This document shows positions 1 through 64,000 of a stretch of DNA of 64,000 nt, piece after piece; positions within the stretch are counted from its first letter, which is position 1; each line of letters begins with the position of its first letter. The notes beneath the pieces were generated by a model. The model was not told where the DNA came from, did not search any database, and saw nothing but the letters and a program-made list of their open reading frames with translations. The stretch lies in assembly GCA_024236075.1 (NCBI GenBank), contig JACKLE010000001.1, positions 450,440-514,439 on the forward strand, given 5' to 3'. Made by a program: the position numbers and the translations under genes. The stretch is from Alphaproteobacteria bacterium (GTDB lineage Bacteria; Pseudomonadota; Alphaproteobacteria; JACAEB01).

Positions 1-2
1 TC

Positions 3-794
3 ATGCTCCTCCAGCATCTGGAGGCGAACAACCTCAAGCTCTCGACGCTGAAGCGCGTCGTCATCGGCGGCTCGGCGGTTCCGCGGCGCATCCTCGAGGC
101 GTTCGAGGACAATTACGGCGTCGAGGTCATCCACGCCTGGGGCATGACCGAGACGAGCCCCATCGGCACGCTCTGCGTGCTGAAGGCCGGCCAGACGGAC
201 CTGCCGCGCGCGGAGCAGGTGAAGATCAAGCTGAAGCAGGGCCGCCCCATCTTTCCCGTGCAGCTCAAGATCGTCGACGACGAGGGCAAGGCCCTGCCGC
301 ACGACGGAAAGGCCTTCGGCCGGCTGATGATCAAGGGGCCCTTCATCGCGAAGGCCTATTTCAAGGGCGAGGGCGGCGATCCGCTCGACGCGGACGGCTA
401 TTTCGACACGGGCGACGTCGCGACCATCGACGGCGAGGGCTTCATCCAGATCACGGACCGCGCCAAGGACGTCATCAAGTCGGGCGGGGAATGGATCTCG
501 TCGATCGAGATCGAGAACATCGCGGTCGGCCATCCCAAGGTCGCCGAGGCGGCGGTCATCGGGCTCTACCATCCCAAATGGGACGAGCGCCCGCTCCTCA
601 TCATCGTGCCGAAGGCCGGGGAGAGCGTCACCAGGGAGGAGATCCTCGCCTATCTCGAAGGCAAGATCGCCAAATGGTGGATGCCGGACGATGTCGTCTT
701 CATCGAGGAGATGCCGCACACCGCGACCGGCAAGATCCAGAAGACGGCGCTCCGCGAGATGTTCAAGGATCACGTGCTGCCGACGGCGAAATAG
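3..794 (+). CDS. Long-chain fatty-acid--CoA ligase / AMP-dependent synthetase, C-terminal part (5' end outside window)
   Basis: The ORF is open from the window edge. The translation has adenylate-forming enzyme C-terminal motifs ([39 protein letters not shown]). Confidence 0.85.
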
Positions 795-824
795 GGGGCC
801 GCCGGCGAGGCGGGGGAGGGTTCT

Positions 825-1571
825 TTGCGCATCTGGCTCGAACGGCTCGGTTGGCTCGCTCTCGTCGTCGCGGTTCTGGCCGCCCTCAGCGCGGCCGCGG
901 CCGGCCCCGGCTATCAGCTCGGATGGTGGCCGCTCGGCGTCGCGCTCCAGCAGATCGTCAAATATTCCGTCTTTGCCCTCATCGGCGCGGCGGGGGTCGG
1001 CCTCCTCACCTTCCTCGTTCTCTTTGCGCTGCCGCCGCGCGAGGGCTGGCAGGCGGGCCTCGCGGCGCTCGTCCTCGCGGCGCTCGCGGGCGCCTACCCG
1101 CTCTCGCTCATCATGACCGCGCGCTCGGTGCCGGCGATTCACGACATCACGACGGACACGGAAGATCCGCCGGTCTTCGTCGACCTTCTCGCCGTGCGCA
1201 CGGGGGCGCTCAATCCGCCGGACTATGACGGGCCGCGCGTCGCCGCCCTGCAGAAGACCGCCTATCCGGACATCGTGCCGCTCGACGTCGAGGTCTCGCC
1301 CGACCGCGCCTTCGCCGAGGCGCAGGCCCTCGCCCAGGGCCTCGGCTGGCACGTCGTCGCGGCCGTTCCCGAGCAGGGCCGCATCGAGGCCTCGCAGAAG
1401 AGCTTCTGGTTCGGCTTCGTCGACGACGTGGTGATCCGCGTGAGCGAGCGCGAGGGCGGCTCGCGCATCGACATGCGCTCCAAATCCCGCGTCGGCCGCT
1501 CGGACATCGGCGCCAACGCGGCGCGCATCCGCCATTTCTTCGCCGAGCTCGAGGAGCGCCTCGCGAAATAG
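825..1571 (+). CDS. DUF1499-like membrane protein
   Basis: 248-aa ORF with N-terminal hydrophobic helices. The C-terminal segment SRIDMRSKSRVGRSDIGANAARIRHF resembles the DUF1499 signature. Confidence 0.65.
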   Translation: MRIWLERLGWLALVVAVLAALSAAAAGPGYQLGWWPLGVALQQIVKYSVFALIGAAGVGLLTFLVLFALPPREGWQAGLAALVLAALAGAYPLSLIMTARSVPAIHDITTDTEDPPVFVDLLAVRTGALNPPDYDGPRVAALQKTAYPDIVPLDVEVSPDRAFAEAQALAQGLGWHVVAAVPEQGRIEASQKSFWFGFVDDVVIRVSEREGGSRIDMRSKSRVGRSDIGANAARIRHFFAELEERLAK

Positions 1572-1579
1572 CGCGGCCG

Positions 1580-1858
1580 TCAGCCCAGCGGGATCACCTC
1601 GACGTCGACGAGCGCATTGCCGCTCGCCGGGTCGATCCAGATCTTGGATTGGGCCTTGCGCACGATCGCCTCGCCGACCTGAAGCTCCTGCGTCACGCCG
1701 TCGAACTGCACCTTCACCTCGTTGGCGCGGCGCCCTTCCGGCGGCTCGTCGAAGAGGAACTTCACCGAGAAGATGACTCCCGGCCCCTTCTTGTTCTCGT
1801 AAAGCATCCAGCGCCGGTCGACGAACAGTCTCGGCAGCACGAACTTCGCGTCGCTCAT
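1580..1858 (-). CDS. Small hypothetical protein (92 aa)
   Basis: In-frame ATG (MSDAKFVLPRLF...) inside the 118-aa ORF. Its composition is protein-like, unlike the Arg/Ala/Gly/Pro-rich shadow frames. I recognise no family. Confidence 0.45.
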   Translation of the reverse strand: MSDAKFVLPRLFVDRRWMLYENKKGPGVIFSVKFLFDEPPEGRRANEVKVQFDGVTQELQVGEAIVRKAQSKIWIDPASGNALVDVEVIPLG

Positions 1859-1958
1859 CGCACCATCCCCACCTTGCGCCCCGTCCCGCGGAGCCACCCG
1901 GCCCTGAGGGTAGATGGCAATGGGCGCGAACCTCAACCCCTCGGGCGACGGCGCGCGC

Positions 1959-2855
1959 TCAAGGCAGACGGTAGAGGGTGCCGCCGCCCGGCGCGTCCTC
2001 GCGGGCGACGCGGCCTTCGCGCGCGAGCTTCACGAGATGGGCGAGCACGGAGCGCGCGGCCGCCGCGTGGAGGCGCTTGTCGACGTCGCGATAGATGCTC
2101 GCCACCATGTCGGGGATGGCGCCATGGCCTTCGGCGATCGCGGACAGGATCGCGGCCTCGCGGGCCTCGCGGTGGCGGATGAGATAGGCGAGGAAGGGCT
2201 TCGTCTCGCGCACGGGCGGCCCGTGGGTCGGCCAGAGCACGCGGTCCTCGCGCGCGAGGAGCTTCTCCAGGCTCGCCATATAGGCGGCCATGTCGCCGTC
2301 GGGCGGCGAGACGACCGTCGTCGACCAGCCCATCACGTGATCGCCCGTGAAGAGATCGCCGGTCTCCTCGAGCGCGAAGCAGAGATGGTTCGAGGTGTGG
2401 CCGGGCGTGTGGATCGCGCGCACGCGCCAGCCCGCGCCCACGATCTCCTCGCCGTCCTTGACGCGACGGTCGGGGCGGAAATCGAAATCGCCACCCTCCT
2501 CGACGGCGACGCCCTCCTCGGCGCGGGCCTCGCCATGGGCCGCGAAAGCCCAGGTCGGCGCGCCCGTCGCCTGCTTCACGAGCGCGGCCGCCGGCGAGTG
2601 GTCGAGATGGGTGTGCGTGATGAGCTGGTGCGTGATGCGCTCGCCCCGCAGCGCCTCGAGGAGCGCGGCGACATGCGCCTCGTCGCGCGGGCCGGCGTCG
2701 ACGACCGCGACCTCGCCCCTGCCGATCACATAGGTGCCGGTGCCGGTATAGGTGAAGGGGCCCGGGTTCTTCGCGACGAGGCGGCGTATGCCGGGCGCGA
2801 CCTCGGCCATGACGCCGTAGTCGAAGGCGATCTCGCGGACGAAGGGCGCGCTCAC
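1959..2855 (-). CDS. MBL-fold metallo-hydrolase (LACTB2/glyoxalase II-like)
   Basis: Only the C-terminal 298 aa of the 660-aa ORF look real. They carry the HxHxDH motif (THTHLDHS) and later PGHTSNH and GDHVMG. The GTG start at 2853-2855 overlaps the stop of the upstream gene (GTGA). Confidence 0.85.
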   Translation of the reverse strand: MSAPFVREIAFDYGVMAEVAPGIRRLVAKNPGPFTYTGTGTYVIGRGEVAVVDAGPRDEAHVAALLEALRGERITHQLITHTHLDHSPAAALVKQATGAPTWAFAAHGEARAEEGVAVEEGGDFDFRPDRRVKDGEEIVGAGWRVRAIHTPGHTSNHLCFALEETGDLFTGDHVMGWSTTVVSPPDGDMAAYMASLEKLLAREDRVLWPTHGPPVRETKPFLAYLIRHREAREAAILSAIAEGHGAIPDMVASIYRDVDKRLHAAAARSVLAHLVKLAREGRVAREDAPGGGTLYRLP

Positions 2856-3841
2856 CGCCCCGACGGCCCCTCGCGCGGGGCCCCCTCGCGCGCTCCGCCC
2901 TGACGCTGGGCGATGCCGGTGACATAGGCCTCGAAGGTGCGCGCGAGGCGGTTGAGCGCTCTCAGCTTGTCGTAGAGCGGGAGCGCGACGGGCGGACCCA
3001 TGCAGGTCTTGTTGGCGTCGACGATGTAGATGCGTCCCGAGACGCGGTCGCGCAGCACGTCGCAGCTTCCGACCTCGAGATGCATCTCGCGCGCGAAGGC
3101 GAGGATCTTCTCGACCTCCCCGGCGCTTAGGAGCTCGGCGGTCTCGTGGAAGGAGACGCGGCTGTTCTCGTTCGCGAAGCGGATCTCGAGGGGGCGCTCC
3201 TTGATGTAGGCGAACGGGATCGTCTCGCCGATGATCGGCACACGGATGTCCTGGACATGCGCCCCGTCCGGCGCGTTGTCGATGAGGCGCTGGAAGACGA
3301 CGCCCTCCGGCACGTCGGCGAGGGGGCAGGCGACGACCGTTCCGTCGTGGGCCGCGTTCTGCACGGATTTGCGCACGGCCGGCCCGACATGGCTGCGCGG
3401 GTCGACGCTCAGGGGATAGCCGAAGACGCGCTCGAAGGTCGCGGCCACGCGGTCCTTGCCGATGTCGGTGCAGCGCAGGTTGACGACGTGGCGGTTCTCC
3501 TCGATCAGGCGGTCGAGATTGGCCTTGGCCTGCGTCGCGTCCTCGAAATAGTAGAGCACGTCGCAGTCGCGCGGGTCCTTCGCGGCCCGGGCGCCGAGAA
3601 AGGTCATCACGTTCCAGATGAGGTACCAGGGCCCCGGCCGGTGCGGGAAGAAGCCGATGGAGAGGGGCCGGAAGAGCTTCGTCGGCCGACGGACGAGCCA
3701 GACGCACGAGACCACCACATAGAGGGTGATCATGCGCGCGAGATCCTTGACGAGGGCCGGCGTGATGGGCACGAGCGTGCGGGTCGAGCGCAGGAAGAAG
3801 GCACCCCGCCGCACCTCGCAGTCGTTGTAGAGCAGCACCAT
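2852..3841 (-). CDS. Hypothetical protein, possibly ATP-grasp-like C-terminal half
   Basis: 329-aa ORF with non-shadow composition and a 4-nt overlap with the downstream MBL gene. The segment SCDVLRDRVSGRIYIVDANKT is reminiscent of ATP-grasp Mg/ATP-site strands. This family assignment is weak. Confidence 0.5.
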   Translation of the reverse strand: MVLLYNDCEVRRGAFFLRSTRTLVPITPALVKDLARMITLYVVVSCVWLVRRPTKLFRPLSIGFFPHRPGPWYLIWNVMTFLGARAAKDPRDCDVLYYFEDATQAKANLDRLIEENRHVVNLRCTDIGKDRVAATFERVFGYPLSVDPRSHVGPAVRKSVQNAAHDGTVVACPLADVPEGVVFQRLIDNAPDGAHVQDIRVPIIGETIPFAYIKERPLEIRFANENSRVSFHETAELLSAGEVEKILAFAREMHLEVGSCDVLRDRVSGRIYIVDANKTCMGPPVALPLYDKLRALNRLARTFEAYVTGIAQRQGGAREGAPREGPSGR

Positions 3842-4042
3842 GCCCCTCCTCGCCGCGCCCGTCGCGGGGATGCGCAGGCCGGCCCGCGCCGCTCCTGCAT
3901 TCGCGGCGAATTATAGTGCGCGGCCGGCGCGCCACAATCACGATGACGTGCGCGAGAAAGGCAAGGCGTCGCAGGACGGGTGGCGGGGCGGGCGCCCGAC
4001 GCCGGGGCCCCGAATCGGGCCGGCGATTCGCACGGCGCGAAT

Positions 4043-4119
4043 TGGTCGGAGTGAGAGGATTCGAACCTCCGGCCCCCGCCTCCCGAAGACGGTGCTCTAC
4101 CAGGCTGAGCTACACTCCG
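4043..4119 (-). tRNA. tRNA-Pro (anticodon CGG)
   Basis: The reverse complement folds as a cloverleaf. Acceptor stem is CGGAGTG/CACTCCG, D stem GCTC/GAGC, anticodon stem CCGTC/GGCGG with loop TTCGGGA, and T loop TTCGAAT. The 3' CCA is encoded. Length 77 nt. Confidence 0.92.
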
Positions 4120-4234
4120 AACCGAGGCGCCAGGGTATAGCGGCGGGCCGGAAGCGGCGCAAGCCGAGGCGTTGCCAGGCCATGAGGAAGCGACTATGTT
4201 CCCGCCCTCTTCGGGCCGGTCCCGTGAAGAGCGT

Positions 4235-4308
4235 TGGGGCGTGGCCAAGCGGTAAGGCAGCGGGTTTTGGTCCCGCGATCCCAGGTTCGAATCCTGGCGC
4301 CCCAGCCA
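4235..4308 (+). tRNA. tRNA-Gln (anticodon TTG)
   Basis: Acceptor stem TGGGGCG/CGCCCCA, anticodon stem GCGGG/CCCGC with loop TTTTGGT, T arm CCAGG-TTCGAAT-CCTGG. The 3' CCA is encoded. Confidence 0.92.
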
Positions 4309-5023
4309 GCTTTCCGCGCATCCGCTTTCGCACGAGGCGCGTCAACCTTAACGCGGCGCGCCCGCGCGCTATATGACTGGAACGCGGTCGGTTACGTCTT
4401 GCGGTGCCGCGCGACTTTAGCTAGGTTCCCGCCTTGCTCGCGCGGGGTGGGGCTCGCGCGAGGGCGCCGGCCGGTTGGGCCGGCCAAGGGGACGGGGCAA
4501 GACGAGAATCGATCCGGCCGAATACGCGTCGTGACGCTTCCGGAGGAACTTCGGTTCCGGTCGAAGTGTTCGGCCGAATAAGGCCTGAATAGGGCGATCG
4601 GCGCCTTGAATTCGGCGCGACGTCATGGGATGTTTAAGAGTCAGGCGTCCAATAGAAGACGCCGATGCCCCTCTCGCCGCAGACGGTGGCCGCAAGGCCG
4701 GCGGACTCGGACGAAGAGGGCTCTCGAGGAGGCGCCGCGTCCTTTCGCGGTTCACGGCGGTCGAGGTCGGAGCCTTAAGCGGCTCCGGTCGGTCTTAACG
4801 ATGTTGCGCAAGGACGATTGCGCTCTGTGCGTGCACCTGTGACGAGCTCCGCGCGCGGATCCGTCGAAGTGGGAAGGGTGGTCAGGAAGCCGTGAGACCT
4901 TTTGGCAATATTTTCGTTTATCCGTTTGCGAACGACGGCGGGTCCGGCGGCAGGGCCGCTCGCGCGACCTTGACATCCCTCTCCAATTTGCGGAGCGGGG
5001 CATCTCTCGTGGTGAAGAGGGCA

Positions 5024-5821
5024 ATGATGACCGATCACGTGTTCCGTAGTCTGCGGGTTCTGCCGGCGGCGCTGCTGCTCGCCGGCGCGCTTGCGAGCCC
5101 CGCAGCGGCGCAGCTCGAGCAGAACAAGGGCGAGATCGCTGGGACGACGGCCGATGGCCAGAAGGCCCAGAAGGAGGTCGATCAGCTGGACGATCAGCGC
5201 GACGATCTCGAGTTCAAATATCGCCGCACGCTGCTCCAGCTCGAAGGCCTGCAGATCTACAACGACCAGCAGAAGCGCTTCATCGCGAAGCAGGAAGAAG
5301 AGAAGGTCACGCTGCAGAACCAGATCGAGAACATCGCGAGCCTGACGCGCGACCTGACGCCGCTCATGCTCGACATGGTCGCCTCGGTGAAGAAGTTCGT
5401 CGCGCTCGACCTGCCCTTCCTGCAGAAGCTGCGCAACGAGCGGATCGCGCGCCTCGATACGGTGATGGCCGATCCCCAGGCGCTGGCGGCGGACCGCTAC
5501 CGCGCGATCCTCGACATGTACAAGAGCGAGAACGAGTACGGCCGCACGATCCAGGCCTACACGGACGAAATCGAGATCGACGGCGAGAAGCGCAAGGTCG
5601 ACTTCCTGAAGATCGGCCGCGTCGGCTTCTACTACCAGACGCCCGACCAGCAGATCTCGGCCTACTTCAATCCCGACACGCGGAGCTGGGAGCGGCTGTC
5701 CGGCAGCTACAACCAGGCGATCCGCCGCGGCATCAAGATGGCGCTCGAGGTGATCCCGCCCGACGTCATGGTGCTGCCGGTCTATGTCTCGACGCAATCC
5801 TCCGAGCAACCTTCCAAGTAA
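5024..5821 (+). CDS. DUF3450-domain protein (TtpB-like, TonB-system associated), secreted coiled-coil
   Basis: Start reset to ATG 5024, with GAAGAGG 4 nt upstream. A signal peptide (LLLAGALASPAAAQ) is followed by coiled-coil sequence. The gene sits first in a MotA/ExbB-ExbD-TonB cluster. Confidence 0.75.
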   Translation: MMTDHVFRSLRVLPAALLLAGALASPAAAQLEQNKGEIAGTTADGQKAQKEVDQLDDQRDDLEFKYRRTLLQLEGLQIYNDQQKRFIAKQEEEKVTLQNQIENIASLTRDLTPLMLDMVASVKKFVALDLPFLQKLRNERIARLDTVMADPQALAADRYRAILDMYKSENEYGRTIQAYTDEIEIDGEKRKVDFLKIGRVGFYYQTPDQQISAYFNPDTRSWERLSGSYNQAIRRGIKMALEVIPPDVMVLPVYVSTQSSEQPSK

Positions 5822-5825
5822 AGCG

Positions 5826-7229
5826 ATGGGGCCGATCACGATGACCAAGCTTCGTACTCTTGCCGCGGCGGCCGCTTTCGCCGTCGCCGGCCTCATCGCG
5901 GGCGCCGCCGTCACCGGAGCCTATGCCCAGCAGGGCGAGCCCACGAACCTCAACCAGCTTCTCGACCGCGTGCGCAAAGGGCGCCAGGTCGAGCAGGCCG
6001 AGAACCTGAAGCGCATCGAGGAATTCCGCGCGAAGGTCAGCGAGCAGCGCCGCCTCCTCTCGGACGCGGAAGCGGCGGTGAAGCGCGAGGAGGCGCTCGC
6101 CGACCAGCTCAACAAGACGCTCGAGGACAATCGCAAGATCCTCACCGATCTCGAAAAGGAGCTCGCCTCGCGGGCCGGCTCGTTCCGCGAGCTCTTCGGC
6201 CAGGTGCGCCAGGCCGCCAGCGACATGAGCGGCCAGGTCGGCGCCTCCATGGTGAGCGCGCAGTTCCCCGGCCGCGAGAAGGTGCTCGACAAGCTCTCCA
6301 ACGTGCGCGGACTGCCCACGGTCGACGAGCTCGAGGATCTCTGGTTCATCCTGCAGCAGGAAGCGGTCGAGCAGGGCCGCGTGGCGCGCTTCGATGCCGA
6401 AGTGTACCGCACGGACGGCAAGGCCGTGACGACGGAAGTCGTCCGTGTCGGTCCGTTCACGGCCGTCGCCGACAACAAATATCTCGGCTTCGAGACCGAC
6501 CGCAGCACGGGCGTCCAGCAGCTCCGCTTCCTGGGCCGTCAGCCGGGCGGCGCGCTTCCGGGCGCGGCCAGCCGCCTCATGGACGTGAAGCCGGGCGAGG
6601 TCGAGAGCCTTCCGGTCGACCCCTCGCGCGGCCAGCTCCTGAAGCTGCTCATCGACTTCCCGACGCTTCGCGAGCGCATCGCCCAGGGCAAGACCGTCGG
6701 CTACATCATCATCGTGATGGGCTTCCTCGGCATGCTCCTCGCCCTCTGGCGCATTCTCGTGCTCACGGGCGTTTCGGGCGCCGTCGCCGCGCAGGCCCGC
6801 AATCCGGGCAATCCGCGCAAGGGCAATCCGCTCGGCCGCATCCTCCTCGTCGCCGAGGAGAACAAGGGCGCGGACACCGAGACGCTGGAGCTCAAGCTCG
6901 ACGAGCAGATCGTCAAGGAGCTTCCCAAGCTCGAGCTCGGCCTCAACATGATGAAGGTCGTGACCGCCGCCGCGCCGCTCCTCGGGCTGCTCGGCACGGT
7001 GACCGGGATGATCAACGTGTTCCAGACGATCACGCTGTTCGGCACCGGCGACCCCAAGCTCATGGCGAGCGGCATCTCGGAAGCTCTCGTCACGACCGTG
7101 CTGGGTCTCGTCACCGCCATTCCGATGCTCGTCTTCACGAACATCGCGGCCGGCCGCGCCAAGGCCGTGTCGCAGGTGCTCGAGGAAGAGTCGATCGGCA
7201 TCGTGGCGGCGCAGGCCGAGCGCCACTGA
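5826..7229 (+). CDS. Large MotA/TolQ/ExbB proton-channel family protein (TtpC-like)
   Basis: Signal peptide and long periplasmic coiled-coil N-terminus, then the MotA/ExbB channel core (LLGLLGTVTGMINVF...SGISEALVTTVLGL). The start could be 5826 or 5841. Confidence 0.85.
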   Translation: MGPITMTKLRTLAAAAAFAVAGLIAGAAVTGAYAQQGEPTNLNQLLDRVRKGRQVEQAENLKRIEEFRAKVSEQRRLLSDAEAAVKREEALADQLNKTLEDNRKILTDLEKELASRAGSFRELFGQVRQAASDMSGQVGASMVSAQFPGREKVLDKLSNVRGLPTVDELEDLWFILQQEAVEQGRVARFDAEVYRTDGKAVTTEVVRVGPFTAVADNKYLGFETDRSTGVQQLRFLGRQPGGALPGAASRLMDVKPGEVESLPVDPSRGQLLKLLIDFPTLRERIAQGKTVGYIIIVMGFLGMLLALWRILVLTGVSGAVAAQARNPGNPRKGNPLGRILLVAEENKGADTETLELKLDEQIVKELPKLELGLNMMKVVTAAAPLLGLLGTVTGMINVFQTITLFGTGDPKLMASGISEALVTTVLGLVTAIPMLVFTNIAAGRAKAVSQVLEEESIGIVAAQAERH

Positions 7230-7273
7230 TGGGTCGCCCAAGCGGCGTTGCCAAGGCATAGGAGCAGCCTGTC

Positions 7274-7798
7274 ATGCTCAATCCGTTCGGCGCGATCGTC
7301 GAGCTTCGAGCCTTCCTCGACAGCGGCGGAAACGTGCTCTACGCGATCATGGTGGCGACCTTCTTTCTGTGGGCGCTCATCGTGGAACGCTTCCTTTTTC
7401 TCGGCACAGCCATGCCGGGGCTCAGGAAGTCCGGCATCGCGAGCTGGAATGCGCGCCCGGAGCATTCGTCCTGGACCGCGCACAAGGTCCGCACGGGGCT
7501 CATCTCGCGCTACAAGTCGGCGGTCGAGGGCAATCTCGACATGCTCGCGACCCTCGTGGCGCTCGCCCCGCTGCTGGGCCTGCTCGGCACGGTGACGGGG
7601 ATGGTCGAGGTCTTCGACACGCTCTCCTTCCTCGGAGCGGCCAATGCGCGCGCCATGGCGGCGGGCGTCTCCAAGGCGACGCTTCCGACCATGGCGGGCA
7701 TGACGGCGGCTCTATCGGGCCTGTTCTTCAGCGAGCTCCTGCGCAAGCGCGCCGAGCGCGAAGTGCAGCGCTTCGCCGACGAGCTCGAGCTGAGGTGA
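7274..7798 (+). CDS. exbB: MotA/TolQ/ExbB proton-channel protein (ExbB)
   Basis: 174 aa with three predicted TM segments and the motif LLGLLGTVTGMVEVF...AGVSKATLPTMAGM. Confidence 0.85.
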   Translation: MLNPFGAIVELRAFLDSGGNVLYAIMVATFFLWALIVERFLFLGTAMPGLRKSGIASWNARPEHSSWTAHKVRTGLISRYKSAVEGNLDMLATLVALAPLLGLLGTVTGMVEVFDTLSFLGAANARAMAAGVSKATLPTMAGMTAALSGLFFSELLRKRAEREVQRFADELELR

Positions 7799-7808
7799 GG
7801 GGCGCGCC

Positions 7809-8234
7809 ATGAAGCACCGCAGGGCCGGAGGCGGCGAAGACGCGGCGGCGATCGACCTGACGCCGATGCTCGACATCGTCTTCATCATGCTGATCTTCTT
7901 CATCGTGACCGCGACCTTCGTTCAGGAGGAAGGGATCGAGGTCACGCGCCCGGACGAGCAGGAGTCCGTCGTCAACAATCTGGCCGTGGTCGCCATTCCG
8001 ATCCGGATCGACGGCGAGAACCGCATCTATTTCGGTTCGGGCGCGGACGAGCGCGTGATCACGGTCGGCGCGGTGCGCGCCAACGTGCAGCGCGGGCTCG
8101 CGGACGATCCGAACTCGCCGGTCATCATCCAGGCGGACGAGCGCACCGATAGCGGCATCGCCATCCGCGTGCTCGACCAGGTGAAGGCGGCGAAGCCGAA
8201 GAATGTCACGATCACCGCGGCCAAGCGCGGCTAG
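7809..8234 (+). CDS. exbD: Biopolymer transporter ExbD/TolR
   Basis: 141 aa with the typical N-terminus IDLTPMLDIVFIMLIFFIV, including the conserved Asp in the TM helix. Confidence 0.88.
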   Translation: MKHRRAGGGEDAAAIDLTPMLDIVFIMLIFFIVTATFVQEEGIEVTRPDEQESVVNNLAVVAIPIRIDGENRIYFGSGADERVITVGAVRANVQRGLADDPNSPVIIQADERTDSGIAIRVLDQVKAAKPKNVTITAAKRG

Positions 8235-8264
8235 GGGCGGTGGATCGAAAATGAGGTTAGGCGC

Positions 8265-8672
8265 ATGAAGCGGCGGAGCATAGGAGACGGCGACAGTTCC
8301 TCGCCGATCGACCTGACACCGATGCTCGACATCGTGTTCATCATGCTGATCTTCTTCATCGTGACGGCGACCTTCATCCGCGAGCCGGGCGTGAAGGTGG
8401 AGAAGCCTGCGGTGGAGACCGGGCAGCCGCTGAAGAACGTCGCCATCCTCGTCGCGATCTCGGCGGACAACATCATCTACATGGACGGCAAGCCGGTCCC
8501 GCCGCGGGACGTGCGCCCGACCATCGAGCGCCTCAGAAGCGAGAATCCGAAAGGCGGCGTGGTGATCCAGGCCGACGAAGAGGCCGATATGGGGCTCACC
8601 GTGCTTGTGATGGACGAGGCGAGGGCCGCGCGCGCGCCTTCCGTCAGCGTCTCCACGATCGAGCAGGAGTGA
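8265..8672 (+). CDS. exbD: Biopolymer transporter ExbD/TolR (second paralogue)
   Basis: 135 aa with an almost identical N-terminal motif (IDLTPMLDIVFIMLIFFIV) but a divergent periplasmic domain. Confidence 0.88.
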   Translation: MKRRSIGDGDSSSPIDLTPMLDIVFIMLIFFIVTATFIREPGVKVEKPAVETGQPLKNVAILVAISADNIIYMDGKPVPPRDVRPTIERLRSENPKGGVVIQADEEADMGLTVLVMDEARAARAPSVSVSTIEQE

Positions 8673-8682
8673 GGGCGGAGAC

Positions 8683-9297
8683 ATGCTGGGTGCGCTGCCA
8701 CGCTACATCGTCGCTCTTCCCTCCGCGGTCGTCGCCACGGTCGCCATCTTCTTCCTGATGCGCGCGCTCGTGACGACCAAGTACGAGCTTCCGGTCTCCA
8801 AGGACACGGTCTCGATCTCCGTGACGCGCCAGGAGAAGAAGGAAAACGCGATCGACGACGACCTCTTCGCGCCGCCCTCCGCGCAGGATACGCCGCCCCC
8901 GCCGCCGCTCGACCTCGAGGCGGCCGCGCCGTCCGACCTCTCGGGCACGCCCATCGCGCTGCCCGGCATGGAGGGCATCAAGTTCGGCCAGGGCGCCGTC
9001 ATCAGCTCGAATTCGCCCACGCTCATCTACATGCCGCAGGAATATCCCTCGTCCTACAGCGGCAGGCTGAACTATTGGGTGCGCGTCACCGTGGAGTTCG
9101 ACACGACCGTCAACGGCACGGCCGAGAACATCCGCGTCATCGGCATCGATCCGCCGAACGCGCCCGATGCCTTCAAGCAGGAGACCATCCGGGCCTTCCA
9201 GCGCGCGAAGTTCAAGCCGCCATTGGACGAGAAAGGCAATCCGAAGCCCACGACAGGAAACCAGCTGACGCTCGCGTTCGATCCGAAGGCACAGTAG
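8683..9297 (+). CDS. Energy transducer TonB-family protein
   Basis: N-terminal TM anchor, Pro-rich spacer (DTPPPPPLD), and a C-terminal TonB-like domain (YWVRVTVEFDTTVNGTAENIRVIG...RAKFKP). Confidence 0.8.
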   Translation: MLGALPRYIVALPSAVVATVAIFFLMRALVTTKYELPVSKDTVSISVTRQEKKENAIDDDLFAPPSAQDTPPPPPLDLEAAAPSDLSGTPIALPGMEGIKFGQGAVISSNSPTLIYMPQEYPSSYSGRLNYWVRVTVEFDTTVNGTAENIRVIGIDPPNAPDAFKQETIRAFQRAKFKPPLDEKGNPKPTTGNQLTLAFDPKAQ

Positions 9298-9300
9298 GAA

Positions 9301-10740
9301 ATGGTCCGATCACCCACGAATAGGCATCTCCGGAGCGCGGTCGCAGCGGTCGCGCTGGCCGCTGTCTGCCTCGGAGCCGTCGAGCCCGCCGGACACGCCG
9401 TCTTCGGCTCGGGCGGCGCCTGGGCGCAGGAGCAGGGCAAGGAGGAGCAGCAGAGGCGGCGTGCGAAGACCTTGTCGCCCAAGGCCTCGCAGGCCCTTCA
9501 GAAGATGCTGGCCGAGTTCAACAAGGAGCCGCCGAACTATCCCGGCGCGCTCGAGATCGTGAACCAGCTCCTGGAAAGCACCAGCCTCACGCCCTTCGAC
9601 CGCGCCATGGGCCTCTATTTCCGCGGCAGCATCTACGCGAGCATGGAGCGCTACCGGGAGGCGCAGGCCGATCTTTCGCAGTCCCTCGGCATTCCGGACG
9701 GGCTCGACTACCGCAACCGCAAGGAAGCGACGTTCACCCTCGCCAAGATTTACATGGTGACGTCGGATTTCGTGCGGGCCATCGGCCTCCTCGAGCAGTA
9801 CATCAAGGAGAGCGAGGCCGACGTGCCGCACGAGGCCTACTATCTCCTCGGCGCGGCCTATGCGCAGACGGATCAGCTTCAGAAGGCGCGCGGGCCGGCG
9901 CTCAAGGCGCTCGACATGGCCGCCAACGACGCACCGGCGCGCTATTACCAGCTCGCCGCCGCCATCCTTCTTCAGCTCAAGGACTACAAGACGGTCATCC
10001 CGATCCTCGAGCGCGGGCTGCCCTTCTTCCCGACGAACAAGGATTTCTGGCGCAACCTCCAGGTCGCCTACGCCGAGACCGACCGCGACAAGGAAGCCTT
10101 CCAGGTGCTGGAGCTCATGTATCTCCAGGGCTTCGACATGACGACGCAGGAGCTGCGCGTCCTCGCCGACCAGTACCGGGCCTTCAATGTGCCGATCAAG
10201 GCCGTGAAGCTCATCGAGCGCGAGATGGCCAAGGGCCGGCTTCCGAAGGACTTCCGCACCTGGAAGACGCTCGCCGACTCCTATCTTCAGGCCAAGGAAT
10301 GGGAGAAGGCGCGCGGGCCGCTGCGCGAGGCCGCCAAGCTCTCGCCCGAGGGCGACCTCTTCTACGATCTCTGCCAGTCCTACTTCCAGGACGAGCAGTA
10401 CCGGCAGGCCGAGGAGGCCTGCGTGCAGGCCGTCAACAAGGGCAAGCTGCGCAATCCCGGCAACGCCTGGTTCCTCATCGGCTATGCGCGCTACGAGCAG
10501 GACAAGTTCGACAGCGCGGTCGAGGCCATGGAGAAGGCGGCGAAGTTCGACAAGACCAAGGACCAGGCCGAGAAGTGGCTGGCCTGGTACGAGCAGGAGA
10601 AGAAGCGCAAGGCCGCCGTCGACGAATATCTGAAGAGCCAGCGCAAGGACGTCATCGAGGAGCTGAAGAACGAAGGCGGCGAGAAGCCGCCGGGGACGCC
10701 CCAGGGCGACGCCGCGGCTCCGGCCGCCTCGGGCGGCTGA
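9301..10740 (+). CDS. Tetratricopeptide-repeat protein (TtpD-like), secreted
   Basis: Signal peptide followed by repeated TPR-like A/Y/L patterns throughout. It lies immediately downstream of tonB (stop at 9297, ATG at 9301). Confidence 0.75.
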   Translation: MVRSPTNRHLRSAVAAVALAAVCLGAVEPAGHAVFGSGGAWAQEQGKEEQQRRRAKTLSPKASQALQKMLAEFNKEPPNYPGALEIVNQLLESTSLTPFDRAMGLYFRGSIYASMERYREAQADLSQSLGIPDGLDYRNRKEATFTLAKIYMVTSDFVRAIGLLEQYIKESEADVPHEAYYLLGAAYAQTDQLQKARGPALKALDMAANDAPARYYQLAAAILLQLKDYKTVIPILERGLPFFPTNKDFWRNLQVAYAETDRDKEAFQVLELMYLQGFDMTTQELRVLADQYRAFNVPIKAVKLIEREMAKGRLPKDFRTWKTLADSYLQAKEWEKARGPLREAAKLSPEGDLFYDLCQSYFQDEQYRQAEEACVQAVNKGKLRNPGNAWFLIGYARYEQDKFDSAVEAMEKAAKFDKTKDQAEKWLAWYEQEKKRKAAVDEYLKSQRKDVIEELKNEGGEKPPGTPQGDAAAPAASGG

Positions 10741-10890
10741 GCGCGCCGCGGGCTTCTCGATGGGCCTCGATGGGACTAGCGGGCGGCGCCTTCGGGCGCC
10801 GCTTCGCATTTCCGACCGGCCGCCGCGCGGGTAGAATGGCCCGACCGGCGCGCCCGACAGGCCGCCGCCAGGCTCTTGATGGAGAGCGCC

Positions 10891-11661
10891 ATGAATCGCC
10901 GGCCGGGCGCGGCGCTCGCTGCGCCTCTTCTCTTCGCCCTCCTTGGCGGCGCCGAGGCCGCCGACGCGCCACGCGACACGTACGCGCACTGCCTCGCTTT
11001 GCTCGAGCGCAATCCGGAGGCCGCCTTCTCCTTCGCGTCGACCTGGCGCGACGATGGCGGCGGCGCGCCCGCCCGCCATTGCGTGGCGCTCGCGCTCGTC
11101 GATCTCGGCTCGCCCGGCGAGGGCGCCTCGCGGCTCGACGATCTCGCGCGCGAGGCGGATGCGGGCGACGCGGCGACCCGCGCGCAGATTCTCTCGCAGG
11201 CGGGCAATGCCTGGCTCCTGCAGGGCGAGACGGGGCGCGCGGCGAACTCCTTCACCAGCGCGCTCGCCGTTCTGCCCTCGGGCTCGCCGCTCGCCGCCGA
11301 TCTGCGCCTCGACCGCGGGCGCACCTTCGCGCTCCTCGAGGACTATCCGAAGGCGGAGGAGGAGTTCACCGCCGCGCTCGCGGCGCGCCCCGGCTTCGTC
11401 GACGCGCTCGTGCTGCGCGCCAATGCCGAGCGCGCGCAGGGGCTCTACGCGAAGGCGCGCGCGGACATCGCCTCGGCGCTCGCCCTCGCTCCGAAGAACG
11501 CCCAGGCATGGTTCGAGCGGGGCACGACCGACTACCTCACCGGCGACATCGAAGGCGCCCGCGCCGCGCTCGGCCGCTCCTTGAGCCTGGAAGGCGAGGG
11601 GCCCGTCGCCGATGCGGCGCGCGCCGTGCTCCAGCAGATAGAGCGCCCACGGATGAATTGA
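10891..11661 (+). CDS. Tetratricopeptide-repeat protein, secreted
   Basis: ATG 10891 has GGAGAG 4 nt upstream. Signal peptide (LLFALLGGAEAADA) and TPR-like repeats (e.g. GLYAKARADIASALALAPKNAQAWFERG). Confidence 0.7.
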   Translation: MNRRPGAALAAPLLFALLGGAEAADAPRDTYAHCLALLERNPEAAFSFASTWRDDGGGAPARHCVALALVDLGSPGEGASRLDDLAREADAGDAATRAQILSQAGNAWLLQGETGRAANSFTSALAVLPSGSPLAADLRLDRGRTFALLEDYPKAEEEFTAALAARPGFVDALVLRANAERAQGLYAKARADIASALALAPKNAQAWFERGTTDYLTGDIEGARAALGRSLSLEGEGPVADAARAVLQQIERPRMN

Positions 11662-11671
11662 GACGGGAGGC

Positions 11672-13048
11672 TCAGGCGCGGGCAGTCCCCGCGTCCCGCT
11701 GGCCCGCCGCGCCGAGAACGCTCCGCAGAATGCGGCAGGCCGCGAGGTCGCCCGTGACGTTCACCACCGTCCGGCACATGTCGAGCAGGCGGTCGACGCC
11801 GAGGATGAGGATGATTCCCGTCGTCGGAATGCCGAAATCGCCGACGATGCTGGCGAGCAGCACGATCCCGACGCCCGGCGTGCCGGGCGCGCCGATCGAG
11901 GACGCGACGAGCGTCGCGACGATGAGCGCGAGATCGCCCGAGGAGAGCTCGACCCGCGACATCTGCGCGAGAAATCCCACCGCGACCGCCTGGTAGAGCG
12001 CCGTGCCCGCCATGTTGACCGTGGCGCCGAGGGGCACCACGAGACTGGCGAGCTTGGGCGGCACGTCGAGCGCCTCGACGGCGGTCTTGATCGAAAGCGG
12101 CATGACGGCCGCCGAGCTCGATGTCGAGAAGGCGAGGAGCTGAACCGGCGCGATGGCCCGGACGAAGCGCCATGGGCCGATGGCTCCGAAGAGGCCCGCG
12201 AGGAGCGCGAAAAGGACGAGCAGGAGCCCCAGCCCCACGAGCACGGTCGCCACATAGGCCCACATGCCGGCCAGCGTCGACAGGCCGACCCTCGCGACGA
12301 GCTCGGCCATCAGCCCGAACACGGCGAGCGGCATGAGCCACATGGCCCATTTGACCACCGTCATGGAGATCTCGAGCAGCGCCTCGAAGAGACGCGCGAG
12401 CGGCGCGAGGGTGTCGCGGCGCTGCGAGGTCGCGAACGCTATGCCGACGAAGATCGCGAACATGACGATCGCCAGCATCTGCTGATCGACGATGGCGGCG
12501 ACGATGTTCTGCGGGATGAACTCGACGATCCGGCGCGTGACCTCGCCGGACAGGCTCTCGATCGATCTGAGCGCGCCGGCCGCGGTCTCCGCCTCCGCGG
12601 CAAGCGTCGGCTTGGGCAGCGGCGTCGCGGGGGCGTCGAGGTGGATGCGCTCGCCGGGACGGACGGCGGAGGCGAGGGCGAGCCCCAGGCCGGCGGCGAG
12701 CGTCGTCGTGGCGACGATATAGAGGGTCAATCGTCCGCCCACGGCGCGAAGCTCGTCGCCGCTCGCCGAGCCGCCGAGCCCGAGGATGATCGAGGAGATG
12801 ACCAGGGGAACGAGCACCATGCCGATGAGGCTGAGAAAGAGCCGCCCCGGGAGGGCCAGCCACGTGCCGAGCGCCTCGGAAATTCCGCGCGGCACGATGG
12901 CGAGATCGGGTCCGAGCAGCACGCCGACGCCGATGCCCGCGACGAGGCCGATCACGACCTGGAGCCAAAGCCGCACGCGGATCCAGGCGTCGATGCGCTT
13001 CTGCAGCGAGCGATAGCCGATGCGGGGCGGTCGTGGCGTCTGGCTCAT
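11672..13048 (-). CDS. Dicarboxylate/amino acid:cation symporter (DAACS family)
   Basis: Start reset to MSQTPRPP (ATG 13046-13048). The upstream part of the 554-aa ORF overlaps queG in another frame. It is polytopic with DAACS-like motifs (STSSSAAVMPL, GATVNMAGTALYQ, DRLLDMCRTVVNVTGD). Confidence 0.85.
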   Translation of the reverse strand: MSQTPRPPRIGYRSLQKRIDAWIRVRLWLQVVIGLVAGIGVGVLLGPDLAIVPRGISEALGTWLALPGRLFLSLIGMVLVPLVISSIILGLGGSASGDELRAVGGRLTLYIVATTTLAAGLGLALASAVRPGERIHLDAPATPLPKPTLAAEAETAAGALRSIESLSGEVTRRIVEFIPQNIVAAIVDQQMLAIVMFAIFVGIAFATSQRRDTLAPLARLFEALLEISMTVVKWAMWLMPLAVFGLMAELVARVGLSTLAGMWAYVATVLVGLGLLLVLFALLAGLFGAIGPWRFVRAIAPVQLLAFSTSSSAAVMPLSIKTAVEALDVPPKLASLVVPLGATVNMAGTALYQAVAVGFLAQMSRVELSSGDLALIVATLVASSIGAPGTPGVGIVLLASIVGDFGIPTTGIILILGVDRLLDMCRTVVNVTGDLAACRILRSVLGAAGQRDAGTARA

Positions 13049-13061
13049 GGCGTGCCTCGTC

Positions 13062-14213
<1,152 letters not shown>

Positions 14214-14265
14214 GACAAACTGCCCGTTTTATGTGCCTTCTTCGCGCGCTCGTATGACCTTGTGC

Positions 14266-14320
14266 TGCATTTCGTCGCGCAACGTTGCTGAAATGCAACA
14301 CTAAAATGTCAAATTTTGAC
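14266..14320. promoter_or_regulatory. Cluster of inverted repeats (candidate operators or RNA structure)
   Basis: TGCATTTC (14266-14273) and GAAATGCA (14290-14297) flank the perfect palindrome GCAACGTTGC. A second palindrome GTCAAA-T-TTTGAC lies at 14308-14320. GAAATGCAAC recurs at 14392-14401. Confidence 0.35.
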
Positions 14321-14336
14321 CAAACATTTTTGGCCT

Positions 14337-14365
14337 TTGACAACTTTGTACATCTAACGCTAAGT
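14337..14365 (+). promoter_or_regulatory. Sigma70-type promoter candidate for the island ORFs
   Basis: TTGACA (14337-14342), a 17-nt spacer, then CTAAGT (14360-14365), about 70 nt upstream of ORF1. Confidence 0.45.
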
Positions 14366-14434
14366 GCGCGTGCAATTTGTCCCCCTAGCAGGAAATGCAA
14401 CTACACTGAATTGTGGTTGCTAGGAGGTATCGGA

Positions 14435-14608
14435 ATGGAATCGGAGGAGCGTGAGTCGTTGTTCTCGAGGCTTGAGATCTTGCCTGGCATTCTTGCTGCC
14501 AGGTCGATTTCGCCTGAGTTTATGAAGCTGGGATATTGCCGGAACGAGCTGCCAAAGCCCGTGACGCCGCAGCTTGCTATTCCGACCTCACTTATCTCGC
14601 GTAAGTAA
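14435..14608 (+). CDS. Small hypothetical protein (57 aa) in AT-rich island
   Basis: ATG 14435 is preceded by a perfect AGGAGG (14422-14427) with a 7-nt spacer. I recognise no family. Confidence 0.5.
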   Translation: MESEERESLFSRLEILPGILAARSISPEFMKLGYCRNELPKPVTPQLAIPTSLISRK

Positions 14609-14657
14609 GCCCAAACTTATCACTGACGCCTTGACGGAGGCCGTGCATTAGTTCGAA

Positions 14658-15275
14658 ATGCGCGGCCTCATTGCTTGGTGGCGAAAAATGACAACTTTGA
14701 CCATAACGCCGACTACGCTCCCGGACATGCGTTCTAATTTCGATGTCTTCAGGGAAGTATTCTATAAGCACGTGGATCGCGTGTGCCAAACGAAAGCGCG
14801 CCTCGTCCCGCGTCTTATGCGCGATAGGATGTACACGGCCTGGGAGGCTTGGAATTCGGACCTCAAGAGAGTTGAAGATCATGAGCCTAATATTACGCAG
14901 GCGGATCATTTCAAGCATTGTGGCCATCTTATATTTTGGCTTCGTCGTCAGCAGCCAATTGTGGAACTGTATGAAGCTCGTGTGGCGCAAGATGCTCCTG
15001 GATATGACCTGATTCAGTCTGAGCAAGAGGTAAGGAATTTTCTTACGTGCTATGCGAACGAATTCTTTGCGTGGGATGTCGGGTACATAATATGTAACTA
15101 TTACGTGTCGGATATCTGTGCGAAAAGCGCGGGTCTGTCTCTATCTCCAGCGCCGGTTATCTCGGTTTCAAACGAATTTGTCACAAACATATGTAACATG
15201 ATGAAATTCAAGAGCGTGTCCCCTCACTCTTTATACCTAATACTTGCCGCGCTCTTCGAGGGTCGAAGCTTCTAA
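14658..15275 (+). CDS. Hypothetical protein (205 aa, or 195 aa from ATG 14688) in AT-rich island
   Basis: A 618-nt open frame in AT-rich DNA, where stop codons should be frequent. The composition is protein-like and rich in aromatics and Cys. No motif recognised. The start is ambiguous. Confidence 0.55.
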   Translation: MRGLIAWWRKMTTLTITPTTLPDMRSNFDVFREVFYKHVDRVCQTKARLVPRLMRDRMYTAWEAWNSDLKRVEDHEPNITQADHFKHCGHLIFWLRRQQPIVELYEARVAQDAPGYDLIQSEQEVRNFLTCYANEFFAWDVGYIICNYYVSDICAKSAGLSLSPAPVISVSNEFVTNICNMMKFKSVSPHSLYLILAALFEGRSF

Positions 15276-15277
15276 CC

Positions 15278-15943
15278 TCAGAAGTCGAGGTCGGCATAGT
15301 GGGCCGGGGGCTCGATGCCGGCCGTCTGGTCGGCGAGAAGGGGGCGGAAGGAGGGGCGCGACTTGACGCGCGCATACCACTCCTTGAGGCGGGGATGGTC
15401 TTCCCACGGAACGTCGTCCAGGAAGTCCAGGGTCGAGATCTGCGCGGCGGCCGCGAGATCGGCGAGGCTGAGGCGCTCGCCCGCGAGGAAATGGCGCCGG
15501 TCGGCAAGGCCCTCCAGCACGTCGAGATGGGCGGGGCGGCGCGCGCGGGCCTCGCGGATCCGCGTCATGTCGGGCCCGCCCATGTGCTTCTCGCGGCGCA
15601 TCACCTTCTCGAAGAGGAGCGGCTCGACGACCTCGGGCCAGAGCCCCCCGGCGAGCCAGTGCGCGAGGCGCCGCGCCTCCGCGCGCGCGAGCGGCCCGCC
15701 CGGCAGCAGCGTCGGCTCGGGGGCGTTCTCCTCGGCGAACTCGGCGATGACGAGCGAGTCGGGCACGACATGGCGCTCGTCCACCACGAGCACGGGCACG
15801 GTCCCGGCCGGATTGAGGCGCGGGAAGTCCTCGTCCTCCCACGGATGAATTCTCACCAGATCGAAGGCGAACCCCTTCTCGGCGAGCGCGAGCCGCGCCA
15901 GGCGCGAGAAGGGGCAGAGCGGCATATGGAGGAGGGTGAGCAT
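15278..15943 (-). CDS. Glutathione S-transferase family protein
   Basis: N-terminal thioredoxin-like GST fold (MPLCPFSRLARLALAEKG...NPAGTVPVLV) and a helical C-terminal domain. Confidence 0.85.
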   Translation of the reverse strand: MLTLLHMPLCPFSRLARLALAEKGFAFDLVRIHPWEDEDFPRLNPAGTVPVLVVDERHVVPDSLVIAEFAEENAPEPTLLPGGPLARAEARRLAHWLAGGLWPEVVEPLLFEKVMRREKHMGGPDMTRIREARARRPAHLDVLEGLADRRHFLAGERLSLADLAAAAQISTLDFLDDVPWEDHPRLKEWYARVKSRPSFRPLLADQTAGIEPPAHYADLDF

Positions 15944-15998
15944 CGAGGCGCTCGGCGCGATTGGCGGCCCCGAAGCTTACGGGAGCGCCCTCGTGCCC

Positions 15999-20538
<4,540 letters not shown>

Positions 20539-20546
<8 letters not shown>

Positions 20547-21096
20547 CGTCCGTTTCCTTGTCAGCAGGCGATGGGCTCGAGAGCCCGGTTCTCTCGCCGG
20601 CCTCGCGCAGGATGTCCTGCCAGCCGGCGAAATGAGCGCTTATGCGGATAGCCCGGCGATCCTTCGACCACAGGATGGCGTAGGGCGGGTCGCTCCAGTT
20701 CACGAACTGCACGCGGGCGATCTCGCCCCAGCGCAGACGTCTCGTGCCGCGCCAGGCCGTCACGCGCTCGATATAGCTCTCCGCGACGCGGATCTCCGTC
20801 CGCGCCTCGAGCAGCATCAGCGCCCCGGCGACGCTCAGAAAGGTGACGACGGCGAGAAACCAGAGCGCCTCCTCGGGATCGGAAACGGGCTCCTCGAAGC
20901 CGATCCAGATGCACGCCATCGCCGCGACGAGGCTCACGATCCCCGCGTTCCGCAGGAGCGGCCCCTGGCGATAGCGCCGCGCAAAGCCCGCCTGCTCCGG
21001 CGCCGGCTGCTTGCCGAGCCGCAGGAGCAGGAAGAGGGCGATGCCGAGCCCGAGCGTGATCGCGATGCGGCCGAGACTTTCCAGGAGCGTGTCCAT
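20539..21096 (-). CDS. Hypothetical membrane protein (bacterial PH-like C-terminus?)
   Basis: 185 aa with three hydrophobic segments followed by a soluble tail. Its stop overlaps the gltB ATG by 8 nt. Confidence 0.6.
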
Positions 21097-21156
21097 GAGC
21101 CGGCGCCTCAGAGTGTCGCGATCCGTCTGCGTTCCGCCTTGCGGCCATCGCTTCGC

Positions 21157-21570
21157 CTATCCCTTGAACGGAGCCGAGCCCGGCCCTTCGGAGAATTTCG
21201 GCAATCCGTCCGTGGTCGTGTCCCAATGCGCCGCGTGCGACATCCAGATATGGGCGGCGGCGCTCGCCTCGAGCCCCTTGTCGACCGAGCCGATGCGCAG
21301 GACCATCAGATCCTGGTCCGGATATTCCGCGACGATGTGCGAGCCGCAGCGCGGGCAGAATCTGCGCAGCTTGCCGGGCGAGGACTCGTAGGCCGCGACG
21401 ACGTCGCCGCCCTTCGTCCATCGGAAATCGGCGCGCGCGACCTTCGCCGCCGTGTTGAAGGCCGCCGAATGCGCCTTGCGGCAGGTGCGGCAATGGCAGT
21501 TCACGATGGGCGAGAGCAGGTCGCCGCAGCGATAGGCGACGGCGCCGCACAGGCAGCTTCCCTCGATCAT
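21157..21570 (-). CDS. GFA-family protein (glutathione-dependent formaldehyde-activating / CENP-V-like Zn-Cys)
   Basis: 137 aa from ATG 21568-21570, with Cys motifs CLCGAV, CHCRTCRK and CPRCGS. Confidence 0.8.
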   Translation of the reverse strand: MIEGSCLCGAVAYRCGDLLSPIVNCHCRTCRKAHSAAFNTAAKVARADFRWTKGGDVVAAYESSPGKLRRFCPRCGSHIVAEYPDQDLMVLRIGSVDKGLEASAAAHIWMSHAAHWDTTTDGLPKFSEGPGSAPFKG

Positions 21571-21593
21571 GACGGTCTCTCCCGTTCCATGGC

Positions 21594-22358
21594 TCACGCC
21601 CTCCCGCCGTCCGCGGGCATCTCGGTGCGCCGCTCGGCCGCCCATTTCTTGCGGTCGCCCTTGTAGTGGACGAGGCGCTCCTTCAGGGGGCTCGTCTCGA
21701 AGGGGTGGAGCGAGCGCATGTCCGTGTTCAGATTGTGCGCGTCGATGCGCATTCCATGGCGGCGCATCAGCGCGGAGACGATGAAGCCGTCGTGCCATTC
21801 GCGATAGTCGAAGAGCGCGCCCGTGACATAGGTCTCGAGGAGCTCCGTGACGAAGGCGTCGACGGGCGCACATTTCTCCAGCATGAGGAAGCCGGTCTCG
21901 GCATGGGCGAAGCCCGGGCAGTTCCGGTCGAGCCAGACCATCCGGTGTCCGGCGCGCCAGCCCTCGAGAACCGCCGCGTCGATCGGCCCGAGCGGCGCGA
22001 CGTCGGCGTCGATCCAGACGAGGACATCGCCTTCGCCGGTCGCCATGTACTGGTGGGCGAGGGCGCAGACCTTGCCCCAGAAGCGGCGATATTCGAAGCG
22101 ATAGCGGTGCTCCTCCGACACCGGCGGCGGCCGCACCCGCTCGGCGCGCGAGAGGAAGGGCAGATAGTCGTCCGTCTCCTCGAGGCGCTTCACGCTCGCG
22201 CGCGAAAGGGCGGAGAGCCCCTGCGGCACCGGTCCGTCCGTCCACACCGTAAGGGGAATGTCGGGCGCCAGCGCCTTGGCGAGCGCGGTCACGCAGGTCT
22301 GCGCGTAGGCCGCCCACAGCGTCCTGTTGAGCGAGGTGACGACGGCGAAGGCGCTCAT
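21594..22358 (-). CDS. Hypothetical protein, possible GT-A-like nucleotide-sugar transferase
   Basis: Start reset to MSAFAVV (ATG 22356-22358), which overlaps the upstream stop by 4 nt (ATGA). It has a DxD-like motif (VWIDADVAP). The family assignment is weak. Confidence 0.55.
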   Translation of the reverse strand: MSAFAVVTSLNRTLWAAYAQTCVTALAKALAPDIPLTVWTDGPVPQGLSALSRASVKRLEETDDYLPFLSRAERVRPPPVSEEHRYRFEYRRFWGKVCALAHQYMATGEGDVLVWIDADVAPLGPIDAAVLEGWRAGHRMVWLDRNCPGFAHAETGFLMLEKCAPVDAFVTELLETYVTGALFDYREWHDGFIVSALMRRHGMRIDAHNLNTDMRSLHPFETSPLKERLVHYKGDRKKWAAERRTEMPADGGRA

Positions 22359-22831
22359 GCCGCCTCCCCGGGAGAGAGGCCGAGCGCCGCGCGGCGCGCC
22401 GTGTGGCGCTCGGTGTACATGGCCACGGCCCACGGGCCGACGAAGCCCGTGAGCAGGCCGGCATCTATGGCGAGCCTGTCGCAATAGAGCGCGGCCTCGG
22501 GTCCCTGCGCCTCGACGCGCGTCTCGTGGCGCCACGACTTCACCAGCGTCCCGCTCTCCTCGCTTTCGAGCAGAAAGGCCTCGTCGTCGCGCCGCGTGAA
22601 GAGGATGCGCCACCGGGCGAGGGCGAGCGGGCCGAGACGGACGACGAGCCGGATCTCCTGGCCCTCCTCGGCGTCGCCCTCGGGCAGGCCGTCATAGGTA
22701 AAGAGGGGGCTCATGGTCGCCTTCAGGATCTCGTGCGAGAGCGCGGCCGCCCAGACCCTTTCGGCGGGCAGCGGATAGAGCTCCGCGATCTCGAAGGAGG
22801 CGAGCCCCATGGCGCACCCGTATCCTTTCAT
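22355..22831 (-). CDS. SRPBCC (START/polyketide-cyclase-like) family protein
   Basis: About 150-158 aa. The alpha/beta pattern and the sequence around AERVWAA...SHEILKA are typical of SRPBCC proteins. The start may instead be 22810. Confidence 0.55.
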   Translation of the reverse strand: MKGYGCAMGLASFEIAELYPLPAERVWAAALSHEILKATMSPLFTYDGLPEGDAEEGQEIRLVVRLGPLALARWRILFTRRDDEAFLLESEESGTLVKSWRHETRVEAQGPEAALYCDRLAIDAGLLTGFVGPWAVAMYTERHTARRAALGLSPGEAA

Positions 22832-22878
22832 CCGTACCCGGCGCCTTCCGGCCTCCCCGCGCGGCGCGCGGGGGGGCG

Positions 22879-23388
22879 CTAAAGGCTCGTCGGCGTGTTG
22901 AGGCCTTCCTCCTTGAGGCGCGCGGCGAGCGCCTGAATGGCGTCGCTCGCCGCCGCGAGGCCGAACTTCTGGCCGATCGCCAGCGATTTCTGCGTGAGCT
23001 CCGGCTGCTTGGAGACGAATTCCAGGCCCGCGGGCGATCGATAGAAGGCGAGCGTGGCCTGGAGCGTCTCGAGCGTGTAGCTCTCGGCGAAGACCTGCGT
23101 CATGTCGTCGATGAACGCCTGCTTGTTGCCGAGGAAGGCCTTGGTGAGCTCCTCCTTGACGATGGTCTGCACACGGGACTCCGCGCCGGGATTGGCCTGC
23201 GTGAACAGCGGCATGAGCTGGTCCAGCATGGCGGCGATGATGAGGTCGAACTGATCGGTCATGCCGGCCGCCGCGACGAGCTCCTTCGCCGCGACGAGCC
23301 TTGCCTCGTCCGGCTCGGCGCGCGCCGCGCCCGCGAGCCCCGCGAGCCCGAGCACGATGCCGAGCGCCGCCGCCCTGAGTCTGGTCAT
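22879..23388 (-). CDS. DUF2059-domain periplasmic protein
   Basis: Signal peptide (AALGIVLGLAGLAGAARA), then AAKELVAAAGMTDQFDLIIAAMLDQLMPLF, which is typical of DUF2059. ATG 23386-23388 has GGGAGAGG upstream. Confidence 0.65.
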   Translation of the reverse strand: MTRLRAAALGIVLGLAGLAGAARAEPDEARLVAAKELVAAAGMTDQFDLIIAAMLDQLMPLFTQANPGAESRVQTIVKEELTKAFLGNKQAFIDDMTQVFAESYTLETLQATLAFYRSPAGLEFVSKQPELTQKSLAIGQKFGLAAASDAIQALAARLKEEGLNTPTSL

Positions 23389-23425
23389 CCGCCTCTCCCG
23401 TTGCGCCACCATGGCATCCCGATGC

Positions 23426-24886
23426 TCATTCCGCGGCCGCTGTCTCGGCCTCTTCCTCCTGCGCGGCCTCGGCCTTGGCCTGGAGGTAGCGATGGATCTC
23501 GCGCGCCGCGTCGCGTCCGTCGCGGATCGCCCAGACGACGAGCGAGGCGCCGCGCACGATGTCGCCGGCGGCGAAGACGCCGTCGAGGCTCGTCATCATG
23601 GTACGGATGTCCGTCTGGAGCGTGCCCCAGCGCGAGACCTTGAGCGCGCTCTCGCCGAAAAGGGCGGGAAGATCCTCCGGATCGAAGCCCAGCGCCTTGA
23701 TGACGAGATCGGCGGCATGAGTGACTTCCGAGCCCGGGATCTCCTCCGGCGTCTGACGGCCGGAGGCGTCGGGGAGCCCGAGGCGCATGCGCACCGCGCG
23801 CACGCCCTCGACGCGCTCGCGGCCGGTCATGGCGCGCGGCGCCGAGAGCCAGACGAACTCGACGCCTTCCTCCTCGGCGTTCGCAACCTCGCGCATGGAG
23901 CCCGGCATGTTGTCGCGGTCGCGCCGGTAGAGGCATTTGACGGATTTCGCGCCCTGCCGCACGGCGGTGCGCACGCAGTCCATCGCCGTGTCGCCGCCGC
24001 CGACGACGACGACGTTCTTGCCCTTGGCGTCGAGCGTGCCGTCGTCGAAGGCCGGCACCTCGTCGCCGAGCCCCTTGCGGTTCGACGCGGTGAGGAAGGT
24101 CATCGCCGGCCAGATGCCGGCAAGGCCGATGCCCGGCACCTTGAGATCGCGCGCCTCGTAGACGCCCGTGGCGACGAGGAGCGCGTCGTGGCGCGCGCGC
24201 AGCTCCGGGAAGGTGCCGTCGCGCCCGACCTCGAACTCGAGGTGGAACGTGACGCCGCTCGCGACGAGGCGCTCGGCGCGCCGCGTCACGATCTCCTTTT
24301 CCAGCTTGAAGTTCGGGATGCCGTAGATGAGAAGCCCGCCGACGCGGTCGTAACGGTCGTAGACATGCACCTCGTAGCCCTTGCGGCGCAGCTCCTCGGC
24401 GGCGGCGAGCCCGGCCGGCCCCGCGCCGACGATGCCCACCGACTGGCCGCGCTCGATCCGTGGGCTGATGGGCTTCACCCAGCCGTTGGCCCAGGCGGTG
24501 TCGGTGATGTAGGCCTCCACGGCGCCGATCGTCACCGTTCCGTGTCCGGACTGCTCGATCACGCAATTGCCTTCGCAGAGCCGGTCCTGCGGACAGATGC
24601 GGCCGCACACCTCGGGCATGTTGTTGGTGGCGGCGGAGACCTCGTAGGCCTCCTCGAGCCGGCCTTCCGCGACGAGCTTCAGCCAGTCGGGAATGTTGTT
24701 CTGGACCGGGCAATGGACCTGGCAGAACGGCACGCCGCATTGCGAGCAGCGCGAGGCCTGCTCGGCCGCCTTGGCGGTCACGAAGGTCTTGTAGATCTCG
24801 TCGAAATCGCCGATCCGCGCGCCGGCGTCGCGCTTCTCGGGCGTCTGCTTCGCGACCTTCACGAAGGTGAGCATGCGTTGTGCCAT
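23426..24886 (-). CDS. gltD: Glutamate synthase small subunit (NADPH)
   Basis: Start reset to MAQRMLTF (ATG 24884-24886). Fe-S Cys motifs (CSQCGVPFCQVHCP, CGRICP), FAD/NADPH Rossmann motifs (VGIVGAGPAGLAAA, VVVVGGGDTAMD). Confidence 0.95.
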   Translation of the reverse strand: MAQRMLTFVKVAKQTPEKRDAGARIGDFDEIYKTFVTAKAAEQASRCSQCGVPFCQVHCPVQNNIPDWLKLVAEGRLEEAYEVSAATNNMPEVCGRICPQDRLCEGNCVIEQSGHGTVTIGAVEAYITDTAWANGWVKPISPRIERGQSVGIVGAGPAGLAAAEELRRKGYEVHVYDRYDRVGGLLIYGIPNFKLEKEIVTRRAERLVASGVTFHLEFEVGRDGTFPELRARHDALLVATGVYEARDLKVPGIGLAGIWPAMTFLTASNRKGLGDEVPAFDDGTLDAKGKNVVVVGGGDTAMDCVRTAVRQGAKSVKCLYRRDRDNMPGSMREVANAEEEGVEFVWLSAPRAMTGRERVEGVRAVRMRLGLPDASGRQTPEEIPGSEVTHAADLVIKALGFDPEDLPALFGESALKVSRWGTLQTDIRTMMTSLDGVFAAGDIVRGASLVVWAIRDGRDAAREIHRYLQAKAEAAQEEEAETAAAE

Positions 24887-25380
24887 GCGCGGGTCCACTC
24901 GCTCTCTGGTTCGGGGCGCGGCCGCACGGTCGACGGAGTTACGCTCGACCCGGTCGCGCCCCGAGGGTGATGGCCCCCGGTTCGCGCACGCCGTCGCGGG
25001 GGCGGTCCTCACATCCTCATGGGGCGGTCCTAGGCTGTCCTGACACACGCCGGAGCGGGTCCGGGGACCGTCCGAAAGAAGGGTCAGGCGGGGGCGCAGC
25101 CATCCGTTCGGCAACACTGACGCGCCGCCGGACCTGGGAATATCTAGCACGGGCGGGCGAGGGAATCCAGCGTTAGGACAGATAAATTGTCCTTTTCCCG
25201 AGGGGCCGCTTCCCGGGTGGAGCCGAGGGACGCGGCCTGTGCATAAAATAGGTCAGTAATGCTTACAAATGCGTCGCGAATCCGCGGCGCGCCTGGCTTG
25301 CGCCGGCATTAACCATCGCCGGCGGCGGGGATGGTATAAGGCCCCCTCCAGTCTCCTCCCGCGCCGAGGCGAAAATCCCC

Positions 25381-26190
25381 GTGCTTAGCCTCGAGCAGCT
25401 CGTCATCCTTGCCCTCGTTCAGGGCGTCGCCGAAATCCTGCCCGTCTCGGTCTCGGCGCACCGCGTCGTGCCGACCGAGATCCTGGGCTGGCCCCAGCAG
25501 GGCCCGCTCTTCGACCTCGCCCTCCATCTCGGCACGCTCATGGCGGTCTGCGTCCATTTCCGCAAGGACGCCGCGGCGATCGCGCGGGGCGCCCTCAAGA
25601 CCGCGCGGGGCCGCCTCACGCCCGACAGCCGCCTCTTCCTGCAGCTCGCGCTCGCGACCGTCCCGATGGCGATCTTCGCCGGGCTGGTCGGGGCGCTCGA
25701 TCTCGCCGCCGCCCTGCGATCGGCGGAGTTCGTCGGCTGGACCTGCGTCCTCTTCGGCCTCGCGCTCATGGAGGCGGACCGGATCGGCCTCAGGATGAAG
25801 CGCATGGAGGAGATGACCTTCAAGGGCGCCGGGGTCGCCGGCCTCCTTCAGCTCGCCGCGCTCCTTCCGGGCGTCAGCCGCACGGGCATCGCCATGACCG
25901 CCGGCCGCTTCCTCGGCTACGAGCGCTCAGAGGCCTCGCGCTTCGCGATGCTGATGTCGATCCCGGTCTCGGGCGCGCTCGCCCTTGCGGCGGCGGCGAG
26001 GCTTCTGGCCGAGGGCGGCGCGGTGCTCCGGGGGGAGGCCCTCGTGGTGGGCGCCGTCTCGTTTCTCGCCGCCTATGGCGCGATCCGGTGGTTCATGGCG
26101 TTCGTCGACCGCATCGGCTTCCTGCCCTTCGCGGTCTACCGCCTCCTGCTCGGCGCGGGGCTCCTCGCCTACGCCTATGTCCTCGCCTGA
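25381..26190 (+). CDS. uppP: Undecaprenyl-diphosphate phosphatase
   Basis: Polytopic 269 aa with BacA/UppP motifs (GVAEILPVSVSAH, PGVSRTGIAMTAG). GTG start. Confidence 0.9.
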   Translation: MLSLEQLVILALVQGVAEILPVSVSAHRVVPTEILGWPQQGPLFDLALHLGTLMAVCVHFRKDAAAIARGALKTARGRLTPDSRLFLQLALATVPMAIFAGLVGALDLAAALRSAEFVGWTCVLFGLALMEADRIGLRMKRMEEMTFKGAGVAGLLQLAALLPGVSRTGIAMTAGRFLGYERSEASRFAMLMSIPVSGALALAAAARLLAEGGAVLRGEALVVGAVSFLAAYGAIRWFMAFVDRIGFLPFAVYRLLLGAGLLAYAYVLA

Positions 26191-26200
26191 GGCGCCGCGA

Positions 26201-27181
26201 TCAGGCCGGGCTCGCCTCGAACTGTCCGCCCTTGCGGTAGCGCCAGAGATAGCTCTCGACGATCGCCTCCGGCGCCGCGGGGCGCGCTATGCCGAGATCG
26301 GCCAGCGTGCCGACGCCGTCGCCCGAAGATCCGACCACGTTGTCGCTCTCGAGGAGGCGGATCTCGTCGACGGTGATGGGGGGCGCGATGCCGGCGAAGC
26401 GCGTGGGGCTGAGCTCGGCGAGCGCCGCCGCGAGATAGGCGAAGGGCAGCGGGGTGGGGACGAGCAGCCGCTTGCGGTGCGTCACCTCGAGGATGAGCTC
26501 GAGGACCTCCTTGAAGGTCATGACCCGCGGGCCGCCGAGCTCGTAGATGCGCCCGCGCGCCTCGGCGCCGAGCGCCGCCAGGACGGCCGCCGCCACGTCG
26601 CTCACATAGACCGGCTGGAAGCGCGTCCGGCCGCCCGCGATGAGGGGCAGGGCGGGCAGATAGCGCGCGAGATTGGCGAAGCGGTTGAAGAACTCGTCCT
26701 CGGGCCCGAAGACGACCGAGGGGCGCAGAACGGCCGCGCTCGGAAGGATCGCGCGCACCGCCGCCTCGCCGTCCCCCTTGGTGCGCGCATAGGCGGAGGC
26801 GGCCTTCTGATCGGCGCCGATCGCGGAGACGTGGACGAGCCGGTCGATCCCCGCGGCGCCGGCGAGGCGCGCGACGCGCTCGGCGCCGTCTGCGTGGATC
26901 GCGGCGAAGCGCTGTCCCCCCGCCTCCTGGAGGATGCCCACGAGGTTCACCGCGGCATGCGAGCGCTCGAGAAGGCGCGCAAGGCTCTCCTCGTCCCGGA
27001 TGTCCGCGCGCACGAGGTCGATCTGCCCGACGGCGCCCATCGGCCGCAGGAACTGCGCGAGATTGGGGCGCCGGCAGGCGGCGCGGATGCGATAGCCGGC
27101 GCGGGCGAGCGCGCGCACTACATGCCGTCCGAGGAAGCCGGACGCGCCGAGCACGGTGACGATTTCGTCGCGGATCGCCAT
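26201..27181 (-). CDS. NAD(P)H-binding SDR-like protein, complex I NDUFA9-subunit family
   Basis: Start reset to MAIRDEIVTVLGASGFLGRHVV (Rossmann GxxGxxG). The rest matches atypical SDR/NDUFA9-like proteins. An alternative ATG lies at 27193. Confidence 0.8.
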   Translation of the reverse strand: MAIRDEIVTVLGASGFLGRHVVRALARAGYRIRAACRRPNLAQFLRPMGAVGQIDLVRADIRDEESLARLLERSHAAVNLVGILQEAGGQRFAAIHADGAERVARLAGAAGIDRLVHVSAIGADQKAASAYARTKGDGEAAVRAILPSAAVLRPSVVFGPEDEFFNRFANLARYLPALPLIAGGRTRFQPVYVSDVAAAVLAALGAEARGRIYELGGPRVMTFKEVLELILEVTHRKRLLVPTPLPFAYLAAALAELSPTRFAGIAPPITVDEIRLLESDNVVGSSGDGVGTLADLGIARPAAPEAIVESYLWRYRKGGQFEASPA

Positions 27182-27290
27182 GTGGGCCCCCATGCGCGCT
27201 TTCAGGTCGTCGAGCGCGGGGGATACACGGTTTGCGCGGGCCCGGCAATCGCGGCCGCCCGAGCGTGGTAGATCGCCTTGAACTCGGCTT

Positions 27291-27441
27291 GCGACGGGCG
27301 ACGCGAACCCTCCCCGCGCGACGCCCCCCCGGCTCGATCGGGGGGCCCAAAGCCGCCGCACGGTTGCGCGTCGTGGCTCTGGATTGCCCGGTCGAGCCGG
27401 GCAACGTCGCAAGTGGGGAGGTTCCGGACGAATTGGATCGG
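27291..27441 (+). repeat. ~150-nt intergenic repeat element, copy A
   Basis: Aligns by eye over about 150 nt with 49032-49182 in the same orientation. The two copies share an identical 34-nt core CTGGATTGCCCGGTCGAGCCGGGCAACGTCGCAAG. Two internal hairpins are present (CCCCCC..GGGGGG and TTGCCCGG-TCGA-GCCGGGCAA). Confidence 0.8.
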
Positions 27442-27532
27442 TCTGCCACTCGCCCGGGCGCGAGTCCGTCTGCGGCCGATTGACTTCACGCCGTGCCCCG
27501 AGGCACTTTCCGCACCTCGCGAGGAGCCCCTC

Positions 27533-27619
27533 GCCCAGGTGGCGGAACTGGTAGACGCGCTAGCTTCAGGTGCTAGTGACCTAACGGTCGTGGAGGTTCG
27601 AGTCCTCTCCTGGGCACCA
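27533..27619 (+). tRNA. tRNA-Leu (anticodon CAG)
   Basis: Acceptor GCCCAGG/CCTGGGC, anticodon stem CTAGC/GCTAG with loop TTCAGGT, a long variable arm, T arm GGAGG-TTCGAGT-CCTCT, and an encoded CCA. Length 87 nt. Confidence 0.92.
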
Positions 27620-27692
27620 CGCTTCGCTCTGCGGGCACCGCACGGCGCGGCCGGGTTGCGCCCGGGGCGGGCGTGCCGTAGAGACGGCAATC

Positions 27693-28304
27693 ATGGCGAT
27701 CACCGTCCACAGGGGCGATCTTCCCGCCCACGTCCAATTCTCCGGCATCGTCGCGGTCGACACCGAGACGCTGGGGCTGAAGCCCCGGCGCGACCGGCTC
27801 TGCCTCGTGCAGCTTTCGGACGGCGACGGTTCTGCCCATATCGTCCAGCTCGCCGCGGGAGCCTATGCGGCGCCGAACCTCAAGGCGCTTCTCGCCGATC
27901 CCGAGACGGTGAAGCTCTTCCACTATGCGCGCTTCGACGTCGCGGTCCTGAAACAGTATCTCGGCGTCGTCGCGGCGCCGCTCTACTGCACCAAGATCGC
28001 CTCCAAGCTCGTGCGCACCTACACCGACCGCCACGGGCTCAAGGATCTCGTGAAGGAGCTCCTCAACATCGACCTCTCCAAGCAGCAGCAGAGCTCGGAC
28101 TGGGCCGCCTCGGAGCTCAGCGAGGCGCAGATCGCCTACGCCGCCTCGGACGTTCTGCACCTGCATGCCCTGAAGGCGAAGCTCGACGAGATGCTCGCCC
28201 GCGAGGGGCGCGCGGGCCTTGCCGAGGCCGCCTTCGGCTTCGTGCCCGTCAGGGCCGAGCTCGATCTCCTCGGCTTCGAGGACGACGATATCTTCATCCA
28301 TTGA
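27693..28304 (+). CDS. rnd: Ribonuclease D (short 3'-5' exonuclease form)
   Basis: DEDD exonuclease motifs (VAVDTETLGL, LFHYARFDVAVL, YAASDVLHL). 203 aa. Confidence 0.85.
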   Translation: MAITVHRGDLPAHVQFSGIVAVDTETLGLKPRRDRLCLVQLSDGDGSAHIVQLAAGAYAAPNLKALLADPETVKLFHYARFDVAVLKQYLGVVAAPLYCTKIASKLVRTYTDRHGLKDLVKELLNIDLSKQQQSSDWAASELSEAQIAYAASDVLHLHALKAKLDEMLAREGRAGLAEAAFGFVPVRAELDLLGFEDDDIFIH

Positions 28305-28556
28305 GGCGCCGAATCGGGGGCAAGGCGGCCGTCGCGGGGGCTGCGGCATCCTGCTATTGTGAATTGTCCGCCATTGACCTTATGGTCCCGCGCCTCACGT
28401 CCTTGAGGCCGCGCGGCGCCTCGGGAATCGGGCTTGCGGGGGCTTTCGGGAGCGATAGAGGCGGCACTTGAGAGTTTGGCGGGTCGAGTTTGCGTCAGGG
28501 TCGGGCGGAGCCCCCGGGGGCCGGCCCGCCGATAAAGGGGATACGTCGGAGTCGCG

Positions 28557-29621
28557 ATGACCCTAGCCGACGAGCCAGCGAGCAAGACCCGCGCCGCCGC
28601 GAACGGCGCCGCCCTCGCGCGCCATGTGGATGCCGACATCGCGGCGGGGCGCAAGGTGCTGACGCTGGAGGCGAGCGCCCTCCAGTCGCTCGCCGAGGCG
28701 CTGGACCGGAGCTTCGCCGAGGCCGTCGAGGCCCTCCTCAAGGTCAAGGGCCGCGTCATCGTGTCGGGCATGGGCAAGAGCGGGCACGTGGCGCGCAAGC
28801 TCGCCGCGACGCTCGCCTCGACCGGCACGCCGGCCCAGTTCGTCCATCCCGCCGAGGCGAGCCACGGCGATCTCGGCATGATCATGGCCGACGATGCCGT
28901 GATCGCGCTCTCCAATTCGGGCGAGACGCGAGAGCTCTCCGACCTCATCGCCCATGCGCATCTGAGGGGCATTCCGCTCATCGCCGTGTCGAGCCGCGCG
29001 GGCTCGAGCCTCGTTCAGGCGGCTGATATCGGGCTCGTGCTGCCCGCGGCCAAGGAGGCCTGCCCCAACGGCCTCGCGCCCACGACCTCGACGACGATGA
29101 TGCTAGCCCTCGGCGACGCGCTCGCCGTGGCGCTCATGACGCGGCGCGGCTTCTCGCCGGACGATTATCGCGTCCTGCACCCCGGCGGCTCGCTCGGCCA
29201 GGCGCTGCAGCGCGTCTCGAGCCTCATGCATGTGGGCGAGGCGATGCCGCTCGTGGCCGAGGACGCGCCGATGCCCGACGTCCTCATCGCGATTTCCTCG
29301 AAGGGCTTCGGGTGCACGGGCGTCGTGGACGGGAAGGGGCTTCTCGTCGGCATCATCACGGACGGCGACCTGCGCCGGCACGTCGGGCGCGATCTCATGG
29401 ACCGCAGCGCCGCCGAGATCATGACCCACGGGCCGAAGACCGTCCCCGACACCATGCTCGCGGTCGAGGCCCTGCGTCTCATGACCAAGGGCCGGCCGGC
29501 GATCACGAGCCTCTTCGTGGTGGCCGCCGCCGACACCGAGGGCAGGCCCCTGGGATTCCTCCACATGCACGACCTCATTCGCGCGGGCATCGATCCGCCG
29601 CGGCCGGGGGAGGAGGGCTGA
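28557..29621 (+). CDS. kpsF: Arabinose-5-phosphate isomerase (KpsF/GutQ family; SIS + CBS domains)
   Basis: SIS motif (VIVSGMGKSGHVARKLAATLASTGTPA) and tandem CBS-like C-terminus. GGAG lies 6 nt upstream of the ATG. Confidence 0.88.
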   Translation: MTLADEPASKTRAAANGAALARHVDADIAAGRKVLTLEASALQSLAEALDRSFAEAVEALLKVKGRVIVSGMGKSGHVARKLAATLASTGTPAQFVHPAEASHGDLGMIMADDAVIALSNSGETRELSDLIAHAHLRGIPLIAVSSRAGSSLVQAADIGLVLPAAKEACPNGLAPTTSTTMMLALGDALAVALMTRRGFSPDDYRVLHPGGSLGQALQRVSSLMHVGEAMPLVAEDAPMPDVLIAISSKGFGCTGVVDGKGLLVGIITDGDLRRHVGRDLMDRSAAEIMTHGPKTVPDTMLAVEALRLMTKGRPAITSLFVVAAADTEGRPLGFLHMHDLIRAGIDPPRPGEEG

Positions 29622-30379
29622 TGGCGCGCCCTTGCCTCACCCCCGCGGCCGCCGGCGCGGCGGGCACGATCGTCGGCGGGCGCGCCGGTCCGCGCGGCGA
29701 GCGCAGCTTCGTCAGGTCTCAGAAGGGCGCCCGCGTCAGCGCCGCGGCGGTCGAGCGCTATTCGCGCTTCGTCGACCTCCTGAAGGTGCTGCTGCCGGCC
29801 TTCGCGGTGGCGCTGGTGGCGGTCGTCGCGCTCTTCGCGGTCGGCCACCGGCCCGAAAACGTCCTCACCGTGCAGTTCGAGAAGATGGTGGAGCGTCTGG
29901 AGGACGATCTCACCATGTTCGGGCCGCGCTTCCGGGGCGTCGACTCCGCCAATCGCCCGTTCCTCGTCTCGGCCGCGCGCGCCCGCCAGGAGCCTGGAAA
30001 GACCGACGCGGCCTATCTCGAGGACGTCTCCGCCGAGATGCTTTTCGCCGACCGGCCCGATCTGGGCCGCGTGCGCCTCACCGCCCGCGAGGGCGTCATC
30101 GAGAGCGCCACGAGCCGGCTGGAGCTGACCGGCGGCGTGCGCCTCGCCACCGGCGCGGGCGACAGCTTCGCGACCGAGGCCTTCTCGGTCGATCTCAAGG
30201 CGCGCCAGGGCGAGAGCCTCGGTCCCGTCGCGGGAGAGGGTCCGCTTGGTCGCGTGCGCGCGGACCGGCTCGTCATCGCGGAGGCGGGCCGCGTGATGCG
30301 CTTCGAGGGGCATGTGCGCACGGTCATCCATCGCGCGGAAGGGGCGGCGGGCATGAGGCCCGCGGCCGGCGTGCCTTGA
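29621..30379 (+). CDS. lptC: LPS export system protein LptC
   Basis: Its ATG overlaps the kpsF TGA (TGATG). It has one TM anchor followed by an OstA-like beta-jellyroll sequence, and it sits in the conserved position between kpsF and lptA. Confidence 0.75.
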   Translation: MARPCLTPAAAGAAGTIVGGRAGPRGERSFVRSQKGARVSAAAVERYSRFVDLLKVLLPAFAVALVAVVALFAVGHRPENVLTVQFEKMVERLEDDLTMFGPRFRGVDSANRPFLVSAARARQEPGKTDAAYLEDVSAEMLFADRPDLGRVRLTAREGVIESATSRLELTGGVRLATGAGDSFATEAFSVDLKARQGESLGPVAGEGPLGRVRADRLVIAEAGRVMRFEGHVRTVIHRAEGAAGMRPAAGVP

Positions 30380-31062
30380 GCCGCGCGCGCGTCATCGCCG
30401 CGGGCCTCGCGGCACTTTTCCTCGCGGCCGCCGCGCCGCCCGAGCCGCGCGCCAAGCCGGGAGGCGAGCTCGGCGGCATCGGCCGCGCGATCGCTCCGAA
30501 GACGGATCTTGCGGACGACCATGACGGGCGCGGCCCCAAGAGCGCGAAGAGCGGCGCCCTGGGCGGCGCCCCCGTCGACACCTCTGGCGACCTCGCGATC
30601 GAATCCGACACGCTCGAGGTCGCCCTCGATCAGAAGCTCGTCACCTTCTCGGGCAATGTGGACGCGACCCAGGGCGGCGTGCGCCTCAGGGCCGACCGCG
30701 TGAAGGCCTATTTCGCCGACGCCAAGGGCGCCAAGAAGCCGGCCGCGCCGGCGCCGGCGGGGGCCGCCGCCTTCGGGGACATCTCCCGCCTCGAGGCCGA
30801 GGGCAATGTGCGCGTCGCGACCGCGGGCGAGACCGCGCGGGGCGGGCGCGCCGTCTACGACGTCCCCGGCCAGCGCATCACGCTGCGCGACAACGTCGTC
30901 CTCACGGGGCGCGAGAGCGTCATCCGGAGCGAGGGGCTCGAGTTCAACCTCGCGACGGGCGTCATCAACCTCCTGAGCCCGGCCCCGACGGCCGGGGGGA
31001 GCGAAGGCGGGCGGGTGAAGGGCCTCTTCAAGACGCCCGGAACGGCGCCGGGCGGAGGCTAG
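30376..31062 (+). CDS. lptA: LPS transport periplasmic protein LptA (OstA-like)
   Basis: The candidate TTG start overlaps the lptC stop (TTGA). Signal peptide (VIAAGLAALFLAAAAP) and an OstA N-terminal-like repeat pattern (LAIESDTLEV...FSGNVDATQG...AEGNVRVA...LRDNVVLT). The start codon is uncertain. Confidence 0.7.
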   Translation: MSRARVIAAGLAALFLAAAAPPEPRAKPGGELGGIGRAIAPKTDLADDHDGRGPKSAKSGALGGAPVDTSGDLAIESDTLEVALDQKLVTFSGNVDATQGGVRLRADRVKAYFADAKGAKKPAAPAPAGAAAFGDISRLEAEGNVRVATAGETARGGRAVYDVPGQRITLRDNVVLTGRESVIRSEGLEFNLATGVINLLSPAPTAGGSEGGRVKGLFKTPGTAPGGG

Positions 31063-31141
31063 GCGCCCCGGGGGCGAGGGCGCGCGAGCCGCGCCATTCA
31101 AGGAATCTTAAGCGCAATCGGGTTCAATCGGGCGAGCGAAC

Positions 31142-31951
31142 ATGGAACGGATCGGACGAGACAGAGGCGGGGACAATCCGCACACCGACGAGCCAATGGA
31201 TCGCGGAATGCCACGGCTCGTCTCGCACTCGACGGGCCTGACCGTCAGCTCGATCGGCAAGAGCTACCGCAAGCGTCCGGTGGTGCGAGGCGTGAGCCTC
31301 ACCGTCGAGCGCGGGGAGGTCGTCGGCCTGCTCGGGCCCAACGGGGCCGGCAAGACGACGTGCTTCTACATGATCACCGGGCTCATCCCGGTGGACTACG
31401 GAGTGATCGAGCTCGACGGGCTCGACGTGACGAAGATGCCGATGTACCGCCGCGCGCGGCTCGGCATCGGATACCTGCCCCAGGAGGCGTCTATCTTCCG
31501 GGGGCTGACGGTTGAGGAGAATCTGAGGGCGGTGGTCGAGCTCGTGGAACGTCAGGAGGAGCGCCGGCAGGCGATGATCGACGATCTCCTCGCGGAGTTC
31601 TCGATCGAGTATCTGCGCCGGACCCCCGCGATCGCGCTCTCGGGCGGCGAGCGGCGCCGGGTCGAAATCGCGCGCGCCCTCGCGACCCAGCCGACCGTCA
31701 TGCTTCTCGACGAGCCCTTCGCGGGCATCGACCCCATCGCGGTCGGCGACATTCGCGACCTCGTCCATCACCTGAAGGATCGCGGCATCGGCGTTCTCGT
31801 CACGGACCACAACGTCCGCGAGACCCTCGATCTCATCGACCGCGCCTACATCATTCACGACGGCCAGGTTCTCATGGAGGGCAAGCCCTCCGAGATCCTC
31901 GGCAATGCCGATGTCCGCCGGGTTTATCTCGGGGACCGTTTCAGCCTGTGA
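31142..31951 (+). CDS. lptB: LPS export ABC transporter ATP-binding protein LptB
   Basis: Walker A (GPNGAGKTT), ABC signature (LSGGERRRVEIARAL) and Walker B (MLLDEPFAG). The true start may be ATG 31196 or 31208. Confidence 0.9.
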   Translation: MERIGRDRGGDNPHTDEPMDRGMPRLVSHSTGLTVSSIGKSYRKRPVVRGVSLTVERGEVVGLLGPNGAGKTTCFYMITGLIPVDYGVIELDGLDVTKMPMYRRARLGIGYLPQEASIFRGLTVEENLRAVVELVERQEERRQAMIDDLLAEFSIEYLRRTPAIALSGGERRRVEIARALATQPTVMLLDEPFAGIDPIAVGDIRDLVHHLKDRGIGVLVTDHNVRETLDLIDRAYIIHDGQVLMEGKPSEILGNADVRRVYLGDRFSL

Positions 31952-31981
31952 CGCGCAAGGCCCAGAGGGAGTGAGTTTGTT

Positions 31982-33511
31982 ATGGGCCTGTCGCAGAAGC
32001 TCGAGCTCCGGCAAGGCCAGTCCCTTGTCATGACCCCCCAGCTGCAGCAGGCGATCAAGCTGCTGCAGCTTTCCAATCTCGAGCTCTCCGCCTATGTCGA
32101 GCAGGAACTCGAGCGAAATCCCTTTCTCGACCGCGACGACAGCGAAACCCGTGGCGAAGGCGATGCCGGGGAAGGCGAGGCGCGGGCTTCGGCCGGGGAC
32201 GTCGCGCCGCTCGACGAGCATCTCAAGGCCGAGGCTCCTCCGAGCGAGCATGGCGGCGATCTCGATACGGACTTTGACAATGTCTACGCCGACCGCTCGA
32301 AAGCCGATCGGGAGGCGGAAGAGGCGGCGCACCGCCAGGCGCTGGCGATCGACTGGTCGAACGCGCGCGGCGGCTCCTCGCGCTTCGACGACGAGGGGCG
32401 CGATCTCGAAGGCTCGCTCCACGAGAGCCTGACGCTGCGCGAACATCTCGCGAGCCAGATCGGCCTCGCCTTCACCGACGCGGCGGAGCGCCTCGTCGCC
32501 TCCTTCCTGGTCGACATGGTGGACGAGGCGGGCTATCTGCGCGCCGACATGGCCGAGATCGCAGACCGGCTGGGCGTCGAGCGGGCGGGCGTCGAATCGA
32601 TTCTCGCGCGCCTTCAGAAGTTCGAGCCCACCGGCGTGTGCGCCCGCTCGCTCGCCGAGTGCATGCGCCTGCAGCTTCAGGAGCGCAATCGCTGCGACCC
32701 GGCCATGGCGGCGCTGCTCGAGCACCTCGATCTCGTCGCGCGGCGCGACATTGCGGGCCTCACGCGGATCTGCGGCGTCGACGCCGAGGACGTCGTCGAC
32801 ATGATCGAGGAGCTGAAGCGCCTCAACCCCAAGCCCGGCCTCGTCTTCGGCCACGAGCCCGTGCAGCCCGTCGTGCCCGACGTCTTCGTGCGCGAGGGGC
32901 CCGAAGGCGGCTGGATTGTCGAATTGAACACGGAAACCTTGCCGCGGGTCCTTGTTAACCAGCGGTACTATGCCGAAGTGAATAAGCACTCGAAGTCGCG
33001 GGACGACCGATCCTACGTGTCCGAATGTTTCACGAACGCCAACTGGCTAGTGCGAAGCCTGGAGCAGCGGGCGACGACGATCCTCAAGGTCGCGACCGAG
33101 ATCGTGCGCCAGCAGGACGGCTTCCTGGTGCACGGGGTCCAGCACCTGCGCCCGCTGAACCTCAGGACGGTCGCGGAGGCCATCTCGATGCACGAATCGA
33201 CGGTGAGCCGCGTCACGGCGAACAAATACCTCGCGACCAAGCGCGGCATCTTCGAGCTGAAATATTTCTTCACCTCGGCCATCGCCTCGGCGGTCGGCGG
33301 AGAGGCGCATTCGGCCGAGGCCGTGCGTCACCGCATCAAGGACCTCATCGAGAACGAATCGCCGCGGGACATTCTCTCGGACGACCGAATCGTGGCGATT
33401 CTGAAGGGTTCAGGCGTCGATATTGCGCGGCGCACCGTTGCCAAGTATCGGGAGGCGCTGCGCATCCCGTCCTCCGTGCAGCGCAGACGCATGAAGATGA
33501 TGTCGGCGTGA
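31982..33511 (+). CDS. rpoN: RNA polymerase sigma-54 factor
   Basis: N-terminal Gln/Leu-rich region (LVMTPQLQQAIKLLQLSNLEL) and the C-terminal RpoN box (ARRTVAKYREALRIPSS). Confidence 0.97.
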   Translation: MGLSQKLELRQGQSLVMTPQLQQAIKLLQLSNLELSAYVEQELERNPFLDRDDSETRGEGDAGEGEARASAGDVAPLDEHLKAEAPPSEHGGDLDTDFDNVYADRSKADREAEEAAHRQALAIDWSNARGGSSRFDDEGRDLEGSLHESLTLREHLASQIGLAFTDAAERLVASFLVDMVDEAGYLRADMAEIADRLGVERAGVESILARLQKFEPTGVCARSLAECMRLQLQERNRCDPAMAALLEHLDLVARRDIAGLTRICGVDAEDVVDMIEELKRLNPKPGLVFGHEPVQPVVPDVFVREGPEGGWIVELNTETLPRVLVNQRYYAEVNKHSKSRDDRSYVSECFTNANWLVRSLEQRATTILKVATEIVRQQDGFLVHGVQHLRPLNLRTVAEAISMHESTVSRVTANKYLATKRGIFELKYFFTSAIASAVGGEAHSAEAVRHRIKDLIENESPRDILSDDRIVAILKGSGVDIARRTVAKYREALRIPSSVQRRRMKMMSA

Positions 33512-33560
33512 GGGGGAGCCGGCTCGCCGGGGAGGGCGCGACGCCATGAAAGGAACGGCC

Positions 33561-34142
33561 ATGCGAATCCAGGTCAACGGCAAGCACGTCGATGTTGGGG
33601 ACGCCCTGCGGGCTCACGTGAGCGACCGCCTCGCCTCGGCCGTGGCGAAGTATTACGACCGTCCCGTTGACGCCCACGTCACCGTCGCCCGCGATGCGAG
33701 CGAGTTCAAGGTCGACTGCTTTGTGCATCTGTCCACGGGCATGACGCTGCAGGGCCACGCGCGCTCGGCGGAGCCCTATCCGGCGGTCGATCAGGCTGTG
33801 GAACGCCTCGAAAAGCGCTTGCGGCGCTACAAGCGCCGCCTTAAGGACCACCACAATCATCGGGCCGAGCCCATTTCCGCGACCGCGGCCGCGTCCTATG
33901 TCCTTGCGGGCGACCTCGACGAGGCGGACGAGGAGCCGGAGGGTCTCAATCCTGTCGTGATTGCGGAGGATACAACGCGGGTTCCGTCGCTCACGGTCGG
34001 CGAGGCCGTGATGCAGCTGGACTTTCTGGAGCAGCCGGCACTGCTGTTCCGCAATACGGCACATGGGGGGCTGAACGTCGTCTATCGCCGCTCGGACGGT
34101 CATGTCGGGTGGATCGATCCGCAGGGATCGGGCGCCGCTTGA
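33561..34142 (+). CDS. hpf: Ribosome hibernation-promoting factor (long HPF)
   Basis: MRIQVNGKHVDVGDALR is a typical HPF/YfiA N-terminus. AAGGAA lies 5 nt upstream of ATG 33561, and the long C-terminal dimerisation extension is present. Confidence 0.85.
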   Translation: MRIQVNGKHVDVGDALRAHVSDRLASAVAKYYDRPVDAHVTVARDASEFKVDCFVHLSTGMTLQGHARSAEPYPAVDQAVERLEKRLRRYKRRLKDHHNHRAEPISATAAASYVLAGDLDEADEEPEGLNPVVIAEDTTRVPSLTVGEAVMQLDFLEQPALLFRNTAHGGLNVVYRRSDGHVGWIDPQGSGAA

Positions 34143-34263
34143 TCCATTTGAACGCTTCGGCGGGGGAAGACGGCATATCGTTGCGCAAGCCACGCCACGC
34201 AAAGTGGCCGTGATGTTGCTTTGGGGAGTCGAAGGGCCGCTCACCCGCCCTTTGGAGTAAGCG

Positions 34264-34728
34264 ATGGATTTGTCCGATCTCGTCAGCCCGGAAGCCGTCT
34301 TCGGCGGTCTCAAGGTCACGAGCAAGAAGCAGGCGCTCCAGGAGCTCGCCGCCCGCGCTGCCGCGGTGACGGGGGTCGAGGAGCGCGAAATCTTCGAGGT
34401 GCTCCTCGAGCGCGAGCGGCTCGGCTCGACCGGCGTCGGCGACGGGGTCGCCATACCGCACGGCAAGCTCAAGGGCCTCGAGCGCCTTTACGGCGTCTTC
34501 GCCCGGCTCGACCGGCCGATCCCCTTCGATTCGATCGACGACGAGCCCGTCGACCTCGTCTTCGTGCTCCTCGTGCCGGCGGAGGCGGGCGCGGAGCACC
34601 TGAAGGCGCTCGCGCGCGTCTCGCGGCTCTTCCGTTCCAGGGAGATGCGGGAGAGGCTGCGGGCGGCGGAGGCCCCCGAGGCGCTCTATGCGCTGCTCGT
34701 CGAGCCCCAGGCCTCGCACGCCGCCTGA
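34264..34728 (+). CDS. ptsN: PTS IIA-like nitrogen regulatory protein
   Basis: EIIA-Ntr fold with the phospho-His motif (GVGDGVAIPHGKL). It occupies the conserved position after rpoN-hpf. Confidence 0.88.
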   Translation: MDLSDLVSPEAVFGGLKVTSKKQALQELAARAAAVTGVEEREIFEVLLERERLGSTGVGDGVAIPHGKLKGLERLYGVFARLDRPIPFDSIDDEPVDLVFVLLVPAEAGAEHLKALARVSRLFRSREMRERLRAAEAPEALYALLVEPQASHAA

Positions 34729-34743
34729 GCTAGCCCTCGCGGC

Positions 34744-35022
34744 TCAGTGGACGCTGACGGGCTCCATCTCGTACTGGCGCGCCGCCGCAAAGGCGGTCGC
34801 CCGGTCCTCGACCACGGCCATGGGCGTGCCGTCGGCCGCATGCACGGCATAGAGCACCGTATCGCCGGCCAGCTCGCCTATTCCCTGGACCTTGCCTTCG
34901 AGCTCGCGCGCCGTGACGGGCCGGACGTAGACGATCTTCTCGTCCGTCCCGAGGCGCGCCAGCGCCTCCGGCGTCATGGCCGGGCCTTGCGCCCGAGCCG
35001 TCTCCGTCTTTTCCGAAACCAT
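34744..35022 (-). CDS. DUF1150-family protein
   Basis: 92 aa (…IVYVRPVTARE…LYAVHAADGTPMAVVEDRATAFAAARQYEMEPVSVH). This family is typically found downstream of hsp20 in Rhizobiales. Confidence 0.7.
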   Translation of the reverse strand: MVSEKTETARAQGPAMTPEALARLGTDEKIVYVRPVTARELEGKVQGIGELAGDTVLYAVHAADGTPMAVVEDRATAFAAARQYEMEPVSVH

Positions 35023-35135
35023 GTCTCTACTCCTTCACGTCCCGGTCCGGTCCGCCATGGGCCCCGGAACCGCCTTCTTGGCGCCCGCTGAAGAACCGGC
35101 GGGCCCTCGGCTTGGGTCGATGCGCACGGCGCGCG

Positions 35136-35621
35136 TCATTTGCCTCCGCGGCCGGTATCGATCGCGAGCGCCGCGCCGTTGCCCTTTCGCGCCCCTTCCG
35201 CCCGTGCCTCGCCGTCCATGATGTCAACCCTGCGGACGCTTTCGGTCGGGCGGGGGCGCCTCAGATCGATCGACAGCAGCCCGTCGGCGAGCTCCGCGCC
35301 GGCGATCTCGATTCCGTCGGCGAGCACGAAGGCCCGCTGGAACTGGCGCGCCGCGATTCCGCGATGGAGGTAGGTTCGCGGCGCCTCGTCCTCGGCGCGC
35401 CGGCCGCGCACGACGAGCTGGTTGTCCTCGACCGTGACGCTGAGATCGCCCCGCTTGAAGCCCGCTACGGCGAGCGTGATGCGCAGGCGGTCGCCGTCGA
35501 CCTGCTCGATATTGTAGGGCGGATAGCCGTCCGAGCTCGCCTTGCTCACCCGGTCGAGCACGCGCTCGAGATCCTCGAAGCCGAGGAGGAGGGGACTGTT
35601 GAACAGAGGCGGTGTCGTCAT
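35136..35621 (-). CDS. Small heat-shock protein (Hsp20/alpha-crystallin family)
   Basis: Start reset to MTTPPLFNSP (ATG 35619-35621). Alpha-crystallin domain (YPPYNIEQVDGDRLRITLAVAGF...LVVRG...RQFQRAFVLADGIEI..AELADGLLSIDL). Confidence 0.9.
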   Translation of the reverse strand: MTTPPLFNSPLLLGFEDLERVLDRVSKASSDGYPPYNIEQVDGDRLRITLAVAGFKRGDLSVTVEDNQLVVRGRRAEDEAPRTYLHRGIAARQFQRAFVLADGIEIAGAELADGLLSIDLRRPRPTESVRRVDIMDGEARAEGARKGNGAALAIDTGRGGK

Positions 35622-35754
35622 GGCAAAGCCCTCTTTCAAGCGACTTCTCAAGGCCTCTCCGCGTGACGCCCGAGGGGCCTTCCTTGCCTTCGCGCCGGCC
35701 CGTCCTCGCGGCGCCGACAGGGGATAGATGGGCCCGGTACGGGCCGTGAACAAG
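35622..35754 (-). promoter_or_regulatory. Sigma32-type promoter plus ROSE-like 5' leader of hsp20
   Basis: On the minus strand, CTTGTTC (35754-35748), a 14-nt spacer, then GCCCATCT (35733-35726), compared with the E. coli-type consensus CTTGAAA-N13-17-CCCCATNT. The leader would be about 95 nt. The hairpin AAGUC(G)CU-UGAAAG-AGGGCUU (35646-35626) would sequester the SD, with a bulged G and a UCGCU motif as in ROSE thermometers. Confidence 0.45.
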
Positions 35755-35881
35755 GGCTTGTCTGCCCGGCGCGGTCCATCCACCAGGGGCTGCCCGCGTC
35801 CGGCGGGAGCTTGTTCTCGACCCCGTCCTCTGCGCATCTAAGGGCCCCGCGCGGGGAGGGCCGGGGCCCTCGACCCGGCTC

Positions 35882-36781
35882 TTGGGGCCAGCCATCGTGA
35901 GGGTGATGCGCTTCCACATTCACCATCCGGTCGCCCAGACCGGGCTTGCGCTAATTCTCCTCGTCTCGGCGCTCGCCCTGGCGGCAAGTCCCGCCATGGG
36001 ACGCAGCGCCGGCCTCTGGGTCCTCTCCGTCTTCGCCTGCGTGAACCCCCTTCTCGGCTACTATGCCGTGCATTGGTGGCGATACACGCTCGTGTCCGTG
36101 GCGGGGCTGGCCGCGCTTTCCTTCGCCCATGCGGCGGTCGTGGGGCTGCTCGGCGGCGGACTTGCCGGAGGGGCACAGGCAGCGCTCCTCTCGCTGCGCG
36201 TGCCGCTTCTCGTCTATGCCTGCGCGGTCGCGGTCACCGGCGCGGCCCGCTTTGCGGCCATCGCCGTTCGGCCGCGCCGCGGACGCGACGGGGCCGTGCT
36301 CGAGACACTCGTGCCCGAGCCCGTGCTCTATTCGGGCATGGTCGTCCTCGGTCTCGTCATCGGCTCGGCGAGCTTCCTCGGCGCCTATCGCGTCACGGGC
36401 GCCCTGAGTGCGCGCGGCGAGGTGGGGCAAGGCGACGCCCTGGAGCGCACGGCGCTCGTGCAGCTCGTGGGAGAGGGCAAGGTCGGCGGGCGTCGCCTCG
36501 CGCTCGGCGCGACCAACGCGACGCCCTACGTCATCACCGAGATCACCATTCTCGTGAAGCCCGCCGAGGAACGGCCGCTTCCCGCGCCGCTGACAGTGAC
36601 GCGCGACTTTTCCGAGGACCCCTGGATGCCGGGCGCGCGTCTGGACGACACTCTGGTGCTTCCCCCGGCCTGGGAGGGGCTTTCCGTCACCTGGTCGGTC
36701 GAGAGCGCCCAGGGCGCTCCCGCCCGCACGCCGGGCCGCATCGACGTCAAGACCGGGGCGCCGCCCGCGCCCGGGCGCTGA
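35882..36781 (+). CDS. Hypothetical polytopic membrane protein with C-terminal soluble domain
   Basis: 299 aa. About six hydrophobic helices in the first ~200 aa, then a beta-rich tail. No family recognised. Confidence 0.55.
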   Translation: MGPAIVRVMRFHIHHPVAQTGLALILLVSALALAASPAMGRSAGLWVLSVFACVNPLLGYYAVHWWRYTLVSVAGLAALSFAHAAVVGLLGGGLAGGAQAALLSLRVPLLVYACAVAVTGAARFAAIAVRPRRGRDGAVLETLVPEPVLYSGMVVLGLVIGSASFLGAYRVTGALSARGEVGQGDALERTALVQLVGEGKVGGRRLALGATNATPYVITEITILVKPAEERPLPAPLTVTRDFSEDPWMPGARLDDTLVLPPAWEGLSVTWSVESAQGAPARTPGRIDVKTGAPPAPGR

Positions 36782-36798
36782 AGCGAGGAGCAATTTCG

Positions 36799-37092
36799 GT
36801 GACCGAGACCAAGCTCACGGCCAATCTGCCCGACATGACCATCGAGCTCTCCCATCGCGCGCTTGCCGACGGCAAGGGCGAGGAGCTCACGCTCGTCGTG
36901 ACGGCGCTCGAGGGGTTCGCCGTTCCGGCCCTCGCCTGGCCGATAATGCAGGCCCTGCCGCCGCCCGGCGGGCGCCCGTTGCCGGCCTTCCTCGATCCCT
37001 GGAGCGCGTTCGCGCTGTGGCGCGGACTTGCCGAGGCGAGCCTGGCGCCCTGGCGGGCCTATTGGCGCGCGGCGCTCGGCCTCGGTCGGTGA
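36799..37092 (+). CDS. Small hypothetical protein (97 aa)
   Basis: GTG 36799 has GAGGAG 8 nt upstream. It is the in-frame C-terminal part of track ORF 36073..37092. No family recognised. Confidence 0.4.
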   Translation: MTETKLTANLPDMTIELSHRALADGKGEELTLVVTALEGFAVPALAWPIMQALPPPGGRPLPAFLDPWSAFALWRGLAEASLAPWRAYWRAALGLGR

Positions 37093-37252
37093 CCCGCCAC
37101 GCCTTGCGGCGGGGCTCGGGCATTCTCACAATATCTTGCGGCGGGCAGGCGATTTCGGCTGCTTCGCCCAAGCGAATCGGCGAGCTTGCGGTGCGCGGAC
37201 TCGCGGCTCGTCGCGGGGGCGGCCATGAGACGAACGCGCAAGGGGGTCATCG

Positions 37253-38461
37253 GTGCGGGCGGGTGCGCAAAGCCTTGAGAGCCCTGCGCTCGGCGTGCCC
37301 GACGGAGGGCAGCCGCGCTTGCCCTCGCTTCACACGCAGTCCCATGTCTTCCTCGTCGTCGCCATCGCCGGCGTGATGGCGCTGGCGCTCGCGCTGGCCT
37401 TCGGGCTCGGCTATGTGCGCGAGCTCGAGCGCGGGCTCCTCGATCCGCGCGCCGTGCCCAACGAAACCCTCGCCGCGCTCGATCGCGCCGAGCTCAGGCT
37501 CGGGCCGCCCGGCGCGCTCGGCCTCGTCCATCGCTTTCTCGCCGAATCCGATCCGGTGCTGCTCGACGAGCTCGATCAGGCGATCGGGTCCGGCCACGCA
37601 GCGCTTTCGCGTGCGATCGCCGTCGGCGGCGGCCTCATCGAGGATCCGGACGCGCTGCTATGGACCGAGCGCAGCCTCTCGGACGTGGCGAAGCGGCTGC
37701 GCCTCGGCGCCGATGTCGACGCCATGACGGCGAGCGTCTTCGCGGAGGCGGCCTATCGCAGCCTCGCGGCGGAGATCTCCCGCGTCGAGCGGCGCGAGAT
37801 GGCGCGGCGCATTCTGTCGCTGCACAAGGTCACGGTGTTTGGCCAGGCGCTCATCGCGGTCGCGCTCCTTTTCGTCGTGGGCATGGCGTTGGCCTTCGCG
37901 ACCATCCTGCGCAGATCCGTCCGTGAGCCGATGGATGCGCTGCTGCAGAGCCTCGTGGAGACGGATGCCGACGGCGCGAAGGGCAAGGTCTGGGGCCTCT
38001 CCCGCGACGACGAGTACGGAACGCTCGCGCGCGCGATCGCGCGCTATGCCCGCGACGGGGGCTCGGGCGCCGCCGAGGGGCCGGCGCAGGGCTCCGCCGT
38101 GCGCGACGCGCTGGCGCGGCTCGAGGCGCTTGCGGTCAAGGCGGCACCGCACGGCGAAGCGCAGGTTGCCGGGTCCGACGCGGCGGACCGTTCCGCCGGT
38201 CCCCTTCCCGCTATGCGCGACGCGGTGCGCCGCATCGACGCGCTGCAGGCTGAGATCGCGCGCGTCTCGTCGGGGATCGGCGAGATCGAGGCGGCCCTCG
38301 CGCCCAAGGAGGGCGAATCCTCCGGCGCGCAGGCCGCGCCCGTCGAGGCGGAGGCCGAGCGGGCCGTCGTCACGCTCATCGAGATCATCGAGAGCGCGAA
38401 CGGGCTCGCTGCCCGGCTCTCGGCGCTCGCGGACCACGAAACGACGCGCGCCGCCGGCTGA
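37253..38461 (+). CDS. Membrane protein with HAMP-like linker and Ala-rich coiled-coil tail, no recognisable output domain
   Basis: GTG 37253 has AGGGGG 6 nt upstream. Two TM helices flank a ~130-aa periplasmic segment. After TM2, RRSVREPMDALLQSL...SRDDEYGTLARAIARYAR follows the HAMP pattern (P in helix 1, DE-x-G-x-LA in helix 2). Confidence 0.6.
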   Translation: MRAGAQSLESPALGVPDGGQPRLPSLHTQSHVFLVVAIAGVMALALALAFGLGYVRELERGLLDPRAVPNETLAALDRAELRLGPPGALGLVHRFLAESDPVLLDELDQAIGSGHAALSRAIAVGGGLIEDPDALLWTERSLSDVAKRLRLGADVDAMTASVFAEAAYRSLAAEISRVERREMARRILSLHKVTVFGQALIAVALLFVVGMALAFATILRRSVREPMDALLQSLVETDADGAKGKVWGLSRDDEYGTLARAIARYARDGGSGAAEGPAQGSAVRDALARLEALAVKAAPHGEAQVAGSDAADRSAGPLPAMRDAVRRIDALQAEIARVSSGIGEIEAALAPKEGESSGAQAAPVEAEAERAVVTLIEIIESANGLAARLSALADHETTRAAG

Positions 38462-38585
38462 GCCCCGGCTTTGCGACCGCCTTCCGGAATCGACGCGTTT
38501 CGACCGGTTCTGGTCAATCCTCGTTAACCCTGCGGCCCTATACACGATGACGGACCCCGTCAACGTGAGGTGAGGAGCCGCGCCC

Positions 38586-39605
38586 ATGCGATCCGCGAGC
38601 CCGACAAAATCGGCCAGGCTGAGCCGCCTCACTGTCGCGCTGTGCCTCGCCATCGCCTTTGTCGGCACGGCGTGCAGCCATACGCCCGCCGAGGCCGCGC
38701 GCTTCGGCTCGACGCCCTCGTTCGGCGCGCCCGAGCCCAAGGCCAAGCCCTATCGCGTCAAGGTCGCCGCGGGCGACACGCTGTGGAGCCTCGCGCGCCG
38801 TCACGACGTCGCGCTGTCGACCCTTGCGAGCGCCAACGGCCTCACGGCGCCCTACGCGCTCAGGGCCGGCCAGACGCTCGAGATTCCCGCCCCGCCCTCG
38901 GTGCGCGTGCGCGAGGGCGAGACGCTCGACCAGATCGCCCGGGCCTATCGCGTCGACCGGGCCGAACTCGCCGAGCTCAATCGTCTGGGCAAGGACGGAA
39001 CCATCCGCTCCGGCCAGAGCCTGCTTCTGCCGGACGACGCCGCAAAGCGCCGGCTCGACGGCGTGGCGACCGCCCCGCGCGCCGTGGCCGCCGCGCCCAG
39101 TCCGGCCGCGAAGCCGGCGGCGAAGGCCGCGAAGAGGCAGTTCGAGCCCGCTCCCGCTCCGGCGCGCTATGTCTCCTCCTCGGGCCGCGTCCCGAGCGGC
39201 CAGGAGCGCCCTCTCGCTTGGCCGGTCGAGGGGCGCATCATCTCCACCTTCGGCGCGAAGGACGGCGGCCTCTACAATGACGGCATCAACATCGCCGTGG
39301 CCACCGGCACGCCCGTGAAGGCGGCCGAGGACGGCGTCGTCGTCTATCACGGCAACGAGCTCCGGGCCTTCGGCAACCTCGTCCTGCTCGAGCATCCCGG
39401 CGGGGTGATCACGGCCTATGCCCACAATTCGCGCCTCAAGGTGCGCAAGGGCGACAAGGTCGCGCGCGGCGACGTCATCGCCTATGCCGGCTCCAGCGGA
39501 ACGGTCGCCGAGCCCCAGCTCCACTTCGAGGTGCGCGAGGGGACGAAGGCCAAGGACCCGCTCACCTTCCTCTCGGCGCGGCGCATCCTGGTGTCGAGCC
39601 GCTAG
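38586..39605 (+). CDS. LysM-domain M23-family metallopeptidase lipoprotein (NlpD-like)
   Basis: Lipobox (AFVGTAC), two LysM repeats (YRVKVAAGDTLWSLARRH..., VRVREGETLDQIARAY...), and the M23 catalytic region (GINIAV..GTPVKAAEDGVV.., HNSRLKVRKGDKVARGDVIAYAGSSG...PQLHFEVR). Confidence 0.88.
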   Translation: MRSASPTKSARLSRLTVALCLAIAFVGTACSHTPAEAARFGSTPSFGAPEPKAKPYRVKVAAGDTLWSLARRHDVALSTLASANGLTAPYALRAGQTLEIPAPPSVRVREGETLDQIARAYRVDRAELAELNRLGKDGTIRSGQSLLLPDDAAKRRLDGVATAPRAVAAAPSPAAKPAAKAAKRQFEPAPAPARYVSSSGRVPSGQERPLAWPVEGRIISTFGAKDGGLYNDGINIAVATGTPVKAAEDGVVVYHGNELRAFGNLVLLEHPGGVITAYAHNSRLKVRKGDKVARGDVIAYAGSSGTVAEPQLHFEVREGTKAKDPLTFLSARRILVSSR

Positions 39606-40477
39606 AGCGCCTTGCCCTTCCGGCCCGCCAGATCCTGCAGGAACTGCCAGGCGACGCGGCCCGACCGCGCGCCGCGCGTCGCGGCCCATTCGATGGCCTC
39701 GGCCTGCCAGCCGTCGCGCGCGAGGCCGAGCCCGTAATAGGCGACATAGCCCTCGATCATGGCGAGGTAGTCGTCCTGCGCGCAGGCATGGAAGCCGAGC
39801 CAGAGGCCGAAGCGGTCCGACAGCGAGACCTTCTCCTCCACCGCCTCGGATGGATTGATGGCGGTCGAGCGCTCGTTCTCCATCATGTCGCGGGGCATGA
39901 GGTGGCGCCGGTTCGACGTCGCGTAGAAGAGGACGTTCGCCGGTCGGCCGCCGAGCCCGCCCTCGAGCACCGCCTTGAGCGATTTGTAGCTCGTGTCGTC
40001 GCGGTCGAAGGAAAGGTCGTCGCAGAAGAGGAGGCAGCGCCGGTCCGTCTCCCGGGCGAGGGCCATCAGGCGCGGCAGGCTTCCTATGTCCTCGCGGTGG
40101 ATCTCGACTAGGGCCGGGCCGGGCGGCGCGACGCGGGCGGCCTCGGCATGCACGGCCTTGACGAGCGAGCTCTTGCCCATGCCGCGCGCGCCCCACAGGA
40201 GGGCGTTGTTCGCGGGCAGGCCCCTGGCGAAGCGCAGCGTGTTGTCGAGGAGGATGTCCCGGACGCGGTCTATTCCCTTGAGGAGCGCGAGCGGGACCCG
40301 CGAGACCGTCGGCACGGGCTCGAGCGCGAAGGCCTCCGCGTTCCAGACGAAGGCGTCCGCCGCGCCCCAGTCGGGCGGGGCGGGGTCCTTCGGCGCGAGG
40401 CGCTCGAGGGCCTCGGCGATCCGAGCGAGAAGCGCCAGGCGCTCTTCCTCGGCCTTGGGTCGGGTGGGCGTGCTCAT
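39602..40477 (-). CDS. ATP-binding protein, DUF815 (AAA-like) family
   Basis: Start reset to MSTPTRPK (ATG 40475-40477). Walker A (LWGARGMGKSSLVKA) and Walker B-like (LLFCDDLSF). Confidence 0.8.
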   Translation of the reverse strand: MSTPTRPKAEEERLALLARIAEALERLAPKDPAPPDWGAADAFVWNAEAFALEPVPTVSRVPLALLKGIDRVRDILLDNTLRFARGLPANNALLWGARGMGKSSLVKAVHAEAARVAPPGPALVEIHREDIGSLPRLMALARETDRRCLLFCDDLSFDRDDTSYKSLKAVLEGGLGGRPANVLFYATSNRRHLMPRDMMENERSTAINPSEAVEEKVSLSDRFGLWLGFHACAQDDYLAMIEGYVAYYGLGLARDGWQAEAIEWAATRGARSGRVAWQFLQDLAGRKGKAL

Positions 40478-40557
40478 GGCCGGCGGTATTGGCACGAGAG
40501 GGCCGAAAGGGTCAATTCGGCGGCGCGCCGTGCCCGAGGGGCCGAAACGTCCCGCGT

Positions 40558-40585
40558 TTGCAATCCCTTGGGGCGCCGCTATAGT
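40558..40585 (+). promoter_or_regulatory. Sigma70-type promoter candidate for yajC-secDF
   Basis: TTGCAA (40558-40563), a 16-nt spacer, then TATAGT (40580-40585), about 70 nt upstream of yajC. Confidence 0.5.
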
Positions 40586-40656
40586 CGCCGCGCCGAACGG
40601 GACGGCCCCCAAACCGGGCCGAACGACCGCCCGACGCCGGAGGAGCGCCAGCGCCG

Positions 40657-40944
40657 ATGAACGAGAACATCAGCTTTTTCGTGATGATGGCGGCGATCTT
40701 CGCCATCTTCTATTTCATGATCATCCGCCCTCAGAACAAGCGGATGAAAGACCATCGCGACATGGTCGCGAATCTGCGGCGCGGCGACACGGTGGTCTTC
40801 TCCGGCGGCCTCATCGGCAAGATCAAGAAGGTCATGGAGAACGACGAGGCGATCGTCGAGGTCGCGGACGGCGTCCAGCTCAAGATCGTCAAGCAGTCGG
40901 TGACCGAGGTCCGCGCCAAATCCGAGCCGAGCGCGGATCAGTAG
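40657..40944 (+). CDS. yajC: Preprotein translocase subunit YajC
   Basis: 95 aa with a single TM helix and the motif FYFMIIRPQNKRMKDHRDMV..L..GD.V...GG..G.I. Confidence 0.92.
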   Translation: MNENISFFVMMAAIFAIFYFMIIRPQNKRMKDHRDMVANLRRGDTVVFSGGLIGKIKKVMENDEAIVEVADGVQLKIVKQSVTEVRAKSEPSADQ

Positions 40945-40986
40945 GCGTAACTTTCGCCCGCACGGGCCCTCACGCGAACGCCGGAC

Positions 40987-42585
40987 ATGCTGTATTTCGC
41001 CCCCTGGAAGATCACGCTCATCGCGCTCGTCTCGGCCATCGGCGTCTTGCTCGCCGCGCCGAACGTCCTGCCCGAGAGCGTGCGCGCGAGCCTTCCGGGA
41101 TGGATGCCGGCGCGCACGCTCAATCTCGGCCTCGACCTCCAGGGCGGCTCGTACCTCCTGCTCGAGGTCGAGCTCGAGAAGGCCTATGACGAGCGCATCG
41201 AGGCGCTCGACTACACGATCCGGGACAAGTTCCGCGAGCTGAAGCTCCTGCACAAGCGCGACCGCAAGAGCGGCACGATCACCATCCGCCTCAACGATCC
41301 CGACCGCGCCGACGAGGCGGACGCCGCGCTCTTCAAGCTCTCCCAGCCCGTGGCCGGCCGGTTCGGGGCGGGATCGCGCGACCTCGAGATCGCCCGCACG
41401 GCGCCCGGCGTCATCACCGTATCGCTGTCCGAGCCGGCCAAGGAGGCTATCGCCTCGACCGTGCTCGACCAGTCGCTCGAGATCGTGCGCCGGCGGATCG
41501 ACGCGCTCGGGACGCGCGAGCCTTCGATCCAGCGGCAGGGCGAGACGCGCATCATCGTGCAGGTGCCCGGCCTCCAGGATCCCAAGCAGCTCAAGGACGT
41601 CCTCGGCAAGACGGCGAAGATGGATTTCCACCTCGTCGAGAACGACGCAGCTCAGGCCGAGGCGTTTCAGGGGCGCGTGCCGGCCGACAGCCTGCTCCTG
41701 CCGCAGGACAATCCCAACGAGCCGCAGCTCCTCGTCGAGCGGCGCACGCGCCTCTCCGGCGACCGCCTCATCGACGCGCAGCCCGGCTTCGACAGCCGCA
41801 CCAGCGAGCCCATCGTCACCTTCCAGTTCGACACGCAGGGCGCGCGCATCTTCGGCGATCTGTCCTCGCAGAATGTCGGGAAGCGCTTCGCCATCGTGCT
41901 CGACGGCGAGATCATTTCGGCGCCCACGATCCGCGAGGCAATTCTCGGCGGACGTGGCCAGATTTCCGGGAACTTCACGGTCGAGAGCGCCAACGAGCTC
42001 GCCATCCTCCTGCGGTCGGGCGCGCTGCCGGCGCCCATGAAGGTGGTCGAGCAGCGCACCGTCGGCGCCGAGCTCGGCAAGGACTCGGTCCATGCGGGCG
42101 AGGTCGCGGCCGTCATCGGCCTAGCCGCTGTCGTCGTCTTCATGGTCCTGACCTACGGGATCTTCGGCATCTTCGCGGACCTCGCGCTCGCGGTGAACAT
42201 CGCGCTCATCGTCGGCGCGCTCTCGCTCCTCCAGGCGACGCTGACTCTGCCCGGCATAGCGGGCATCGTGCTGACGATCGGCATGGCGGTCGACGCGAAC
42301 GTCCTGATCTTCGAGCGCATCCGCGAGGAGCTGTCGGCCGGCAAGTCGCCTGTCAACGCCATCGACGCGGGCTATCGGCGCGCCATGGCGACGATCGTCG
42401 ACGCGAACATCACGACGCTCATCGCCGCGGTCATCCTCTTCTATCTCGGTTCGGGGCCGGTGCGCGGCTTCGCCGTGACGCTCGGTATCGGCATCGTCAC
42501 CTCGGTCTTCACGGCCGTCACGCTGTGCCGCCTCTTCGTCGCCCTGTGGCTCCGCGGCCGGCGTCTCCAGACCGTTCCCATTTGA
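40987..42585 (+). CDS. secD: Protein translocase subunit SecD
   Basis: 532 aa with a large periplasmic domain (LNLGLDLQGGSYLLLEV) and a C-terminal 6-TM SecDF core (TLPGIAGIVLTIGMAVDANVLIFERIREE). Confidence 0.95.
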   Translation: MLYFAPWKITLIALVSAIGVLLAAPNVLPESVRASLPGWMPARTLNLGLDLQGGSYLLLEVELEKAYDERIEALDYTIRDKFRELKLLHKRDRKSGTITIRLNDPDRADEADAALFKLSQPVAGRFGAGSRDLEIARTAPGVITVSLSEPAKEAIASTVLDQSLEIVRRRIDALGTREPSIQRQGETRIIVQVPGLQDPKQLKDVLGKTAKMDFHLVENDAAQAEAFQGRVPADSLLLPQDNPNEPQLLVERRTRLSGDRLIDAQPGFDSRTSEPIVTFQFDTQGARIFGDLSSQNVGKRFAIVLDGEIISAPTIREAILGGRGQISGNFTVESANELAILLRSGALPAPMKVVEQRTVGAELGKDSVHAGEVAAVIGLAAVVVFMVLTYGIFGIFADLALAVNIALIVGALSLLQATLTLPGIAGIVLTIGMAVDANVLIFERIREELSAGKSPVNAIDAGYRRAMATIVDANITTLIAAVILFYLGSGPVRGFAVTLGIGIVTSVFTAVTLCRLFVALWLRGRRLQTVPI

Positions 42586-42610
42586 CCGGCGTACCGAAGG
42601 GCCCGATGCC

Positions 42611-43573
42611 GTGCTGAAGCCGCTGCGCCTCATTCCCGACAAGACGAAGATCGGATTCATCCGGCTGCGTCACTTCGCCTACGGCCTGTCCGGGCTCGGC
42701 AACCTCGCGGCCGCCATCGTCTTTCTCACGGTCGGCCTCAATTTCGGCATCGACTTCCGCGGCGGCACGCTCATTCAGATCGCGACGCCGCAGGCGGCCG
42801 ACCTCGCGCAGATCCGCGGGGTCGTCAGCAGCCTCGGGCTCGGCGACGTCGCGGTGCAGGGCTTCGGCAAGCCCAACGAGGTCCTGATCCGCATCGAGAC
42901 CCAGAAGGCGACCGCCGAGCTCGACGAGGAAAAGGCTCAGCAGGCCGCGCTCGCCAAGGCCGAAGGCGCGCTCAAGGCCGCGATCCCGGAGGTCGAGATC
43001 CTGCGCGAGGAGGTGGTGGGCCCCAAGGTCTCGGGCGAGCTCGTCCAGGCCGGCATCCTCGCGGTCGTGATCTCGATGATCGCGATGTTCGCCTATATCT
43101 GGTTTCGCTTCGAGTGGCAGTTCTCTGTGGGTGCCGTCGTCGCGCTCGTGCACGACGTCTTCCTCACCATCGGGGTCTTCTCGGTCCTGCAGCTCGAGTT
43201 CAACCTGCAGATCATCGCCGCGCTTCTCACCATCGTCGGCTACTCGATGAACGACACGGTGGTGGTCTTCGACCGCGTGCGCGAGAATCTGCGCAAGTAC
43301 AAGAAGATGCCGCTCGAGGAACTCATCGATCTCTCGGTCAACGACACGCTCTCGCGCACGATCATGACCTCGGGCACGACGCTCATTGCCCTCGTCGCGC
43401 TCTACGCCTTCGGCGGCGAGGTCATTCGCGGCTTCACCTTCGCGATGATCTGGGGCATATGCGTCGGGACCTATTCCTCGATCTATGTCGCCTCGCCGAT
43501 CCTGCTCGTGCTCGACGTGAAGCGCGATTGGAGCTCGGGCGACACCAAGTCCGCGGGCGTCCGGCTGCAGTAG
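42611..43573 (+). CDS. secF: Protein translocase subunit SecF
   Basis: GTG start. Motifs GIDFRGGTLI and LLTIVGYSMNDTVVVFDRVREN. Confidence 0.95.
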   Translation: MLKPLRLIPDKTKIGFIRLRHFAYGLSGLGNLAAAIVFLTVGLNFGIDFRGGTLIQIATPQAADLAQIRGVVSSLGLGDVAVQGFGKPNEVLIRIETQKATAELDEEKAQQAALAKAEGALKAAIPEVEILREEVVGPKVSGELVQAGILAVVISMIAMFAYIWFRFEWQFSVGAVVALVHDVFLTIGVFSVLQLEFNLQIIAALLTIVGYSMNDTVVVFDRVRENLRKYKKMPLEELIDLSVNDTLSRTIMTSGTTLIALVALYAFGGEVIRGFTFAMIWGICVGTYSSIYVASPILLVLDVKRDWSSGDTKSAGVRLQ

Positions 43574-43601
43574 CCGGCGCGCGGGAAAGGGGAGGAGCCC
43601 G

Positions 43602-43982
43602 GTGTCGTTCGCGCCCTCGACCTATCCGGGACGCCGCCTGCCGATCGACGCCTATGGCGACGGCGGCTTTCGCGTCGGCGGCGTCTTCCACGAGGGGGCG
43701 CTCCTCCTGCTCCCGTCGGGCGCGACGCGCTGGGCGGTGTCGGGCAATGACGGGCTTGCCGCCGCTCCGCTGGAGGCGCTTCTCGCCGAGGCGGCGGGGA
43801 TCGAGCTTCTGATCGTGGGCACGGGCGTCGAGACGCGGCCGCTGCCGGCGGAGATGGCGCGCGCGCTCGAGGCGGGCGGTCTGCGCTTCGAGGCGATGTC
43901 GACGGGTGCGGCGGCGCGCACGTTCAACGTGCTGCTGTCCGAGGACCGCCGCGTCGCAGCGGCGCTCCTCGCCGTCGATTGA
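43602..43982 (+). CDS. Mth938-like (DUF498 / NDUFAF3-like) domain protein
   Basis: 126 aa. The pattern IDAYGDGGFRV....H.G.LLLLP......W and LLIVGTG......P........G...E.M.T.AA.RT.N.L..E.R typifies this family. Confidence 0.75.
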   Translation: MSFAPSTYPGRRLPIDAYGDGGFRVGGVFHEGALLLLPSGATRWAVSGNDGLAAAPLEALLAEAAGIELLIVGTGVETRPLPAEMARALEAGGLRFEAMSTGAAARTFNVLLSEDRRVAAALLAVD

Positions 43983-43990
43983 GACCTTCC

Positions 43991-44695
43991 CTATCCGGCG
44001 GCGAGCGCCCGGCGGCGGCGGCGCGCGGCATGGCCGAGAAGCGCGAAGGCCGCAATCATGAGCGTCCAGGTCGCGGGCTCGGGAACGACCGAGGCAACGC
44101 GCAGGCCCGCGAATTCGAGCGTGCCGAGGAGCTTTCCGCCCTTGCGCACGTCGAACGTGCCGATGCCTGGACCGAGCGCATTCCAGAGCGCCGCGTCCGG
44201 CAGGCCGGTGTCGGCGAGCGTGCCGAAGGTGTCGTCGCCGAAGATGAACTCGCCAGCGACCGCGTAGTGCGTGCGCCCGATGTCGAAACGGTAGGGATCG
44301 CCGGCCTTGACGAGTATTTCGTCCGCGTAGCTGCGCTTCCTGGCCGCGCCGCCGACCGTGACCTCGACGTAGTTCGCCTTGTCGAGCCCGAAGTCGAGCG
44401 TGCGCCCGCCGACGCGGATCGCGAGCTCGTCGAAGGGATGATCCGCGAAGGAGGAGGGATTGGACCTCGTCGGTCCCTTGCTCTTCAAGGGCGCGAGGGC
44501 GTCGTCGATCTTCAGGATCGCGCTGAAGCGCCGCAGGCTCGTGTCGAAGAGGCCGGCGAGCGAGTCTTCCTTTTTGCTCAGATAGCTGACGGTCCCGTCG
44601 ATGCGATAGGTGAGCGTCGTCGCGGCGGCCGGTGCGGCGGCGAAGACGAGCGATGCGAGGGCGAGGCCCGTCGCAGCGGCGAGGGGAAGTCTCAT
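43991..44695 (-). CDS. PEP-CTERM sorting-domain secreted protein
   Basis: Start reset to MRLPLAAATGLALASLVFAAAPAAA (signal peptide). The C-terminus VVPEPATWTLMIAAFALLGHAARRRRR is a PEP motif, a TM helix and an Arg cluster. Confidence 0.8.
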   Translation of the reverse strand: MRLPLAAATGLALASLVFAAAPAAATTLTYRIDGTVSYLSKKEDSLAGLFDTSLRRFSAILKIDDALAPLKSKGPTRSNPSSFADHPFDELAIRVGGRTLDFGLDKANYVEVTVGGAARKRSYADEILVKAGDPYRFDIGRTHYAVAGEFIFGDDTFGTLADTGLPDAALWNALGPGIGTFDVRKGGKLLGTLEFAGLRVASVVPEPATWTLMIAAFALLGHAARRRRRALAAG

Positions 44696-44888
44696 TTCGG
44701 CTCTCCTGCCCGCGTGCCGCGTCTGGCGATGCGCCGTCTCGGGACGAAATGTTCCGATTTGACCGGCGAGGCGCGGTGCGGCCGCGTTCGATCCCATTTC
44801 AGGCAAGCTTTATGCCGTCTATGGTTGCAAGAAACCGTTAACGACGCCGAATGGGCGGAATATGTGCCGAAACGAGAAGGGGCCCCGA

Positions 44889-44909
44889 AACGGGGCCCCC
44901 GGACGACGT
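44889..44909 (-). terminator. Intrinsic terminator candidate downstream of sodB
   Basis: Perfect 9-bp GC stem GGGGCCCCG-AAA-CGGGGCCCC. On the minus strand it is followed by TTCTCGTTTCGG. Confidence 0.55.
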
Positions 44910-44937
44910 CCGCGAAAGGTTCGGCCGTGAAAAGCCG

Positions 44938-45540
44938 TCAGTGCGCGGCCTTCAGGTTCTTGCTGGCGAAGTCCCAGTTGACGAGCTTGTCGAGGAAGGT
45001 CGCGATGTAGTCGGGCCGGCGGTTCTGGAAGTCGAGATAGTAGGCGTGCTCCCAGACGTCCATTGTGAGGAGCGCCGTCTGGCCATGGGCCATCGGCAGA
45101 TCGGCATTCGGCGTCTTGGTGACCGCGAGCTTGCCCTTGTCGAGGACGAGCCAGGCCCAGCCCGAGCCGAACTGCGTCGCGCCGGCGTTCTTGAACTCCT
45201 CGACGAACTTCTCGGTCGAGCCGAAATCGGCCTTGATCTTGTCCGCGATGTCGCCCTTGGGCGCGCCGCCGCCGCCGGGCTTCATGGAGTTCCAGTAGAA
45301 GGTGTGGTTCCACACCTGGGCCGCGTTGTTGAAGACGCCCGCCTTGGAGCTGTCCTTGGCGCTCTCCAGGATCACGTCCTCGAGAGACTTCTTGGCGAGC
45401 GGCGAGCCGTCGAGAAGCTTGTTGAGATTGGTGACATAGGCCTGGTGGTGCTTGCCATAATGGAAGTCGAGCGTGTTCGACGAGATGTGCGGCGCCAGCG
45501 CGTCGCGCGCGTAGGGGAGCGCCGGGAGTTCGAATGCCAT
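44938..45540 (-). CDS. sodB: Superoxide dismutase (Fe type)
   Basis: [37 protein letters not shown] and [10 protein letters not shown] metal-ligand motifs. 200 aa. Confidence 0.93.
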
Positions 45541-45698
45541 GGGGGTCTCTCCTTGAAAGAGCGAAGAGCTGGAAGCCTCGTTCGCGGAATGAGCCGTCGC
45601 GGGGAGGGGGAGCCTAGCAGGGACGGGGCCCTCGGGCGAGCCTCCCTTGGGTGCGAAACGCGTCCGGCCTTCCGACGTTCCATGGGGCGCGAGCGGCC

Positions 45699-46544
45699 AT
45701 GGAGCTGAGCTTCGCGCAGGCCGAGTGCGCGCGGGCCGTGCGGGCCGGCGATGCCGACCGCTATTTCGCGGCGCTCTTCGCGCGCGAGCCGGCGCGGGCC
45801 CGCCTCATGGCGCTCTACGCCTTCAATCTGGAGCTTGCCCGCGTCGTCGAGACCGTGCGTGAGCCGATGATCGCCGAGATCCGCCTCGCCTGGTGGCGCG
45901 AGGCGCTGCCGGCGATCGTCGGCGGCGCGCCGCCCGCCCACGCGGTCGCGACGGCGCTCGGCGATGCGCTCGCCGGAAGCGGCGTCGGCGCCGAGGCGTT
46001 CGAGCCCCTCGTCGCCGCGCGGACGGCGCAGGCCTATGGCGGGCCGGTGGAAGACCTTGCCGCGCTGGAGGCTCATGTCGACGCGACGGCCGGGCTCGTC
46101 GCCCGCCTCGCTTTGCGCCTCGCCTCGGGCGGCCCCGGCGAGGAGGCGCTGCGGGCCGCATCGCTCGGCGCCCGGGCCTGGGGCCTCGTCGGAACGCTCC
46201 GCATGCTGCCGTTCGATGCCGCGCGCGGGCGCGTTCTTCTTCCCCGCGCCCTGCTTGCCCGCGAAGGCATCAACGAGGAGGACATTCTCGCCGGCCGCAT
46301 GTCGCCCGGCCTCGCGCGCGTCGCCGCCGCCATCTCGGACCGCGCGGCCGAATCGCTGCGCGACGCTCGCGGCCTCGCGCGCGCATTGCCGCGAGAGGGC
46401 CTTCCGGCGCTCCTCTATGTTCCGCTCGCGGCGGACTATGCGCGCCGTCTGGCGAGGCTCGACCTCTTCCGCGAGCCCGCCGAGATCGCGCTTTTTCGCC
46501 GCCAGCTCCGCCTTCTCGCCCACGCGGCGCGGGGAGGGATCTGA
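45699..46544 (+). CDS. Squalene/phytoene synthase-family protein (NDUFAF6-like)
   Basis: Start reset to MELSFAQ. The sequence [30 protein letters not shown]...RLAWWREAL is typical of the short alphaproteobacterial members of this family. Confidence 0.75.
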
Positions 46545-46550
46545 GCCGCC

Positions 46551-47003
46551 TCAGCGCGCGGCGAGCTCCGCGATCGCGGCGCGGGCGAGCGCGTCGGCGC
46601 GCTCGTTCTCGGGATGGCCGGCATGGCCCTTGACCCAATGCCATCGCACCTCGTGGCGTGCCGCCGCAGCGTCGAGGCGCCTCCAGAGATCCTCGTTCTT
46701 CACCGGCTTCCGGTCGGCCGTGCGGAAGCCGTTCGCCTTCCAGCGCGGCAGCCACTGCACGACGCCGTCGCGCACGTAGCGCGAGTCCGTGGTGAGGTCG
46801 ATGCAGCAGGGGCGCTTCAGGGCTTCGAGCGCTGCGATCGCGGCCATCAGCTCCATGCGGTTGTTGGTGGTTGCGGGCTCGCCGCCGGAAAGCTCCTTCT
46901 CGTGCGTGCCGGAGCGCAGCACCGCGCCCCAGCCGCCGGGGCCCGGATTGCCCGAGCACGCGCCGTCGGTGAAGATCTCGACATGCGACGGACCTGCCGC
47001 CAT
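46551..47003 (-). CDS. rnhA: Ribonuclease HI
   Basis: [19 protein letters not shown]...TNNRMEL.A.I.AL...DS.Y...W..W..NGF....K.VKN.DLW...V.W.WVKGH.G...NE.AD.LA. Its start overlaps the thrB stop by 1 nt. Confidence 0.95.
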
Positions 47004-47965
47004 CAGCCGAGCCCCAGCGCGGCGGGTCCGCCGGCCGCGCGGTGGAAGCGGAGCTTGCCGACATATTCGAGCGGGTCCTTGGGCGTCACGAAGGCGCTCG
47101 CATCGTGATGCAGCCAGTCGTGGAGGCGCGTGAGCAGGAAGCGCAGCGCCGCGCCGCGCGCGAGGATCGGCATGGCCGCGCGCTCGTCCGCGGAGAGCCG
47201 GCGCACGCCCTCATAGCCCGCGAAGAAGGCGCGCGCCTTGGTCACGTTGAACATACCGTCGGGCTCGAAGCACCAGGCGTTGAGCGCGACCGCGAGGTCG
47301 TAGGCGAGAAAATCCGTGCACGCAAAATAGAAGTCGATGAACCCCGAAAGGGCGCTGCCGATGAAGAAGACGTTGTCCGGAAAGAGATCGGCGTGGACGA
47401 TTCCGCCGGGTAGTCCCGGCGGCCAGTCGCGCTCCAGCGCGTCGAGCTCGCCCTGAACGAGCTCGGCGATGCCCGCCTTCACCTCGTTCGCGCGCGGCGC
47501 GGAGGGCGCGAAGAGGGCGCGCCAGGATTTCTGGCCCAGCGTATTCTCGCGGGACATCGGGAAATCCGCGGCGGCCTCGTGCATGCGCGCCATCGCCGCG
47601 CCGAGCTGGCGGCAATGCTCGGGTGTCGGACGGCGAAAGGAGAGGCCGTCGAGAAAGGTCACGACGGCGCAGGGCTTCCCCGCGAGCCGTCCCAAGGTCC
47701 TTCCGCCCGTGGCGGCGAGGGGGCGCGGACAGGGGAAGCCCCTGCCGGAGAGATGCTCCATGAGGCCGACGAAGAAGGGGAGATCCTCCTCCCTCACGCG
47801 CTTCTCGAAGAGCGTCAGGATGAACGTCCCTTTTTCCGTATGCAGATAATAGTTCGAGTTCTCGACGCCTTCCGCGATGCCCTTGAACGACAGGACGCGC
47901 CCCACCGGATAGGCGGCGAGAAAGGCCTCGAGCTCGTCCGCTCCGACTTCGGTGTAGACGGCCAT
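47003..47965 (-). CDS. thrB: Homoserine kinase (ThrB, aminoglycoside-phosphotransferase-like type)
   Basis: MAVYTEV....L..FL..Y.VG....[12 protein letters not shown]...[11 protein letters not shown], and the catalytic [13 protein letters not shown]. Confidence 0.9.
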
Positions 47966-47976
47966 CTCGCTCCCCC

Positions 47977-48936
47977 TCAGCCGGTGAGCGCGCGCGGCAG
48001 CTTGAACTGCACGTTCTCGTCGGAGAGACGCACCTCCTCGACCGTCACCCGAAAGCGCGTCGAAAGGGCGGCGATCATCTCCTCGACCAGCACCTCGGGC
48101 GCCGAGGCACCCGCCGTGATGCCGATGCGCGCAAGGCCCGAAAAGCTTTCGAGGTCGAGGTCGCTTCCCCTCTGCGCAAGGAAGGCGCGCGGGCAGCCGG
48201 CGCGCTCGGCGACCTCGACGAGGCGCATCGAGTTCGAGGAATTCGGGCTGCCGATGACGATGAGGGCCTGCGCCCGCGGCGCGATGGCCTTGACGGCCTC
48301 CTGGCGGTTCGTCGTCGCGTAGCAGATATCCTCCTTGTGCGGCCCTTTGATCTCGGGGAAGCGCGCGCGCAGCACGCCGACGATCTCGGCCGTGTCGTCG
48401 ACGCTCAAGGTGGTCTGCGTGATGTAGGCGAGGGCGCGCGGGTCGCGGGGCGCGACGGTCTCGGCGTCCCGGCGCGTCTCGACGAGGCTCATGGCGCCCT
48501 CGGGAAGCTGGCCCATGGTGCCGACGACCTCGGGGTGCCCGGCATGGCCGATCATGAGGATCTCGCGGCCCTCCTCGAAATGCCGCTCGGCCTCGACATG
48601 GACCTTGGAGACCAGGGGACAGGTCGCGTCGAGATAGAAGAGGCCGCGCCGCCGCGCCTCGCCCGGCACGGCTTTCGGCACGCCGTGCGCCGAGAAGATC
48701 ACCGGCGCGCCGTCCGGAACCTCGTCGAGCTCGTCGACGAATACGGCCCCCAGCGCTTCGAGCCGCCCGACCACGAATCGGTTGTGCACGATTTCGTGGC
48801 GCACATAGACCGGCGCGCCGTAGCGCGCGAGCGCGAGCTCCACGATCTGGATCGCCCGGTCGACGCCCGCGCAGAAGCCTCTCGGCGCGGCGAGAAGCAC
48901 GGTCAAGGGCGGCAGGGATGCGGGCATTGCGGCCAT
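47977..48936 (-). CDS. ispH: 4-hydroxy-3-methylbut-2-enyl diphosphate reductase
   Basis: Only the C-terminal 319 aa of the 729-aa track ORF are real. Motifs [48 protein letters not shown]. An alternative ATG lies at 48927. Confidence 0.93.
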
Positions 48937-49031
48937 GGCGATGGGAAAGCCTCCTCGCGACAGTTGTCGGTTCGCGGCCGGTCGGTCAAGCCTCGGGCGT
49001 CCTCGATGGCGGGTCGGATCGAAATCGGCTC

Positions 49032-49182
49032 GCGACCGGCGACGCGTGCTCTCCGCCTGCGATGCCCCCCGACTTGATCGGGGGGCCCAGAGCCGCAGCG
49101 CGGTCGTCGCCCCGTAGCCCTGGATTGCCCGGTCGAGCCGGGCAACGTCGCAAGCCGATAGGCCGCGAGCCAATTCCATCGG
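49032..49182 (+). repeat. ~150-nt intergenic repeat element, copy B
   Basis: See copy A (27291-27441). It has the same orientation, the same 34-nt identical core and the same two hairpins. Confidence 0.8.
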
Positions 49183-49266
49183 CCGGCCGGCCGCCCCCCG
49201 ACGAGGTTGCCGCCCGGTGGGGGCTTCGCTACAGTCCGCTGGCCTTCCGACCCCCCGGGACCCGTC

Positions 49267-49506
49267 ATGGCCGAGCCCGTCATCGTTCAAAGAGAGCCCA
49301 TGGCCGTCGAGGTCGTCGCGGGTCGTGCCTATTGGTGGTGCGCCTGCGGACGCTCGAAGAACCAGCCCTTCTGCGACGGCTCGCACAAGGGCACGGGCTT
49401 CGAGCCCGTCTCCTACACGCCCGCCGCAACGCGCAAGGTCTATTTCTGCGCCTGCAAGCACACGGGCTCGAAGCCCCTGTGCGACGGGACTCATGCCAAG
49501 CTGTAG
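49267..49506 (+). CDS. CDGSH iron-sulfur domain protein
   Basis: 79 aa from MAEPVIV, with two CDGSH-type motifs ([16 protein letters not shown] and [16 protein letters not shown]). Confidence 0.85.
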
Positions 49507-49554
49507 GGCGGATCCCCGGCCGGGCACCGGCCATTTGCGCGGAGTGTCGTGTTC

Positions 49555-50073
49555 ATGAGCCTCAGAGTTGCGCTCTCCTGCGCCGCCGCGGCCCTCGCTC
49601 TTGCGGGCTGTGGAAGCGACCCCAAGCCGGGCGCCTGTCCGCGCGCGGGCATATTGAGCGACGCCGCCAATCTCGTGCGCTTCTCCGGCACTGGCCGAGG
49701 ACCCGAGGACGTGCTCTATCGCGGCGAGATCACCAATGTCGCGCTCGATTGCAGCCCGCACAGCGACGTGGTGAAAGGCGAGCTGACGCTCACGGTCCGC
49801 CTGGCGCTCGGACCCCGCGCGACGATGCGCGCCGAGACGGTTCGCTATTTCGTGGCCGTGACCGAAGGCGACGCGCGCGTCCTCGCCAAGGAGAGCTTCG
49901 AGCTTCCGGTCTCCTTCACGGCGGGGGAAGCCGTCGCGACCGCGTCCGACACGGTCGAGAATGTCCGCATTCCGCTGGCGCCCGGGCGCAGGGGCGGCGC
50001 CTACGAGATCGTGGTGGGCTTCGAGCTCTCGCCGGACGAGGTCGCCTTCAACCGGGCGCATCAAGGCAGCTGA
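49555..50073 (+). CDS. Hypothetical lipoprotein
   Basis: Lipobox LALAGC after a signal peptide. ATG 49555, or GTG 49549. Its stop overlaps the argS ATG (TGATG). Confidence 0.6.
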
Positions 50074-51842
50074 TGGCTGCGTCGCTGCAGGCGGAGCTTT
50101 CCGCGCTCCTTGGTGCGGCCTTCGCGGCGGAAGGTCTCGACGCCGCCTATGGCCGGGCGACGACATCGGACCGGCCCGATCTTGCGGATTTCCAGTGCAA
50201 CGGTGCGCTCGCGGCGGCGAAGGCCGCGGGCCGGCGTCCGCGCGACCTTGCGGACGCGGTTGCCGCGCGCGTCAAGGACTCGGCCCTGCTGGCGGCCGTC
50301 GAGGTCGCCGGGCCCGGCTTTCTCAATCTGCGCCTTTCGGATGCCGCCCTCGACCGAGCGCTCGGCGCGATGGCGGCGGAGCGGGGGCTCGGCGTGCCGC
50401 TCGCCTCGCCGCGCGAGCGCATCGTCGTCGATTTCGGCGGGCCCAACGTCGCCAAGCCCATGCATGTCGGCCATCTGCGGTCGACCATCATCGGCGACAG
50501 CCTTCAGCGCCTCTTCCGCCGCCTCGGGCACGAGGTCGTGAGCGACGTCCATCTCGGGGACTGGGGCCTGCAGATGGGCCTCGTCATCACCGAGATTGCC
50601 CGCGAGAAGCCCGGACTTCCCTATTTCGCCGCCGGCGCGAACGCACCGTTTCCGGCCGCCTCGCCAGTGACGATCGAGGAGCTCGAGGAGCTTTATCCGC
50701 GCGCGAGCGCGGCGGCGAAGGCCGATGCGGCGCGCAACGCCGAGGCCCAGAAGGCGACTGCCGAGCTTCAGGCGGGCCGGCCCGGCTACCGCGCGCTCTG
50801 GCGCCACCTCGTCGAGGTGTCGCGCGCCGCGATGACGCGCGAGTTCGGCCGGCTCGACGTCCATTTCGACCTCTGGAAGGGCGAATCGGACGCCGATCCG
50901 CTGATCGGCGAGATGATCGCCGCGATGCGCGCGAAGGGCATCGCCGAGGAGAGCGAGGGCGCGCTCATCGTCCGCGTCGCGCAGGACGGCGACAAGACCG
51001 AGCTGCCGCCCGTCATCCTCACGAGTTCGCAGGGAACCGCGCTCTATCACACGACCGATCTCGCGACCATACTCGACCGTGTGCGGAGCTTCTCGCCGGA
51101 TCTCATCCTCTATGTCGTCGACCAGCGCCAGCACGTCCATTTCGAGCAGGTCTTCCGCGCCGCGCGCCTCGCGGGCCTCCTCGACGGCACGAGGGCCGAG
51201 CATATCGGCTTTGGCACGGTGAACGGCCCCGACGGAAAGCCCTTCAGGACGCGCGCCGGCGGCACGATGAAGCTGCAGGACCTCATCGACATGGCGCGCG
51301 CGGCGGCCGCCGAGCGGCTGGAGGAGGCGGGGCTCGCGCGCGACATGCCGCCGGGCGAGCGCGACGCCACCGCCGAAGCGGTCGGAATCGCCGCCGTGAA
51401 GTTCGCCGATCTCTCGGCCTATCGCACCTCGAACTATGTCTTCGACCTCGACCGCTTCATCCGCTTCGAGGGCAAGACGGGCCCCTACCTCCAATATGCG
51501 GCGGTACGGATTTCTTCCGTGCTGCGCAAGGCGGCGGAGGAGGGCCGGCTCGTCGAGGGCAAGGTCGCGATCGCGAGCCCGGCGGACCGCGCGCTCGCCC
51601 TGTCTCTCGCCGCCTATGGCGAGGCCCTGATGAGCGCGGCGGAGAAGCGCGCGCCCAACATACTCTGCGACTACGCCTTCGGCCTCGCCCAGGCCTTCAG
51701 CCGTTTCTACACGGAGCATCATATCGTGGGCGAGCCCGACGAGGCGCTGCGCGCCTCGCGCCTCGCGCTTGCGCGCATCACCCGCGCTGTGCTCGAGGAC
51801 GCGCTCGCCTGTCTTGGGATCGCGGTGCCCGAGCGCATGTGA
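50073..51842 (+). CDS. argS: Arginine--tRNA ligase
   Basis: The in-frame ATG at 50073 gives 589 aa. Class I HIGH-type motif ([19 protein letters not shown]), plus a DALR anticodon-binding C-terminus. Confidence 0.93.
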
Positions 51843-51937
51843 GGGCGGCGCGGTTGACTCGTCCCCGCCGCCTCATATCATTGTGCAAGGCAGCAAGACT
51901 CGGGGCGAGCCCAGGGTCGTGCCGCTCAGCTAAGCGA

Positions 51938-52140
51938 TGCTTGCGGGAGAGACCGGGCCCTCGGGGCCCGGCGCCGAAGGAGCAACCGGCCCCGGAAACT
52001 CTCAGGCAAAAGGGACCGCAAGCGGATAGCGCTCTGGAAAGCGGGTGGGCGGCGTTCGTCCACCACACCGAAGGAGTAAGTGTCCTCAGGCCCTCGAAAG
52101 GGCCCGGGGCGCGAATCTCTCAGGTCCGAGGACAGAGGGG
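51938..52140 (+). promoter_or_regulatory. Tandem glycine riboswitch (two aptamers) upstream of gcvT
   Basis: Aptamer 1: GGGAGAG...GCGCCGAAGGAGCAA...CTCAGGCAAAAGGGAC. Aptamer 2: CTCTGGAAAG...CACACCGAAGGAGTAA...CTCAGGTCCGAGGACAGAG. Both match conserved glycine-riboswitch core elements, and the position 5' of gcvT is canonical. Confidence 0.85.
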
Positions 52141-52220
52141 GCTCGAGGCGCGATGGCCGGCGAAAGCCGGCGCGCCTCGCCCGGTGTGGGTTCCTCGAGG
52201 CCTGGAGAGCGCGTGTCCAA

Positions 52221-53363
52221 GTGACCACGTCATCCTCTACCCATGGCGAAGCGCTCGCGCGCACGGCCCTGCATGGGCTGCACGCCGCGCGCGGCGCCCG
52301 TCTGGTGCCCTTCGCGGGCTACGAGATGCCCGTGCAGTACGAGGGCATCCTGGCCGAGCACCTGCACGTGCGCGCGGCCGCCGGCCTCTTCGACGTCTCG
52401 CATATGGGCCAGGCCTCGCTCTTCGGCCCTGGCGACGAGACCGTCGCGCGCGCGCTCGAGGCGCTGATGCCGGGCGACTTCCTCGGCCTCAAGCCGGGCT
52501 TCATCCGCTATTCGATGCTGCTCAGCGATGCGGGCGGCATCTACGACGATCTCATGGTCACGCGGGGGCGCGGCGAGCCGGGCGAGGGGCGCTATCTCCT
52601 CGTCGTCAACGCCGCGCGCAAGAGCTTCGATCTCGCGCATATCGAGGCGGCGCTTCCCAAGGGCGTCACCCTGGTGCGCGAGGAGGAGCGCGCGCTCATC
52701 GCGCTGCAGGGCCCCAAGGCCGCCGCCGTCATGGAAGCGGGCGGCTTCGCGGCGGCTCCGATGGTGTTCATGACGGCGCGGCGCGGCAGCGTGCACGGCG
52801 TTCCGGTCTCGGTGAGCCGCTCCGGCTACACGGGCGAGGACGGCTTCGAAATTTCGGTGCCGGTCGGCGAAGCGACGCGGCTCGCGGAGGCCCTCCTCGC
52901 GCATCCCGACGTGAAGCCCATCGGGCTCGGCGCGCGCGACTCGCTGCGTCTCGAGGCGGGTCTCTGCCTCTACGGCAGCGACATCGACGAGACGACATCG
53001 CCGGTCGAGGCCGGGCTTACCTTCGCGCTTTCGAAGCGGCGGCGCGAGGCAGGCGATTTCCCGGGCGCGGCGCGCATCCTCAAGGAGCTCGAGGAAGGCC
53101 CGGCGCGCCTGCGCGTCGGCATACTGCCCGACGGGCCGGCGCCCGCCCGTGCGCATACGGAGATTCGCGGCGAGGACGGCGCGCCGCTCGGCGAGGTGAC
53201 GAGCGGCGGCTACGCGCCGAGCCTCTCGCGCCCCATCGCCATGGGCTATGTCGCGCGCGGCGCCGCCGCCGACGGCACGCCCCTTGCTCTCATGGTGAGG
53301 GATCGGGCGCGCGCGGCCCATGTCGCGCCCATGCCCTTCGTGCCCCACCGCTACCGACGCTGA
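52221..53363 (+). CDS. gcvT: Glycine cleavage system aminomethyltransferase T
   Basis: GTG 52221 (GGAGAG upstream) gives 380 aa. Motifs LVPFAGYEMPVQY, GLFDVSHMGQ, SRSGYTGEDGFEI, GLGARDSLRLEAG. Confidence 0.92.
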   Translation: MTTSSSTHGEALARTALHGLHAARGARLVPFAGYEMPVQYEGILAEHLHVRAAAGLFDVSHMGQASLFGPGDETVARALEALMPGDFLGLKPGFIRYSMLLSDAGGIYDDLMVTRGRGEPGEGRYLLVVNAARKSFDLAHIEAALPKGVTLVREEERALIALQGPKAAAVMEAGGFAAAPMVFMTARRGSVHGVPVSVSRSGYTGEDGFEISVPVGEATRLAEALLAHPDVKPIGLGARDSLRLEAGLCLYGSDIDETTSPVEAGLTFALSKRRREAGDFPGAARILKELEEGPARLRVGILPDGPAPARAHTEIRGEDGAPLGEVTSGGYAPSLSRPIAMGYVARGAAADGTPLALMVRDRARAAHVAPMPFVPHRYRR

Positions 53364-53381
53364 CGAGGCCCTTTTTCGAGG

Positions 53382-53762
53382 ATGGACCCCGCGATGATCA
53401 AGTTCACCGACCAGCATGAATGGGTGCGCGTGGAGGGCGAGGAGGCCGTCGTCGGCATCACGCCCTATGCGGCCGAACAGCTCGGCGACGTCGTCTTCGT
53501 CGAGCTTCCCGAGGCGGGACGCAAGGTCGACCAGTTCAAGGAGGCAGCGGTCGTCGAGTCGGTCAAGGCCGCCTCCGAGATCTACGCGCCGGTCGGCGGC
53601 GAGGTCGTCGCGGTCAATGCCGCGCTCGCCGAGACGCCCGGCCTCGTCAACGAGGACGCGCTCGGCAAGGGCTGGTTCCTGAAACTGCGCATCCGCGACA
53701 AGGGCGAGCTCGACAAGCTCATGAGCGCGGAAGAGTACGAGACCTATGTGAAGGGCCTTTGA
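53382..53762 (+). CDS. gcvH: Glycine cleavage system H protein
   Basis: The lipoyl-Lys motif [14 protein letters not shown] is present, and the [10 protein letters not shown]-terminus is typical. The start may be ATG 53394. Confidence 0.93.
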
Positions 53763-53763
53763 G

Positions 53764-55110
53764 ATGCGTTATCTGCCGCTCAATGCCGAGGACCGGCGCG
53801 CCATGCTGGCGACGATCGGGGTGCGGAGCGTCGATGAGCTCTTCCGCGACGTGCCCAAGGAAGCGCGCCTCGACGAACCGCTCGATCTGCCCCGCCATAT
53901 GGGCGAGCTCGAGGTCGAGCGGGCGCTGACCTCGCTCGCCGCGCAAAGCGTGAGCGCGGGCTCCGTGCCGTTCTTCGTCGGCTGCGGCGCCTATCGCCAT
54001 CACGTCCCGGCCTCGGTCGACCACCTCATTCAGCGCTCGGAGTTTCTGACGGCCTATACGCCCTATCAGCCGGAGATCGCGCAGGGCACGCTGCAATATC
54101 TCTTCGAGTTCCAGACCATGGTGGCCCGCCTTGCCGGCCTCGAGGTCGCGAACGCCTCCATGTACGACGGCTCCACGGCCGCGGGCGAGGCCGTCCAGAT
54201 GGCGGCGCGCGTGACGAAGCGCTCGAAGGCCGTGCTGTCGGGCGGGCTTCACCCGCAATATCGCGATGTCATCGAGACCTATGTGCGCTATCAGGACGAC
54301 GAGATCGTCGCGGCGCCCATGGCGCTCGGGGCCGAGCCCGGCCTTGCCGATCTGATCGACGAGGACACGGCCTGCGTCGTGGTGCAGACGCCGTCCGTGT
54401 TCGGAACGCCGGTCGACCTGCGCCCCATCGCGGCGGCGGCGCATGCGAAGGGCGCGCTTCTCGTCGCCGTGGTGACGGAGGTCGTCTCGCTCGGCCTCCT
54501 CGAAAGCCCCGGCGCGATGGGCGCGGACATCGTGGTGGGCGAGGGGCAGGGGCTCGGCGTCGGCCTCAATTTCGGCGGTCCCTATGTCGGGCTCTTCGCG
54601 ACGCGCGCGAAGTTCCTGCGCCAGATGCCGGGGCGCCTCGCCGGCGAGACGGTCGACGCCGAGGGCCGACCGGGCTATGTGCTCACGCTGTCGACCCGCG
54701 AGCAGCACATTCGCCGCGAGAAGGCGACGAGCAATATCTGCACGAATTCGGGGCTGTGCTGCCTCGCCTTCACGATCCATCTCTCGCTCCTCGGAGAGGC
54801 GGGCTTCACGCGCCTCGCGCGCCTCAACCACGAGGCCGCGATCCGGCTTTCCGACCGGCTCGCGGCGGCGCGCGGCGCCGAGCTCGCGACGCCCGCCTTC
54901 TTCAACGAGTTCACGCTGCGCCTGAAGAAGCCTGCGGCCGGCGTCGTCGAGGCGCTCGCCGCGCGCGGCGTTCTCGGCGGCGTGCCGGCGAGCCGGCTCC
55001 TCCCCGGCGAGACGGCGGCCGAAAATCTCCTCATCGTCGCGGCGACCGAGACGAACACGGACGAAGACATGGAGCGCTTCGCGACGGCGCTCGCGGAGGT
55101 TTTGGCATGA
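53764..55110 (+). CDS. gcvPA: Glycine dehydrogenase (decarboxylating) subunit 1
   Basis: MRYLP....R..ML..IG and [18 protein letters not shown]. 448 aa, as expected for the split P-protein N-terminal subunit. Confidence 0.93.
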
Positions 55111-56669
55111 GCGACGCGCAAGGCCGTCCGACCCAGCCCGACATCTCGGCCGCCGGAGCCCCGCCCGCCACCTTCTCGGGCGACCGTGGCCTCGCCCTCG
55201 AGGAGGCCTCGATCTTCGCCTTGAGCCGCGCGGGCGTCACGGGCGTCGACCTTCCGGAGCCCAAGGGCGTCGCGCCCCGGCTCGCGGGCCTCGAGCGCAA
55301 AGGCGCGATCGGCCTGCCGGGACTCTCGGAGCCCGAGGTCGTGCGCCATTTCGTGCGCCTCAGCCGGCGCAACTATGCGATCGACCTCGGCGTGTTCCCG
55401 CTCGGCTCGTGCACGATGAAGCACAATCCGCGCCTCAACGAGAAGATGGCGCGGCTTCCGGGCTTCGCGGACCTGCATCCCCTTCAGCCCGTCTCGACGG
55501 TGCAGGGCGCTCTCGGGCTCATCGACAGCCTCGCCCATTGGCTGAAGGTGCTGACCGGGCTTCCTGTCATCGCCATGTCGCCCAAGGCGGGCGCGCATGG
55601 CGAGCTTTGCGGGATGATGGCGATCCGCGCCGCGATCGACGCGCGCGGCGAGCGCCGCCGCCGGGTGCTGGTGCCCGCCTCCGCCCACGGAACGAATCCC
55701 GCGACCGCCGCGCAGTGCGGCTTCGAGGTGGATGAGATCGCGGGCGACGCGACGGGCCGCGTGAGCGCCGCATCGGTCGCCGAGCGGCTGGGGCCCGACG
55801 TCGCCGGCATCATGCTCACCAATCCCAACACCTGCGGGCTCTTCGAGCGCGAGGTGCGCGAGATCGCCGCGCGGGTGCACGAGGCGGGCGGCTATTTCTA
55901 TTGCGACGGCGCGAACTTCAACGCGCTCGTCGGGCGCGTGCGGCCCGGCGATCTCGGCGTCGACGCCATGCACATCAACCTGCACAAGACCTTCTCGACG
56001 CCCCATGGCGGGGGCGGGCCGGGAGCGGGTCCCGTCGCCTTCTCGGAAGCGCTCGCCCCCTTCGCGCCGCGCCCATGGGTCGTGCACGGAGCGGCGGGCT
56101 TCGCCCTCGTCGAGGCGGAAGGCGATGCGAAAGGGGCGAAGCCCTTCGGCCGCCTCACGGCCTTCCATGGGCAGATGGGCATGTTCGTGCGCGCGCTCGC
56201 CTACATGATGAGCCATGGCGGCGACGGCCTTCGGCAGGTGGCCGAGGACGCCGTTCTCAACGCCAACTACGTGATGGCGTGCCTCAAGGACGCGATGAGC
56301 GTGCCCTTCGCGGGCCCCTGCATGCACGAGGCGCTCTTCGACGACGCCTTCCTCGAGGGCACGGGGGTCGCGACCCTCGATTTCGCCAAGGCGCTCATCG
56401 ACGAGGGCTATCATCCGATGACGGTCTATTTCCCGCTCGTCGTGCACGGGGCGATGCTGGTGGAGCCGACCGAGACCGAGTCGAAGGAGAGCCTCGACCG
56501 CTTCATTGCCTCGATGCGGGGCCTCGCGCTCGCGGCGAAGGCGGGCGATGCCGCGCGCTTCAAGGGGGCGCCCTTCTACGCCCCCCGCCGGCGGCTCGAC
56601 GAGACGCAGGCGGCGCGAAAGCCCGTGCTGGTGGCGGCGGAGGCGAGTCCGCGCGCGGCGGCCGAATAG
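55107..56669 (+). CDS. gcvPB: Glycine dehydrogenase (decarboxylating) subunit 2
   Basis: Its ATG overlaps the gcvPA stop (ATGA). Motifs [12 protein letters not shown] and the PLP-Lys region [16 protein letters not shown]. Confidence 0.93.
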
Positions 56670-56942
56670 CTCCGAAAGACCTGCTTCCGAGGAGCAGGCC
56701 GCTCCAAACCGCGAGCGACGCCACACCGTCGAGCCCATTCCGTGCCCGGATTGGGACCGGGACTTGCGAACGGCGCCGCCGGACTCCGGCATCCGGGGTT
56801 GCGGCGATGGCGGCCCCAAGAACGGCCGTCACCCCGCGCTTGAGGCGCGGGATCCATAGCCATCGGCGCCGCGATCGTGGGTCCCGCGGTCACGCCGCGG
56901 GATGACCGTCGCGATCGGGGCGAGCCCGCGCCGCCGGCGCGA

Positions 56943-57449
56943 TCAGTTCAGCCGGCCCTTGAGCTCGTCGATCGAGCGGGCGATGACCTCGGCATCCTCG
57001 GTCGGACCGATGCGGTCGGCGACGAGGCGGCGCGACGCCGCTATGGCGAGGTCGGTCGCGACGGCGCGCACCTCGGCGACGGCGTCGTTCTGGGCCTGGA
57101 CGATCTTCGCCTCGGCCATCTTGGTGCGCCGCTCCACCTGCGCGGCGAGCGCGGCGCGGCTCTCCTCGGCGAAGCGCTTCGCCTCGGCCTTGGCGCGCTC
57201 GACGATGGCTTCCGCCTCCTTCTCGGCGTCGCGCTGCTTGCGCTGATAGGTCGCGAGCAGAGCCTGCGCCTCCTCGCGCAGCGAGCGCGCGTCGTCGAGC
57301 TCCTTGCGGATTTTCGCCGCGCGCTCGTCGAGGGTGCGCGCGACCATCTTCGGCGCGCCGGTCAGCATGAGGACGATGAGGAAGAGGACGAGGCCGACGA
57401 GCGCATAGAACGTCGCATCGAAGGCGAAGGCGGCGGCGTGCTCTTCCAT
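56943..57449 (-). CDS. atpF: F0F1 ATP synthase subunit B
   Basis: 168 aa with a single N-terminal TM helix and then a long charged helix. It is last in the atpI-B-E-F'-F order. Confidence 0.85.
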   Translation of the reverse strand: MEEHAAAFAFDATFYALVGLVLFLIVLMLTGAPKMVARTLDERAAKIRKELDDARSLREEAQALLATYQRKQRDAEKEAEAIVERAKAEAKRFAEESRAALAAQVERRTKMAEAKIVQAQNDAVAEVRAVATDLAIAASRRLVADRIGPTEDAEVIARSIDELKGRLN

Positions 57450-57469
57450 GGCGTCGTGCCCCTGATCCC

Positions 57470-58045
57470 TCAGCGCCGGGCGCTGAACTCGGCGTCGATG
57501 TAGCGGCCCGCCGTCTCGCGGTCGACCGCCTGGCCGAGCACCTGCTCGATGATGGCGACCATCGCCTCGCTCGCGATGCCGCGCACGCGCGCGAGCGCGT
57601 TCTCCTTCATCGCGTCGATGCTCGCCTCGGCCTCGGAAAGCTTGAGCTTGAGATCGGCGTCGGTCTCCGCCTTCAGGGCGTCGATCTCGCCCGTGATCCG
57701 CCCGCGCGTCTCGTTGGCGATGGCGAGCGCCTTGGTGCGGGCCTCGGCGAGCGCGGCCTCGTAGGCCGCGATGGCGGCCTCCGATTCGGCGCGCAGCTCC
57801 TCGGCCTTGTCGAGATCCGTCGCGATCCGGAGCCGGCGCTCCTCGAGCACGCCCGCGATGCGCGGGAGCGCGACGCGCGACATCATCACGTAGAGCGCGC
57901 CGAAGGCGATGACGAGCCAGAAGATCTGCGAGGGGAAATAGGTCGGGTCGAACGGGGGAAAGCTCCCCGAATGACCCGCGTCCCCATGCGCGACCGTCGC
58001 GGTCTCGACCGTGGCGTCGTGCGCGTCGTGATCGGTCTCAGCCAT
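57470..58045 (-). CDS. F0F1 ATP synthase subunit B'
   Basis: 191 aa. The sequence FPPFDPTYFPSQIFWLVIAFGALYVMMSRVALPRI is the typical b' N-terminus of alphaproteobacteria. Confidence 0.85.
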   Translation of the reverse strand: MAETDHDAHDATVETATVAHGDAGHSGSFPPFDPTYFPSQIFWLVIAFGALYVMMSRVALPRIAGVLEERRLRIATDLDKAEELRAESEAAIAAYEAALAEARTKALAIANETRGRITGEIDALKAETDADLKLKLSEAEASIDAMKENALARVRGIASEAMVAIIEQVLGQAVDRETAGRYIDAEFSARR

Positions 58046-58069
58046 GCCTCAAGGCCCTGCCTTCGCGCC

Positions 58070-58300
58070 TCAGACGGGCACGAAGAGAAGGATGAGGGCG
58101 ATGAGGAGGCCGAAGATGCCCATGGCTTCCGAGAGGGCGACGCCCACGAAGAGCATGCCCGTCTGGCTGCCGGCGGCGCCCGGATTGCGCAGCGCGCCCT
58201 GCAGGAAGTTGCCGAAGATGACGCCCACGCCGATACCGGCGCCCGCCATCCCCATCGTCGCAAGGCCTGCGCCGATCATTTTTGCGGCTTCGGGTTCCAT
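58070..58300 (-). CDS. atpE: F0F1 ATP synthase subunit C
   Basis: 76-aa hairpin proteolipid ([14 protein letters not shown]...[11 protein letters not shown]) with the conserved carboxylate. Confidence 0.95.
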
Positions 58301-58352
58301 GGCTCGATGCTCCTGTTTGAAGTGCTTCTGAAGTCGGGACCGCAGCGGATGC

Positions 58353-59105
58353 TCAGTGCCCGGGGTGAATCGCGTCGTTGAGATAGACGCAGGTGAGGAT
58401 GGCGAAGACGAAGGCCTGAAGGAAGGCGACGAGAAACTCGAGCGCGGTGAGCGCCACGGTCATGAGCAGCGGCAGCCCGGCGGCCGGAACGCCCCACCAG
58501 GCCTCGACGGCGGCGAGTGTCGCGACGAAGCCCGCGAAGACCTTGAGCGTGATGTGGCCGGCCAGGACGTTGGCGAAAAGCCGCAGGGAGAGGCTCACGG
58601 GCCGCACGAGGAACGAGAAGATCTCGATCGGAACGAGCAGCGGCAGCATGACCCACGGCACGCCCTTGGGGACGAACAGCCCCAGGAAGTGCAGGCCGTG
58701 CTTGTAGAAGCCGTAGAAGACGACGATCCCGATGACGAGCAGCGCCATCACCGCCGTGATCACGATATGGCTCGTGAAGGTGAAGGCGTAGGGGAACATC
58801 CCCACCATGTTGGCGAAGAGGATGAAGACGAACAGCGTGAAGACGAGGGGAAAGAACTTCATCCCGTCCGAGCCCGCCGTACTTCGCACCATGTCGGCGA
58901 TGAAGCCGTAGATGAGCTCGGTCACGGACTGCACGCGGCCGGGAACGAGCGCCCGCCCACCCATGCTCATGGTCAGGAAAACGGTCAGGGCCGCCGCCGC
59001 GCCGAGCATGTAGAGCCCGGAATTGGTGAGGGATACGTCGAGCCCCCCGATCTCGAGCGGGACGATCGGCTTGATCTGGAACTGATGGATCGGATCGTTC
59101 GACAC
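58353..59105 (-). CDS. atpB: F0F1 ATP synthase subunit A
   Basis: 250 aa, polytopic, with the essential Arg motif ([14 protein letters not shown]). Confidence 0.95.
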
Positions 59106-59162
59106 GCCGGTCTCGCTTCAGTGGGGCCGCTGCCCCGTAAAGATCGGTTCGGCTCGGGGCGC

Positions 59163-59495
59163 CTAGCGGCCGTTGCCGTCGTTCCGCTTCTCGGACCGGA
59201 TGCCGGCCCGCGCGACGTTGAGAAAGCCCCCCGCCACGCCGAAGACGAAGCAGAGGATGAAGAGCCAGGGCGAAGTCCCCAGCAGATAGTCAAGACCGTA
59301 GCCCACGAGGGCCCCGACGATCGCGCCCGCCACGAGCTCCGTAGACAGACGGAACGCAACCGCCACCCCACTGCGATCGGCCGCGGGCTTATTGCCCTCG
59401 TCGGCCTTTCGGGCCGCGCGCAGGCCGCGCTCCAGCTCCCTGAGCCGGTCGCCGTCCCCATCCGGTCCGCCGCCGGGTCGGTCCTGATCGGACAT
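59163..59495 (-). CDS. atpI: AtpZ/AtpI-family ATP synthase protein I
   Basis: ATG 59493-59495 has GGAGGA 5 nt upstream. It is a small two-TM protein directly upstream of atpB. Confidence 0.7.
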   Translation of the reverse strand: MSDQDRPGGGPDGDGDRLRELERGLRAARKADEGNKPAADRSGVAVAFRLSTELVAGAIVGALVGYGLDYLLGTSPWLFILCFVFGVAGGFLNVARAGIRSEKRNDGNGR

Positions 59496-59576
59496 GGCCG
59501 TCCTCCGGGACTTCATCCCTGCCGCAAGCCCGTGTTCGCGCTAGTGGAATCGCGCCCCGTCGCCCAAGCGCGGCGG

Positions 59577-59605
59577 AAGCTAAAGGGCATGCTGCAGTGT
59601 GTCAA
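59577..59605 (-). promoter_or_regulatory. Sigma70-type promoter candidate for the atpI-B-E-F'-F operon
   Basis: Minus strand: TTGACA (59605-59600), a 17-nt spacer, then TAGCTT (59582-59577), about 80 nt upstream of atpI. Confidence 0.4.
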
Positions 59606-59647
59606 GAAAAGCGTCCGCCCCGCGCAATTGCGCCGCAGGGCGCGCCC

Positions 59648-62600
59648 TCAGCCGGCTAGGGCGACGCGCTCGGCATCGGCGAGATCGACCGAGACGAGCT
59701 GGCTGACGCCGCGCTCCGCCATGGTGACCCCGAAGAGGCGGTCGAGCCGCGACATGGTGAGCGGGTGGTGCGTGATGACGAGGAAGCGCGTCTCCGTGAG
59801 GCGGCGCATCTCGTCGAGCAGATTGCAGAAGCGGTCCACATTGGCGTCGTCGAGCGGCGCGTCGACCTCGTCGAGCACGCAGATCGGCGCCGGATTCGTG
59901 AGGAAGACCGCGAATATGAGCGACATGGCGGTCAAGGCCTGCTCGCCGCCCGACAAAAGCGACATGGTCTGAAGCCGCTTGCCGGGAGGGCGGGCGAAAA
60001 TCTCGAGGCCCGCCTGGAGGGGATCGTCGGCCTCGGTGAGCTTCAGCTCCGCCGCGCCGCCGTTGAAGAGGCGGGTGAAGAGCTGCTCGAAATGGGCGCG
60101 CACGGCCTCGAACGCCTCGCTCAGGCGTTCCCGGCCTTCCTTGTTGAGGCTCGAGATCGCCTGGCGCAGACGGTCGATCGCCTCCTCCAGATCGTGCCTC
60201 TCGGCATTGAGCTCGTTGAGGCGCGTCTCGCACTCTTCCGCTTCGATCTCGGCACGGAGATTGACTGCGCCCAGGGCCTCGCGGTCGCGGCGGAAGCGGT
60301 CGAGCTGGCCCTCGATCTCCGAAAGCTCCGGCAGGCCGTCGAGGCTCTCGATGCCGGCCTTGGAGAGCGCCTCTTCCGGCGCGCAGTCGAAGGCCTCGCG
60401 GATGCGCTCGGCGCTCTCGGCGAGGCGCTGGCGATGGCCCTGCAGCGTCGCCTCCTCGCGGGCGCGCGCAAGGCCGATCTCGTGGGCGGCGGCCTCGGCG
60501 GCGCGGTGAGCCTCGCGGGCGGCGCGGTGCGCGGCCTCGCCTTCGGCGAGACGGTCGCCGGCCTCCCGGCGCGCGGCCTCCGCCTCGGCGAAAGTCTCGC
60601 CGAGCGACCGGAGATTTGCAGCGATCTCGTCCGGCACGGCGCGAGCGCGCTCGAGCGCGCCCTTGAGGCCGCCCGCCCGCTCGGTGAGGCGCGCGCTCTG
60701 CGCGAGGGCCCGCTCGATGCGCTCCTTCCAGGCCCGCGTCTCCTCGGCGATGGCCTGCTGCCGGGAGCGTCGCATCTCGCCGTCGCGCTTCAGCGTGTCG
60801 AGCGCGACCTGCGCGGCGGAGGAGGCCGCGCGGGCCTCGGCGGTCTCGAGCTGCGCGGCCTCGGCGGCGGCCTTGAGGGCCTCTCCGTCGGGCAGTCGCC
60901 CGAGCGTGCCTTCGGCCGCGCTCAACGCCTCGGACACGTCGGACTGCTCGGCCCGCAGGTGCTGGAGCTCGGCCGTGAGCCCGGACAGGCGCTCGCGCGC
61001 ACCGGCCGCGGCCCGCTCGGCGGCCCCGAGCTTCGCGCGCGCCCTGGCGAGCTCTCCCTCGGCGGCGCGCAGGGCTGCGCGCGCCTCGCGCTCGGCGAGG
61101 AGCGTCGCCTCGCCGGCGCGGCGGGCGGCGTCATGGCCGTCGCGGGCGGCGCGGGCGGCCGCTTCCGCATTGGGCAGCGCCTGCTCGAGCTCCTTCAGCC
61201 GGTTGCGCTGGGCGAGACGCTGGGCGGCGGGCGTCGGCGCCTCGGCGCTCACGGCAAACCCGTCCCAGCGCCAGAGATCGCCGCGGCGCGAGACCAGCCG
61301 CTGGCCCGGCTTGAGGCGCGCCTGAAGGAAGCCGCCCTGTCCGTCCTCGACGACGCCGACCTGGGAGAGGCGGCGGTCGAGCGCCGTCGGCGCGTCGACG
61401 AGCGCGGAGAGCGGCACGGCGCCCTCCGGCAGAGGCGGGAAGGGCGCGCCCGGCGGCAGCGTGCGCCAGTGGAGCGGCGCGGCCTCGTCGGTCGACGCGT
61501 TGAGGTCGTCGCCGAGCGCGGCGCCCAGCGCCGCCTCGAAGCCCGGCGCGACCGTGAGCTGGTCGACGACCGGCGGCCAGAGCGCGCCGGCCTCGAGCTT
61601 CAGGAGCGCGACCAGCGCCTCCGCCTCGGCCTTGAGCCTCGCGACCTGCCGGTCGGCCTCGGAGAGCGGACCGCGGGCCGTGCGCTCGTCGGTCTCCGCG
61701 GCTTCGCGCGCGGTCTCCGCGCCGCGAACCGTCCCGGCGCGCTCCTCGACCAGCCGCTCGGCGCTCTCGACCTCGGCGCGAGCCGCGAGGGAGAGAGCCT
61801 CCGCCTCGCGGTCGGCGCCGGCCGTCGCGAGCTCGGCCTCGCGCGCGGCGAGGCGTTCGGCAAGTCGGGTCGCCCGCGCGGAAAGCTCGGCGAGGCGGGC
61901 GCGGGCCGCCTGCTCGTCGGCGCGGGCCCTCGCGAGCGCGTCGCGGGCATTGTCGAGCGCGTGCTCGGCGGCGGCGAGGCGCGCGCGCGCGGCCATGGCG
62001 GCCTCCTCCCCGCGTGTCAGCGGTTCGGCGGCGCCTTCCTCGGCGGCGTGCAGCGCGCGCTCCTCCTCGGCGAGGCGTGTGAGGACGCTCTCGCCGTCCG
62101 CAAGGAAGGTGCGCTCGCGATTGAGATCCTCGAACGCGGTGCGCAGATCGGCCTCGAGCCGCGCGATCTCGGCCTGGGCCCGGCGCCCGCTCTCCTCGAG
62201 ACGCTCGCGCTCCAGCCCGAGGCGCTGGTGGCGCGCCGCGGCCTCGGCGTCGGCCGCCCGCAGGGGCGTCAGCGCCGCCTGGGACTCGTCCTCGGCGGCG
62301 GCGGCCTGGGAAAGGCGCAAGGTGGCCTCGGCCCCGTCGCGCTCGAGCGTGCGCAGGCTCGCTTCCGCCTCGAGCGCGGCGGCGCCCGCCTCAGCCCAGC
62401 GGGCATGAAGCACCAGCGCCTCGAGCCGCGCGATCTGCTCGCTGAGCCGGCGATAGCGTGTCGCCTGGCGGGCCTGGCGCTTCAGTCCCGAAAGCTGCGC
62501 CTCGATCTGCTGCACCACGTCCTCGACGCGGGCGAGATTGGCCTCGGCGGCCTTCAGCTTGAGCTCCGCCTCGTGACGGCGGGCATGGAGGCCGGCAATG

Positions 62601-63106
62601 CCCGCCGCCTCCTCGAGCACCATGCGCCGCTCGACGGGCTTCGCGTTGATGAGCTGGCCGATCTGGCCCTGCCGCACGAAGGCGGTCGAGTGCGGGCCCG
62701 AGGCGATGTCGGCGAAGAAGGTCTGCACGTCGCGCGCGCGCACTTCCTGGCCGTTGAAGCGGTAGGTGGAGCCGAGCTCCCGCGCGATGCGGCGTGCGAC
62801 CTCGAGCTCGGTGGCCTCGTTGAAGCCGGCCGGCGCCCGGCGGTCGTTGTTCTCGAGGGTGAGGCTCACCTCGGCATAGTTGCGCGCCGGCCGGGCGGAG
62901 GCTCCGGCGAAGATCACATCCTCCATGCCGCTGCCGCGCATGCGCTTGGGCGAGTTCTCGCCCATCACCCAGCGCAGGGCCTCGACGAGGTTCGACTTGC
63001 CGCAGCCGTTCGGCCCCACGATGCCCGTGAGCCCGGGCTCGATGGGCAGCTCGGTCGCATCGCAGAACGATTTGAATCCGGAGAGGCGGAGACGCGTGAC
63101 TTTCAC
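59648..63106 (-). CDS. smc: Chromosome segregation protein SMC
   Basis: 1152 aa. N-terminal Walker A (GPNGCGKSN), long Ala/Glu/Arg-rich coiled coils with a central hinge, and a C-terminal signature with Walker B (LSGGEQALTAMSLIFAVF...CVLDEVDAPLDDAN). Confidence 0.96.
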   Translation of the reverse strand: MKVTRLRLSGFKSFCDATELPIEPGLTGIVGPNGCGKSNLVEALRWVMGENSPKRMRGSGMEDVIFAGASARPARNYAEVSLTLENNDRRAPAGFNEATELEVARRIARELGSTYRFNGQEVRARDVQTFFADIASGPHSTAFVRQGQIGQLINAKPVERRMVLEEAAGIAGLHARRHEAELKLKAAEANLARVEDVVQQIEAQLSGLKRQARQATRYRRLSEQIARLEALVLHARWAEAGAAALEAEASLRTLERDGAEATLRLSQAAAAEDESQAALTPLRAADAEAAARHQRLGLERERLEESGRRAQAEIARLEADLRTAFEDLNRERTFLADGESVLTRLAEEERALHAAEEGAAEPLTRGEEAAMAARARLAAAEHALDNARDALARARADEQAARARLAELSARATRLAERLAAREAELATAGADREAEALSLAARAEVESAERLVEERAGTVRGAETAREAAETDERTARGPLSEADRQVARLKAEAEALVALLKLEAGALWPPVVDQLTVAPGFEAALGAALGDDLNASTDEAAPLHWRTLPPGAPFPPLPEGAVPLSALVDAPTALDRRLSQVGVVEDGQGGFLQARLKPGQRLVSRRGDLWRWDGFAVSAEAPTPAAQRLAQRNRLKELEQALPNAEAAARAARDGHDAARRAGEATLLAEREARAALRAAEGELARARAKLGAAERAAAGARERLSGLTAELQHLRAEQSDVSEALSAAEGTLGRLPDGEALKAAAEAAQLETAEARAASSAAQVALDTLKRDGEMRRSRQQAIAEETRAWKERIERALAQSARLTERAGGLKGALERARAVPDEIAANLRSLGETFAEAEAARREAGDRLAEGEAAHRAAREAHRAAEAAAHEIGLARAREEATLQGHRQRLAESAERIREAFDCAPEEALSKAGIESLDGLPELSEIEGQLDRFRRDREALGAVNLRAEIEAEECETRLNELNAERHDLEEAIDRLRQAISSLNKEGRERLSEAFEAVRAHFEQLFTRLFNGGAAELKLTEADDPLQAGLEIFARPPGKRLQTMSLLSGGEQALTAMSLIFAVFLTNPAPICVLDEVDAPLDDANVDRFCNLLDEMRRLTETRFLVITHHPLTMSRLDRLFGVTMAERGVSQLVSVDLADAERVALAG

Positions 63107-63203
63107 GTGCGCTCAAGGCTCCAACGCGGCGCGGGGAAGGCCTGCCCCGGATAGACGGATTCGCGGGGCCCCACAACGCCGGGCATGCGGTGCGGCGCGG
63201 CGC

Positions 63204-64000
63204 TCAATCCGCCTTGGACGCCGCCTCGGTCGCCTTCGCGATGAGGGGATCGAGGATCTCCTGCATGGCCTCGAAGCTGCGCGCGCCGGGATATTTCTGG
63301 CCGTCGATGATGAAGGTCGGCGTCGAGTCGACGTCGAAGAGCGTCGCGCCCTCGCGCTGGACGGCGCTGATATGGTCGAGCTCGGCCTGGTCGGCGAGGC
63401 AGGTTTGGAGCTTCTCCTGCCCGATGCCCGCCTGGCCGGCGATCGAGGAGAACGCGGCGAAGCGGGCCTGCGGATCGGCATTGAAGACCCAGTCCTTCTG
63501 ATGGGCCATCAGCGCACCGATAATTCCCATATAGCGCTCCGATCCCCCTGCGCAGCGCGCGAGCAGGAAGCCGGCGCCCGCCAGCTCCGGCGGCGAGGTC
63601 GGAAATTCGCGGAAGACGAAGCGCACCTTGCCCGTGTCGATATAGGCGGCCTTGAGCTGGGGATAGGTCTGCGCGTGGAAGGCCGCGCAATGGCTGCAGG
63701 TGACTGAGGCATATTCGATCATGGTGACCGGAGCGGTCGGCGAGCCGAGCACGATGTCGTCGGCATTGATCGCGACCGTCGCGGCCTCGGTCGCGCCGGC
63801 CTCCGCCTGCGCCGTGCTCTCGGCGGATGCATGGCCAGCCTCGGCGACGGGGGTCTCGCTCGGCGCGGGCGCCTCGGCCGCTGCCGGCTCGGGCGCGGCG
63901 CTTTCGGGGGCGGCGGCTTCGGGAGCGCTGCTTTCCTCGGCCGGGGCCGGCGTCTCGGCGGCGGCCGGCTCGGGGGCGCTCTCGGCGGTCAGAGCGGGCG
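63204..64000 (-). CDS. DsbA-family thiol:disulfide oxidoreductase (5' end outside window)
   Basis: Thioredoxin-fold CxxC motif (ASVTCSHCAAF). The frame stays open upstream of the listed Met through an Ala/Pro/Glu-rich low-complexity linker to the window edge, so the gene is probably 5'-partial here. Confidence 0.8.
   Translation of the reverse strand, partial: PALTAESAPEPAAAETPAPAEESSAPEAAAPESAAPEPAAAEAPAPSETPVAEAGHASAESTAQAEAGATEAATVAINADDIVLGSPTAPVTMIEYASVTCSHCAAFHAQTYPQLKAAYIDTGKVRFVFREFPTSPPELAGAGFLLARCAGGSERYMGIIGALMAHQKDWVFNADPQARFAAFSSIAGQAGIGQEKLQTCLADQAELDHISAVQREGATLFDVDSTPTFIIDGQKYPGARSFEAMQEILDPLIAKATEAASKAD

Follow-up and report, generated by a model that had tools for sequence, protein, structure and literature searches.

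A low-GC insert between queG and a glutathione S-transferase gene carries a conserved gene pair whose larger product has a predicted Doc-like fold

Introduction

In the Phd-Doc module of phage P1, one operon combines an upstream gene for a small protein with the gene for a larger effector, Doc, which is a Fic-fold kinase of EF-Tu. For FicT-FicA and VbhT-VbhA, class I Fic toxin-antitoxin pairs, an inhibitor of about 60 amino acids is encoded just before the Fic-fold enzyme, and the genes of classical type II toxin-antitoxin pairs usually overlap or lie a few nucleotides apart. Type III systems (ToxIN, AbiQ/AntiQ) are ordered as promoter, antitoxin, Rho-independent terminator and toxin, with the terminator presumed to provide an excess of antitoxin (PMC8167048). 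In Doc and Fic the Fido motif sits at the N-terminus of the second helix, and AvrB from Pseudomonas syringae is a precedent for a Fido-fold protein without the Fic motif: it keeps the Fic/Doc topology and the nucleotide-phosphate site in the absence of the canonical motif, and escapes sequence detection (PMC2686095).

Here we analyse a two-gene segment within a window of 64,000 nucleotides, the window being the whole stretch of DNA that was analysed. As in Phd-Doc, the gene for a small protein (ORF1) is located upstream of that for a larger candidate effector (ORF2) in what appears to be one operon, and the order of elements, with a terminator-like hairpin between the genes, is that of the type III systems. 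Our best reading is that the segment represents one copy of a horizontally mobile two-gene module.

The insert and its flanking genes

The segment lies between queG and a gene for a glutathione S-transferase (GST):

13062..14213, minus strand: queG, encoding epoxyqueuosine reductase (Pfam QueG_DUF1730 and Fer4_16)
14190..14213, minus strand: chimeric 5' end of queG, with start codon GTG 14213 and the first eight codons from insert DNA (from the sequence, with the composition edge at about 14182-14190)
14190..15277, unstranded: insert of low G+C content (48.5%) that separates queG from the GST gene and splits the GST-queG pair (from composition)
15278..15943, minus strand: glutathione S-transferase gene (Pfam GST_N and GST_C)

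Composition and gene order support the identification of this segment as foreign DNA inserted into a conserved gene pair. With 528 G+C in 1088 nucleotides, the insert stands apart from the 2 kb on either side (72.0% and 70.4%), and its 1-kb bin is the sole low-GC bin of the 64-kb window (0.552 vs. 0.645-0.80 in the rest); the counts that the initial annotation gave for two 60-nucleotide stretches were reproduced (20 of 60 at 14281-14340, 48 of 60 at 15301-15360). Maximum-likelihood composition edges were placed at approximately 14182 and 15300, and G+C at third codon positions amounts to 0.53 for ORF2 and 0.66 for ORF1, compared to 0.90 for queG and 0.92 for the GST gene. In 67 other alphaproteobacterial loci the GST gene is found directly upstream of queG, the two being contiguous or overlapping in most (median gap -20 nt), whereas the gap in the window measures 1064 nt; the closest QueG among the matches listed is 68% identical.

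The effect of the insertion extends into queG itself: its first eight codons (GTG ACA CAT TCT GAA TTT GCA ATC, six of the eight ending in A or T) are situated inside the low-GC DNA, and the replacement of the queG 5' end that had been suggested for this locus, with start codon and first eight codons supplied by the insert, is supported by the sequence. At the opposite edge, 2 nt separate the ORF2 stop codon (TAA 15273-15275) from that of the GST gene (15278-15280). Here a tiny foreign module splits the usually adjacent or overlapping GST and queG genes and leaves the downstream housekeeping gene with a new start codon and N-terminus. As a clean natural example of such an event, the locus bears on the tolerance of core operons to insertions of this kind.

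None of the features of an autonomous mobile element (insertion sequence, integron cassette or integrative island) was detected at the insert: the ORF list of the window contains no integrase or transposase in or adjoining it, Pfam revealed no recombinase gene, and a repeat search with a 7-nt seed returned neither terminal inverted repeats nor a target-site duplication at its edges, as the initial annotation had stated. A search of Rfam identified no family within the insert even at E ≤ 1. The hexanucleotide TCAGAA is present at both insert edges, for which chance would suffice.

A conserved gene pair

Both genes of the insert are encoded on the plus strand:

14422..14427, plus strand: Shine-Dalgarno sequence AGGAGG, 7 nt before the ORF1 ATG (from the sequence)
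14435..14608, plus strand: ORF1 (ATG 14435, TAA 14608), 57 aa, divergent member of the small-partner family (partner HMM and alignment)
14688..15275, plus strand: ORF2, 195 aa, member of an unannotated helical protein family (homologue search, alignment and AF2 model)

Comparison of homologues indicates that both genes are real, under purifying selection and linked across the family, and supports their assignment as a conserved pair that falls outside all four family libraries searched (Pfam, NCBIfam, PHROGs and PADLOC). The initial annotation had left two start codons open for ORF2, of which we retain ATG 14688 (195 aa): the alternative, ATG 14658 (205 aa), is part of a hairpin arm, alignments with homologues begin at residue 14-16 of the longer version, and the copy in the database comprises 195 aa. 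That a frame of this length is unlikely to arise by chance was verified, with an ATG-initiated ORF of at least 195 aa appearing in 1 of 2000 shuffles of the insert. The description of the genes as orphans, on the other hand, had to be given up: a word-indexed protein search with ORF2 returned the identical copy only, but an exhaustive HMMER search overturned this apparent orphan status, with at least 225 clusters of relatives at E ≤ 1e-3 (104 at E ≤ 1e-10), and ORF1 belongs to a partner family. Most of the best 150 ORF2 relatives are about 170-255 aa long and are matched over most of their length. Among 20 clusters checked, 19 hold one or two members and one holds three; where named, all are listed as 'hypothetical protein'. 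The large family is marked by the motifs W..D..R, DHFK..GHL..W.RR..P, Y.NE..AF and K.K.VSPH.

No motif assignable to a known family was detected in ORF2, as first reported, with no match in Pfam, NCBIfam, PHROGs or PADLOC, and the same four libraries gave no match for ORF1; for the two window proteins together, the sole near-match was DUF6514, at E = 0.1 and below its cut-off. Further members behaved alike: 60 large-family proteins showed no match in Pfam or PADLOC, and 30 small-family members none in Pfam. Searches of IMG/VR viral contigs, a plasmid collection and a phage collection yielded no homologue, and keyword literature searches returned no description of the family.

In case of ORF1, the start at ATG 14435 behind a perfect AGGAGG with a 7-nt spacer was found as previously described. 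The protein scores 17.3 bits against a partner HMM built from the other loci (best of 2000 shuffles: 7.2) and is the only match to this HMM among the 720 reading-frame segments of the window. Across 30 partners Y34 and N37 (window numbering) are invariant, with P40 near-invariant. Of 46 distinct loci, 39 carry a small-family ORF that precedes the large gene in the same orientation, which matches the arrangement of type II toxin-antitoxin pairs in that an adjacent, co-oriented small gene and candidate effector are conserved together; in seven loci the small ORF had been predicted independently by gene callers. For the closest pair of loci (L096 vs. L097) dN/dS is approximately 0.09 for the small gene and 0.04 for the large one. 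Amino-acid-level conservation with such a dN/dS led us to reject the small ORF as an RNA antitoxin or a mere leader peptide, and a ribosome-stalling leader was rejected as the conserved motif lies some 50 nt or more upstream of the stop codon and hence too distant from the hairpin between the genes. Small-large fusion proteins were considered and rejected as well: the N-terminal extensions of the longer large-family members do not contain the Y..N..P motif. No recognisable DNA-binding domain was detected by Pfam in ORF1 or the 30 partners, and the small protein is not Phd/YefM-like, unlike the partner in Phd-Doc; a repeat search revealed no direct-repeat family inside ORF1.

Predicted fold of the large protein

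The homology and structure searches that the initial annotation had called for had a mixed outcome: the sequence libraries were silent, HMMER provided the relatives described above, and Foldseek on AF2 models led to Doc at weak E-values. AF2 models of two family members were obtained with pLDDT values of 93.2 (ORF2) and 93.7, and Foldseek placed all five Doc chains above every other fold in both (ranks 1-3, 7 and 17 in the one, 1-5 in the other). The two modelled folds appear to resemble that of Doc, with a probability of 0.69-0.99, a TM-score on Doc of 0.67-0.75 and an rmsd of 3.0-6.1 Å, at E-values of only 0.2-3.6. Phage P1 Doc was the sole coherent PDB match for both models, with the second model also weakly listing FICD, another Fic protein and AnkX.

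The Fic motif HPFx[D/E]GN[G/K]R (Doc: HxFxDANKR) is absent from the family consensus, where the corresponding helix reads DHFKxxGHLAYWLRRxxP, and ORF2 differs from Doc in lacking the string H-x-F-x-D-A-N-K-R. The Pfam Fic family matched neither window ORF2 at E ≤ 1 nor 60 members at E ≤ 0.1, hhalign of the family profile against Doc gave a probability of 0.2, and a sequence-profile search of the PDB produced nothing useful, Doc included. As in Doc, the two central helices of ORF2 are joined by an 8-residue loop, with conserved polar residues at the N-terminus of the second helix, a correspondence in motif position that rests on secondary-structure register only; unlike Doc, ORF2 is about 70 residues longer, with two short strands and additional helices. 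A Doc-like topology kept without the canonical motif and overlooked by sequence searches would be reminiscent of AvrB, although AvrB is a secreted effector that targets eukaryotes, contains an inserted domain and does not appear among the Foldseek matches obtained here. Comparison with FicT-FicA and VbhT-VbhA gives a similarly divided picture: many small partners carry [ST]xxx[ED]G-like strings within an [FY][IV][ED]GY motif, but (S/T)xxxE(G/N) is not conserved, the Glu position being K, T, R, N or P in several members (P in window ORF1), and the Fic motif that this Glu would block is absent in ORF2. A FicA-type inhibitory Glu in the small protein was rejected for this lack of conservation. 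A HEPN RNase (Rx4-6H on a four-helix fold) was discarded too, as ORF2 offers a K-x4-H string only (K175..H180), HEPN structures reach a TM-score of 0.20-0.24 and a probability of 0.03-0.04 in Foldseek, and Pfam gave no HEPN match.

Promoter region and intercistronic hairpin

The non-coding parts of the insert contain the following elements:

14264..14299, unstranded: operator-like inverted repeat TGCATTTC-N16-GAAATGCA (arms 14266-14273 and 14290-14297), two copies of GAAATGCA[AG]C (repeat scan)
14337..14365, plus strand: candidate promoter TTGACA-N17-CTAAGT, with perfect -35 (14337-14342) and poor -10 (read from the sequence)
14392..14401, plus strand: third GAAATGCAAC copy, located 20 nt before the ribosome-binding site (repeat scan)
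14637..14669, plus strand: intercistronic hairpin with a 13-bp stem, 7-nt loop and weak U tail (dG -30.9 kcal/mol, z -3.18)

The palindromic, operator-like repeats reported upstream of ORF1 are indeed present, and all three matches to GAAATGCA[AG]C in the 64-kb window (at most one mismatch) are confined to 14264-14401. Palindromes recur upstream in many family loci; the hexamer TGTTGC was seen in 13 upstream regions out of 29, where 3.2 would be expected, and this count equals but does not exceed the best of any shuffle. The 'near-consensus promoter' of the initial annotation could not be upheld, with a consensus scan giving 0 sites, whilst clearer sigma-70-like promoters are located at the same relative place in two other loci (L102 and L126).

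The intercistronic hairpin is conserved and resembles a terminator at many loci: 12 of 16 spacer hairpins reach z ≤ -1.9, an uninterrupted stem of at least 7 bp exists in the spacer of 17 of 24 loci (shuffle mean 7.3, maximum 12, 200 shuffles), and terminator-like sites were called between the genes in L102 and L126. A spacer of 50-100 nt with a terminator distinguishes the pair from type II systems, and in contrast to Phd-Doc the genes are separated by hairpin-bearing DNA and are not coupled. In comparison with type III systems it is the components that differ: the upstream element is protein-coding, as judged from its dN/dS, and free of tandem RNA repeats, and ORF2 is not ToxN/AbiQ-like (no Pfam or PADLOC match).

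Proposed function of the pair

By analogy with the described systems, we tentatively propose, at slightly below an even chance, that the pair is a new toxin-antitoxin-like addiction or defence module in which a predicted Doc-like effector would be restrained by an over-produced small partner. A toxin-antitoxin or abortive-infection role had already been raised in the initial annotation; what stands of it does so by analogy, drawing on the gene layout, the patchy mobile distribution (see below), the terminator-like hairpin between the genes and the predicted Doc/Fic-like fold, whereas the missing Fic motif and the lack of any Pfam or PADLOC match speak against it. In the proposed mechanism, the promoter region with its operator-like repeats would drive ORF1 with its conserved Y..N..P core, and the strong hairpin would stop or stabilise most transcripts after ORF1, so that ORF2 may be made by read-through only and in sub-stoichiometric amounts. 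ORF2 would adopt a Doc/Fic-like (Fido) helical fold in which its own polar constellation replaces the canonical Fic motif; the conserved polar residues are D58, R61, D73-H74-x-K76, H80, R86-R87, E125, K175 and S178-P179-H180. The effector would most likely be an enzyme that acts on a cellular target by transfer of a phosphate or a nucleotide, with ORF1 binding and restraining it, and we infer from the same scheme the toxicity of ORF2, its neutralisation by ORF1, its enzymatic activity and autoregulation at the repeats.

If true, this would represent a toxin-antitoxin or defence family outside all four libraries searched, with an effector that keeps the Doc/Fic scaffold while its catalytic motif is replaced: a compact test case for new chemistry evolving on the Fido fold, and a candidate example of a protein antitoxin kept in excess by a built-in terminator without translational coupling. 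With two small proteins and a defined set of candidate catalytic residues, decisive experiments would be cheap. A more far-reaching proposal, which we consider rather doubtful, is that a new branch of the Fido (Fic/Doc/AvrB) superfamily begins with the large protein, in which the catalytic constellation would differ (DHFK..GH plus K.K.VSPH) and the chemistry or target would perhaps be new; that its pairing with a Y..N..P peptide and an intercistronic terminator forms the protein-antitoxin counterpart of the type III layout; and that the module spreads among Proteobacteria, repeatedly at tight housekeeping-operon junctions (GST|queG, prfA|prmC, after gyrB), without a recombinase of its own.

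The pair could instead be a non-toxic accessory module that mobile DNA carries for a conditional benefit (such as stress response or anti-defence), without addiction or suicide logic. The role of ORF2 would then be that of a binding protein or a Fido-like modifying enzyme, and ORF1 would serve it as a dedicated substrate, cofactor or regulator. No known toxin or antitoxin domain was detected in either protein, and the invariant Y34 of the small protein would suit a hydroxyl acceptor, as Fic enzymes are established to modify Tyr, Thr or Ser (PMC2686095). In two loci (L146 and L147) the pair moreover has ArdC, an anti-restriction gene, and a relaxase as neighbours, a setting typical of genes for plasmid establishment. 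We nevertheless judge this explanation unlikely: solitary copies between housekeeping genes without other cargo typify self-stabilising modules rather than genes that need a mobile-element context, and a built-in means of limiting the large protein relative to the small one better fits the restraint of a harmful product.

Distribution of the module

The module is low in G+C compared to its flanks and patchily distributed: the cassette falls below its surroundings in all 22 loci compared, by 0.10 on average. Core contexts include the prmC|prfA junction in Ca. Thiosymbion, a site after dnaA-dnaN-recF-gyrB, the PfkB|MltA junction and positions beside CysNC, GlpX and GltX. Further copies lie on conjugative or IS-rich DNA; mobile contexts comprise a copy beside TraG and SIR2_2 (1219 aa) on a conjugative element, an island with a D5-type primase, and a position next to IS1595.

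This distribution also bears on whether the pair serves dedicated anti-phage defence, by abortive infection or as a phage-sensing effector, rather than plasmid addiction, with ORF1 as a sensor or inhibitor released on infection. The patchy, low-GC occurrence, the copies next to SIR2_2 and in the primase island, and a predicted effector fold related to Doc are consistent with such a role, which we regard as quite unlikely given that ordinary core genes and not defence islands make up most contexts, and that the defence components of PADLOC-DB 2.0 gave 0 matches for both window proteins and all 60 large-family members. It overlaps heavily with the toxin-antitoxin-like module that we favour, and differs from it in physiological role alone.

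In this particular genome, finally, the insert might be an inert remnant, i.e. foreign DNA that is silenced or in decay and would at present have no effect beyond the rebuilt queG 5' end. Window ORF1 is the most divergent partner in the alignment and does not contain the [ED]GY[FL] motif, the promoter scan passed no site, and the G+C contrast with the host (0.21) exceeds that at every other locus, which would suit a recent arrival and possible xenogeneic silencing. Such decay appears very unlikely in view of what has been kept: both frames are intact, ORF2 has both invariant and all 14 near-invariant family residues, ORF1 retains Y34, N37 and P40 together with its perfect Shine-Dalgarno sequence, the hairpin and the operator-like repeats are intact, and ORF2 and the GST gene are identical, in the same context, in two independent sequencing runs.

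A low-G+C insert between queG and a GST gene

The low-GC segment at 14190–15277 is real and has sharp edges: its G+C content is 48.5%, with 72.0% and 70.4% in the 2-kb flanks, the composition edges fall at ~14182 and ~15300 by maximum likelihood, and the counts from which the initial annotation had described a sharp drop (20 of 60 at 14281–14340 vs 48 of 60 at 15301–15360) were reproduced. No second low-GC stretch of this kind occurs in the 64-kb window, whose highest G+C content (0.80, vs about 0.70 elsewhere) lies in the 1-kb bin 61001–62000. Pfam identified the flanking genes as queG and GST, as they had been named, and the remaining details were confirmed: two ORFs on the plus strand, an AGGAGG followed by a 7-nt spacer, and convergent stops 2 nt apart.

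Features of the insert and its flanks
13062–14213, minus strand: queG
14264–14401: three operator-like copies of GAAATGCA[AG]C upstream of ORF1
14435–14608, plus strand: ORF1, small gene (57 aa)
14637–14669: hairpin with a 13-bp stem (dG -30.9 kcal/mol, z=-3.18)
14688–15275, plus strand: ORF2, large gene (195 aa)
15278–15943, minus strand: GST gene

Third-position G+C is 0.53 in ORF2 and 0.66 in ORF1, and 0.90 and 0.92 in queG and the GST gene. The argument that so long an open frame is unlikely by chance was borne out, an ATG-ORF of ORF2 length appearing in 1 of 2000 island shuffles. Antisense to ORF2 there is a 144-aa ORF (14592–15026, minus strand), which we read as a side effect of the ORF2 frame being open.

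QueG was used as query against one genome per species, the best among the matches listed being 68% identical. Of the 80 alphaproteobacterial loci listed, most have a GST homologue immediately upstream of queG in the same orientation; in 67 of the loci listed, from many alphaproteobacterial orders, the median distance from GST stop to queG start is -20 nt (an overlap, with start codons called approximately), and in the window it is 1064 nt. This comparison of gene order indicates that the cassette has split a conserved gene pair. Relatives of the window GST align through its final residue, while the queG GTG start and first eight codons (14190–14213) are made of insert DNA, which supports the proposal that insertion gave queG a new 5' end; the A/T-rich character of these eight codons was likewise confirmed. 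As originally reported, neither a recombinase nor inverted termini nor a target duplication was seen in the window insert; a TCAGAA hexamer is present at both edges (14203–14208 and 15278–15283) and is too short for a target-site duplication.

A conserved pair of small and large genes

Both ORFs had been described as orphans, a description that did not hold: the two genes form a conserved pair. For ORF2, a word-indexed search returned a single match, the identical 195-aa protein in the same context in two Logan assemblies (SRR12358675 and SRR12358676), and an exhaustive HMMER search of 1.84 billion representatives returned 225 proteins at E≤1e-3, 104 of them at E≤1e-10. The best 150 relatives are mostly 170–255 aa and matched over most of their length, with 79–166-aa fragments also present; clusters are small, 19 of the 20 checked holding 1–2 members and one holding three. 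Since the relatives' alignments start at residue 14–16 of the 205-aa ORF2 version and ATG 14658 lies inside a hairpin arm, of the two starts initially offered ATG 14688 is the correct one.

The large-family alignment is marked by the motifs W..D..R, DHFK..GHL..W.RR..P, Y.NE..AF and K.K.VSPH. In agreement with the claim that ORF2 carries no assignable motif, large-family members had no match in Pfam or PADLOC, and window ORF2 none in NCBIfam or PHROGs either; none of the four libraries searched covers the family. Source records name its proteins 'hypothetical protein', and literature searches found no description of it, although keywords cannot exclude one.

In a survey of 45 metagenome loci and contigs from ENA, Logan and NCBI, the large gene is preceded by a small ORF of about 53–76 aa, and with an HMM built without the window sequence, 39 of 46 distinct loci were seen to have a small-family ORF ahead of the large gene in the same orientation. 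The family core is [FY][IV][ED]GY[FL]..R..G.RP.YGYP.NHLP, with Y and N invariant and P nearly so; it has no Pfam match, and its records bear only 'hypothetical' names. Against the same HMM, window ORF1 scored 17.3 bits (best of 2000 shuffles, 7.2) and was the sole match at E<0.01 among 720 window reading-frame segments. ORF1 keeps Y34, N37 and P40 and is the most divergent partner because the [ED]GY motif is absent; window ORF2 retains all invariant and near-invariant residues of its family. From dN/dS in the closest locus pair (about 0.09 for the small and 0.04 for the large gene), both genes are protein-coding and under purifying selection. We regard an inert remnant in the source genome as highly improbable.

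Distribution and genomic settings

In all 22 loci compared, the G+C content of the cassette is below that of its flanks (mean difference 0.10, the largest being that of the window, 0.21), and cassette G+C still correlates with that of the host (r=0.63). Many copies stand alone amid housekeeping genes, and others lie on mobile DNA.

Settings of cassette copies in other genomes
Solitary, Ca. Thiosymbion oneisti FLUY01001438.1, 5631–6802: between prmC and prfA, opposite strand
Solitary: directly downstream of dnaA-dnaN-recF-gyrB
Solitary: between PfkB kinase and MltA
Solitary: adjoining CysNC, GlpX, GltX and glnB-glnA
TARA contig (L126), 4969–12625: between a TraG/VirD4 coupling protein and a 1219-aa SIR2_2-domain giant protein
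Mobile DNA: adjoining ArdC and relaxase
Mobile DNA: adjoining a D5-type primase
Mobile DNA: adjoining IS1595 or IS1-like transposases and a DNA methylase

The genes prmC and prfA usually form one operon with hemA. Ca. Thiosymbion oneisti encodes the large-family member WP_141699306.1; the small partner gene at its locus, uncalled in the record, has a GTG start and encodes ...RYSYPENGVP.... The module is self-contained, patchy and low in GC, and occurs both as a tight insert in core gene clusters and on mobile elements. In the TARA region the conjugative element may carry a defence locus. Searches of viral, phage and plasmid collections found no relative. A dedicated phage-defence role, which overlaps the toxin-antitoxin-like reading discussed below, seems improbable.

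Upstream repeats and intercistronic hairpin

The palindromic sites noted initially were recovered as the three GAAATGCA[AG]C copies, two of them arranged as TGCATTTC-N16-GAAATGCA; with ≤1 mismatch the sequence occurs nowhere else in the 64 kb. The near-consensus promoter was not recovered, as no site for the cassette or for queG passed a consensus scan. Related palindromes of the TGTTGCA..TGCAACA type lie upstream in many other loci, and TGTTGC is the top-enriched hexamer (13 of 29 loci vs 3.2 expected), a count that only equals the best for any hexamer in shuffles. Palindrome type tracks protein subfamily: three loci (L095, L100 and L124) have TGTACA-type repeats upstream of the small gene (e.g. 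GTGTACATCAATGTACACTGATGTACAC), and their small proteins form a subgroup of their own (YGY[SVC].NHL), which suggests that operator and small protein co-vary.

The spacer between the genes is usually about 50–100 nt and in most loci contains a strong hairpin; these hairpins are unrelated in sequence and many are followed by a T tract. Among 16 folded spacers, z≤-1.9 was obtained for 12 and z≤-3 for eight, and 17 of 24 loci have a stem of 7 bp or more without interruption, vs a shuffle mean of 7.3 and maximum of 12 (200 shuffles). In two loci (L102 and L126) the scan called terminator-like sites exactly at the hairpin, downstream of sigma-70-like promoters. Because there is no room for a promoter of its own after the hairpin, the large gene is probably transcribed by read-through only.

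Predicted fold of ORF2 and candidate function

The AlphaFold2 model of ORF2, made with the family alignment, is confident and mostly helical (pLDDT 93.2, pTM 0.90); a second large-family protein, 31% identical to the window protein, was modelled with pLDDT 93.7. In PDB comparisons all five chains of the phage P1 toxin Doc ranked above any other fold for both models (ranks 1–3, 7 and 17 for ORF2; 1–5 for the second), with probability 0.69–0.99, TM/Doc 0.67–0.75, TM/query 0.45–0.55, rmsd 3.0–6.1 Å and weak E-values of 0.2–3.6. Lower-ranked matches of the second model were human FICD, another eukaryotic Fic protein and AnkX; a BFVD structure search returned nothing. The large family lacks the Fic motif HPFx[D/E]GN[G/K]R, and hhalign of the family profile with the Doc sequence (checked against 3K33) gave a probability of 0.2; because the motif and sequence models were tested and did not match, ORF2 cannot be filed as Fic/Doc, its possible likeness to Doc being one of predicted fold. 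In the Fido superfamily the motif comprises the loop that links the two central helices, together with the start of the second helix, and AvrB has retained the fold with the motif gone (PMC2686095). The ORF2 model has helices 45–65 and 74–88 linked by loop 66–73, with the invariant D73-H74-x-K76 at the N-terminus of the latter; in the model this would correspond in register to the Doc motif.

The best-supported reading, which we hold tentatively, is that the cassette is a toxin-antitoxin-like addiction or abortive-infection module. This function, already proposed in the initial annotation, agrees with the layout, the patchy mobile spread, the terminator-like hairpin and the Doc-like predicted fold; against it stand the absent Fic motif and the absent Pfam and PADLOC matches. 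A non-toxic accessory pair of enzyme and partner is a rather unlikely alternative. Under the toxin-antitoxin-like reading, a promoter with operator-like repeats would be followed by the small conserved protein, the terminator-like hairpin and a Doc-like protein with many invariant D, H, K and R residues. The hairpin would ensure that more of the small protein is made than of a Fido-fold effector that could be harmful. The cassette resembles type II toxin-antitoxin systems in gene layout and type III systems in its terminator, although here the upstream element is a protein; it is not Phd/YefM, HEPN, ToxIN or any PADLOC system. Type III loci have the same antitoxin-terminator-toxin layout, which serves stoichiometry (PMC8167048). 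As a candidate the cassette is concrete and inexpensive to test, and its combination of features is unusual, although further toxin-antitoxin-like families come to light regularly.

RNA elements in the window

Rfam detected no family in the insert. Elsewhere in the window there are tandem glycine riboswitch aptamers (51934–52137, plus strand; RF00504, 69.1 and 41.3 bits), two adjacent glycine aptamers being the classic tandem arrangement, and three tRNA genes (4046–4119, minus strand; 4235–4305 and 27533–27616, plus strand), the first two of which are divergent and about 115 nt apart.
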